Positions 1 through 64,000 of a stretch of 64,000 bases of DNA are shown here, one piece after another. Position numbers and translations under genes: made by a program. Below the pieces are notes generated by a model, which did no database searches, was not told the origin of the DNA, and saw only the letters and a list, made by a program, of their open reading frames with translations. The stretch comes from Eledone cirrhosa (Eukaryota). Position 1 is the stretch's first letter. Each line of letters begins with the position of its first letter. The stretch lies in the NCBI GenBank assembly GCA_964016885.1, contig OZ024742.1:329096001-329160000 (forward strand), given 5' to 3'.

Positions 1-1104
1 CTCGGCACGATTTGAACTCAGAATGTACTGAGCTGAAACCAGCATTACAGAGCATTTTGATCGACGATCTAGCGTGTCTGCCAACCCAACTTCACCTTGT
101 CCCGTCTTAATTAAGAAAATCAACCGTCAATAATCTAGAACTATTTGAACCAGACGTGTTCTTTCATCTAGGATAACACAGTATAACACTATAGCGCACT
201 TAGATATATTAGTTAATCTTAGGGTAACAATGGAGAACATATATGTTTTTACTAAATAACGATAACACGTGAAAACAATTAGACATGTTAATATTTAACC
301 TATGGTAGCATTGTAGAAGAGTTGAATATGTCATAATTTAATCGAGTATAACTGTAGATATGTCATTAATAAACCTAGAATAACACTATATAACATATAG
401 GCATATTAGTTAATCTAACTTATCAGTAAGGAACATATGTGGACGTTGGACAGCTGAGCTATTAAGCTCAGTTCACAATTATGAGCTCCTAGGTTTGATT
501 CTATTGTGTGTCATTTTGGACAAGTGTCTTTACCATAGTTTCGAGTTAACTTAAGCCTTGTGAGTTAATTTGGAGCGGCCGAAATAGTATGGATGACTAT
601 GGGATGGATTGTACCAATAACATAAAAGGCCAGCCTTGTCAAAAATTGTGTCTTGCATTTAGCTAAAAAAAAGCGTCCAGGACACATTTTTAGAATATCA
701 ATTGCATACGCTATACTACAAGACAAATTGATCCATTTTAAAAATACCCAGCCATGTCACATTTTGCCACAGTGATCCGGCTTGGAAATTGTATTAACTG
801 TACATTACCTTGTGGGATACTCAACCCTTTACGCCTCAAGTCACGAATTTGTAGTTGCGTTGATCGAACAATCGAATGCTCATTCGTTAAATCGACGGAG
901 ACTTTAACATGTTTTGTTCAATACATCATTATACTGGCGGGGTGATTTCCTCAAATTACCTTAACACACACACATACACATACACACACACACTCTCTCG
1001 CACACACACAAACACACACACATACGCCCACACACACACACACACACAAACACCCCCCCCACACACACAGATATGTATATATGTATATATTTAATATAGA
1101 AATG

Positions 1105-1153
1105 GCTTCTACAGGTCTAGATCTGTTTCATTCGGGAGAAATCATCAGGAAGC
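1105..1153 (-). ncRNA. Type I hammerhead ribozyme (inverted copy)
   Basis: The reverse complement reads GCTTC CTGATGA TTTCTCCCGAAT GAAA CAG atctagac CTG TA GAAGC. Confidence 0.85.
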
Positions 1154-1162
1154 GCTTCCTGG

Positions 1163-1211
1163 GCTTCCTGATGATTTCTCCCGAATGAAACAGTTCAAGG
1201 CCTGTAGAAGC
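1163..1211 (+). ncRNA. Type I hammerhead ribozyme
   Basis: GCTTC-CTGATGA-tTTCtcccGAAt-GAAA-CAG..CTG-TA^GAAGC: stem I GCTTC/GAAGC, stem III CAG/CTG, GUA triplet. Confidence 0.85.
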
Positions 1212-1312
1212 AATTTCTATATTAAATATGTATACTCTGCTATACATTGAGTACCTTACTGTGGTTAGCCCGATTGTACTCGGTATAAACACACACATAT
1301 ATATATATATAC

Positions 1313-1367
<55 letters not shown>

Positions 1368-1750
1368 TATTATATCCGACATTAAAATATACAGGAAGTT
1401 CTTGGTTGACCTCACATATTAATTCCCACCTTCATTCCTCTCTAGTATTTAATTCAACAAATCGGAAGGTCGCTAATCTAAATTGAACTCATTTCCATCG
1501 TTAAATCGTTTATTATTTTGTCTATTGTCTCGCTAGTAAGAATGACTATATTAACATATAAATATTTTCTTTTCTACGCCTGTATATCTTAGAGAATAAA
1601 GTGCTGTTTCACCGGGTGTCTGATACACATCTTTTATGTTACGTACTACAAAATATGTGAAGTAATTATTTCATTAGACAAAGTGACATTTGTGTTTGTG
1701 ATTTGGTTCAATGTCTATAAGAAGTTGATAAGTTTTGCATGTAGGGCGAC

Positions 1751-1789
<39 letters not shown>

Positions 1790-2028
1790 GAGTGAGAGAG
1801 AGAGAGTATTTGTATAATATACATGCTAGTGTATGAATGTCTGTGTTTATGAAATAACAATGAACTAATTGTGGGTGTATGTGAAACTAGTGTTGAAAAC
1901 TTGTGTTGAATCTGTGACATTTTATACTTAGTCACACAATATACACACACGAGGAAATTAAGCACACAGGTATATCTCAGTGGATGTATATATGTGCAAA
2001 TTGCTTCATGTAATACCAAACACATAGT

Positions 2029-2064
<36 letters not shown>

Positions 2065-2248
2065 TCTCCCCCTCTCTTTATATATATTTATATATATATA
2101 TATATATGGGGGGGGGGGGCATATGGACATATGTGTGTGTATATATATAAGTATATATATATATATTAATATATATCAAGTATATATATATATTTATCCT
2201 TATTGAGCCCTCTTTGGATTTTAGTCTTCAAATTTATTATTATTACTA

Positions 2249-2277
<29 letters not shown>

Positions 2278-2280
<3 letters not shown>

Positions 2281-3087
2281 AGTATGTATACGTACATACA
2301 TATATGTATACAGACGTACAGTAGTATGTATATATATATACATACATGCACACATATATATATATAAGTATGTATACGTACATACATATATATATACATA
2401 CGTACAGTAGTATGTATATATATAAATACATGCACACATGTGTATATGTACGTATGGACTTACCGAACATTTATTATAATGTTCGGTTTGTTTGTAAACA
2501 AACATCCCGAATTAAGTCGTAGAGTATTTAGCAACCATCGTTGCCCTTTTGTTCAACACTGACAAAGGAACGATGTACTAAGCTTATTAGCTATCGTCAC
2601 CACCGTATACCTTCCTGCTAGATGATTGAACGTCTGAAAATATATACTTTCCTTATGCATATTAACGGCTGAGCAGCCTAATTTGCATATCGAGTGAGTT
2701 AATCGGCCGGGGGCACCGAAAACGATAAACGGAAAAAATGAAACGAAATTTCATTTCTCACACTTAGTACCGTTGTTACTTAAATATAAGTATGTATACG
2801 TACATACATATATGTATACAGACGTACAGTAGTATGTATATATATATACATACATGTACATATATATATATGTACGTATGGATTTACCGAACATTTATTA
2901 TAATGCTCCGTTTCTTTGTAAACAAATGTTCGGTAAATCCATACGTACATATATATATGTGTGCATGTATGTATATATATACATACTACTGTACGTCTGT
3001 ATACATATATGTATGTACGTATACATACTTATATTTAAGTAACTGCCGAATTAAGAGTGAGAAATGAAATTTCGTTTCATTTTTTCC

Positions 3088-3091
<4 letters not shown>
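2278..3091. mobile_element. Family A retrozyme-like repeat, more than one unit plus inverted arm
   Basis: Homologous to 5388-6215 and 31325-31821. The HHR at ~2570-2606 has lost GAAA. Flanked by (TA)n on both sides. Confidence 0.75.
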
Positions 3092-3154
<63 letters not shown>

Positions 3155-5218
3155 GTGTGTGTATGTATGTGATGTGTGTGTGTGCTTTGATAACATTACT
3201 GTTTTAATAAGAAACAGTTGAATAGTTTCCAATAGAGCCACCTACCACCCGCCTTTGAATAGAGGAAGTCTTAACACAATACTGCATTGTACAGTGTTAT
3301 TCAGACATGCGTTAGCTTGAATAGAGCGGAGTAAATATAACAAGTTGCCTCACTGTTAAGGAACTATCTATATAAAAAGATATCTACAGATAAATAGGAA
3401 ATACATATATATATATACACTGGAAATATTTCTAGACTTCTATGTAACAAGATTCTAATGATAGTCAATAGTTGGAGAATTCGCAGATTCGTTAGAACTA
3501 CAGGAGACTGTTTTTTTGTATAGGGCTTGACTCTTTGCACTCTGAGTTCAAATACCGGCGTAGTCAAGATAGCCTTTCCATCTGCCGGAGTCGATGAAAT
3601 GCCAGTTCAATACTGCGTGAATTTTCCTGCCTACCTCCATCCGTCTTGATATTTCTTTTTGACAGATATCAGGTGTTTAAACGCCCAACCACGACAACTT
3701 CCAGCTAACTCTGGAGTTAACGGACTTGTATGTCATGTCATGAAATAAATTTCAATGTTGCTATTGTTGTTTTTGAATGTGGTTAGAATTATTGTGAAGG
3801 CACATGGCTTAGTAGTTAGCGTGGTGAACTCATTAAGGAAGTGTCTCAAAGTGAGCTCAACGAAATGGTAATTCTTGATTTCAAAATGTAAATAGTGTAT
3901 TCAAATGAGATTAACTACATGAGATTGTAAGAAAAGAACAGAGCGCATGAAATATGTATTAATAATGAGACACTGCACAAATATTTATTTAATATAACAT
4001 ATAACAATCATACGTCTTAAAATAATTTGTAAAGTCAACAATGTTATCTTAATTGGTTAATTGTACGATATTAGCAACCAAATAAAGAGGCATATAATAT
4101 GCTTAAAATACCCTCATGGTTAGTTTCGGTAATGGCACTAATCCACGATTATAATAATATAGATGTTGACTGCAATCGATATTAGACACGGGGATAGTCT
4201 TTATATCACTTGTCCACTTGTTTGTAAACAAAATAAAAGAAAACCAGTTCACCTCATAAACTTTAAGGCGCAAAATAAATGTTTCTGCAAAGATTTTAGA
4301 AATTGCAGACACCATCAGATCGAAATAAAATACTACTACGATTGTAATCAAAGAAGCAAAAAGCCTTTTCGTTATGTACGATAAATATTTGACTGCTCCG
4401 TTTTCTTTATGAGAAGATATTTTGTGTACACTTTGCTAATTAAATCAAGTAAGTTTAGATATTGTTCACGTGACATGAGATTACGATGAAATGAACACTC
4501 ACCTTGAATCGATATATTACTGACGCTGTAGTAATATTAGATCTACACTATCCAACGAATAATTCCGTATTGAGAGTTATTTGTCTACCATTTCCAGCAC
4601 GTTAAATACTCACGCAGATAGTTCCTAGTTTTGATAAATAATACTCTTAAAATGGAAAGACGGCTGCAAAATGTTATACATGTACGTCCATGTAAACAGC
4701 CGACGGAATTGTTGTGATGCAAGTTAACTTTGCCTTTCATTCTTACGGGATCGATAAAATAAAGTACCAATAATGCACTGAGATAATTGCTGACCTTGTG
4801 CCAAAAAGTAGAAACAATTATTTGTGACGCAAGTGACCACTCCACCTCCTCTTTTATCGATTTACTCTATTGTCTCGTCCTTTCGTCTTGCTGCCACCCA
4901 CCAAATTGTTTAAACGTGGCTATTATTACTATCTCAACTTTTCCAATCTCAGCATCACCTATGGTATTTTTTTTCTCAATGGGTCTAGCTGACAATCTTC
5001 GTTCAACATTGTCCAGCTTAATTATATATGTTTTTGGCCTCGACATGTAATGAAGGTTCTGCTTCGCTTTCGTCTCTTAACATGCCCCAGAGAAGTGTTT
5101 AATTATCTTGTTAGAAACTGTAACCCCCAAATGGACTAGCAGTATAGTCGGTAATTGTCCGGAAATGTATACGTCCATTTTCATAGCCAATCACCACAGA
5201 GTTCTTCTATGTGTTGCA

Positions 5219-5333
<115 letters not shown>

Positions 5334-5387
5334 GTATGGTCTACCTGGTTCCTTACCACACTTTCTTCGTTATATACATATATATAT

Positions 5388-6211
5388 AAATGGAAAAGAA
5401 TGAAACAAAATTTCATTTCTCACTCTTAGTACGGCTGATACTTAAATGTAAGTATGTATGAATATGTACATACATATATGTATACAGACGTACAGTAGTA
5501 TGTATATATATACATACATGCACACATATATATATATATGTACGTATGGGTTTACCGAACATTTATTATAATGTTCGGTTTGTTCGTTTGTAAACAAACA
5601 GCCCGAATTACGCCGTACAGTGTTCAGGCAACCATTGTCGCCTTTTTGTTCAACAAATGACACAGGAATGATGTACTAGTTTCAACCTTATTAGCTATCG
5701 TCAACATCGTATACCTACCTGCCAGATGATTTAACGTCTGAAAGTATGTACTTTCCTTATGCATATTAACGGCTGAGCAGCCTAATTTGCATATCGAGTG
5801 AGATAGTCGGCCGGGTGAACCGAAAACGATAAATGAAAAAGAATGAAACGACTAACTCACTCGATATGCAAATTAGGCTGCTCAGCCGTTAATATGCACA
5901 AGGAAAGTATATACTTTCAGACGTTCAATCATCTGGCAGGAAGGTATACGATGCTGACGATAGCTAATAAGCTTGAAACTAGTTCATCGTTCCTGTGTCA
6001 GTGTTGAACAAAAAGGCGACAATGGTTGCCTGAACACTGTACGGCGTAATTCGGGCTGTGTGTTTGTTTACAAACGAACAAACCGAACATTATAATAAAT
6101 GTTCGGTAAACCCATACGTACATATATATATGTGTGCATGTATGTATATATATATATATACTACCGTACGTCTGTATACATATATGTATGTACGTATACA
6201 TACATACTTAC

Positions 6212-6215
<4 letters not shown>
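5388..6215. mobile_element. Family A retrozyme-like repeat, two copies head-to-head
   Basis: Left arm 5388-5850 (-), right arm ~5850-6215 (+). The unit restarts at 5831 (period 443). (TA)n flanks. Confidence 0.8.
5948..5990 (+). ncRNA. Minimal type I hammerhead (family A)
   Basis: ACGATG-CTGACGA-tAGCTaataAGCTt-GAAA-CTAG-TT^CATCGT with palindromic stem III ACTAGT. The mirror copy at 5668-5710 (-) has a C3U change. Confidence 0.85.
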
Positions 6216-6263
<48 letters not shown>

Positions 6264-6636
6264 CTATGTGTGTGTGTGTTTGTTTGTTTGTTTGTGTTTG
6301 TTAAGAATGTGTTTGTTTTGTATCTATGTATATGCGTTTGACTGCATGGTTTAGGCAAATATATTATTACATCATGTTATCTAGTTACATATGTATCTAA
6401 CGATCAAGGAACATATATGCTAAAAAGAGTATACAGACACTCACACTCACACATATACACACAAAGCATCATATACACAGTGTTCTACTAAAGTCGTTTC
6501 CACGTTTGAAATAGGAATCTAATCTTTACGCTAATGACCAACATGGCGTCCAAATAACTTTTACATTCAACAACTATACTTAACATATTTTGATAAAACA
6601 ATTACATTATTAATGTTATTTTTCACATTGTTGCTA

Positions 6637-6715
<79 letters not shown>

Positions 6716-6789
6716 ATCTTGTTGACTTACATATTGTTATAATATTGTTGCTTTTATGATTATTGATGCTGATTTACTTTTGACGTGTT

Positions 6790-9017
6790 TATTATTATGT
6801 TATTCTTTCTTTTGTATTATCAACACCATTAGCAGTAGCACCACCACCACTACCGCCACCACTATAACTACCACCACCACCACTACTACCACCTCCAATA
6901 CCTCCACCAACACCACCACCAACAACAACGTCAACATCATTTGCATTACAAGTATCATTATCACTATCACTATCATCATCAGTCGTCGGAGTCGTCATCA
7001 TCCTCAGCCCCATCACCACCATCGCCATTCTCGCTACCATCATCTCTATCATTATAGTCCACATCCCCACCACCACAATCGGTAGAGGGTCGGACGCCAT
7101 GCTTTCCAGCATAGTTACGTCTCTTTATAGTCTGAGTTCAAATCCCGTGAGGTTAACTTTGCCTTTCATCCTTATGGAGTCGATAAAATAAAGTACCAGT
7201 AATGTACTGGATAGTTCTGGCCTTGTGCCAAAAGTAGAAATAATTATTCCTACATGTAGGCCCGTGTGACGAATAAAGAAATTAATAGTATTATTATTTT
7301 ATTATTTTATTATTATTATTTTCATTTGGATTGGCGGTGTCTATGCTTTGTAGCATAGAGTTACGGCCCTTTACGCTCTGAGTTCAGTTCCCGCCGAGAT
7401 AAACTTTGCCTTTCATCCTTACGGGGGTCGATAAAATAAAGCACCAGTCACGCAGTGGGGTCGATTTAATCGACTTTCCCCTCTCAGCAAATTGCTGGCC
7501 TTGTGCCTATATAAGAAACCATTATTTCATTATTATTATTTTATTATCATCATCATCTTTATTATTATTATTATTATTATTATTATTGCTTTCGGTATTA
7601 TCATTATCGTTACTGTTGTTGTGGTTGTTGTTGTTTAGTCGTTTATCTTGCTACTAAAATGCCGGATGTTTTGATTAATGGAAACCGCTTCACATAATTT
7701 ATTGTGTAGACAATAGATGTAACAGCACGCCACCAACACAAGCAACAATATAAATAGCATGAACAACAATATTATCGAAAAATTATCTACAACACCAACG
7801 CCATCGACATGAACAAGACATAACAGAATATTAGTAGAAGCATCTAGATTCCTCCACATTCTATCCACAAACAACACCACAAACAACAAGAACAGCTGCG
7901 TTGCCATCTCTATTATCACTTACTATCATACCCATCATAACAAATACCATCCTCATCATCGGCATCATCATCATCATCATCGGCCTCACTATTACCATCA
8001 TCGGCCTCACCATTATCATCATCGGTCTCACCTTTACCATCATCACCATCGGCCTCACCATCATCACCATCATCAGCCCTACCATTATCATCATCGGCCT
8101 CACCATCATCACTATCGCCCTCACCATCATCACCATCGGCCTCACCATCATCACCATCATCGGCCCCACCATTATCATCATCGGCCTCACCATCATCACC
8201 ATCGGTCTCACCATCATCACCATCGGCCTCCCCATCATCACCATTATCCCCACAATCATCACCATCATCACCATCGACCTCATCATCATCATTGTTATTA
8301 TCATCATCATCAAGAGCAACAACAAAAGCATCGACAAAAATATCATCACTAAAACCATCACCAATAACCCCGTCACCCTCAACACCTCCTAGATCATCAA
8401 CATAACCCTTGTCATCATTATCTATATAAACAGTATCACCATTATCAAATTCAACGGCATAAGCAATTAAAACAACATTACCAGCAACAAAAACACTACC
8501 ATCACTATCACCCTTATCGACATCCTCATCATCACCAACACTGTAATCATTAACTTAAAATAACAAAAGTTAAGAGCACATCGCCGTCATAGTCACCACC
8601 ACCACCAACAGCAACAATAATAGGATCGACACTTAAGTTGATTAAATCAAAATACAAACTTCTCCGCCAAGAAAATACTACTACCACCACTATTACTACC
8701 ACCACCACCACCACCACCACCACCACCACCACTACTACTACGACCACTATTACTACCACCACCACCACCACCACCACTACTACTACTACGACCACCACCA
8801 CCACTACGACCACCACTACCACCACCGTTACTACTACTGCTACTACCGCTACTACTACTACCGCCACTACTACTACTACAACTACTACTACCAACACTAC
8901 CGCCACCACCACTACCACCACCGTTACTACTACTACTACCGTTACTACTACTGTTACTACTACTACTACTACTGCCACTACCAACACTACCACTACCACC
9001 ACCACTACCACCACCGT

Positions 9018-9060
<43 letters not shown>

Positions 9061-9200
9061 GGTGGTAGTAGTGGTGGTGGTGGTGTTGGTGGCGGTGATG
9101 GGGATAATAACAACAACACAATGAATAGAAAGAAACCTGGAAAAAACATCAGCCATTGCAGTAGTGATAACAACAATAATGATAGCAACAGCATCAAACA
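6790..9200. repeat. Trinucleotide low-complexity region (ACC/ACT/ATC) with a 21-24 bp minisatellite atcggcctcaccatcatcacc at 7958-8285
   Basis: Directly visible; produces spurious poly-T/V/I/M ORFs. Confidence 0.9.
7075..7525 (+). mobile_element. SINE family 1, two adjacent copies
   Basis: B-box-like GAGTTCAAATCCC plus the core ttaactttgcctttcatccttacggggtcgataaaataaagtaccag. Other approximate copies: 1-90(-), 3470-3620(+), 4722-4822(+), 19690-19950(-), 34080-34160(+), 47118-47228(+), 47870-48055(+), 53930-54070(+). Confidence 0.8.
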
Positions 9201-9935
9201 GACACAGAGTAAACGAGATGAAATTTAAAAAAATAAAATAAAATATTGCTGTTACTCGCTCACACAACTGAATAGCCCGTCCAGAAAAGCGTACACATTA
9301 GTATACAGGCATTGATTTACATCAGATGAATGATTATTCACACTTTCGCATATACAAACACATTGTACACAACCAACTTACTTGGCCTTCACACGTCCAC
9401 ATATATTTACGATTGTATAGTCAGTCATATATGATTAATCCGAAGAGAATGAAGTTTAAGAATAGTTACACTTACATCGCAGTGTATTAAATAAATATTG
9501 CCTGAAATACAAAATGATAGAGATATGATATAATGGGTATAACGTTAAAATGAGCTATTGTATTAATAACTTCGTCTACACTTTACCCATGATTAATAGG
9601 AAAAAGTACTCGACAATAATAACGAATGTCCTTCCCCTATCTCTGGCATTACCATTCCGCAAGCCGCTTGAAGATTTGTATCTGAAGCCAACGACGCCGC
9701 ACAATTAATTCTACATACGTCTTACCTAGATATAAGCAGTATACTATCTCATTTACAAGTGAGAAGACATTATGTACCTGATCTATCTCTAAATACATCT
9801 GGAATTTGAAAAAAAAACAAGAGGAATCCATAGCCATTCTGTTGATAAGCTAATCGTCAACGCCTTTAAGTGTTTCTTTTGCTTTACAGGGAAGTACAGG
9901 TTTGCAACTTGCAAATGTTAAACTTAAATTCTCTT

Positions 9936-10066
<131 letters not shown>

Positions 10067-10853
10067 TATATTTAGCGACAATGACATTTCGGCGAGTAGA
10101 AATTAGCGAAACGCAACTTCAGGATTGTGTCAGCAAGTGATCAATGGATATAAATATACCAGAGCTAAACATAAGTTAAATGCCATACAAAATTGAGATG
10201 ATGGTTAAGAAGCCATTAACCACCTAAGCCACAAAGCGAGCAAGCTAAGCGGGTGAAACAAAAACATAAGATTGAAATAATTACCCGGACCCTCAGGAAT
10301 GATCGTATAATCCGATATAGGGTTTCGGCGACTCCTAAATCAATAATACTGTCTGCTTATAAAAAATAATAAGCCTTTGGTACAATGATCCAACAAGAAA
10401 ATCACTTTCTCAACAGGTGTTTTGTTCAGGGTGCGTCAGGACTCCAGTGTTCAAAACACCTGTGAGGTCCAAAGGTGAGAAAACCCCTATTTTGGCAAAT
10501 GAATTCAATATGTGTAGTCATTGCAGACAATTTACAAAAAAACACAAAAAGAATTATAGATATATATAATTATATATATATATATATAATTATAAGAGAG
10601 TATTGAAGTTTGCTTGAAGCATTGTGGAATAATAAATAAATATATTTAAGTCGTTTGGAAGCCTCGACAATGCAAATGGGTAAATCTCCGGGTAACAAGA
10701 TCCGGTGGTGGAGAGAGAGATGTAAGTGGGTGTACGTTGAGATGCGTGGTGTGTAAAGATGTGTAAATGTGTGGAAGAAAGAAGGGAAGAGTATAAAGGA
10801 TAAAAGACAAATAACAACACAAGAGAGAGTTACCTTGGTAGAGATTTAATAGT

Positions 10854-10889
10854 CCCTATATATTTCGGATTCACATCCATCAACAGGGG
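10854..10889 (-). ncRNA. Hammerhead-like motif in the PLE pLTR
   Basis: CCC CTGTTGA tGGATgtgaATCC GAAA TATA TA GGG; core position 6 is non-canonical. A degenerate copy lies at 12859-12894 (+). Confidence 0.55.
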
Positions 10890-11273
10890 GTTTTTTTCCG
10901 GGGTAAAGGTTGTCTGTTGGACAGGTACGAAACGCGTCCCCCACTGTTTGTTGTTTTGAATATCAGAGGGATTCGGCAGAGCGCGCGTGCGCATGAAATG
11001 GGGTCGGTCGGACAGAGGTCAGCGGCCGAATGAGGGAGTGGGGTAGCGCTAGCTGTCAGTCCATTCTCTGCCTGTTTGTTAAATGTTACTGGGTTTGTGT
11101 GCGTGTGTTGTTGTCTCGCTTGAGTGTGTGTGTGTGCGCGTGTGTAGTTGCCTTGTTCCTCTGTATTGGCAGTGTAGTATGTTCGTATGGTGGAATGCTA
11201 CTGTGTGTGTGTGTGTGTGTAGTTGTCTCGTTTGTGTGTGCGTGTGTTGTGTGTTGCTACATCGTTTGTTAAC

Positions 11274-12720
11274 TTAAACCAGCCATCTCATTTCGCTTCT
11301 CTCTAATCGGTTGTTTATTTGTGGTTGCAGGCGTTTGATAAAAAGTGCTTCCTTGATACGTAACGTGCCGACGTTTCTTTCAGTCGCTAGAATTGTGACA
11401 ATGGGCCTTCCGTCTTTGTTTCCACATTTTTCTATGTGTTTCCGGATAGACGAGGCCCTGGTTTTAGTGTGTTCCTTGATCCGGATGTGCAAAGGTCGGA
11501 TTGTGCTACCTATGTAGTATTGGTTGCACCTGTCACATTCTATCTTATACACGACGTATGTGCGTAGGCAACAGGTCGCATGGCGTATCGGGCAGTCTCT
11601 GAGGGAGCATGCGTCAGTAGATTTCCCGGGTTTCTTGGAGAGGCATCTTCGCAGGGAGGGGCCCGAGTGGGCCAGGTGGATGTCGAGGCCCTCCCTCCGT
11701 ATAGCCTTGCGGATAGCGTTGGTGGTATTCTCGCCCAGATGTGGAATTTTAAGGAAGCACTTGCCTTGGGTGCCTCTCTGTCTCTTCTATCTGGTGTCTC
11801 CTATTCTGTCTGTGATCGAGGTAGGGTACCCGTTCGTCTCCAGCACCTCGAGGAATCGCTTGGTATGAGTGACACCACTCGCGGGATCGCTGCATCTGTT
11901 TTTGATTCGCGCGATCTCGTTCGTGATGTATCCTCTTTTGGCACTGTTCGGGAGGGCGGACTTGTAGTGAACGAACAGGTCCCTGCAGGCTGCCTTTCGG
12001 TAGAAGTTGCAGTGGATACTTCCCTGTTCCGTGATGTTGATTCGGAAGTCGAGGAGGGCAAGTGACCCGTCTTCGTTGGGGTGTTCAACACTGAAGTCAA
12101 TGTTCTCGTCCGTGTTGTTGAACGTCTCATAGATTCTGTTCGCCGTGTCTTGGGAAGATGTGAGGATGAGGATATCGTCCACGTACCTTGAGAAAAAGGC
12201 TACGGCGTTGGGGTGGTAGTCGTTGAGTGCCTTGCGTTCGAGGTTGTCCATGTAAGAGATCGCTAGCACACCTGATAGGCTTGATCCCATGGGCAATCCC
12301 GAGGTTTGTTGGTATGTTTGGTCAAGGAATCCGAAGTAGGTGTTGTCGACGACGATGGATAGGAGTTGGTGGATGTCAGTGGTGGTGAGCCCGAAGCAGT
12401 GTAATTAGGTGGATTGGACGCGTTCCATCAGTATATTGACGGCCGGGAGTGCCGGGACGGGGGTGTAGAGAGCGACTACATCAAGGCTGAAGGCATATCT
12501 GTTATTCCTTCTGGTGTCGGGATCCATTTGATGCAGGCGCTTCAACACCTCCTCGGAGCTTTTAACGTGTCCCGGCAAGGTGTCTAAGATGGGTTTGAGT
12601 ATTCTGGCTAGGAGCCAAGAAATTTCGTAGAGTGGTCCCTCCACGCTCGATACGATGGGCCTGATCTTCAGGTCGGGTCCCTGTTTGTGTGTTTTCACGA
12701 GTTAGTAGAAGGCGGGTAGT
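11274..12720 (-). pseudogene. PLE reverse transcriptase plus GIY-YIG endonuclease, one frame with nonsense codons
   Basis: ORFs 12405-12698, 11787-12296 and 11274-11552 share one frame. Motifs: KTHK..IRPIVS, SLDVVALY, PMGSSLSG, RYVDD, linker CSLRDCPIRHATCC, VYKIECDRCNQYYIGST..RIKEH. Interrupted by TAA (12405) and TAG (11787). Confidence 0.93.
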
Positions 12721-13235
12721 CAGCAGTTCCTCTGCCAGACCGACCCCATTTCACGCGCACGCGCGCTCTGCCGAATACCTCAGATATTCAAAACAACAAA
12801 CAGCGGAGGACGCGTTTCACACCTGTCCGACAGACAACCTTTACCCCGGAAACAAACCCCCCAGTTGATGGACGTGAATCCGAAATATATAGGGACTATT
12901 AAATCTCTCCCAAGGTAACTCTCTCTTGCGTTGTTATTATAATTTTATCCTTTATACTCTTCCCTTCTTTCTTCCACACATTTACACATCTTTACACACC
13001 ACGCATCTCAACGTACACTCACTTACATCTCTCTCTCCACCACCGGATCTTGTTACCCGGAGATTTACCCATTTGCATTGTCGAGGCTTCCAAACGACTT
13101 AAAGATATTTATTCATATATATTTATATATATATATAATTATATATATATATATAATTATAAATAATTATATATATTTATATAATTATATATATTTATAT
13201 AATTATATATATATATATAATTATATATATATATA

Positions 13236-13280
<45 letters not shown>

Positions 13281-13656
13281 GTATGAAGCGAGAGGGGTAG
13301 AGGCAAAGTTATAAATAGGGAGTAAGTGAGAGATAGTTGGTAGTAAGGAAGTTTGATAAATTGTCAAAAATTTTTCGAAGACTTTAGAATTTCGAATATT
13401 CCCGAACCAATTCATCATACAACATGATAAAAAGCCAAATTTACGCTTACTTAACCCTTAGCTTACATTTTACGTTGCATGTGTTAATTTAACTATTTAT
13501 TACTCGTTATCGACAACATTAACCATACGTTCAACATTACCAATAACATAACCACGCTAATACTAATAATAGTAAATTTCATCCCTGCGGAAAACCATAG
13601 TTTTAAATTGAACGACAGACACCCACAAACATATATATGTATGTATATATATATAC

Positions 13657-14475
<819 letters not shown>

Positions 14476-14807
14476 ATATATACCGATACATTTATACATC
14501 CGAAAAATGACAAGAACACTCATGACAGAACCATCAGCGATAACCGAACGAAGCAGCTGACATAGACTGGAAATGTATCCTTCAATTAGAATTCGAAACT
14601 TTACAAACTATATATACTACACGGGTGATTGTATGACAAAAGTGAAGTTGAATAGGGTTCCAAAATTAAAATAAATACATCGGAGAAATGTATTAGAATT
14701 CAAAAGCTTAAGAATTCCGCAAGACAATAATGACCCACAGGTTGTTGAAGAGGAAGAAATAATAATTGTTAAAATAATTGGAGAATAAAACTTAATTATA
14801 ATAATAA

Positions 14808-16280
<1,473 letters not shown>

Positions 16281-16811
16281 TAAAATATTGAATTCTAGCA
16301 CGTTCTAGCACGCGGCCTGAATTCCTTTTAGAATTCATTGTCCTGCGCATGTATTGTTTTTTTGGCGGTAATATCATTTTTGAATCAGTTTGAGTATTTC
16401 TTTGAAACTGCTGCAGTAGCAACCTAACAGATACCCCAGGCACTGTTGGTGAATATCGCTAAATACTGATATTGGTTAGATTATCAATATTAGTATTATT
16501 GGGCACCCACTGATGAATTATAAGAGCCCACTTGAATATTATATGTTGATCGTATACACACTCCTACATAAATTGGTATAATTTCACTCAAATTGTAGGA
16601 ATCTTATAATGAAACGAGACGTCCGTCTGGGAAGACGATATGTCTTATATGAAATAATACAGCCAATTTTCCACACAATACATTTAGTTAACACCACGAA
16701 CGTTTAATTATAATATACTCACTAGTTTCTAATGTTTGTTGAGTGAGTTGGAATTTGGCCGGAGTATCGCAAAAAGCTTTCTCCCTTAATGCATTTATAT
16801 ATATGTATATA

Positions 16812-16975
16812 TATTGAAGTTTCCGTTGAAAATTGAAAAAGTCAGAGGAATGAAGAATGCTATATGTAAGTTACAGATCTAAATTAAATATATATATATA
16901 TAATTTAGCTCTGTAACTTACATAGAGCACTCTTCATTCCACTCACTTTTTCAATTTTCAGCGGAAACTGCAATA
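16812..16975. repeat. Diverged foldback with ~70-bp arms and a (TA)n apex
   Basis: gtttccgttgaaaattgaaaaagt.. pairs with ..actttttcaattttcagcggaaac; no HHR seen. Confidence 0.75.
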
Positions 16976-17005
16976 CTTATATATTTTATATATATATTTT
17001 ATATA

Positions 17006-17068
<63 letters not shown>

Positions 17069-17228
17069 TCATATATATATTTTATATATATATTTAGCGT
17101 TGTCTATTCTTGTTTCCTATAGCGTCTCATGAAAGCTACACTAGCAACAGAAGTCTGTGATTATGTAATAATTAATTATTACAAATTCCGTCGTCCCAGA
17201 GAGTGGAATAAAACATGGGTGTGTAAAT

Positions 17229-17265
<37 letters not shown>

Positions 17266-17455
17266 ACCAAAGATTAATATGGATCATTGATTACTCAGTG
17301 AATCTAGTTTTACAATAGATTAAAAGCACTCTACTGTCAGTTTTTTGGAGTTATTAATATTCAAAATATTAATAAATGAAGACATTCACATAATCAAAAT
17401 ATATGTTTTATTATATATATTTCGAAGGTACTGAGGTGTTTTTTCGGTACATGTA

Positions 17456-17517
17456 TTTTATCTGACGAGGACGTACTGAAAAAACACCTCAGTACCTTCT
17501 AAATATATATAATAAAA
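17456..17517 (+). ncRNA. Hammerhead with a G12 mutation, in foldback 17355-17568
   Basis: TTTTAT CTGACGA GGAcGTACTGA..TCAGTACcTTC (T)AAA TATATA TA^ATAAAA; the inverted arm keeps GAAA. Confidence 0.7.
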
Positions 17518-17562
17518 CATATATTTTGATTATGTGAATGTCTTCATTTATTAATATTTTGC

Positions 17563-17598
<36 letters not shown>

Positions 17599-20500
17599 TT
17601 GATACATTCTCTGGTTTCATTCACTTTACTACAGCCATGCTTCCGAAGTCTCGCACTTATATTATTGAACACATTTATAACTAAGTTGTAACACATACAA
17701 ACAACGAGCTTCCAAACTGCTCATGTCTTCCTGTCGCCCACGAGGCTATATTAGAGGGTCCTCCTACTAAAATTACTTCACTCCCAGACTTGTATATAGC
17801 AAGAATAATAACCGAAAAGGTGAAATGTTTATATTTAATAGCTGAGGGCATGAGTATTTTTGCATTAAAAAAGAAAGCAATAATTATGAAAGTGGAAGAG
17901 TGAATAGAGTGTTAGTCTCTACATGGCAGTCTAGGTGGTATTTATCAGTTGCACATAGGAGAAAAAATGGCGAAAGTATTACGGCAAGAGACGCATGTAT
18001 ATATAATACTTTTAACAAAGTATTTGAAATTTTGATCTGAGTTTAGAGTCCGCAATTACAGAGCTATATATTTAAGATATAGAAATATCGAGAGTGAATG
18101 GGATCACAGGGAACGAGATAGAAAAGGATCGGTATTGTAAAAAATGGGTCCATTATTTATGATGGATGTATAATGTGTTATCCCTCATATTTTCGTTTTT
18201 GCATGAGTCAGTGTCTAGGTATTTAGCTCAATAAACTATCTTTAAAATGTACGCTCCCTTCTCAGAATTGTGTACCTCTTTCCACTCAAAGAAAATAATT
18301 TCAGCTTACAGTTTGGCAAGCTGCTGAATCTAGATTTTCACTTTTCTTCCTCGGAACAAACTAAGTTTGCATTTTTTTTTAACATTGTTCGACGCCAAAT
18401 CATGTAATAGGTTATAACACCATAATACCATTTACACAACGTTTTCTATTTCCACAATGCTGTTCCGCGAGGAAAGGATTATATATTTAATTCAATTATG
18501 CAATTTGTATAAAACTGTGATCCTTTGAGTTCCAGTGATGTGTCTCTCTAAGTTGTGTGCCCTAGGCGGCTGCGTAGATCGTTATAATTCTAGTGCCTTC
18601 TCTGAGCTTACCCAGTAGTAGTGGTGGAACGTAATCGATTGAATCAAAACAGTACAAAACTGGTACTTTCATATTATATCAGCTCCGTGTGTGGTTCATA
18701 AACAACACAATTTTCTACAGTAATCGACCTTAATAATAACATCTTGTTACCAAGTGCAATTTGCCATTTTTGCTTGTGTTCGTTTAACTTAGTTTTATTC
18801 ATTTACTGGCTTCAGCCATTGGACTGCAGTCATGCTGCTGAACCTCTTGATGGGGTTTAGTCGATCACATTACATATTTGTTAACACTCTTTTTGTCGTA
18901 CCACAAATATACAAGCATTCATACAGACAATGAGATCCCTACATTTTTTTCCACCAAATTCTCCTCATAGAGGTTTGGTCAAACCCACACTAAATTACCA
19001 GATACTTGTTGAAAGTAACACAGTGTGGCTGAACCCGAAACCACGTGATTGCGAAGCAAATACGTTAACTACACAGCTATGCCTCAGCCTATTGTGGATA
19101 TTTCATCAACTGAGACAGCGGATGTGCCTTTAATGTTCTAAATTGCATCGTCGAAAATGGTTATGGATTCAGTTAGTATTAACCTGCCTAAAGCAAAAGT
19201 CTAATTCAAGTAATTATGCAGTGAAGCAAAAACAACATTAATTCAATTACGAATATTATTTTAATCTTTTTGACGAGTAAAGAATACAACTCCAGGTTTC
19301 TTGGGGTCTTGCGGGACCTCATTAACTAATCATAGAATTCACCGTATATGGCGAATCGATGACGTGGAAACCATAACGTTGAAGTACAATATACTGCACA
19401 ACTCCATTTGAATATTAGCATATGAAAAGAAAATGTAAATTACTGCATTTAATTTCTCATTGACACTATCAACATGAAAATAAACAAAGAGTTTAGTCTT
19501 TGTCAACATATTTAATGCAGTTAGCAAACTAAATTTCTCTGTCATAGTTAATTAGTTTAATGTTCTCTGTTGAATATGTTGTGATAGTTTTCAATTTTAG
19601 TTTGAATCAAGGGCGACCATTTAGCACAATCAGTACACATCACCACCAATATAATTTTACTCAGAATTTAAAGGGAGACAATCATATGCTGCAAAACGCG
19701 TGTCCCACGCGCTACCAATCCGGCCAATCTTCCACCCTTATTAATGGTTACTGATATAGGCACCAGATCAGCAATTATCGGAGTGGGGGGAATGTCGAAT
19801 AAATCGAACCCAGTTCGTTACTGATACTTAAGTTTATCGACCCCGTATGGATGAAAGGCAAAGCTAACCTCGGAGGTGATTTGAAGAACTTAGAAAGTAA
19901 AGTGCCGTAAATCTATGCCATATAGCATGTTGTTTGACGATCTACCGTAAATGGAGGACAATGACCAACGATATTATCAATTCTTATCGTCTTTCATATT
20001 CTTATGCAAGTGCATGCACGAATTTGTTGGTCAGTGTTTGCCTAGGGATTAGTGACTAAAATGTTCGTTTCTCGATCATAAGGCCATGAGTTAGGTTCTT
20101 GGTGCCAAGCTGTGTCCTTGAGCAATATATTTTATTTCTCAATGCTCCAGTTATTTGATATACGAAAAATAATTCTACATGGTAATCAAAGAGCACGCCT
20201 TTTGACACACTGTGTCACGCTGAATTTCCCTCAGAAATAAGTTAGAGGTGTATGGGATTGCGGAATGCTCAGCCACGTGAACGATAATTTTACTATTATG
20301 CTATTCCCTTGATCAAATATATGAAACACTGTCACCGGAACCGAGCGAGGTCCAATGCACACGCACAGTCATAGGCGTGGTTCACATATTCATGTATGTA
20401 TCAGTTTGGAAGTAAGTTAATATCAATATATATGTTTTCTTTTGTTTGAAAAAAATGGTAATGAACACAGATGTACATGATATGCGATCATTGGAATGAA

Positions 20501-20841
20501 ATGAGCATTAAACGATTAAGAAGGATTGTCAATTACTCCACATTTGAAGGAAACCAGATTAAGGATGATTTATGAGGACACTGATTGACCTTGGGAAAAA
20601 CGTAGCTTAATAGTTAGGGTGCAATCTTACGATTATAAAGTCGTGAATTCGATCCTCGGGATGGCTGGTGCATTGCGTTCTTGAGTAAGTCCTTTTAATT
20701 CACGTTGTTCCTCTCCACGCAATTGTGATGACACTGGTTCTGAAGCTGCATCGAACTTTAACTTTCCTTTGGAGAACATCAGTGTACACACATATCTCTG
20801 TATGTCTGTCTGTCTGTATCTCCCTCTCCCTCTCTCTCTCC

Positions 20842-20936
<95 letters not shown>

Positions 20937-22647
20937 ATTAATTGATGGATTTGGTTTTACGTTTATCTCTTTGTTTAGACAAATGCTATGTAAGGAAGGC
21001 CTACTCTTTAAATTAATGATTATTCCTCTGATACTCATACTCTCCCCGCAACTGTTCTCAGTACGCTTCAAGATAACACATGTGACAAGGCCTTTTAATT
21101 ACTGGTTCAGCCAAACCGAAATTGTTCTGAAGTGTCCGCCTTCGCAATGTAACTTACAAAGCTACTCGATGCTGAAATATTCAATAAACTGATGAATGGG
21201 TTCTGATCCCAAATCTCATAACTGCGAAGCGAACTTCTTAAATATTCAATCATACTGCGTGTATAAATCCGTAAAAACAGACCCTTCCATTTTGAGATGC
21301 TACATCTGTTGGATAGAGAGCAAAGCTGTCCAGTAAATATTTGATCTCAAATCGAAGATCGATGGGATGAAATGGTGCTACACAAACAATTATTAGTTCA
21401 TAACTATTTATGTTTTCCTTTTCTGGATTTTCATTCGAAACGTTAAACATTTCTGTTAAATTATTAACTCGGCTCCCTTCAATCATACTGACTATAAATT
21501 TCCTCTCCAATGAATAATTATCCTAACTCATAGTTAATTATCCTAATTCATATATGCATAATAAATAAATTATATATAATACTGTCAAAAGAAACGCATA
21601 AGATCCATGTAGCTTGGCTCCAGTAACATCGCCATTCATATACAATATACATACACTATATATGCAATATATGTGAGGTTATCAAGGGAAATAAAAATAC
21701 CGGAAAAGCTTGACACCCGTGTTGTTACAGCTTTTTTCAACAACTGAGTGGACCGGAGCCACGAGCTGTCTGAGATTTGAACTCATCATTATAAGCAATC
21801 GTGTCAACGAATTATTATAGCGCCTCTAAATAGAATATATTCAACTTAGTAATATATCGAATGACAAAGTTAATACAGATATATCCAGTAAACAATTGAT
21901 CACAAATTAAGACAAACTAATTGGAAAGGTGTGAACTATGGAGACAAATCAGTGAACCAATGTTGTCCAAGTTAATACCCGGGTATTTAACGACCCATCC
22001 TTCCAAATAAAATAATTTCAATATCCAGATTGGAAAACACACAATCATAAATTATGACATTCTTGATCTTGCCACACCATTTCTACTATATAATCAACAT
22101 TCACCTACACCAAATCATGTTAGAGGCCACAGCGTCATATAACCCTCTCTTCAGCTTTTGGTAAATCTATAATGCCGCTAGCTGGCAACGATGCATAGTG
22201 AGGGATTTATAGATCTCAGAAAATTTATATATATTTATTTTAATCCTACAAATTTATATGAAGCAGGGAATCCGTTAAGTTCAGGTAATGCGAGTCACCG
22301 AGGTCTACATTCTAGGCGGTTGTATTTATGGTTGCATTTAATGGTAGCGTCAGACCTAAATGTCAACAGCTTACTGCTCTGTCCTTGACAATAAAATAAA
22401 AATACATGTCACAGCATGAAGTTAAATAGAAACTTAAGAATGTCCGCTTTATTAATGTTAGCAGATGTTATTAATTAGATGCAGAATGCTAATTGATTCA
22501 CACTAATTCAATGTTATTTTTGTTGGTGTAATACTGTGAACATAGCCGCCCACAAAAATATGCATAATAAAGAAATATAGAGACATACATGTATACACTA
22601 TATATACAACAAAAACACATGCATATAAATATACGTGTGTGTATGTA

Positions 22648-22733
<86 letters not shown>

Positions 22734-22751
22734 CGTGTGTGTGTGCGTGTG

Positions 22752-22833
<82 letters not shown>

Positions 22834-22843
22834 TGTGTGTATG

Positions 22844-22874
<31 letters not shown>

Positions 22875-23713
22875 ATGTCTATATATATATATGTGTGTGT
22901 GTATGTGTATATATATGCGTGTGTATGTATATATATATGTGTGTGTATCTATATATATATGTATGTGTGTATCTATATATATATATGTGTGTGTATCTAT
23001 ATATATATATGTGTGTGTATCTATATATATATATGTGTGTGTATATATATATATGTGTACTTTTGTGTATGATGTCTATGTGCACATGTCTCTATACAAT
23101 ACACACATGCACGCATACACACGCACGTGTGTGAACGCGTCGGCATGGAATGAACAAAATGATGGTGACACCTAGTAATAGGCGTTAAATTCTCCTTCCA
23201 ATTACATCCCAATATCTTAAGAGACTTAACGGGTTGGAGCTTATCTCATTTTCATTGGTGTTAAGCGACAGATTAAAAGACTCCAGTCTGGACGGAAGGC
23301 CTGTCTATTGTAGTTTGTTTACACCATTGCTGCTGCAACTACATAATCTTTTTAACAGAATGAAGTATCTTAATATTTTATTTCGTGGTTATTCGTTGTC
23401 ATCGGTTTTCAAATATTCTCCGTATGATGAGTTGTTCAGAAGGGATGGAGATGTCATTTTATTATTTCTTGCTCTACAGGTGGCTGGATAATCAGATTTA
23501 TTAAAGAATAAAAGTGGATGAAATCTAAAAAAAAATCTGCCAAGTACTGGCGTCGATTTAATCAATTAATTAATACATTAACCTCACAAATCTGATTCTC
23601 TGTCGATTTAAAATATTAATAATAAATGTTGTTGTTTCCTTAGTTTTTTTTTTTGTTTTATGCAGTTGATGTTGATTTATATATTTAAATTTTCCACTAT
23701 TTTTCTTTAACAG

Positions 23714-24332
23714 GAACCAAATGCCAGTGACAATTAAGGGACAGATAACCATGGAAAAAACACCAAGTTACTTCATCACACGAGATGTTCCACGTCGAAT
23801 CCACAGTATGTCAAAAGATGTGAAATTGATCGTTGTTGTACGTGATCCTGTCACCCGTGCTATCTCTGATTATACACAAACTATGACCAAAAGACACATG
23901 TTACGCCAGTTCGAACAAATGGCATTTGTCAATAACAACACACGGATTGTGGACACATCGTGGGGAGCTATCCGAATAGGTGTATATGCTAAGCATCTTC
24001 AGTCTTGGTTGAAGTATTTCCCACTAGAACAAATGCATTTTGTTAGCGGCGAGAAATTAATTTCAGATCCTGCCGGAGAAATGACATTATTACAAGATTT
24101 TCTCGGACTTAAACGGGTCATTAATGAAAAACACTTTTTCTTTAACGAAACAAAAGGTTTTCCTTGTTTGAAGAAAATAGAAGGCAGTGGTCACCCGCAC
24201 TGTTTAGGTAAAACTAAGGGTCGCCAGCATCCAGCAATAGACCCACGTGTAATTCAAAGATTGAGGGACTTTTATCGGCCATTTAACACAAAATTTTATA
24301 GTATGGCAAAACGGAATTTTGAGTGGCCCTGA
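23714..24332 (+). CDS. HS3ST: Heparan sulfate glucosamine 3-O-sulfotransferase, terminal coding exon (HS3ST2/3/4/6- or Hs3st-B-like)
   Basis: Translation has [26 protein letters not shown] (3'-PAPS-binding), KGFPC and [13 protein letters not shown] polypyrimidine tract and AG acceptor (ttttctttaacag|G) lie at 23713; the phase-2 junction matches the conserved WYR intron of two-exon HS3ST genes. Stop TGA is at 24330-24332. The 5'-PSB exon (IGVKKGGT) was not seen in the window. Confidence 0.95.
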
Positions 24333-24477
24333 TAGAGGTACATTATTTTGGGCTAGAGCTGAGGAGGGTAAAACATATTATGCTTGAACATCCCATTGAA
24401 ATTAATTGATATGAAATGAGGTCACATTCTGGGAAAAAATATTATCTCGCTAAACCACAGTTAATATTACATATGTG

Positions 24478-24483
24478 AATAAA
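24478..24483 (+). promoter_or_regulatory. Candidate polyadenylation signal for HS3ST
   Basis: AATAAA about 145 nt after the stop codon; further AATAAA hexamers follow, so it is not unique. Confidence 0.3.
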
Positions 24484-27400
24484 GAATCGGGTATTCTACG
24501 AGTCATAACTAGTTGAATATATAAACACTAAATGAAATGAATTCAGAAAAAAATATACTCTAAACTGAAGGGTTGCCCTCGTAAGTTGAGCTTCTTTCAG
24601 AAGGCTGCAGGTTCTCCTCTCTTGTGCTAGAATGTGTTTCCTCAATATTTCTGATTTGTGGAGAATAAATGAATTTATGGCCAATATTTAATTTTATGAT
24701 CGTAGGCTATCACCCTGATGTACAGATGAAATTGTAGCGATGATTATGAATTTCCAGATTAATATATTGAGCATTTAAAGAGTATTTTGTTAAACATAAA
24801 TTGTTTCATTGAAATTGCGATGGTGCTTGTAAATAAACATACATTGATACATACATGCACTCATACAAATACGCACACTTACACACGCAATCATAAAGTG
24901 AAATATATGGACGTTCGTTTTAATCACCCATATATGTACATGTAGTTATACATACGTACCTGCATTCATACATACACAAATACATAGCAAATGCGTATTT
25001 TCGCCGGCTATGTGGGCGGGAGCAAGGTGAAATAAATTATTTTACTAAAAGACACAACGCGGTGCCGGAAATTGAGCACACGGTAAAAAGCTTAACCACA
25101 AAGCAAGCACCTTCACACGTCCACATATACACAGTCAAATGCACACAAACATTCTTATAATTTCGCGTGTATGTATAACCGTCCAACTTTCATATAAATC
25201 AGATGGCAATAGAGAGTGTTTATGGTATGTTTGCGTCCAGTATATATTCTATTATATATTCTTTGAATTTTATCCATATTGGATAACGATACGAGAAAAA
25301 GAAACGAAAAAAGCATATTTGCATATCTTTTAATTTAATTCGATGGCGCGTATAATGTAATGTAACGTTTTCGGAGAGGATAACATTATAAGGGAAGAGG
25401 TGCAAAACATGAATAGGAAAAAATAAATAAAAATAAAATAAATAAAATAAATAAATAAATAAATAATAAAAAAAGAGAATTTATATTGGTTTTAGATAAA
25501 GCATGAATGGCATATGAAAACTGTACCTTTAACGTTAACATCTCTACAGAAACAGCAACAACGCCTGTAATAATAACAACAAAGTCGACACCAAGTCTAA
25601 AACATCAACACCATTACCTCCAACAACAGTCTGAAGTACTACTAGTAGTAGTACAACAGCCAAACTTTACTTGATAGTTCTATGTATTAGTAATAACTTT
25701 AAAATTAGCCTAAAATCACACCATTAAATATAATACACACATCCCCTACTCAACACATAAACCAAGGAATATTTCGGAAGAGCGTCGTACAAAATACCCT
25801 ACAGTGTTTGTTCCACATTTGTGCATAGCTAGTTCAAATGCGGTTGGGGTCTATTTTGGATTTTATCTTTGAGGAGTCGATACAATAATGTATTAGGCCA
25901 GCGCAGTGGATGTGTGAAATTGCTAGAACGTCTGACACAATATTTTGTAGTATTTGTCACGGTTCATTACGTTTTGCCGAATCATGTGTGCTGAATTTTT
26001 TAATATGAAGCTGACCTTGTTCAAAATATCCGAAAAAAGCATTAGTTGGCGTTTTTTGTTTTTTTTATATGATTCCAAGAATACTATGACAAGTTCTTAC
26101 CTCTTTATTATAGAGGCGTTATTAGCTACGTGTAAACTAGAAATATTTTAATATATAGATGATAAATTGAGTTTCGTAGTTTATTCTTAACTTCACACAT
26201 TTTAGCTTTGAAATCATCGTGCATATTATATCCACACACTCATATATATGGATCTAAAAATGTTGGTTAAAACACAATTAGTCAGAGGCGAAGAGAAAAT
26301 ACTCAATACAGGACGTCTGTAATGCAGAGTGTTATTTTCGTTTAAATCTCGATATAGTATTAAGCAAATGCAATATAGTTACTGTTGGTAATATTAATGA
26401 TAATTTTAAAGTTAGGTGCAAGGTCAGCCGTATGGGAGCGGAGGACACTCAGTTACATTAACCTGGGTGGGGTGGAGGGTTAGAAAAAGCAATTCATCAG
26501 CAGGATTTCAACTCACAAAAATGTCGCATCGCATTTTGTCAGACGTTTTAATGATTCAACCAATCCACTGCCCTATTTATTCATATTAATAATTCTTCTG
26601 ATATAGAGAGAAATTAATTTTTGCATTTTATTCGAATTAGAGGAAGTGACTTAGTTGATTAATCGACAAAAGTTTGTAACATGTGTACAAGTTTTAAAAT
26701 ATTTAAGTTAAAGTATAAATAATATAATTACTTGACAGGTATCTATTTCATGGATCCTCATAATATTAATAGAAAAAGTTGTCTCTAACGGATTTGAACA
26801 CAGGATACAAGATTTATATATTTAAATTCCTCTAGGCATTTTGCCTGTCACTCCACCGCCCTGTCTTATCAGAGACGTTACATAATAATTATTTGAAGAA
26901 ATACCACCAAGCAATACGTAAATAATTATTTGTTGTTAATAATGTTTTTAAGAACTTTTTTAAAGATATTTTTTTGTTTGTTTAATAACCAAACTGGTAC
27001 TGGTTGTCCTTCACACCGGATTTTATCCGTGGCAAATTAATCTGAGGTACCTTAAATTGTATTATATTTGGTACGATTAAACTTTTACCTACAAATAACT
27101 GTTGTTACTTTCCTGGGTTTTTTTTTTGGGGGGGGGGGATTGTTGTTACATCAATAGGGAATAAATATGCATGTTTTTCACTTTTTCTCACTTTCAATGT
27201 TATTTCTACCATCCATCTTCATGGTGGCAAAGTTGTAAAGAAGTTTCCGTAAGCATTCAGACCTTGAATCGTAATAATTCTTTGCAGATTTTGCAGATTT
27301 TGAAGGTTTAACATATCGTGGCAGTGGGTAGATTATCGATTAAGGATTCATTTTCAGACATACTTCATTCCAGGTGAGTTGGTATATATCTTGTACCTCG

Positions 27401-28381
27401 AACTATATTACGTACAAATCTATAAACGTATCATCAATTGGACGTAAATATCCCCCTTCACCGTCATTTCTTTATTATATCAAATGGGCAATTAATTTTT
27501 TTAATAGAGCCTAGTTTCCAAATCGGGACCAAAATGAATGTTTATATGAAGTGTATGAGAGACGAAAGACAGATGTGTGGAAAGAAAAAAAAAAGTTCAA
27601 AGCGGGACTAACTGTATTGCATAGGATTTATAACTGAGCTACAGGAATTTGCGAATGTGGAGATTTGATGGTCTAATTGAAACGAGCTTGAGATTCCAGT
27701 AACGCAAAGAATACCTGAAAAGTAATCGTACCAAGAAACTGAAAGAGTCAGGAAGAAGTACAGACAGGATGTAATGAGAAATACCATTTAATTCAATCAA
27801 GAATTTCATTCTAATTGTCACTAGTAGTGACACTAATTTGACACACGCTTTCAATATTTCTCCTGAAAATTCAAGTTCGAGATTTGAATCAGAGGAAAGT
27901 CCTCAAGATTTTCCTGAGTTTTTAGTGACATGTTTTTTTATTATTTTCACGACGATTTGTTTTATGCAGTTAAGTGAAATGTATCAAAAAGCAATTTTGT
28001 GCACCAGGAAATGCATTTGCAGATATTGTTACCTTTACGTTTATTCCAATAGCTCAACCAAAGACTGTTCAAAGTAATTGTCGTAAGAAGGATGGCTTAG
28101 ACTTTGATAGCAGAGGGAAGTTTCAAGCTACGCACCTCTGGCTTATGGGTCTAATATATTTCCAGGGCTCCACTCTCTCGGACTAACAAATAATGGTGGA
28201 ATAAAACAAATCAGGTGAGACGAACTAATAAAACCATCTATCTCCCTCATCGACCACCCCTAGCCAATTCTGTAAGAAATGGGGATTTCTCAATACTGAG
28301 TATATGTTGCACAGTAACTTGAATGATGCATATGAGACATACAATGACGCATACTTAAACAGCTAATAATAATTATAATAG

Positions 28382-28768
28382 TAATTGTTTCTACTTTGGG
28401 CTTAAGGCCTGCAATTATGCCAGTACATTACTGGTACTTTATTTTATCGACTCCGTAAGGAGGAAAGACAAAGCTAACATCGGTGAGATTTGAACTCAGA
28501 TCATAAGGGGCCGTAACTCTATGATGGAAAGCCTGGCGCCCGACCCTCTACCGATAGTGCCAATACAATAATAATGGCCAGCAAACTTTGGGGAGGGGAA
28601 AGTTAATTAAAGGGACCCCAGTACGTGACAGGTGCTTTATTTTATCGACCCCGTAAAGATGAAAGGCAGAGGTAACCTCAGCGGGATTTGAACTCAGATC
28701 ATAAAGGGCCGCAACTCTGTGCTGCAAAGCATGGCGGCCGACCCTCTACCGAAATTGCCAATCCAATA
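28382..28768 (-). mobile_element. SINE family 1, two tandem copies
   Basis: The core tttattttatcgaccccgtaa..gatttgaactcaga occurs twice. Confidence 0.8.
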
Positions 28769-29130
28769 ATAATAATAGTAATAATAATAAACATTATCTT
28801 ACTAGAAACAGGACTGGATATAGTACATGCAAAGCGGAGATGAAAGAAATATAAATAGACTTTCGACAAAATTGTTAGTGTAGAGCAGAGCAGACAAGCA
28901 TGTCAAGTTCCATTAACATGTATGTAATATATTTTCAGATATTCACTTCTTAGTAACAATACCGGTTTGTCTGTGCTCTTTGTTATTGATTCAACTCTAA
29001 CATTTGAAACGTCTGAGCTTTACGATATCTACTGAATCGTGCATCGAAGCGGAAAGAAGGAGAAATAGGATGCTAACTAGTTGCTTCCCGCTGGGCTAAA
29101 ATTAGCAGGCAAGACAGCATTTACACAGAC

Positions 29131-29177
<47 letters not shown>

Positions 29178-29465
29178 TATTTGTATAGCATTTTGAAAGG
29201 TCTTCTGTATAACATGCATATGTTATGTACAAATGTATTTTTCTATATAATGCTGCCTTTTACGTTGTGATATATTGTAAATGAATAGTAAACCGCCGGT
29301 TGAGTATAGTTCATGTCCCGTGGAAAAGTAATCGTCATGAACTTTACAACTCTTTCTTGTGTAACAAAAATAACTTTAAAAATGAAGTACTTTAAAACCA
29401 TGAGATGAGTAAAGATGTAGCAAAAAAAAACAAAAAAAAAAACAAGTTGATATATATATATATAA

Positions 29466-29542
<77 letters not shown>

Positions 29543-29629
29543 CATATATATATATACATATATATATATATACATACATATATATATATACATGTATATA
29601 TATATACATATATATATATACATATATAC

Positions 29630-29662
<33 letters not shown>

Positions 29663-29692
29663 CATATATACATATATATATATATATACATA

Positions 29693-29738
<46 letters not shown>

Positions 29739-29741
<3 letters not shown>

Positions 29742-29934
29742 GAAGGAAATATGGTACGGAACCAGATGGACCATAACGCACCAAAGTACTCAATAGTTAG
29801 GGTAGTAGAGTTGGTAATAGGAACGAGTTGGACTCCGACGGCTGAGCTCAAGCCATTTCGACGGCTAATTCTGAGTCCTATATATATAGGAACGAGTAGC
29901 ACCCCGACGGCTGAGCTCATACCCTTTCCCACGG

Positions 29935-29938
<4 letters not shown>
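29739..29938 (-). mobile_element. Family B terminus plus a partial tandem copy
   Basis: Homologous to 14243-14475; truncated within the same hairpin; flanked by (TA)n. Confidence 0.75.
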
Positions 29939-30018
<80 letters not shown>

Positions 30019-30265
30019 TAATAAAAATAAAAAAAATAAAAAAAGCCACATTCGATCGCATTACTGTTAGTTGTTATCGTGTGTGTGTGTATATATATAT
30101 GAATATGTATATTATTATTGTTGTTGTCGTTATTATTATTATTGCTATTATTATTATTATTATTATTATTATTTTTTATTTATTTATTTTTTTTATTTCA
30201 TTTTTTCTTCTCGTGCAATGGCCATACTCGATAACGAGGGGGCAGCCATCATGTATATATGTATG

Positions 30266-30324
<59 letters not shown>

Positions 30325-30494
30325 AAGTATATATCCCTACACGCAAAAAGCGTCTAGGGACACATGTATTGTCCAACCATATGCCAATGTGGTTCAATGG
30401 CAGGTTAATAAATTAACGAGCCAGAACATATATAATCAAGGTTTAGCAAATAAGAAAAAGATTCAAAATAAATTTTAAAATATTCCCTGTGGTT

Positions 30495-30582
30495 ACCTTT
30501 ACCGAATCGGTTTCGAGTCTCAAAAATAAATGGACAGTCCCTTGCGGCCTTCCATTGAAAAGATAAACTCTCGTCAGAAGGT
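30495..30582 (-). ncRNA. Type I hammerhead with extended stem II
   Basis: ACCTT CTGACGA GAGTTT[~44 nt]AGACTC GAAA CCG att CGG TA^AAGGT. A diverged inverted copy lies at 30923-31008 (+), within inverted repeat 30429-30668 / 30837-31082. Confidence 0.85.
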
Positions 30583-31098
30583 TCTTTTCACTCGGAGAAT
30601 TTAAAATACCCGAGTTCAAATTACGAACTGGCGCTATTCAAAATTGTTCCCGAGATGAGAATGAATGATAATATATATATTTGCGTGTAGGGATATTTAC
30701 TTTATTATTATTATACTCCTATTGGTCGAGAAAAAATTTGGTCGTTTTGACTGCTGCTATTTATAGTGGTAGTAGACTGACCTCCCTGCCTCTGCTTCTA
30801 TCTTTACACACGGCACTAGACAGAATTGCTTCCACCTCATTCATTCTCATCTCGGGAACAATTTTGAATAGCGCCAGTTCGTAATTTGAACTCGGGGATT
30901 TTATATTCTCCGAGTGAAAAGAAACTTCTGACGAGAGTTTATCTTTTCAAAGGAAGGGCGCTAGGACTGTCCATTTATTTTTGAGACTCGAAACGATTCT
31001 GTAAAGATAACCATAGTGAGTACAGTGAATTTTTAGAAATTTATTTTGAAACCCTTTCTTATTTGCTAAACCTTGATTATATATATATATATATATAT

Positions 31099-31315
31099 AA
31101 AGGTACGATCGACTTTCGTCAAATCGGACCGAAGTAACAATGTTTCCATTGGTCTTTCCAATTGCTAATATTATCTATCGGTCGGAACTCCAGGTAGAAG
31201 GAGCAACATGAAATAAAGTGTCTTGCTCAAGGACATAACGCATCGCCTGGTCCAGGAATCGAACTCACAACCTTACGATTGCGAATCCAATTGTCTAACC
31301 ACTCAGCCACACGCC
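31099..31315 (-). mobile_element. tRNA-derived SINE family 2
   Basis: A box TGGCTGAGTGG, B box GTTCGATTCC, then tgtccttgagcaagacacttta. Older relatives at ~440-600, 20040-20350 and 20595-20790. Confidence 0.8.
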
Positions 31316-31324
31316 TATATATAT

Positions 31325-31821
31325 AAATGGAATAGAATGAAACGATATTTCATTTCTCACTCTTAGTCGGCACTTACTTAAATGTAAGTATGTATACAGA
31401 CGTACAGTAGTATGTATATATATATACATACATGCACACACATATATATATATATACACACGTATCGGTTTACCGAACATTTATTATAATGGTCGGTTTG
31501 TTTGTTTGTAAACAAACAAACAGCCCGAATTACGCCGTACAGTGTTTAGGCAACCACGTCACCTTTTTGTTCAACACTGACACAGGAACGGTGTACTAGT
31601 TTCAAGCTTATTAGCTATCGTCAGCATCGTATACCTTCCTGCCAGATGGTTGAACGTCTGAAAGTATATACTTTTCTGATGCATATTAACGGCTGAGCAG
31701 CCTAATTTGCATATCGAGTGAGTTTAGTCGGCCGGGCACACCGAAAACGATAAATGGAAAAGAATGAAAGGAAATTTCATTTCTCACTCTTAATACGGCA
31801 CTTACTTAAATGTAAGTATGT
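31325..31821 (-). mobile_element. Family A retrozyme-like repeat, ~1.15 units
   Basis: The unit start aaatggaa recurs at 31325 and 31752 (period 427). Confidence 0.8.
31588..31630 (-). ncRNA. Minimal type I hammerhead (family A)
   Basis: ACGATG CTGACGA TAGCTAATAAGCTT GAAA CTAG TA^CACCGT; intact core with one stem I mismatch. Confidence 0.85.
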
Positions 31822-32046
31822 CTTTAGATAAAAATAACAGGTCCATTCAAGCTGACATAATAGTGGAAATAGAGAATCTAGCGGAAGCTCGGTAATTTCA
31901 GCTAGCTAACTCTTCAGAGTTTACTAGTTGAAACCACTAAACTCGTGCTAGACTCTTTACTTCCACTAATATACCAACTATACATCTTACCATATATCTC
32001 GTACTTCTTTGACGTGGTATTCCTGGCCCATGTAGAGCAGACTATT

Positions 32047-32173
<127 letters not shown>

Positions 32174-32478
32174 ATGCGTATGCGTGTGCTTGTGTGAACG
32201 TATTGTATATATATATATATATTACAAAGAGGGTGTACGTGCGTTTTTGATGAGATTTAATATTGCGAAACACCTGGTCCGTATAAAATATATTTAGGTG
32301 CGTTAAGACAGATAGGAATTTTTAACAAAGGCAACTGTTTGGCCAGATCACATTATCAGCCGTTGAAGACGCTCTAATGGGAGAGAGGGAAGTTCAGAGA
32401 AGGACAGAGACATGTTTTCACTTCATGAGAACCTTTTAAACACACACACACATACACACACACAACGCTTACACACAG

Positions 32479-32584
<106 letters not shown>

Positions 32585-34874
32585 ATTTGTATATATATAT
32601 TTATCTATATGCATCCATACTCATACATGTACACATTGTATGGTGTTAAAGGTGTTGCTATTGTCAGTGTTAATTGTTTTAGTGGTGGTTGTGGTGGTTG
32701 TGATTAGAGTGGTTCAGGCGTGGTGTTATTATTGGTGTTGTCAACGGTGTTGGCATTCGTTAGTAAGCTGATAGCAGTGGTGGTGGCATAAGTGGTATTT
32801 AATTAGGAATCAAGGGTTGTGGTTGTGTTGGGTTTTGTAAAGTTTGTTATGATGTTTCCAATGGTGTTAGCGTTGACGATAATGACAATGATGGTAGCTA
32901 GGATGATGACTCTTTGTGGTTGGGTAAAATACTGTAATTAATAAATATATAGATAATAAACAAAGCCACAAGGACGTGGTCCTAACGTGGAAGAGCCGAA
33001 CTCCCACTGTCATGGCCTCCATCTATCTCACCCTCCTTCTCTCTCTGTACGGTGAGCAAATGGGGTCCACGTGCTGGCCTCCCCACAACCCCGACGGACA
33101 GAATGGAGAAGGCGTCTCCCCAGATGATGGAGTGTGGTTGGGTTAAAGTTGCTGGGAGTGGGAGTAGGAGAAATATCTGCAGTAACTGTAGCAAGAAATA
33201 GATGTTGTGGTAGTAGTAGTACTAGTATTGTAGAGGTGGTGGTATGTGTGTGGAGGGGAGGGGGGTTGAAACTTGCTTTGCTAGCGTCGGTGATGATGAT
33301 TGGTGGCGGTGGTAGTCGCGGTGTTTTTGGTAGTCATGGTGGGAGTGATGCTCATTGTGATAATGGTGATTTTGATTGATGGCGGAGGTGGTGAAAATAT
33401 GAGGGGATCATGATATTTAGTGTGGTGATGGGTAGGATACAGTGTGATAGTGTTGAAAAAAACTGGTAGTGGGGGAGTTGAGATATTGTTTAGGAAAAGG
33501 CATGACAGTGGATTTGGTTGTGCTTGCAGGGAAGGAGGTGATGGGTATTCGTAGGAGGCGAGTCGCCTCCAAGGTAACTAAGTGCAATCTAACATGAATA
33601 ATGGCGATGATAGAACACATGACACAATTTCCCTCAAGAAAAGGTTGCTAGAAAAACAGCAACGCCGACAGTCGCAGCATCTGTAGCAGTAACAGTATCA
33701 ACAGTAACATCATCAACAACATGGAGAGGGTCTGCAGCAACAGCAGCTACACCAGCAACAAACATGATTTAAAAAAAAACTATAACAATAACAACATTAT
33801 TCAACTTCCTTATATTCACCAACTTGCTAAATTTTAAGTTGAACTTGTATTTGGAAGAACTGGGCGCATAATTGTGGAAAGAGGGTGCATATTATAGGAC
33901 TAGCCTAATGCGCCAAATATCCACGTACCATCACGGGTTAACAACCGTCAAATGTAAAGATATAATTTTGATTTTACGACCGTCTTAGAATTATATTCCT
34001 CAGCAATATTTATCTCATCGAAATTCCCGAATTAGCAGAGAGATTAAAACGTTGTATATAATGCTTTGTGGTATTCCTTTCGGGTCTGAGTTCAAATCGA
34101 AACCATCTCAATTTTGCTTTTCATAATTTTGTGATCGATAAATAAAGCATCTGTCCAGTAGAGTAGTAGAGTCTGTTTCCCTCCACACCCCTCTGTATTT
34201 TAAAGAATCTGGTTATTTCGACCTTGCGAAAGGATTGTTTCTGCCAGGCTAAAATCGCCGAAGAAAGCGCCCCTACGACTCCATCAGTAGTTCACGGCCT
34301 ATGAATGGATGGAATATTTCAGACCCAGCGGTAAAAGCTTGGAATGTCTGAATGCATTATACAATTTCAGAAACAGTGTAGGTTAGGTTTAATCAAGTAT
34401 ATCAAGTGGTTGTTGTAAATAGTGTTTAGAATATTTCAGTCTACAGAATGAAATGTATAACATAAACCCGTATAGTTTTATAGATCTAAGGTCTTAAATA
34501 TTGATGACCCCCAGATGGATATGAATGTTCACAAAAAGTCAAACATTTCATGTGTTTATTGCTCTACTAGGTTGGTTAAACAAATATTTATCGTTTCAAT
34601 TCATAAATATCTTACTTGCACACGACGTTTATCACAATATTTCTTTGATAATAGTTTTCCGTCAGGCGAAACGTTAGAAATATGAAAATCACAAGAGTTC
34701 TATATTTAATCTGGCTATATAAACCATGAACATAACCAGCACAAGGGGAATCTTAACAATAAAAAAAACATTCACCGCTTTTATGGTCTGCATTTCTCAA
34801 TAAAGATATCTTAGAAAAACTCCTGTCATATATATGCTATACATAAGTATATGCGTGTGTGCGCGGTTTTGTAC

Positions 34875-34916
<42 letters not shown>

Positions 34917-35230
34917 GCATATATATATGAATATATATACACATATATATATATATACACATATATATATATATATACACACATATATATATACACACAC
35001 ACACACATATATATATATACACATACACACATATATATATATACACACATATATATATACACACACACACACATATATATATATACACACACACACATAT
35101 ATATATACACACACACACACACATATATACACACACACACATATATATATACACACACACACATATATATATATACATATATATGTGTGTATGAGTACAT
35201 ATATACATATATATATATATGTGTGTATGA

Positions 35231-35267
<37 letters not shown>

Positions 35268-35490
35268 GAGGTATCCACTGTAAGATGTGGGGTCCATTCT
35301 GTATGAAGAACTCGATGTAATTCATATGTTGAAAATGTTATAGGTTAATATAAATCTCAGAAAACAATAAAACATTAAAAGGAAAACAGTCATGATATAA
35401 GTTAAAACAATGAAATAAAAAATCCAGTCATTAGAGATATACATTACTGCTTTACGATCGTTTCTAGATGGTGATAATACATTGTATCTA
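35268..35490 (-). mobile_element. PLE-type 3' terminus related to 58715-58937
   Basis: Shares CTAGAAACGATCGT and acat(c/t)gagttcttcatac..tggac with the 58.7-58.9 kb terminus; ends in a microsatellite. Confidence 0.6.
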
Positions 35491-36243
35491 TACTCAGTTA
35501 TTGATCTATGTAAGATTACAAACTATCAGATAGAGAGAATATTTACTTACGTGCTTATCAGCAGCTGAGAACATATATATATATATATATGAATACACGC
35601 TCACACACATGCGTAAACGCCCCCCCCCCTATAAAAAATGTTTGCGTACGTAAACACATACATATGTGCATAGGCATGGAGTCCTCTAAATAGGCATAGA
35701 TATTTGTGAGTGTATATGTTTCTGCATTCGTGTAGAATCCGTTCAACTTAGATGCTATAGGCATTTAAAAAAATATGTGTGTGTATATATATATATTTAT
35801 ATATATATGTATGTAAGTATATATGTATGTATTTTTGTATGCATGTATGTATCTATCTATGTATGTATGTATGTCTTTCATATTGTGTACGAAAATGTGT
35901 GCTAGATGTGTAAGGCGTAGAATCGATGGAATATGTATCATGTAGGTTGACGTTTTTCTAAACACAGAAATACTTGTAAATACATAACTTATTTATAATT
36001 AAACATAAAGTCATGCTTTACATAGATTTATGCTTTGAAACAAGTGTATTTCTGCCTCTTATCTAATTAACCCTACACGCATATACTCAAATATAATATT
36101 CTTCATTTGTAAGTCAATAAAATTGACTATAATATATCCCTACTTGATGTACAAGATATATGAAGGCACAACAATTCCAAAGCAGACGGTATAATTTGGT
36201 CCTCTTAAAATCATCTGAAGTTACATTCAGTTCATGCGAACGA

Positions 36244-36321
<78 letters not shown>

Positions 36322-36883
36322 ACGGCGATGAATTTGCTTTGCGAGGTTTTTGATATGAAATCGTGAGTCGAAACAAATATTGTTGTACTTGGAGAGGGTC
36401 ATATTGTTGTAATAATATTACCAGACATAATAAGAGACACACTCACTGTTTGGTTGGTTTTCGCTTCTGTATCTTTCATATCTCCACAGTTAATTCATTC
36501 GGTCTTCAATGTTAACCATTGACTGGCCAACGGTAAAAAATACCGATATAATATAGATATAAACACATATATATAGTCTAACAATGTTCTTTTATATATA
36601 TATAAATTAAAAGAGTCAGGATTCCGACAGCTGAGCTCCCGCCGTTTCGTCGGTGTCCTGACTCTTTTCCTATTACCCACTCTACTAACCTAAGTATCGA
36701 GTAATCTGGTGCGTTATGCTCCACCTGGTATCTTCCACACCTTCTTTGTTATATATATATATATACACTTCTTTGAGTAAACAATATCACGCTTCGGGTC
36801 TGAGCATATCAACGAATTAACAAGGTAAACTCTGTTCTACGACTATGTTTCCCTGTTTTTTTTTCTGTTCAAGTTCTAACTGC

Positions 36884-36937
36884 CTGATGAGATCATAGCT
36901 GTTGTATAATGGTTATCAATGAAATATATATTGAAGC
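36884..36937 (+). ncRNA. Degenerate hammerhead-like motif
   Basis: CTGATGA..ATAGCTGTT gtat AATGGTTAT..GAAA TATATA TT; stem I pairs poorly. Confidence 0.45.
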
Positions 36938-37310
36938 GAATATGTATAAACGAAGTTAATTTTAACCTGTTTACTTGCATTTCTTTTTTAAATTACTCCG
37001 GAGAAAAGAGACACACATGCGCACTTTGTTGAGTGCACTAACGTGCATTCTGAAGTGTCGGTAAGCAACCAACACATACTCAAATGTATACATATATAAA
37101 TGCCAACTCTGTCAACATGTGTCTGAACGTACCTATATACCGTCATGTGAGATGCTGCATGCATTAACCGTATACCCCCATATGTACTTTTTTCGTACCT
37201 TGCACCTATTTACTCAAGTAACATTTCGATGTACAGCACCAGGTTCTTGCTGCATGCACCCTTCAGATATTTTTATACAGTTTATATTTCTTATATATTT
37301 TATATATATA

Positions 37311-37460
37311 CTAGCAGAATGGCCCGGCGTTGCTCGAGATTTGTTCTAGTGTTCTTATATATTTGATATATATTTTTCACCCTTAACAGCATCTTCTGAA
37401 ACTAAAACAATCAATCTGTGGACGCAGAAGTAAATATTTCGAAAAATGTTACACACTATA
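37311..37460 (-). mobile_element. Helitron-like 3' terminus
   Basis: The minus strand reads ctcgagcaacgccgggccattctgCTAG: a GC-rich subterminal hairpin followed by CTAG. Confidence 0.5.
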
Positions 37461-37490
37461 TACATATATATATATATATACAATATATAT

Positions 37491-37674
37491 AAACAATGTT
37501 TCCGTTGGTCTTACCTGTTGCTAGTACTATCTATCGGTCGCAACTCCAGAGAGAAGGAGCAAAGTGAAATAAAGTGTCTTGCTCAAGGACATAACGCATC
37601 GCCCGATCCAGGAATCGAACGCACAACCTCAAGATTGTGAATCCAATTCTCTAACCACTTAGCCAAACGTATTC

Positions 37675-37756
<82 letters not shown>

Positions 37757-37900
37757 TGTGTGTATGAGTGTGTGTTTGTGTATATATATATACACACACA
37801 CACACATAGTGAAGACGTTTGGCTAAGTGGTTTGAGAATTGGATTCACAATCTTGAGGTTGTGAGTTCGATTCCTGGACCTGGCGATGCGTTATGACCTT
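37491..37900. mobile_element. Two SINE family 2 copies head-to-head around (TG)n
   Basis: 37491-37677 (-) and 37808-37900 (+). Confidence 0.8.
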
Positions 37901-38645
37901 AATTAAAAAATATTAAATTGCAAAATGATATTATGAAAAATAAATTATTAGAAAATTAAAGGTTAAGGTAGCGCTCCCGGGGCCTAAGGTAGCTACGTTC
38001 CTAGAGTACTCGGAAAAATTAATTTCCAATTCTTTCGCTGGACGATACCACTCGAGACTGGCTGACTCTTGGTAGGGGGGTGCTGGCTGGGACTCGCAAT
38101 CGAAATCTTTACTTTATATCCCATCCTAATAATTTATCGAGATACATTTTTTCATATAAGACTGTCTCTGTAAGTTCATTAAATAAATCTCGCTACCTTA
38201 ACCTCTAATTTTTTAATAATTAATTTTTTATTTTATCATTTTGCAAATTAATATTTTTAATTTAATTTAATTTCATCCTATAACTCGCAACATAAGTTTA
38301 ACGTTCCAATCTTCGGTTCACACATTATACCATACATACACCCATTATAGATTCTTTGGAGTAGCATTTTTTCGCGGCATTTTCTTACATGAATGTACTG
38401 TGACCCTTACGCTGACTTCTTTCTTTCTTCCTTTTTCTTCTTTTTTCCTTTCTTTCTTCCCCTTTTTCTTTGACGGTGAGGTGGTAGTGCATTATAAGCC
38501 TTCGCCCCCTCACCAGACGGTCATTAGTAGATTCACTTGCCACCACTTTGAGGGCGACTGGCCGTGGTAAAGGCAGCTAGTTGGTCAGTCGTCCTCTTTG
38601 TCTCTGTCTCTGATTTTTCGGAGCCATGTTCCTTTGTTATATTCC

Positions 38646-38705
38646 AATACCTGATGATATCACCGGATTCATATGGAACCCGGTCATTGAAATGATCATA
38701 CTATA
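38646..38705 (+). ncRNA. Hammerhead-like motif
   Basis: CTGATGA..ACCGG..CCGGT..GAAA TGATCA TA with palindromic stem III; stem I is imperfect. Confidence 0.55.
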
Positions 38706-38775
38706 ATAAACCTTTCAATGATTTACACCAGTCCAGCCTCCTGTTATTTTATTTTATATATATATATATATATAC

Positions 38776-38918
<143 letters not shown>

Positions 38919-39155
38919 GTATATATATATATGTATATATATATATATAGTATTAAGGATACTATTTATGCTTATGTATATAATAAAACCTTTAATGGTT
39001 ATATATTTTTTATACAAACCCCAAATAGTGAAAGATAGTCATTTATTACTATCTTATTACCAGTAAGATAAATAGCTCAATGTAATAACATCAGTTGTTT
39101 TACAGAGCAGTTATATAGAGATTACAATAATCAAAGTTCAGTTTAAATCATTTAT

Positions 39156-39204
39156 TTGCTTACAATTGTTTCCTCCAAACCGAGATTTGGAATCTTCGGA
39201 GCAA
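39156..39204 (-). ncRNA. Hammerhead variant with CCGAAGA core
   Basis: TTGCT CCGAAGA TTCCAAA tctcgg TTTGGAG GAAA CAATTG TA^AGCAA. Inverted copy at 39809-39856 (+); inverted-repeat arms 39121-39337 / 39664-39891. Confidence 0.7.
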
Positions 39205-39330
39205 CTATTTAGTGATCTATAACATACTTGACCTCCTTTTCAACACAAGAGACATATAAAAACATATGCATATATTGACACACAGTGGGATGGCATCCAT
39301 CAAAATGATATAGCATATAAAGGTTAAAAG

Positions 39331-39397
39331 ATAAAAATAAAAATAAAAATAAAAATAAAAATAAAAATAAAAATAAAAATAAAAATAAAAATAAAAA
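39331..39397 (+). repeat. (ATAAAA)n hexamer array
   Basis: About 11 units. Confidence 0.9.
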
Positions 39398-39899
39398 TGA
39401 AACATTGGCAGTTTATGTAGATAAAGCGAGAGGAAAGTTTAGAGTAGTCAGTGTATGAAACAATCTCACGTGTAGCATGCACGCGTGTCTTATTTATACA
39501 GGATTAGAGTGCGGCAGATTGTTAGTTGCAGGATCAGGCAGTTGAAGCAGGCAATCGATAGTATTATGTGGGCTGAATTGTTAAATCATTTTTTCGCATA
39601 CACCTGTATGGTTTACAATCCCGAATGTAGAGAAACACCAAATTATCAAAAATATCAAACATATTTTTATCCTTTAACATTTATATGTAAATTTCCATGC
39701 TATATCATTTTGCTGGATGTCATCCCACTGTGGGTCAATATATGCATATGTTTTTATATGTCTCGTGTGTTGAAAAGAAGGTCAAGTATGTTATAGATCA
39801 CTAAAAAGTTGCTCCGAAAATCCATACCTCAGTTTGGAGGAAACAATTGTAAGCAAATAAATGATTTAAACTGAACCTTGATTATTGTAATATATATGT

Positions 39900-39945
<46 letters not shown>

Positions 39946-39987
39946 TTTATATATATATCTATCTAAATATTTATATATATATCTATC

Positions 39988-40020
<33 letters not shown>

Positions 40021-40057
40021 CTATATATATATAAATATTTATATATATATATCTATC

Positions 40058-40090
<33 letters not shown>

Positions 40091-40101
40091 CTATATATAT
40101 A

Positions 40102-40174
<73 letters not shown>

Positions 40175-40175
40175 C

Positions 40176-40760
<585 letters not shown>

Positions 40761-40792
40761 AGATCAAAAGATGGTTAAAGGAGTTCCATGTA

Positions 40793-40859
40793 TTTTATTA
40801 TGCGCATTTCAAAAACAAACATCATCATGCAATAATATTTGTGTTTTCATCAGATAAAA
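40793..40859 (-). ncRNA. Type I hammerhead ribozyme (inverted copy, foldback 40754-41066)
   Basis: Reverse complement of 40961-41027 with the core intact. Confidence 0.85.
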
Positions 40860-40960
40860 CAGGAGAACATGATATGAAGGCTAAAGAACACTTGTGGATA
40901 GTGCAGTTTTAAATCAACATATCCACAAGTGTTGTTTAGCCTTCACATCATGTTCTCCTG

Positions 40961-41027
40961 TTTTATCTGATGAAAACACAAATATTATTGCATGATGATG
41001 TCTGTTTTTGAAATGCGCATAATAAAA
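40961..41027 (+). ncRNA. Type I hammerhead ribozyme
   Basis: TTTTAT CTGATGA AAACA..TGTTTtt GAAA TGCGCA TA^ATAAAA. Confidence 0.85.
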
Positions 41028-41151
41028 TACATGGAACTCCTTTAACCATCTTTTGATCTCATATTATGTATACTCCAGTCCTACAAACTGTAGAGTGCTT
41101 CTTATCCGATATCTGCATTGCTTTATTGTACTACAATAAAACTCACCTCCT

Positions 41152-41510
<359 letters not shown>

Positions 41511-41527
41511 ATACATATATATATATA

Positions 41528-42660
41528 GTGAAAAATTGAACGGGAACAAAACAGAGAGGCAGTACGAACAAAGGTTTATTAGTTTCACGCTCTTGAGAGT
41601 GGGGTGGCGGTGGGGAACGACGTTTCGGGCATAAGCCCTTCTTCAGGTGAAAAGTGTGGGGGAAGAGAGTTCCAAGGGTGTGTAGGGGAGTGGTGGAGAG
41701 ACATATAGCAAAAAGGGGGTGAGAGGAAACGGTACAAATGAAATTAAAAATAAAGGCATGATCAAAATAAAATTAAAATGGAGTAAAACAGGTGGTGGAC
41801 GGGTGTGGGTGTGTAGGGGTGGTGGCGGGTGGAGTGGGGAGAGGGAGACGGGGTGTCCGAGCAGGGAGGGCTGAAGGTGGTATGTGTGGTATGTGTGTGT
41901 GTAGGTGTACGTGTGTGTGTGTATGTATGTGAAAGCAAGGATTGGGCGAAGAACGGGGTTGCATGTTCAGTAAGAGGTGTAGTTGGGGTGGGGTGTAGGT
42001 CGGAGTGTGTGTGCGTGTGAGGATAGAGGGGGGGGGGATTCCGGAGGCTGAATGTGTAAATATGTGGTGGTACGCACGTATGTGTGTGGTGTTTATGCGT
42101 GTTGTGGATGTAGGTGGCGTGTGGGGAAAAACATTTTTTGGGGGTGTATGTCCGGGGGTGGGTCGTAAAGGTAATTCCGTAAAAGGATGTGGTGGAATGC
42201 TGAGTAAAATCCTTGCGATGCGGTAGATTCTCGGGATCAAGGTTCACATATGTGTAATCCGTGAAGAGATTGGTCGGAAGAGTGGAGTTGCGGGGTGCGC
42301 GCGCAACAGGATGTGGTCAGATGGTGAAGGCAGGAGGAGGGTTGTGTGTCTGTGTGTGCGGGGAGGTGGTCAGAGAGACATAGCAGCAGTAGGGTAGAAT
42401 GGTAAGTGAAGAAAGTCGGTGTGTCAGTGTGTGCGGAGATGCGGTGGACAGGGGAGAGGATGGGTAGGTGTGAAAGTTGGAGTAAGGAGGGGGTGTGTGT
42501 ATATTAGTAGAGGTATTAGTGGGATGTGTGTGTGTTTGAAAAAGGGTGTGGGTGGTGCGGGGAGAGAAGGGTGTGGGGTCGATGGAGGGAGTGTAGTGTA
42601 CTGGTGTGTGTGTGCGTGTTTGGATGAGTGTGTGTGTGGGGAAGGGGGTGTTAGTGGTTG
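41528..42660 (-). mobile_element. PLE-type CA-rich 3' region with an HHR-like core at 41616-41646
   Basis: CTGAAGA aGGGC ttat GCCC GAAA CGTCG TT, followed by AATAAA and (TA)n; stem I is not evident. Confidence 0.55.
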
Positions 42661-42699
42661 TTATATATATATATATGTATATATATATATACACACTAT

Positions 42700-43008
42700 A
42701 TATACATACACACGCACCGCGTCATAAATTTGTCATGCAGACAGCACGAGATACAGACAGATATTATAAGGGCGCAACGTTATATCTATGTATCTATCTA
42801 AAGAGAAAGACTAAGAATTATAGAGAGAGATCGCTAAATCGTCGAATGCGGCCTCTAGGGCATTGAGAATTTGAAATATTTTTGACTCAGAACACTAACA
42901 GGACCAAAGTATTACATGTGTAAAGTTTGAAAAGAATCGAATGGGTGGTTCTCGAGTTTTAGGGAGCTGACAGATAGAGAGATATTCGCTGTTTTAGACA
43001 TATAGATA
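42700..43008 (-). mobile_element. Non-autonomous Helitron-like 5' portion
   Basis: aagtttgaaaagaatcgaatgggtggttctcgag..gacagatagagaga..tatagat resembles the 5' ends (aTC start on the minus strand) of non-autonomous Helitrons; recognised from memory. Confidence 0.4.
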
Positions 43009-43428
43009 TATATATATTTTTTAAATATATTTTTGTTATATCTTTTTATATTTTGTATATTTTTCTAATATTTCTATATTTTTATACAGTTTATTCTCAC
43101 ATATGGGCATACGTGTGTGCGCGTACGTCAGTCTGGGTGTGAGTGCATATATGCGTGTGTGCGTGGGTATATATGTATAGGTGGATGTATGTGTGTGTAA
43201 AAATACACGCACGTATGTATGTATGTATATGTATATTCTTATGTATGTGTATGAATCCGCACACATGTGTACACATATGTGAATGTGTATGAATGTGCAT
43301 ATGTGTTTGTATATATGTGTGTGTATATGGGTATGTATGTGCTTATATGTGTATATAAATATGTGTATGTGTGTAAGAGTAGGCTCATATGAGTACATAT
43401 GTAAGCACGTGTGCGTATCCTTGGGGCG

Positions 43429-43504
<76 letters not shown>

Positions 43505-44099
43505 CATGTATGTACACACGTGCAGGGGAAAAATATGTGTGTGTATGTGTATGTATGTATACAGGTGGGTGTGTGTATATATATATGCATATATACATGT
43601 GTGTGTGTGTGTGTGACTCTTTGTGTGTGACTCTTTGTGTGTGCATGTATGTGTATATTTGTGTGACTGTGTATGTGTGTGTATATATAAATATGTGTAT
43701 ATATTTGTTTCGGTACATGTGTAAATGCAAGCACACAAGCTATTCTGTCTGTGTCTGTCCGTGTCTCTGTGTGTGTGTGCTTGTGTGTGTGTGAGTATTG
43801 GTACACACAGCAGTAATTTCAAGGTTGGTACTGGGGGTGAGTGACAGCTGACGCCTAGATGGTCAGTGGGCTGCTCCCAGTGGTCAGAACTATGATGACG
43901 TAACAAACCAGTGACCAATCCAATGACGCGCAAACATGATGAAAGCGGATGATGTTGACTCGTAAGGGCGGAACATTAGAGAATGATAATTTGCTCCGAA
44001 ACCAATAGACGCGTCTGAGGAACCTGCGAATTTCAGAGTCAGGTTCGATCCCCAAACAGATCGCAAAATCCTATTGTGTTAAAATTAATTACGGGCAGA

Positions 44100-44166
<67 letters not shown>

Positions 44167-44302
44167 CTGCCCGTAATATATATATATATATATATATATG
44201 AGTGTGTGTGTGTGTGTGTGTGTCTGATGTTAGCTAAGATGCTTCCATAGGCGGTGTGCCGCTTGAGCACGCTATGCTCTTACAAAGCAGAATATGATAT
44301 AA

Positions 44303-44567
44303 TATAAAAAGAAAAATCAGTGATGCATCTGAACTCAATGTATTGTATGTTACAATTGTTTCGCCGGCGGACAGTAAGAGGCGCGATCATTGTGAGGATC
44401 TGTCTGATTCTGGATCTGCAGGTTCAACGGACACGTCTAATGATTTTGGAGCAAATGAAAGAATTTGCTCCGAAATCATTAGAGGTGTCTCGAGCTGTCT
44501 GCCGGCGACACAATTGTAACACACAATAAATTGAGTTCAGATGCATCACTGATTTTTCGTTTTATAT
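44303..44567. repeat. Foldback carrying an HHR 3' half (GAAA CAATTG TA) and a nested hairpin
   Basis: Outer arms ~70 bp; inner hairpin tctaatgattttggagcaaat / atttgctccgaaatcattaga. A diverged copy of the internal part lies at ~43989-44064. Confidence 0.75.
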
Positions 44568-44767
44568 ATATAAAATGACATGAGCCCAAATAGCAATAAA
44601 TCTGTGAATATGGGAGGGGAATATATCCAATAATATCATAATTAACAGATATTAACAGTATTTCCCTCAACGCGCAGCCAGGAACATTTCAGCACCCACT
44701 TGTAGATACATAATGACAAGTTCTCTCTTCAGTTGATTCACCAAACTCCAAGGTATATATATATATA

Positions 44768-45196
<429 letters not shown>

Positions 45197-45530
45197 TAAA
45201 TATAAAAGAGGTTGGGCGGAATCGTTCCTGGCATGATCACTGCTACAGAAGCCTGGATGCATGCCCGCCCTTCAGGGTTCTTTTTACAGGACTTAGAAAA
45301 ACAAGTTGTCCGCTACAAAAAGTATGTGAATCTGATAGGGGAATACGTTCAATAATACTATAATTAACTGACACACCTGTATATTATTTCCTCCCAATCC
45401 AGGAAATGATAAGGGCTCCACCGTATAAAAAACATACTCACACACATCCACTCCCACAAACACACGCACATATATACACTTATAATATATATGTGTTCAA
45501 TTGCCTCCTGGGATTTTTTTCTTCATTTTC

Positions 45531-45587
<57 letters not shown>

Positions 45588-48500
45588 CAAACAAACTTAT
45601 ATATATGCATACAAACATACATATATATATATATACATATACAGTATGTATATATAAATAAATGAATATATATATATATATAGAGAGAGAGATATATATA
45701 TACATATACACTATGTATATATAAATAAATGACTAAATATATATATATATATATATATATTTATTCATTTATTTATATTTAACTACACGCACACACACAC
45801 ATATATAGGAATTGTATGACAAAACATCATTGAACTTTAGATGACAAGATGCGATTCAAATCATATGTTTTTAAGACAGCCAACACTGGAAGCGCGTAAT
45901 ATGTGCAAAAATCAAAGAAACAAAGAAAAAAATACGTACAAATTTTTTCCATTTAAAACGGAGTATGGCTATAAATGAAGTAACTGTGACGAAGTAATGC
46001 TGAAGTTGTATGAAATGTTAAACATATCATGTACATTGGTAAAATGCCAAACATAGCTTTGTTATTTTCTTAGATTCCACGCCTCTCTCTGCTAAAGGAC
46101 CCAGAACCGTTCATGTAAACGGATGTGTTATTTTTATACGTTTTATTGCATAACATGACGGTAGGTTTAAATGTATGTGTTATTTTACGCACACACACAC
46201 ACTCACACGCACACACACATTCACGCATACACGCACCCATATATATATATTGATAGGGGAGTAGTGTATTGGTAGAACAGTAACATTAGTAAAAAAGTTT
46301 AAAAAAACCAATAGAAACAGCCATAACGACTCCATTAACAACATAAACACAAGAGAAACATTATTTTAAGATGAAAGGTCAACATTTGAGTGAGAAGATT
46401 GGCAGCTCGGTTTAAGCGCTTGCATATATTTAGTAACCAGTCCGTTTTCACCTTGGTTAAACACATCTTGTAACCGTATTTTTAAAGAAATAGTTACATT
46501 ATTGAAGAATTCTGAAGGATTTACTAAAATTATATAAAATTAAGATTATGTTGGAAGTTTTTTATTTATATACTATCACTTTAGAACATTTGGATTTGTT
46601 TCATCGAATCAGAACCCGTTTTGTTCATGTTGGTAGCAATAGATTTACCTGCAGATATTGACCTGTATGTTATACATGTTTCTTATTAATCTCCGACGTC
46701 TACACAGAAGCCATGCCTCTTCTCACGGTTAACTTATTGCAAGCTCCAGTGACAACGTATGCTTTTCCAATTTAATCAGGGATATTAATGAGAATCGCAC
46801 AACCGTGTTATTTTTAAAGGCTCATGCGATTGTTCGGAAAGATGGAGGAATATATTCTAAAATTGTAGAATTAATCTGAATGTTCTTGGACCTATATGCG
46901 GCTAAACACTCCATAGATACTTGGTCCATGAAATAAATCGCTCGCTTGCCCATCTAAACTCTATATACAGCCAATAAAACAGGTGATGGGTTGATTTAAC
47001 AATCGAAGAAACTAACGCACTAAGAGAATTAATAAAACCCTATAACACATTTCGTGACACACTAACAACTGCGCAAATTTTTATAGATTGATTCCAAAAT
47101 GACGAATATCACAGCGTTATCCCGCCGAGGTTGACTTTGCCTTTTATCCTTACGGGTTCGATAAAATAAAGTACCAGTAATGCACTGGGTATTTGCTGGC
47201 CTTGTGCCTAAAGTAGAAACAGTTATTTGAGCTAAGACTTAGGGAATAGAACTAATATACTTTATGTCACGAACAGTAGCAATTACAACAGCTTTTTCGC
47301 GAATATCAGAGGAGGCAATCTGCTAAATCATGGGTTTCTTAAAGACTGCTGAAACTGTTAAGAAGAGAGAACATTTTCCTAAATCCAGTCATCTGAAAAA
47401 ATAAATTGAATCTATAACAAAAGGCCAGTCTTTTTAAATACTGTGTTAAGGTGACTCTTAATACGAATTATGTTAAGAGTCCACATGTTTGCGGAATACT
47501 TAGTTTCGTGTACGTTCATTTCACTAGTAGGTTGTTCGAACAATTGGAACACACTCGTCGCCGAGTTAATGTGGTGTTAAATTACTCATAACTCCTGCAT
47601 TTTCTATACGACAGCATTGTCAATTCAGCCATAAGTAACTTACATAATACCTATAATTAGAATATATATTCACTGCAGTTCATGAACTAATTATTTAATA
47701 ATGTTTCGCCGGAAGTCCATATAAAGTCAAGTGCATATTAGAGATTATTTACAATATATTTTGTTAATCCTTTGAAATGTAATCCCTTTTTCTAAACAAC
47801 CACGCGTTTTAAAAATATGCTTAAACAAAACTACTTGTAATATGGAGGTGGGGGAGCATCGGGCAACATGCTTTATGGCATAGGTTTATGATCTGAGTTC
47901 AATTTACGATCTGAGTTCAATTCCTGCCGAGGTTAGCTTTGCTTTTCATCCTTACAGCGCCGATAAAGTAAAATACCAGAAATGCACTGGGGTAAATTTA
48001 ATCGACTTTCCCCTCACCCAAAATGGTTGGCATTGTGCCTATTCAGAAACCAATAGTTATGAGCTACAATTTTTAACGTATTTCATAAAGGCTTCAGATA
48101 AAAATTTGAAGTTCAGCACCCTTCTGCTTACTATTATTAGATACACGCCTTCAACACTTCTCTCAGATTTTTCATTTATTTTCTTTTGACTGCGAGATAC
48201 ATGAAACATGAAACGTTTATACAATTATTTTTTTCTAATTTTATTGTAATGCATTTTTCACTCATATATTTCCAATTTGCTTTCCCAAATCAATCTTAAC
48301 CGCATATCTCACAATGCTTCAGATAAAATATACTGATATATTTAACTATGATAACTTTTTAAAAGCCTTGGTTTATCGACGAATTAATACTCTAAGTGAA
48401 GGTATTTTACAGATTCCCATTATTCATACATCTATGGATCGCATTTCATACATTTAACTAAATACAGTTTTCTTTGTTATATTTCTGAGAAAGTAGCTAT

Positions 48501-49427
48501 CTTATGTGTGGCATGTTATTGTTTCTCACGAAATATTAAGTTATCACCGTCATTCTAGCAACCTATCGTAAAAGTAGGTTCTATTTCCTCGTTTACTTCT
48601 CTTTTATTTTATATTTTACTTCCTATTTCTGTTTATATATGTATTTATTTATTGGACGTAACCTATCAAGATTTCCATTAAACAATAAACCACATTCTTA
48701 GAAGATACTTTCGAATAAAATGGCCAAATTCTGACCACGCGGGGTAGCATATGTGAAAAACATTATATAAAAATGTGTACGTAAACATGTTCCCCCAAAA
48801 CTCATTGTGAAATAAATATCAAGCTTGAAAATTATTACTGGTGTGAATAGCCTGGGATAAAATCCGTATAAGTTAGTGTTAATGAGTGAAACCAATAAAA
48901 ATAATAAAAGAATAAAGACTGTCATATAAACAAGACAGATAATACAAAAAAAACCCCTACAAACACAATCGATCTTTGAAATTCCATAAACCATGTTCTG
49001 CAGTTAAGTGCCCATTCGCTGTTGGAGAGTGTAGCAAAAAAGTATACATTGGTTACATGAAGCAAAATATTGCAAAAATGGAAAAGAGAACTGGACAGCT
49101 GACTTCTATACAGCAGATGCATGAATGTTATAAAAGTGTGTATCCCCATATTAAGGCACCGGATGTAAAGATTCTACGTTTATTTGTCCAAATAAAATAC
49201 GCATATCAATAAAATATGGATATTCCGTTATACCTCATACACTAATAAATAGACAGAGAGCAAGTGAGAGAGAAAAAGAGAGAGAGATGAGAGCTATAAA
49301 TCGGTCAGGCTGGTTAACCAGCGTAAAATGTTTGAAACACCACACCATATATATACCAATATCTTCGTATTTACACACACGCACAAAGAGATATACGCGC
49401 ACGGAGACAGACACGCCCCACACTCAT

Positions 49428-49521
<94 letters not shown>

Positions 49522-49634
49522 GTATATATATATATATATATACTTTATATATATATATATATATATAAATATACTTTATATATATATATATATAATATTA
49601 ATAAATGGACACTATCTTTATAAAACCATATTTA

Positions 49635-49693
49635 TTTTATTATATATATTTCAAGGGTACCAACATTTTTTGGTACGCACTCATCAGAGAAAA
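49635..49693 (-). ncRNA. Type I hammerhead in foldback 49596-49921
   Basis: TTTTCT CTGATGA ..GTACCAA aaaatg TTGGTAC.. GAAA TATATA TA^ATAAAA. A degenerate plus copy lies at 49829-49881. Related to the 17.4 kb motif. Confidence 0.75.
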
Positions 49694-50086
49694 TACAAAA
49701 GTTCTTTTATAGATAGTGACATGTCCAAAAACAAGAACTTATCGTTTTAAGTTCTGATTGAATATTCAAACAGAACTTAAAACGATAAGTTCTTGTTCTT
49801 GAATATGTCACTATCTATAAAACAACATCTAATGATTGCGTACCAAAAAATGTTGGTACCCTTGAAATATATATAATAAAATAAATATGGTTTTATAAAG
49901 ATAGTGTCCATTTATTAATATAGTTTCCATTATTTCCATAATTTATAAATATAGTTACCATTAATATTATTGATATTATACTCCAGAAGAAATCTCTAGA
50001 TTGCTTCGAATCTGTTATAAATTAATTTGTTGAATAACCAACAAATAAAATGAAATATATATATATATTAAATAATATATTAAATA

Positions 50087-50133
<47 letters not shown>

Positions 50134-50825
50134 CTAAATGAGTAGGAATGAAGTGTCCATCATCATCAATATATTTATTCACTGTGTGACGCGCGTTCGA
50201 GAACGATCCGCTCAAGGTACAATCAATAGCGATCGTGTCTGACTCTGGAATCGATAGCTCATCAAACTATCGATTTCTTTATTGACAGGATATATATATA
50301 CGTAGTCATTTAAATTACCATTTCACATGCAGTTGTAGTGTCATGTCTTTCATTGGTTGGAGTGGAATCGAGTCTTAGGTAACTCCCACTCGGTTCTTTG
50401 CTGAAGCTGTCAAACGAACTTTCTGGTTTCGTAAATCAAACACCCTTACCCTATAAGTACCTCATTATTCAAATCTTCAGAGTCGGATATATAATGTTAA
50501 GCAATGGAATAATTAGTTAATTAATCCATAGTTTAATTAACCACTTCATCTTTACTATTCTATCATCATTTAACGTTATATAATATAATAGATAGAATAC
50601 ACATATATAAATACATTATACATGTTATATATATATATATATATATCTATATATATATATATATATATATTATAATAAATATATGATATATGAATAATAC
50701 ATATATATATATGTATATATGTTTTATGTATATAATATGTATTTATGTAATAAAAGCTAATGTAATACACATGCATGCGCACACATACACACACTCATAC
50801 GCAAACAAACATATATATATACATA

Positions 50826-50980
50826 TAGAACAAACGGGGGTGTTAATCCCCAGGGGGGCATTAAGCTTTATCACACTACAAATGCACTATATTTGGCTGA
50901 TGTGCTAAGTATAAATATGATGCATTTGTAATGTGGTGGAGATTAATGTCCCCTCGGGCTTAATACCCACGTTTGTCCTA
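50826..50980. repeat. Diverged MITE-like foldback flanked by TA
   Basis: tagaacaaacgggggtgttaa.. pairs with ..ttaatacccacgtttgtccta; no HHR seen. Confidence 0.65.
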
Positions 50981-50996
50981 TATATATATATATATG

Positions 50997-51042
<46 letters not shown>

Positions 51043-51465
51043 CGTGTGTGCGTATGTGTGTGTTCTATATATCAGTTTAATTTTCATGAAGCATCTTGAA
51101 ATATGTAATAGATAATATAATGTTTCTAAACCCGCTATAATACGGCTAGATATATAGAAATATAAAGATGGTTTTGTTGTACGAAACAAAATAATGTTAT
51201 ATCAAGTTAAACAACTTTTACTGTCACTTATGTGTATGTGAGGGTTTGAGTGACAGTACTAACACAGATCAGACACACATACGTAAGAACAGAACATCTT
51301 GTTTTTTTTTGCCTTCGTTTAAAAAGTATTACGAAGTATATTTGGTAATATATCATCCTTTACCCCCCCCCCCCCCCCCCTTCTGTACCACCTTTATATT
51401 TCAACTGGCTTCGTACCGGCTTTCCGAACACCTATTATTTATTACATACTCTCTCTCTCTCTCTT

Positions 51466-51561
<96 letters not shown>

Positions 51562-54080
51562 GAATGAATATTTTTATAATTCTTACATTAAATGGATTTA
51601 AATTATGTAAAATAATAAGGGTTTCGATTGGTATGTAAGTCGTTTCTAATAAAAAAAACGTTCCCCTATTCTGTGGACAATTAAACCTACGTGAATTTTC
51701 TGTCAAACTTTCTTCGCACATATTCGTTCGTTGTGAAGTACAGTTGTTGACGATAGAAATGGGTGTCAACAGATGAAGGTTCAATTTTCTGGTGAAACAA
51801 TTGAACCCTGATATTCTATGCTTATGGCTATTAACAGACTTATTTACGTTAGATATGAATAAAATATAATGCAGAAACAAAAAAAACACTCAATATTTAT
51901 TTAAGTGTTATTTTTTTGGAGGGGGGAGGGGCTTATTGCATTCTGTCATTTGCTGTTTGCTACCCTGGGCATCCCCTTAATTTACACAATCATATCGACG
52001 AGGGAACTTAGGTTTCATGTTTGCACTTATTTTATAGATCTCGTTTATGCCAAACCACTAAGATATAGGTCATAAACAACGGCATGACCATTCACATAGA
52101 CGCACCCAAAACAACACATCTGTACACACAAACTTATACACATACATTCACGGTGTTTTTCTGCAGTTTCCAACTACGAAACGCAATTTACAAGGTATTG
52201 GGCGACTCAAGACTACAGCGTGACTGAACCTAGAACCACGTGGTTGCGGAGCACTGCTTTAACCACAAAGCCATGCCTGGCTCTACAATATACGATTCTA
52301 TGTTGTTTATTAGGAAAAAGTAAATAAAATATAAGTTTCTAATATACGCAGATTGTGTGCAGCTCATAAACAGTTATGGTACTGATGCACTTCATGGCTA
52401 CTGAATAAAAGTAAGTATTCGAGGGATTGTAAGCTTTCAATCTTTGAGATGTGATTTTATGCTGTTGTCTCGTATTTGTTGTTTAGTTTCTAAAAGCAGA
52501 CATTGCAGTCTAAAGAGATTGAAAGCTCTGCGGGTTCACCTTCAATATCTTATAGTTACTTTGCCAGATGTTATATGTTGAAACTTGTAGTCAGCCAGGC
52601 AGCCAAATTACTTCCACACAATACCACTATACCATAACACCAATGCACAATCATACCACCACACTATCATGCTACACACCACAACAGTTCCACTAAAAAG
52701 ACAGGAAAAACTCAGCTCTCCCCACCATATATTCAAACAAAAACGAAATTGTATATAAACAAACACAACAAATAAATAAATGCAAATAAATCATCATCAA
52801 TAACAGCAGCATTAACATCGAGTAAAACAAAAATATCAATAATAATAACAACAACTACATCAACAATATATAATGCATGAAATAAAATAAAAGAATGAAT
52901 AAACAAACAAGAAGGAGTAGGGGACATTAACAAGAAGAAAAACAATATATATAACAATAACAAAAAGAAGACAAATTCTAACAACAACGACAAGATTAAC
53001 ACATCATTGACTTTGCAATGCTCTGATTGACGAGTGAACTGAGAATTATCTGTGAAAGATATTATATTGTTTTCACTTTGAAGGAAAATGGCAAATGCAG
53101 CTCTTAAGTTGCTACAAAGATGCCTACCCATAAGCACACTCCCACGCCCTGCCACCTCATCACTACCCCCATTTAGGTTACTACAGATATGCCTACTCAC
53201 AGACACACTCCCTCTCCCTGCTAACTCATCACTACCTCAATGCCTGCCTGCCTTGTAATTTTCCTTACACTTCATAGCTTACACCAGTTTTTTATATTAC
53301 ACCACTGGAGAAAAAAAAAATTCAGCTGAGCCAAAAATTCCTGCAATGTAAAACATTTAAAAAACAAATTTCGTTTTCGTGTGAGATTGGAAAACATTAA
53401 ACAACAAATACTATTTCCAGAGGGTTGATCATGAATATCTTAAGGTACAGCTCTGGAAATATTAACATATTTGCTCTAACTTTATGTAGAATATTGAAGT
53501 TGAGACGTGATAGAGTGAGGAGATAGGCATAGTCGAATTCTTAAGTAGTTTGCTCCTTAATCATTAAGTCACCGCCTCTTGGGAAAGTGTCATTTGTATA
53601 ATATTTGGTCGAGAAAAGACTTTGTAAGAGCAAATTCTTTAGAGGAAAACTGCATAGAAGCCTATCGGAGGGATTGTAGATGTAATTCAAGCCAATTCTT
53701 GTCAAGATGAATCAGCCAGAGAGTTACGGTAAAGGTACACCTTCGTTCATGCACAATTTTGTTTCGTTGGTCGAAGAACTGAGACAGTTGTAATCGAAAC
53801 CGAGGGAGATTCATTCTAATTTAGAAGTGATACAATCACGATAAACCAACTTCAAGTAAGTTTTTCAATTCGCATGTTAAGCTACTGTCATAAGTAATTA
53901 TATTATTGTTAAATAAGAAATTGACAGAGTCGATGGGCGTCGGTCATAATGCTTGCTGTATACATTCTGGCTGTTGTGACTCTAAGTATAAATCCTGCCA
54001 CGGACAACTTTACGTTTTATCATTCAGGGTCAATAGAATGTAAGTGGCATTCCGTTACCGGAGTCGACACAGGCTCTCTC

Positions 54081-54209
<129 letters not shown>

Positions 54210-54229
54210 TTAAATTATATATAGAGTTA

Positions 54230-54265
<36 letters not shown>

Positions 54266-54303
54266 TTAAATTATATAGAGTTAAATTATATATAGAGTTA
54301 AAT

Positions 54304-54341
<38 letters not shown>

Positions 54342-54342
<1 letters not shown>

Positions 54343-54911
54343 TTAAATTCTCATACTCTACAACAAATAACATAAAACAAAATATAAGTGCCTATAATGC
54401 ATATAAATGTAAGAAAACCATAAGTATACCACCAGTACATCAAATTAACCATAATATCTCCTCAAATACAGAATTAACGAAAGGTTGTAACTGTAGAAAC
54501 AAAGCAAACTGCCCATTAAAAGGGAATTGTCTTGTTAACAACATAGTCTATAAATGTAATGTTAAAACTAAAGATTCTATTTGCTCATATATAGGAGCTA
54601 CCTCTAACAATTATAAGACAAGGTTTAATACCCACAAGCATAGTTTTAAAAATGCCGCACTGGCTAATACAACATCTCTAGCAGAAAAAATCAATACTTA
54701 TAAAAATAAGAATATAGAATATGATTTGACCTGGAGTGTGCTCAAAAGAGCCACCCCTTATCAAAATAATAGAAATGAATGTAGATTATGTTCCCAAGAA
54801 CTATTTGAAATAATGAAATCTAAGGATATCCTATTAAATAAACGACAGGAATTAATTATATCGTGTAATCATAAACTAAAAAAAACATTTAAATATTATA
54901 AACCTAACTAA
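54342..54911 (+). pseudogene. C-terminal GIY-YIG endonuclease region of a 5'-truncated PLE
   Basis: Manual translation is open for ~190 codons: VKFSYSTTNN..CNCRNKANCPLKGNCLVNNIVYKC..SYIGATSNNYKTRFNTHKHSF..WSVLKRA..CRLCSQE..LLNKRQELIISCNHK. There is no start codon and the 5' end joins a microsatellite. Confidence 0.88.
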
Positions 54912-56274
54912 TAACATTATTTTAGAAATTAATTTAATTTAAATGTTAGTTAACCTATAAATTTAATTTAATTAAAATTCTATTACAGATGAGAATATAA
55001 AATATTGTGTAATCATAAATTGTGAAAAACTTTTAAATATTACTAATATATACTTAGTAATTTAATTTATAGATTAATTTTAATTTATTTAAACCTTTTA
55101 TTAAAATTCCTTTACAGATAAAATAAAACAAAATATCGTGTATCCAATGACAGAGAAATAATTTTTAGTATTATAGACCTAATTAATATACATTTTAGAA
55201 ATATATTTATAATTTGGTTTTAAATTTAGTCAACCTAAAAATTTAATTTAATTGGCTTAAAATTAGTATCCTTATACAGACGGATTGCAGAATGTCATGT
55301 AATCATAGAATGGGATGTGTTTTGGATATATACCTAGTTAATATATTCTTTGCAATTTTTGAAAAAATATGTATATGTAAGTATGTATGTGTATGTGTAT
55401 GCGTGTGTGTATGTGTGTATATATATATATATGTATATATGTATATATATGTATATATATATGTGTATGTATATGTATATGTATTTGTATTAATTTTGAT
55501 TTCTATTTGCATATAATTATATTCTGCTATTGATAAAATACAATATCTGTTTTATTTATTATATACCTAATTAACATATACTATAGAAATTAATATATAA
55601 TTTTTAATTTAGTTAACCTATAATTTATATTCTACTACCGATGTAATACTTTATTTGTTTTTTCCCTATTACTAAATTCATTTCCTAATATTGATACCAT
55701 AACGTTATTAACTTTAATTTAGTTATACTATAATTAATACTCTACTACTATTTAACTTCAAAATTCTGCTTCAAATATTATAAACCTAACTAATTTACAC
55801 CTTAGAAATCAATATGTTAACTATCTTTAGTTTAGTTAACATATAATTAATGGTATACTTATTTATTTTGAAATGCATAAATTTTGCCTTATTTCTTGTA
55901 TTTCCTAACACTAAAACTATGTAAAAACATACATTGGATCCAGATACAGATAATATTCTATGTTTCTTGAAACATATATTTACTATAATCCCCTTATCCA
56001 AACCCCCCCCTTTCCCCCATACTATTATCATCTGTGTTTGTAAGCGTGTATGTATGAATATATATGTAGGTAGGTGTATATATGTTTGGGTATTTATATC
56101 TGAATATAAAAATACATATATGCGCATGCAAATAAGAATGTAAGATTGTGTATATATATGTGTGTGTATGTATGGATATATGTGTATATGTGCATGTGTA
56201 TATGTATGTGTATGTGTATGTGTGTATGTATATATATGTGTATATGTGTATATGTGTGTGGGCGTGTATGTGTG

Positions 56275-56337
<63 letters not shown>

Positions 56338-56526
56338 ATGTATGTATGTATATATATGTGTGTGTATATATATGTATGTCTCTCTATTTATATGTCTATC
56401 TTCGTATCTATGTGGGTATATGTGTGTGTGTGCATGTATGCACATGTATGTGTTTACGTGTATATGTGTGTATGTGTATATATGTACGTGTGCGCACATA
56501 TATATGTGAGTGTGTGTGTGTGTGTG

Positions 56527-56565
<39 letters not shown>

Positions 56566-56592
56566 ATATATGTCTATATTCGTATGTGTATA

Positions 56593-56631
<39 letters not shown>

Positions 56632-56855
56632 TATTATTATAATATAACTTATGTGTATGTGTGTATATGTGAGGGTGTGTATATGTATATATATGTGTAT
56701 ATATATGTGTAAAAAAATATATATGTGTATGTCTGTTTTTTTTTTGTTTTTTTTTGTGTGTGTGTATATATATGTATGTGTATATATATGTGTATGTGTG
56801 TGTTTGTTTGTGTGTTTATGGTTGTATGTGTGTGTGGGTGTGTATATATATAAAT

Positions 56856-56897
<42 letters not shown>

Positions 56898-57224
56898 ATA
56901 TATATCTCTATTAATGCGTGTATATATGTATATGTATATGCCTTTTTCTTTGTATGTCTGAGTTGTGTGAGGGTGTAGTGGTGTTTGTATGTATATACGC
57001 ATATATGGATGTGTATGTATTTATGTATATGAGTATATGTAAATTCGTATGTAAGTATGAATATATATCTATTTCTATGTATGAGTATATATGTGTGTGT
57101 ATGTATGTTGTGTGTGTATGTATGTATGTGTCTATGTGTGTATATATATGTATATATGTGTGTGTATGTATGTATGTATGTGTATGTATGTACATATATG
57201 TCTATGTATGTGTGTATGTATATG

Positions 57225-57277
<53 letters not shown>

Positions 57278-57385
57278 TTATTTTATATATATGTGTGTGT
57301 GTGTATGTGTGTGTATGACTATATATGTATGTGTGTATGTATGTATATGTATGTGTGTGTACATGTATGTATGCGTGTGTATGTA

Positions 57386-57446
<61 letters not shown>

Positions 57447-58585
57447 ATATATATGTATATGTATCTCTATTTGTATATGTATATGTGTATAGGTATATAC
57501 CTTTTTCTTCGTATGTCTGAGTTGTGTGAGAGTGTAGTGGTGTTTGTATGTATATACCGATATATGGATGCGTAAGTATTTGTGTGTATGTATGTATGTA
57601 TGTCTGTATGTATTTGTGTGTATATATAGGTATGTATGTGTATATCTGTATGTATATAAGTATGTATGTGTATGTATATGTGCGTGTATGTGTGTATATA
57701 TATGTGTGTCTATATAGTATGTGTGATTATATATGTATATATGTGTGTATATATATATGTATATATATATATATATATATATTTATATGTATGTGTGTAT
57801 ATGTGTGTATGTGTGTATATGTATATGTTTATATATGTGTGTGTATGTATGTTCTAAGTGTGGTTGTGTGTATATGTATGTATATGTTTATATATATATG
57901 TATATATATATATATATATATGTATATGTATGTATGTGTATGTATATATATATATATATATATATTTTCTTGATATATTTCTTTTTTCTTTTTTCCTTTT
58001 CTTTTCTTTACTTTTTAATTTTTATTTTTATTTTCTTAGTTTATAGATACATCTATAATAAGCAGTCTGCCCAAACCGTTGAATACTGACCTCTCCCCCC
58101 CTCCCACCTAATTTATGTATCTTGATCTAAATGTGTGTGGCAGTGTTTATGTGAGTGAATTAATATCCATGTGTTTATGATGATATTATATCCACATATA
58201 TATATGTGAGTGGGGGTGTGTGTGTGTTTGTATGTTCGTAATTATGTGTATGTTTATGCATATACGCGCGCGTGTGTGTGATTGTACGGATATGTGTGAG
58301 TATGAGAATATGTGTATACACTTATTTCATATTTATGTGTCTATACGCATCTTATCTGTGCATTATAAACTTACAGAGACATTAACCTTGAAATTTTGTA
58401 TTTGCATCCATCCTTTTTGGTATGCGTATACATGTTGAGCATACATTTTTGTAAAATATGTGTAAGGGTAGTTACATGTATATACACACACCGAACTGCA
58501 TAAAACCTTTTTGTATTTTCATTGGTCAATTTTGTTCCCAAACGGATCTGAAATTTTGAATTGTTGTTATTATCAATAAATATAT

Positions 58586-58739
58586 TTCATTATTTCTGAA
58601 GACGGCGTATATATGTGTTGGTATGTATATTTAATCTTGATAGTTTGTATAATTTTGTATAATTTTGTACATAGATCTGTTGAATATGCATGCCAATTCT
58701 AACACATATATATCCTAGAAACGATCGTTAAATAATGAA
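58586..58739 (+). ncRNA. Type I hammerhead with a ~115-nt stem II domain
   Basis: TTCATTATTT CTGAAGA ..TATATATGTGTT...AACACATATATA.. GAAA CGATCG TT^AAATAATGAA; perfect 10-bp stem I. Confidence 0.8.
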
Positions 58740-59115
58740 CTTTTTTTGTTTAATATAAGGAACTGTTTCATTGTTTTATTCATTATTTGTTTAATATTTT
58801 ATCTTGACTCTGTATACCGTTTATCTTTCACCGAAAGTGATTTTTCATTACATCTCTTCTTTCCATGATATCCGAAATACATTGAGTTCTTCATACGGAT
58901 TGGACACTACCGTAAACTCTTGGTAGATTTATCTACATATATATATATATATATATTCTTACTCTTTCTATTTATCCCCCCTTTCTCTCTAGTTTTACAG
59001 AAACTTTCTGTGGTCTAACATCGGTGTGAATAGACACCGTTAAGATTAAAATGTCCGCCAAATGTTATTGGATCAGTGATAGGGCAAACTCTGTATTGAT
59101 ATAACAGATTTATAA

Positions 59116-59171
59116 CAATCCTTATAATGGTATTCTATTGCTGACGCAATAGAATACCATTATAAGGATTG
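59116..59171. repeat. Perfect 26-bp hairpin with a 4-nt loop
   Basis: CAATCCTTATAATGGTATTCTATTGC tgac GCAATAGAATACCATTATAAGGATTG. Confidence 0.9.
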
Positions 59172-60076
59172 CAGTGACGACGGTTTGGATCACTGTGCTC
59201 CTCCAATTTGAGTAATTGGCAGCCATACTTATTTCTCAATGGCTTACATAATTTTGTTGGATGGATGTATCATGAGTCGGTGCCATTTAACTAGTAATCA
59301 ATTACTATATTTCCAGGTAACTACGATAGTGTGGGAGCATCCACGCGAGTAATGGAAACTCTATACCAATAAGAGAGACTCTATTACAGCGAATGAAGAT
59401 CTACTAGAGTGAATGAAGATCTGCTATAGTGAATGAGATTCTACATTAATGTGGAGGACCCTATACGGAGGCTTGGCCTGCTATAAAATGTTGCACCTAT
59501 CTCTAAACGCACACCCTATTACCTTCGAAAAAATAAAATAAATAATGCAATAAATCCATAGAAATATGCATTGAATGTGGACTTCTGTGAACTACGCCTT
59601 GGAAAAAAACTAAAAGGATTGTCTCGACTGGAATGTTTTTGATTATGAGACTGCCCGATCAGGTGCAGACATGCGGGCCTAAATAAAAACAATTACAAGA
59701 AAAAAGAACATCATTATTTTGTATTATCGATTTCGGATATATTTGAACTGAGATCAGGAATGTTTATAAATAAATACACAACAAAACCTAAACTACATCT
59801 CCTTCCCTCGTCATCCTCCGTGGGGCCCTACTTCTATACATAGCTATACATTGTTGTATTATACTGTCGTATCATAATAAATCACAAGATAAATAGACGT
59901 TCAAAGCAATGGTGCGTGGTTTCATCTCTCTTTCTGGATAGATGCAGTATTGTCCATTTGATGCGGAATTTGCACTGTTCTGCAGTAATGCCTCTCTGAC
60001 AAATAAAAGTTACACATAAACATACACAAACACGTATACGCATACATATTTACATGCATATATAGCTACATCCATT

Positions 60077-60122
<46 letters not shown>

Positions 60123-60583
60123 CGCGTCTGAACACATATATATATATATATATAAATATATATATATATAAATATATATATATTTATAGATATATAGATA
60201 TATATGTGTGTGTATGTATGTATATATACACACATATATGTATGTACAGACATATAAGCATACAAACTCGCATATATACAACTTTATACACACAAAATCG
60301 AGGACATCCACAAACCAATATAAAACATGGACACAAACACATGAATACTTACGCACACGAACACAAATATATACTTAAAACCATAGTCTCAATAACAATA
60401 ACCCATGCACTATCTCCAACAGAGACATGAAGTAAGTTACACACATAAACATGTTGGATCAGTTGAAGTATTTCTCGTCAATGTCATTAAACACTTAAAG
60501 AATGGTTCGATAAATTATTGAATATACGACATTTTGTCACACTGAATAAACAAAATTGATTGGTTAGATATAACTGTCTGTAT

Positions 60584-60769
<186 letters not shown>

Positions 60770-60786
60770 GTATATATATATTTAGA

Positions 60787-60824
<38 letters not shown>

Positions 60825-60841
60825 TCTAAATATATATATAC

Positions 60842-60886
<45 letters not shown>

Positions 60887-60903
60887 CATATATATATATA
60901 TAC

Positions 60904-60951
<48 letters not shown>

Positions 60952-60976
60952 ATATATATATATATATATATGTATG

Positions 60977-61030
<54 letters not shown>

Positions 61031-61051
61031 TATATATACATATATATATAA

Positions 61052-61101
<50 letters not shown>

Positions 61102-61133
61102 GTATATATATATACATATATATATATATATAC

Positions 61134-61253
<120 letters not shown>

Positions 61254-61259
61254 ATATAC

Positions 61260-61290
<31 letters not shown>

Positions 61291-61333
61291 TCTATCTATC
61301 TATCTATCTCTCTCTATATATATACATATATAA

Positions 61334-61388
<55 letters not shown>

Positions 61389-61709
61389 TAAAACTTCTGT
61401 GGCTGTTTATCGCGGATAAAATAGCTGTCATTTATTGATCTATTGTTTCTTCATAGGTGGTCTTTAAACTTATAGCCTCGTTTAATTAATTTTTTGTGTG
61501 GTTAATTATACTGATTGGGAGAAGAAATACTGTATATATTTTATCAAATGATTCTATGGACTTACTTTCTTAGACATTGCACTGATTGTTGATTATTTAA
61601 TTAATTAATTCGTCATTGAGACACACCGTTTATGGTTGCCAAAAAGTCATATATATATATATATATATATGGATGTGTCTAGTTTATGATTATGTAAACC
61701 TATATATAT

Positions 61710-61855
<146 letters not shown>

Positions 61856-61857
61856 CA

Positions 61858-61890
<33 letters not shown>

Positions 61891-61892
<2 letters not shown>

Positions 61893-64000
61893 TTTCTGAA
61901 TTTATTTAGCAAGATTCTTTATCTGAAAACGTGTGTTGAAACCGATATTGTTATACTCTGGGAGGGTCATGTTGCCAATTAGAAACACACGCACCAGAAA
62001 TTTCAATTCAATTAATTATAATAAATTTATAAATTTAGGAAATTATAAATTTCCGCTTGGTTGGTTGGTTCCACAACCAGATGATTGTTTATATATTGTC
62101 AAAGTTCTTTCGTCACACATTCTGTGAACTCTTCAGTGACTGGGGATTCTTTTCTTTGTATTTGTGCCTCTCATTTGTTCTGTCCTACGCCATCTTTTTT
62201 TTGTTTGTGCTGTGTGCTTAGTTTGCGCATGTGTTACATCCGGGTGTCTGTGTGTGTTTATATATGTTTATTTATTTGTTTGTTTACATGTTACTGGTTG
62301 TTTGTTTATTCTATGTGCGTGTGTGTTTTCATTTTGTCCTTAATTGTAAGTTGTGATGTTCCTGTTCCATTCCTGTTTTCTATTTAATTTTTGGTTGGAG
62401 TTCATTTATGTTTATTGCCTTTGTGATTTGTCTAAACATTGCGTCTTTCTGTGTGTAGATTCTATTTTCATTTCTATGTTCTCTAATTTACCCTTATGTT
62501 CTAGTTTAGCATGTTGGTAGAGTACAGATGATTCTTTACTATCTTGAAGATTTCGCCTCATCCGTTCCCCTATATTACGAGCTGTCTCACCTATGTACAC
62601 TATATTCTTATCTCTACATTGTCCTTCAGTACATCATATGCTATATACTACATTTCTAGTATTACAGTTAATATGGGGGCTTAATTTACAGATTATACAT
62701 TTCTTATCTATACAGGGAGTCTTTGAAAAGGGTATGTATTGCTAATAGGTGTTTTTTATGGAGGTACCTGGTATTTCTACTATCTTAATATTGAGTTTAT
62801 GTTTATCTAAAGCCCTCTTAAATTTGTAACCTAATTCACCTCTAGGTGTTGTATCGATAAACATTACACTCTGGTAGTTATTGCTATCATACTATGAGTT
62901 TATTTTATTAACCTTATTCCTAGTTCTTTCTATTCTATTCCAAAATTTGCTCCTATACAAGGGGCAGGTCCCATTTGTGTCATTATTTACCAATTTTTCC
63001 CATTTGGTTCTGGCTCATCTATATACTCTGATTTTATCTCCCTGATTGTAATCAGAGAACTGCATACGGTCGATGAAGTGTTGTATGTGTCTCTCTAGTT
63101 CTTTGGGGTTGCACATGCGGGACACGTTTCTCATCACCCGTACCAAATCCGCAATCAGTATGTTGATTTTGGTATGGTCCGAAACAGCTGAGATTCGGTG
63201 GATCACATATTTGGAAGTCATGGGTTTGGCATAATGGGAATGGAGGATTTATTGTTTGTTATTAATGGTATCTAACTAGAGCTCTGTGTTTAGTACAGGT
63301 AATCGATGGTTGGGGTGTTTACTTGGGTAGTCTATAGTAACTCTAATACTCTGGTGGATGGAGTTAGCTATTTGCTGGATGCTTCCCATGGCGTTTTTCT
63401 CTAATTCCTGACTGTTCTCTAGTGGGGGTGTTTTACTACGATGTTTATATCATCAACGTAGCGGGAGTATATTATCAGGGTTACGGGGTTGCTGTCTTCT
63501 AATTGTTATTTAAGTTTAAGTTTAAGTCTATTGTGCCACCATACCATGAATAGGTTAGCTATGTCACCTGCAATGCTAACATCAATGGCTGCTCCCTCCT
63601 CTTGGGCATATGTTTTTCCATTAAATTTGAACATATGTTCCTTAAGGGTTAATTTTATGCTGGCCCCCACCGCATGAGCAATCATTTTCTTTAGTACATC
63701 GTGGTTTTCTAGGGTCCGAATGGCCATTGAGGTAATGGTAGGTGGTCTGCCTCTTGCTGGTCTTGTAGGGCACAGTTTGCTAAGGCCATATGTATCTAGA
63801 TAATCATTACTATAGGTAAGTTTAAGTAGGAGTCCCAGCTCACTGATATCAATCCCACGGAATTCAACATTGCTCTCACTGATCATTTCTACGCATTTCT
63901 CCACAGTAAAATCCACGGTAATAGATGGATACAGTGATATAACATCCATACTACCTATTATGCAGTTTGTTAGGTCCCTAGATCGGTTACTCTCGCCGAT
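61891..64000 (-). mobile_element. Degraded PLE, Naiad-like, running off the window end
   Basis: GSMDVISLYPSI, CPTRPARGRPPTIT insertion, FKFNGKTYAQEEGAAI, YSRYVDD (~63450), YAKPMTSKYVI, CIDKKCIIC linker, YIGETARN..ER, SVLYQH..EH..MKI. Multiple stops and frameshifts. The 3' UTR carries an HHR and ends at (TA)n. Clade assignment is from recalled motifs only. Confidence 0.88.
62098..62140 (-). ncRNA. Minimal type I hammerhead in the 3' UTR of the Naiad-like PLE
   Basis: GTCA CTGAAGA GtTCACAgaatgTGTGAC GAAA GAAC TT^TGAC. Confidence 0.75.

Follow-up and report, generated by a model that had tools for sequence, protein, structure and literature searches.

A foldback of 205 nt lies near the left end of the window, the 64,000-nt stretch of the Eledone cirrhosa assembly (GCA_964016885.1, contig OZ024742.1) that was analysed. 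It consists of an inverted repeat whose two arms (1084-1153 and 1163-1232), 70 nt each and 93% complementary, are separated by a 9-nt spacer, which bears out an earlier note's description of a hairpin of about 150 bp, and of a tail of about 56 nt, present on one arm only as that note had said (1233-1288, + strand; put there at about 55 nt). The short, inverted arm (1087-1153, - strand) is read as a copy of a pLTR end without its tail, the outer edge of which is blurred by the (TA)n flank at 1084-1087, and the long, direct arm of the pLTR end occupies 1163-1232 (+). Between them, the junction sequence (1154-1162) is a 9-nt imperfect repeat of the arm start that creates a 16-bp palindrome at 1146-1161, and G1162 could lengthen stem I by pairing with a C present in the short arm. 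The whole is embedded in an (AC)n(AT)n microsatellite, represented by the left flank at 1061-1089 (+) and by the right flank at 1289-1362 (+), the inferred target. Positions 1061-1089 and 1289-1317 are identical at 25 of 29 sites, a possible target-site duplication that is ambiguous in that both sides are microsatellite. The hairpin has a predicted stability of -121.5 kcal/mol (z -20.4), which was equalled in none of 200 shuffles.

Each arm carries a type I hammerhead motif, and a descriptor scan returns exactly the coordinates first proposed for them, 1105-1153 on the - strand (predicted cut 1110/1109) and 1163-1211 on the + strand (loop III 1194-1201, predicted cut 1206/1207). Both have a stem I of 5 bp, CUGAUGA (1168-1174 on the + strand; from 1148 on the - strand), a stem II of 3 bp with a U·U pair at its base, GAAA, a stem III of 4 bp with an 8-nt loop, and a GUA cleavage triplet, so that the elements of the type I core (CUGANGA, GAAA, UH and a three-way junction closed by stem I) are found in both arms. 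The description of these hammerheads as intact holds for the core, and is a statement about sequence only. The G10.1-C11.1 pair is absent from the stem II base of both arms and replaced by the U·U pair, which is a known natural variant because, counted by eye, it occurs in 14 of the 25 Hydra-clade hammerheads tabulated in PMC8557442 (File S2). Six hammerheads in the window satisfy the strict descriptor, compared with means of 0.005 to 0.03 for two sets of 200 Markov-null sequences. Rfam reports no hammerhead family here at the gathering score, nor among 32 matches at E<=10, and its miRNA-precursor matches are below the gathering score and reflect the hairpin only.

A short element with inverted arms and a TA-rich target might also be a MITE or another DNA transposon with terminal inverted repeats (TIRs), in which hammerhead-like words had arisen by chance. 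In such an element the TIRs bound the whole, whereas the tail here stands outside the inverted repeat and on one side only, and the hammerhead match is far above chance and extends to Hydra-clade details; this explanation deserves next to no credence.

The arms are mismatched at five positions, 1194, 1197 and 1200 (all in loop III), 1212 and 1230, the last at the transition from the short arm to the (TA)n flank. As previously noted, the differences that fall within the hammerhead are confined to the stem III loop, with 1212 and 1230 outside the motif. Loop III thus holds three of the four true arm differences, a clustering (uncorrected p about 0.004 to 0.009) that simple decay does not explain and that is a single observation among the many loops inspected.

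Ribozyme folding within the hairpin

Dimeric hammerheads of Penelope-like elements (PLEs) were reportedly described by Lunse and colleagues in 2017. In the present foldback, the stem III region of the motif at 1105-1153 (-) is near-palindromic (14 of 16 pairs in the dimer register, -15.6 kcal/mol), and that of the motif at 1163-1211 (+) is a weaker palindrome (12 of 16 pairs, -7.1 kcal/mol). The loop III changes of the right arm account for this predicted fall in the stability of the dimer helix and also permit a competing helix with stem I, and they are accordingly predicted not to be harmless.

In a secondary-structure model that excludes tertiary contacts and protein, the probability of the catalytic fold is predicted to be 0.016 (+) and 0.047 (-) for the isolated motifs, 3.5e-9 (+) and 1.5e-3 (-) for RNAs that start at the centre of the hairpin, and 1.1e-49 (+) and 6.6e-43 (-) for read-through RNA. 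Because the arrangement is head-to-head, transcription of either strand reaches the antisense copy ahead of the ribozyme, and the ribozymes of read-through RNA are predicted to be fully occluded, that is, silenced rather than balanced against the hairpin. The proposal of the earlier note, that transcription from either strand meets a ribozyme and yields a long dsRNA that competes with ribozyme folding, stands insofar as a hammerhead is encoded on each strand and a long dsRNA is possible; what is predicted in place of competition is full occlusion by an antisense arm that comes first.

Foldbacks elsewhere in the window

Self-BLAST of the window yielded 20 local inverted repeats, from which 12 were kept and eight dropped (microsatellite, SINE-like pairs, short hairpins and cross-pairs of neighbours); with three family copies and one coding element added, the foldback set numbers 16. 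Most of these have a one-sided tail and are located in (TA)n. CTGANGA is present on both arms in three of the 16 and strict hammerheads on both arms in two (the 1084-1290 locus and 40748-41072); some of the remainder keep one core, others only the 3' half of the motif, and some nothing of it. The arm differences of the other foldbacks show no general protection of the cores, with C3, G12 and other core bases altered, and the loop III clustering does not recur in the other foldbacks. The selection on both ribozymes that had been implied for the hairpin finds no support in this, given that other foldbacks have arm differences at core bases.

Extensive A-to-I editing occurs in coleoid cephalopods, and a very stable hairpin could have been co-opted by the host, either as dsRNA for editing or small RNAs or as a ribozyme switch or bidirectional terminator. 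No A-to-I signature is evident in the arm differences of the nine clean foldbacks among 13 aligned, where 45 differences comprise six sense-type and 11 antisense-type transitions and 28 transversions. The hairpin is moreover one of many similar decaying foldbacks, and 22 kb separate it from the closest host exon identified, all of which makes co-option very unlikely. That exon (23712-24329, +) is the last of a heparan sulfate 3-O-sulfotransferase gene and is 92% identical to the Argonauta hians protein and 87% to that of Octopus bimaculoides, which by itself points to an octopod host, probably an argonautoid.

Several further foldbacks and elements are of note in their own right. At 40748-41160, strict type I hammerheads are found on both arms (40791-40861, -, and 40959-41029, +), together with a palindromic loop III and a tail of about 80 nt; measured from the tail motif, the short arm of this unrelated family has the same end point as that of the 1084-1290 foldback. 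The 10590-13110 element (-) is a 5'-truncated, stop-broken Penelope-like element with RT and GIY-YIG regions and a linker that is Nematis-like by eye; its 3' end is repeated as an inverted pLTR of about 390 bp, and it has a tail and a minimal hammerhead, the latter decayed. Sequences at 14350, 29817, 36546, 40409, 40593 and 44765 belong together as a family in which CUGANGA is missing and the fold-back lies just upstream of GAAA, which suggests a snap-back hot spot near stem II; in this multi-copy family (14350, 29817, 40409, 44765 and others) the junctions vary between independent copies. A duplicated pair with (AT)n between its members lies at 40409-40710. The Rfam match Plastid-psbJ-2 at 40599-40773 (-) passes its gathering score and was rejected as a false positive on a retrotransposon foldback and (AT)n. 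A second family (5443-6216, 2725-3093, 2247-2502 and 31321-31821) contains nested and inverted copies, and a hammerhead with a U·U stem II base was noted at 5948-5990 (+) with a C3-mutated partner at 5670-5708 (-). Foldbacks at 17355-17568, 49595-49921 and 30428-31084 have hammerheads with a long stem II, one arm being mutated or truncated in each, and 13690-14110 is a near-perfect palindrome (one mismatch in 195 aligned positions) without a full hammerhead core. Lastly, an ORF at 54327-54911 (+) resembles a Hydra-clade GIY-YIG endonuclease by eye, was given no call by Pfam, and is followed by three AT-rich repeats.

Assemblies are known to go wrong at palindromes (PMC8557442), and the 1084-1290 hairpin could in principle be an assembly or library foldback artefact. 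A chimera of this kind would give identical arms, whereas these differ at five sites and flank an asymmetric junction, and the common end point of the short arm at 1084-1290 and at 40748-41160 is a further argument against it; an artefact is accordingly held to be highly improbable.

A comparable arrangement was also observed among metagenome loci. Contig L025 (1-936) carries, as a head-to-head pair with unequal arms, an unrelated minimal-hammerhead family seen also in L011 and L013, the short copies of which break off a few bases ahead of a TGAGTATT word retained by the long ones. The recurrence of the build across the foldbacks of the window, the 10590-13110 element and L025 indicates that it is generic. 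A marine contig (L017, 951-3935) holds six dispersed type I hammerheads with a long GC-rich stem III, and L009 has one like them.

Tail motif and tail frame

The tail of the 1084-1290 foldback opens with ACTC-N11-GAGTAC (1234-1254, +), a motif common to other foldback families in the window. The relaxed form ACTC-N9-19-GAGTRC, identified post hoc, was matched seven times across the window (null mean 0.8), each time at a foldback tail; four of the matches come from one family, and about five independent families have the motif. When the outer pair is allowed to be any complementary one (NCTC...GAGN), 10 matches are found against a null mean of 1.85 (maximum 6 in 150), eight of them at foldbacks, compared with four matches for a non-complementary outer pair against a null mean of 5.2. 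One complementary match is a G-C version of the motif and lies inside 16810-16983, itself a foldback of tail-like sequence on either side of an (AT)n run, without a ribozyme. By eye, two of five published Hydra 3' ends have the G-C version, one has a close variant and two stop earlier (PMC8557442). The swap from A-T to G-C suggests that the tail starts with an RCTC...GAGY stem. Taken singly, the tails fold no better than shuffles (z -0.44 here; -0.44 to -2.36 over six tails). That a conserved stem of this kind is the signal on which the Hydra-type reverse transcriptase loads throughout the clade is put forward tentatively, at somewhat below even odds.

An open frame (1189-1290) spans the tail, and in four families an I/V-E-Y/C-L/F word shares the reading frame of the ribozyme. 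In two families (1175-1290 and 40970-41155), the AUG of the core, a UGA at 11.1-13 and the GAG word of the tail share one frame. A profile search of longer proteins gave none of 394 candidates at E<=10, and the single phmmer match, a repetitive ORF, was judged spurious; several of the frames contain stops, and a coding role for the tail found support in neither search.

Probable Penelope-like origin and known systems

In the most probable reading, to which we assign a probability of roughly 85%, the foldback is what a Hydra-clade Penelope-like retrotransposon left behind when it inserted with severe 5' truncation; its ribozymes are predicted to be occluded, and the second of them would be a by-product. 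The features of PLE ends that are found here include an inverted 5'-truncated copy adjoining a direct copy, a one-sided tail and a hammerhead within the pLTR. According to Craig et al. (2021), inverted 5'-truncated copies, a one-sided tail of 30-40 bp and microsatellite targeting are standard for PLEs (PMC8557442). The clade was assigned by comparing RNA features by eye with Files S1 and S2 of that study, no coding sequence being attached to the foldback, and is based on the U·U stem II base, the 4-bp stem III (22 of 25 Hydra-clade families, by eye) and the (TA)n target, which is preferred in 26 of 27 entries of the Hydra sheet of the supplement; the ACAG/CUGU stem of the foldback recurs in four of the 25 families, also by eye (PMC8557442). 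Counting against the assignment are a loop III of 8 nt, compared with 1-3 nt in all 25 families tabulated, and the length of the tail, 56 nt as opposed to the 30-40 nt quoted for PLEs. No second copy of the foldback's family and no homologous full element were found in the window, and blastn against 26 metagenome loci (drawn from a degenerate hammerhead pattern scan) gave no match to the foldback.

The arrangement itself is ordinary and has already been published for PLEs, of which it is probably debris: for Penelope-13_HM the ribozyme is listed on each strand, together with a truncated copy in inverted orientation, an Octopus family (Hydra-1_Obim) belongs to the Hydra clade (PMC8557442), and Cervera and de la Pena (2014) reported opposite-strand pairs of minimal hammerheads 100-700 bp apart, with low, dimer-dependent activity (PMC4209133). 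Identification as a Penelope-like pLTR and tail, which the earlier note does not make, accounts for the ribozyme on each strand, for the tail and for the microsatellite site, and calls for no regulatory role. The literature cited further includes PMC13282606, PMC6765202 and PMC8969392; a literature search covering few subscription papers turned up no report of hammerhead foldbacks from octopod PLEs, nor any of the tail motif.

The insertion would have begun with the nicking of a (TA)n target by the RT/GIY-YIG protein of the parent element, and reverse transcription would have started on an uncleaved RNA, at its tail end. An uncleaved template agrees with the intact core, which would be missing from a copy made on cleaved RNA; in Poseidon PAc the ribozyme needs protein and the substrate for insertion in vitro was uncleaved RNA (PMC11167929). 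After about 130 nt, synthesis may have halted on reaching the 5' edge of stem I of the hammerhead, whereupon the cDNA would have folded back or switched template and copied itself. Palindromes at inverted junctions have been read as a sign of self-priming (Arkhipova et al., 2013; PMC3846280). Self-copying would have ended at a second start site just before the tail, leaving one arm shorter, in keeping with the account of Frangieh et al. (2024), in which two RT start sites delimit the tail (PMC11167929). The second ribozyme would be a by-product of the inversion, and the foldback copy would have decayed afterwards.

The whole 205-nt foldback could instead be a mobile non-autonomous unit whose transcript, in hairpin form, is reinserted by a Penelope-like enzyme and whose two ribozymes are maintained by selection. 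Both cores and all stems are indeed intact, the centre coincides with the ribozyme boundary, and the differences lie only in loop III and outside the motif; pLTR sequences have been reported sufficient for mobilisation in trans (PMC3846280), and tandem non-autonomous PLE derivatives are on record (bioRxiv 10.64898/2026.07.22.740005). The foldback is however a single copy in the window, core mutations occur in other foldbacks, and the ribozymes are predicted to be unable to fold in read-through RNA. The junctions that differ between independent copies of the multi-copy family, moreover, favour formation at insertion over spreading as a unit, and mobility of the foldback is considered unlikely. 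Little probability likewise attaches to the combined proposal that the foldback is itself mobile, that the hairpin keeps its ribozymes off so that the RNA stays whole, and that RCTC...GAGY is the clade-wide RT loading signal.

As retrotransposon debris of published build, the locus is of little weight in itself. Under the preferred reading as a truncated Hydra-clade insertion, the foldback is a natural example, reduced to its minimum, of what Penelope inversion plus tail formation yields, a mechanism still without an explanation, and the shared tail motif, with its A-T to G-C swap, names a putative cis-signal that is mutable in an existing in vitro system. Sixteen foldbacks in 64 kb also suggest that remnants of this kind, if transcribed, make up a dense potential source of long dsRNA in octopod genomes.

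Among the closest known systems are the Hydra-clade PLEs (for example Penelope-13_HM, Hydra-1_Amil, Penelope-1_NV, Hydra-2_Ajap and Hydra-1_Obim). They have in common with it a type I hammerhead near the 3' end, the U·U stem II base and a short stem II, the 4-bp stem III, the GUA cut and the (TA)n target, an inverted truncated copy that places a ribozyme on each strand, and a tail with CTC...GAG(T/C)A (PMC8557442). The foldback differs from them in lacking an ORF, in the separation of its arms by only 9 nt at stem I, and in its larger loop III and longer tail. The minimal hammerheads share the type I topology, a short stem I, a palindromic stem III region and occurrence in opposite-strand pairs, which in their case are the more widely spaced; unlike theirs, the stem III of the foldback can be closed as a monomer, and G10.1-C11.1 is absent (PMC4209133). 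Poseidon PAc of Anolis is alike in its AT-rich target, in a tail defined by two ends and in inserts that keep the whole ribozyme, and its ORF begins inside the ribozyme (PMC11167929), whereas protein searches gave the tail frame of the foldback no such support.

The non-LTR retrozymes are likewise non-coding and PLE-derived and have a type I hammerhead, but are head-to-tail tandem repeats (bioRxiv 10.64898/2026.07.22.740005), whereas the foldback is a single head-to-head inversion. A retrozyme reading was rejected; the locus has no tandem units besides the microsatellites, and head-to-tail units with a hammerhead were not found there. Viroid-like RNAs with ribozymes in both polarities carry distinct motifs in a circular replicon. 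They resemble the foldback in having a hammerhead on each strand, and the foldback differs in that it holds two copies of one motif in chromosomal DNA.

What the first reader, a model, noticed from the sequence alone, without database searches (positions are those of the whole stretch)
5388..6215. Family A: ~430-445 bp non-coding retrozyme-like element, candidate circular RNA
Seen: three loci (2278-3091, 5388-6215, 31325-31821) with no ORF. Each full unit has one minimal HHR and internal hairpins (ACCGAACATT/AATGTTCGGT). The unit runs directly back into its own end, giving more than one unit (periods 443 and 427), and shares a fixed 3' end (ttccattt) joined to (TA)n. Established: metazoan non-LTR retrozymes are tandem HHR repeats that give small circRNAs and are thought to be PLE-mobilised. 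Inference: this is a cephalopod retrozyme family copied from a circular or multimeric RNA.
Basis: partly seen in the sequence, partly recalled or inferred. Interest (0 to 1): 0.85.

Follow-up and report, generated by a model that had tools for sequence, protein, structure and literature searches.

The report
Two-armed, Penelope-inserted hammerhead retrozyme
This is one mirror-image insertion of an abundant protein-free repeat that carries a hammerhead (self-cutting RNA) motif and a U6-like promoter block; its ends follow the same rule as those of the genome's Penelope-type jumping genes, which likely copy it from RNA, probably a circle, though no RNA was examined.

Summary
The repeat and its hammerhead are real, but the locus was misread. 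5388-6216 is two head-to-head arms (1.05 and 0.83 units), not a tandem. The hammerhead is an extended type I, not a minimal one, and it is damaged in 2 of the 4 window copies. The genome holds 28,782 cores of this kind. Of 64 two-armed loci, 45 have one long and one short fixed end about 55 nt apart; none has two long ends. Two coding Penelope-like families here follow the same rule, which matches the published two-site initiation by Penelope RT. Arms run through the cut site without run-off (72 vs 83 control), so the template was a circle or an uncut multimer; mixed arrays keep both open. No copy was a coding element's pLTR in 121 loci. Each unit carries an octamer+TATA block like host U6 promoters. 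Verdict: a variant of metazoan non-LTR retrozymes; circRNA untested. The scan already reported this family on other DNA of this genome.

The parts
5388..5851 (-). Left arm, 1.05 units (period 443); its 3' end at 5388 is the family's long fixed end, joined to (TA)n
5849..6216 (+). Right arm, 0.83 unit, inverted; its 3' end at about 6216 is the short fixed end, joined to (TA)n. The arms overlap by 3 nt at 5849-5851
   Evidence: no other sampled locus was closer to the left arm than this arm (4.2% apart)
5388..5442 (-). About 55-nt 'tail' between the two fixed ends, present on one arm only; contains a hairpin
5936..6007 (+). Type I hammerhead: extended bulged stem I, core from 5954, U-U at the base of stem II, one-pair stem III with a palindromic tetraloop; predicted cut after 5984 (GUU^C in this copy, GUA^C in the family)
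   Evidence: best Rfam hit HH9, 18.1 bits, below gathering 52, E 0.024
5668..5710 (-). Second hammerhead, damaged (C3 changed to U, stem II mismatch)
5865..5913 (+). U6-like promoter block: octamer-type 12-mer (5865-5876) and TATA (5907-5913), 41 nt apart, upstream of the hammerhead
   Evidence: function inferred
5746..5793 (-). Same block in the left arm; TATA carries one change
5554..5579 (.).
2278..3091 (.). Second two-arm insertion: minus arm 2278-2926 (short end, with an 86-bp local duplication; broken hammerhead at 2580-2600) and plus arm 2921-3091 (long end)
31325..31821 (-). Single-arm insertion, 1.16 units (period 427), long end at 31325; hammerhead core from 31624, octamer block at 31702-31713

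Best explanation
This is a high-copy non-coding repeat of 420-540 nt with a type I hammerhead motif, inserted into (TA)n as head-to-head arms with one long and one short fixed end; it is likely a non-autonomous retroelement (non-LTR retrozyme) pasted in by a Penelope-like RT/GIY-YIG enzyme, probably from a circular RNA. Shown: copy number, arm layout, end rule, read-through of the cut site, one lineage per insertion, same end rule in coding PLEs. Inferred steps: (1) the octamer+TATA block in one unit would start transcription about 47 nt before the hammerhead cut; (2) successive hammerheads would cut out a monomer, possibly as dimers because stem III is weak, and a host ligase would close it; (3) a PLE enzyme would nick both strands of a TA tract and prime cDNA from both DNA ends at two internal sites 55 nt apart; (4) each RT would run a variable distance, often more than once round, and the two cDNAs would join at their truncated ends; (5) a few insertions later grew into 50-unit arrays by DNA-level duplication. 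The non-autonomous PLE-mobilised part deserves about 0.9; the stated confidence is for the version with a circle as main template.
For: End rule: 45 of 64 two-arm loci are long+short, 0 long+long, 2 short+short, 17 with an unclassified end. 2,509 long-end/TA junctions and 2,790 head-to-tail junctions genome-wide. Same rule in coding PLEs: 4 of 7 two-arm loci of a young family resolved as long+short (137-nt tail), and a second family shows a tail of about 45 nt. Published in vitro: PLE RT nicks and extends both strands and initiates at two internal sites that bound the tail (PMC11167929, parts 1-2 of 4 read). Not simple fold-back: 13 of 45 loci fit neither fold-back length rule. One lineage per insertion: subfamily concordant in 52 of 54 typed arm pairs; differences at family-polymorphic sites 3.0/kb within arms and 3.8/kb between arms vs 16.3/kb between loci. 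Read-through: 93 of 167 arms exceed one unit; breaks exactly at the cut 72 vs 83 at a control site genome-wide; 1 indel in 197 crossed cut sites. Hammerhead kept: none of 27 A/B subfamily differences hits the core, and the one stem I pair that changes stays paired (A-U 84, U-G 62, G-U 20 of 182 segments). Circular fold z = -5.3 vs 40 shuffles. Young arrays nearly homogeneous (L224: 1 variable site in 3 units; L225: 4).
Against: Neither cleavage, nor a circle, nor expression was tested. Units within insertions are more uneven than one copied circle predicts: singleton overdispersion chi2 77.7, df 38, p 1.5e-4, and 14 of 36 insertions have variants shared by only some segments. One 9.5-unit mixed array has an inverted arm that matches one particular unit (L219). 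In the anole PLE the hammerhead was dispensable and unprocessed RNA was the main template. The octamer-TATA spacing is 41 nt vs 45-47 in the 3 host U6 promoters, and sense-strand T4 to T7 runs should stop Pol III before the next hammerhead. The driving PLE was not identified; two families show no homology to the unit. Most sampled loci were chosen by unit motifs on one contig, which inflates read-through counts.
Confidence: 0.52

Rival explanations
1. Same non-autonomous PLE-mobilised element, but the template is an uncut multimeric read-through RNA from existing arrays. The hammerhead acts late or weakly and circles are minor or absent.
For: Uneven and partly shared variants within insertions; mixed 9.5-mer L219 whose inverted arm matches one unit, and ABABA array L207; 50-unit arrays exist as possible sources; weak stem III; PMC11167929 found unprocessed RNA to be the main substrate; the 2026 preprint saw cleavage in only 1 of 9 Xenopus dimers.
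Against: Units in an arm differ at family-polymorphic sites 5-fold less than separate loci; youngest arrays are near-identical; no pile-up of 5' ends at the predicted start (8 of 200 vs about 6.8 expected); core and stem I kept across subfamilies.
Confidence: 0.35
2. The unit is the pLTR or 3' part of a coding PLE not yet found, and the copies are its 5'-truncated insertions.
For: Same end rule as coding PLEs; the 2026 preprint reports Xenopus retrozymes homologous to pLTRs; only two PLE families were examined.
Against: The unit runs head-to-tail into itself 2,790 times. In 121 loci, 17 had a PLE protein hit nearby and only 2 lay in sense upstream; both have their own 3' region and a TA tract before the unit. 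In L057 the unit interrupts a PLE frame in antisense. Descent from an old pLTR is not excluded.
Confidence: 0.09
3. A DNA-level element (MITE, fold-back or dispersed satellite) whose hammerhead is incidental.
For: Inverted arms resemble terminal inverted repeats; some arrays have higher-order repeats made at the DNA level.
Against: Arms are unequal, 5'-truncated at scattered positions, and end at two different fixed sites; 51 of 121 loci are single-armed; the layout is that of RT-encoding PLEs in the same genome.
Confidence: 0.04

Closest known systems
Metazoan non-LTR retrozymes (Cervera and de la Pena 2020, PMC7229834: passages, mussel section and Discussion read; review PMC7761336: passages; Li, Clavereau and Pollet 2026, bioRxiv 10.64898/2026.07.22.740005: parts 1-3 of 5 read)
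   Same: Non-coding short units with a type I hammerhead, from monomers to long arrays, low GC, highly self-paired, co-occurring with PLEs. The U-U at the base of helix II and the one-pair helix III with a palindromic tetraloop resemble the two axolotl motifs.
   Different: Monomer 420-540 nt vs about 170-400 in the 2020 paper (the 2026 survey spans 51-972). Mostly dispersed two-armed insertions with a PLE tail. Carries a promoter-like block, whereas the review says retrozymes seem to lack promoters and any motif pointing to a driver. circRNA untested here.
EN+ Penelope-like elements (Craig et al. 2021, bioRxiv 10.1101/2021.04.23.441226: passages; Frangieh et al. 2024, PMC11167929: parts 1-2 of 4)
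   Same: Partial tandems, inverted 5'-truncated second arm, tail on one end only, (TA)n targets, hammerhead in the repeat.
   Different: No ORF; tail about 55 nt (30-40 typical in the papers; 45 and 137 in this genome's two coding families); hammerhead is extended rather than minimal; no sequence homology to the two coding families tested.
Newt satellite 2 and schistosome Sm-alpha hammerhead repeats
   Same: Tandem hammerhead units with an internal promoter (snRNA-type, Pol II, in newt; Pol III in schistosome), as cited in PMC2220036 (passage only; primary papers not read). Weak helix III with dimeric or extended-stem cleavage (PMC6155905, passages).
   Different: The block here resembles the host U6 (Pol III) upstream layout, not its U2 layout; PLE-type ends were not mentioned for those satellites in the passages seen.

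Membership tests
Metazoan non-LTR retrozyme | Type I hammerhead in each repeat unit | tested here: met
   Core intact in 164 of 182 segments, 47 of 55 in loci not picked by the hammerhead; fold. Rfam HH9 match is below gathering. 2 of 4 window copies are damaged.
Metazoan non-LTR retrozyme | Short tandem repeats, dimers to multimers | tested here: met
   2,790 head-to-tail junctions; arrays up to about 50 units; monomers of 420-538 nt
Metazoan non-LTR retrozyme | Non-coding, GC below 45%, no LTR-retrozyme layout | tested here: met
   No frame of 110 aa or more; about 40% GC on scored non-microsatellite positions (counts). PBS and PPT were not searched.
Metazoan non-LTR retrozyme | Highly self-paired monomer | tested here: met
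   -124.8 kcal/mol vs -92.5 +/- 6.1, z -5.3, 40 shuffles, one copy; partly due to TA-rich palindromes
Metazoan non-LTR retrozyme | Self-cleavage of the transcript | not testable with these tools
   Needs in vitro transcription
Metazoan non-LTR retrozyme | Accumulates as circular RNA | not testable with these tools
   Only contigs of runs of unrecorded kind were available
Autonomous EN+ PLE (unit as pLTR) | RT plus GIY-YIG ORF contiguous with the repeat | tested here: not met
   0 of 121 loci; no homology to flanks of two coding families, 63 loci. A sample, not the whole genome.
PLE-mobilised insertion | Inverted 5'-truncated second arm | tested here: met
   64 of 121 loci
PLE-mobilised insertion | Tail on one end only (two initiation sites) | tested here: met
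   45 long+short, 0 long+long, 2 short+short, 17 unclassified of 64
PLE-mobilised insertion | AT-rich or (TA)n target | tested here: met
   67 of 76 long ends and 59 of 91 short ends followed by TA-rich sequence
U6-type (type 3 Pol III) promoter | Upstream element and TATA at host spacing | tested here: inconclusive
   Both motifs present and in order; 10 of 20,000 shuffles have the pair; spacing 41 vs 45-47 in 3 host U6 loci; T runs conflict with Pol III read-through

The most novel reading that the evidence does not exclude
A self-promoted RNA circle: each unit carries its own U6-type promoter inside the circle, so any insertion longer than about 1.3 units regenerates promoter plus two hammerheads. 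A Penelope RT dimer copies one circle from both ends of a DNA break by rolling round it. That would be a complete, host-promoter-independent cycle for an animal retrozyme, readable from genome sequence.
Probability: 0.3. Interest if true: 0.75.

Novelty: new variant of a known kind. Interest (0 to 1): 0.5.

Why it matters
PLE mobilisation of animal retrozymes has been proposed from co-occurrence and pLTR similarity, and a review states that these repeats show no motif naming their driver and no promoter (PMC7761336). Here the insertion ends carry the PLE two-site signature that was explained biochemically in 2024, with both start sites mapped to the base on a roughly 430-nt RNA. This makes the circle-versus-multimer question directly testable in the existing in vitro PLE assay. 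I found no paper on cephalopod retrozymes in four searches; supplements of the retrozyme surveys and Repbase/Dfam were not seen and may list the family. The element class itself is known.

Tried and rejected
Rfam scan of the whole window: no hammerhead among the 150 rows shown of 294, which were mostly microsatellite-driven miRNA hits. Expression: no RNA holder listed. The contigs laid are from runs of unrecorded kind and cannot show ends, strand or circles, so they are not used as evidence; two other unnamed organisms gave 4 and 5 contigs, one with an opposite-strand joint. RNA-editing scars: a raw A>G excess (135 vs 98, p 0.009) vanished when limited to rare alleles (65 vs 67 single, 8 vs 5 shared), so rejected for this sample. 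Driver search: two coding PLE families show no homology to the unit; the younger 830-aa frame has no Pfam hit and is called a PLE only from motifs, a weak alignment (E 0.28) and its layout. Cleaved linear monomer as template with run-off: rejected. Template jumping between linear monomers is unlikely if it leaves indels (1 of 197), but a clean jump is not excluded. Fold-back on the first cDNA as the only origin of the second arm: rejected (13 of 45). L1-type twin priming, where the first arm stops at the second start: not seen in the arm table (by inspection). U2-type promoter: no octamer upstream of 5 U2 loci printed. Of 14 further U6 hits, 5 parsed had no octamer and 9 were not parsed. Three pairs among 73 unjoined 5' flanks share 72-81% similar sequence and were not inspected. 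Covariation is thin: 1 of 29 pairs with a two-sided change in 16 sequences. Paper search for retrozyme promoters: one hit.

Full report
Observation. The three loci exist. Read on the strand that carries the hammerhead, the unit is about 430-440 nt; I number it r1-r440 from the head-to-tail junction (reference built). The locus in question is not a tandem: 5388-5851 is a minus-strand arm of 1.05 units and 5849-6216 a plus-strand arm of 0.83 unit, joined head to head with a 3-nt overlap. 2278-3091 has the same layout; 31325-31821 is a single arm of 1.16 units. No frame of 110 aa or more covers these loci.

Hammerhead. The motif is type I: 6-bp proximal stem I, an internal loop and a long distal stem, a 4-bp stem II closed by U-U, and a one-pair stem III with a palindromic tetraloop. 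The best Rfam match of the local region is HH9 at 18.1 bits, below its gathering score of 52. The core is intact in 164 of 182 sampled segments, and in 47 of 55 from loci not picked by the hammerhead. None of the 27 fixed differences between subfamilies A and B lies in the core. The one stem I pair that changes stays paired as A-U (84), U-G (62) or G-U (20). Overall covariation is thin, 1 of 29 pairs. In the window, the copies at 2580-2600 and 5704 are damaged, 5954 has GUU at the cut, and 31624 has one stem I mismatch. Weak helix III motifs are reported to cut as dimers or through extended stem I (PMC6155905, passages). Activity is untested.

Abundance. The 3.0-Gb genome has 9,489 exact matches to the 33-nt core and 28,782 to a looser core pattern, with controls of 0. 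It has 2,790 head-to-tail junctions and 2,509 long-end/TA junctions; these are exact-pattern lower bounds. Sister subfamilies with monomers of 420-538 nt align over the whole unit (18 loci fetched, 9 monomers aligned). Two arrays of about 50 units show higher-order repeats, which points to later DNA-level growth; one keeps its short inverted arm.

Insertion anatomy. I mapped 152 fetched stretches, which collapsed to 121 distinct loci. They came from a similarity search and from the first listed matches of two unit motifs, mostly on one contig, so the sample favours copies that hold those motifs. 64 loci are head-to-head two-arm insertions. 45 have one arm ending at r440 and the other at about r385; none has two long ends, 2 have two short ends, and 17 have an end I could not class. 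67 of 76 long ends and 59 of 91 short ends run into TA-rich sequence. 5' ends are scattered. In 13 of the 45, arm lengths fit neither way of making the second arm by folding back on the first, so both arms were primed separately. The two arms belong to the same subfamily in 52 of 54 typed pairs.

Link to Penelope-like elements. Craig et al. 2021 describe partial tandems, an inverted truncated copy, a tail on one end and (TA)n bias for PLEs (passages). Frangieh et al. 2024 showed in vitro that a PLE protein nicks and extends both strands and starts at two internal RNA sites that bound the tail (parts 1-2 of 4). Two coding families in this genome do the same. One has RT and GIY-YIG Pfam hits and a tail of about 45 nt. 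A very young one (830-aa frame, 6,673-nt unit, no Pfam hit, PLE by motifs only) ended long+short in 4 of 7 two-arm loci, with a 137-nt tail; the other 3 were not resolved. Neither shares sequence with the unit, so the driver is unnamed. Of 121 loci, 17 had a PLE protein hit nearby and 2 lay in sense upstream; both are separate elements with their own 3' region and a TA tract before the unit. The unit is therefore not behaving as a pLTR in this sample.

What RNA was copied. 138 of 167 arms with a fixed end pass the hammerhead cut and 93 exceed one unit (inflated by sampling). The unbiased test is genome-wide: copies that break exactly at the cut number 72, against 83 at a control position 6 nt away. 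1 of 197 crossed cut sites has an indel. A cleaved linear monomer with run-off is excluded; a circle or an uncut multimer remains. For the circle: units in an arm differ at family-polymorphic sites at 3.0/kb and opposite arms at 3.8/kb, against 16.3/kb between loci of one subfamily; the youngest arrays are near-identical; 5' ends do not gather at the predicted start (8 of 200 vs about 6.8); the circular monomer folds at z -5.3. Against: private changes are unevenly spread among units (chi2 77.7, df 38, p 1.5e-4), and 14 of 36 insertions have variants shared by only some segments. One 9.5-unit mixed array has an inverted arm matching a single unit, and another alternates two unit types. The anole PLE used unprocessed RNA. 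Later gene conversion or duplication could explain part of this. I put the circle at about 0.52 and the multimer at 0.35; both may operate.

Promoter-like block. Prompted by earlier notes of this scan, I compared the unit with host snRNA genes. Three distinct U6 loci have an octamer-type element at -76 to -78 and a TATA at -31. The unit has the same two motifs in the same order, the 12-mer identical to one U6 locus, 41 nt apart in every sister locus where both were found; each was intact in 135 of 148 segments. 10 of 20,000 shuffles have such a pair; the test is post hoc. By U6 geometry the start would fall near r112, at the 5' strand of stem I and 47 nt before the cut. Two problems remain: the spacing is 4-6 nt short, and sense-strand T4 to T7 runs should stop Pol III before the next hammerhead, yet long ends of subfamily B lie beyond the T7 run. 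U2 loci lack the octamer. The block's function is inferred only.

RNA evidence. None. No run on record as RNA was listed, and contigs cannot show circles. An apparent A>G bias disappeared on rare alleles.

Comparison and novelty. It works like, and on the testable features belongs with, metazoan non-LTR retrozymes (PMC7229834; preprint 10.64898/2026.07.22.740005); cleavage and circRNA are untested defining features. It differs from the published picture in showing PLE two-site ends and a promoter-like block, which the review says are absent (PMC7761336, passages), although internal promoters are cited for newt and schistosome hammerhead satellites (PMC2220036, passage). Searches found no paper on cephalopod retrozymes; supplements and repeat databases were not seen. 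The scan has already noted this family and layout at other places in this genome; those notes are unchecked and are not counted as support. Verdict: new variant of a known kind, interest 0.5.

Noticed in passing
window 10585-13110: Truncated coding PLE (RT and GIY-YIG Pfam hits) on the minus strand, with an inverted pLTR arm and the long/short end rule in TA.
   Followed up: yes
window 54327-58940: 5'-truncated copy of a very young PLE-like family (6,673-nt unit, 830-aa frame, many copies 99% identical in the EN domain). The TA/TG-rich block at 56149-57965 appears to be part of its long 3' region. No canonical hammerhead core was found in the unit.
   Followed up: partly
window 1148/1168, 17462, 31917, 38651, 40853/40967, 41646, 49687/49829, 62136: Further hammerhead-like cores of other families, several as inverted pairs. 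The 62136 motif resembles the one behind a coding PLE in L193.
   Followed up: no
window 23676-24332 (+): Sulfotransferase-domain frame (PF00685, E 7.5e-30), probably an exon of a host gene; the repeats lie around it.
   Followed up: no
window 40409-40760: 184-bp tandem of strongly palindromic units separated by (TA)n.
   Followed up: no
L057:1219-2123: A two-unit copy interrupts a PLE frame in antisense with an apparent 9-bp target duplication; part of the composite is repeated as an inverted arm at L057:1-493, suggesting later carriage by that PLE.
   Followed up: partly
L214-L216 and L221-L223: Arrays of about 50 units (21 kb) with higher-order repeats of 4, 6 and 10 units: satellite birth from a retrozyme insertion.
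   Followed up: partly
L246-L248 upstream of U6; L258-L263 upstream of U2: Host U6 genes carry an octamer-type element at about -77 where a PSE is expected (recalled), and U2 genes show a TATA-like run near -31. Tandem U6 and U2 gene clusters lie on C19 and C3.
   Followed up: partly
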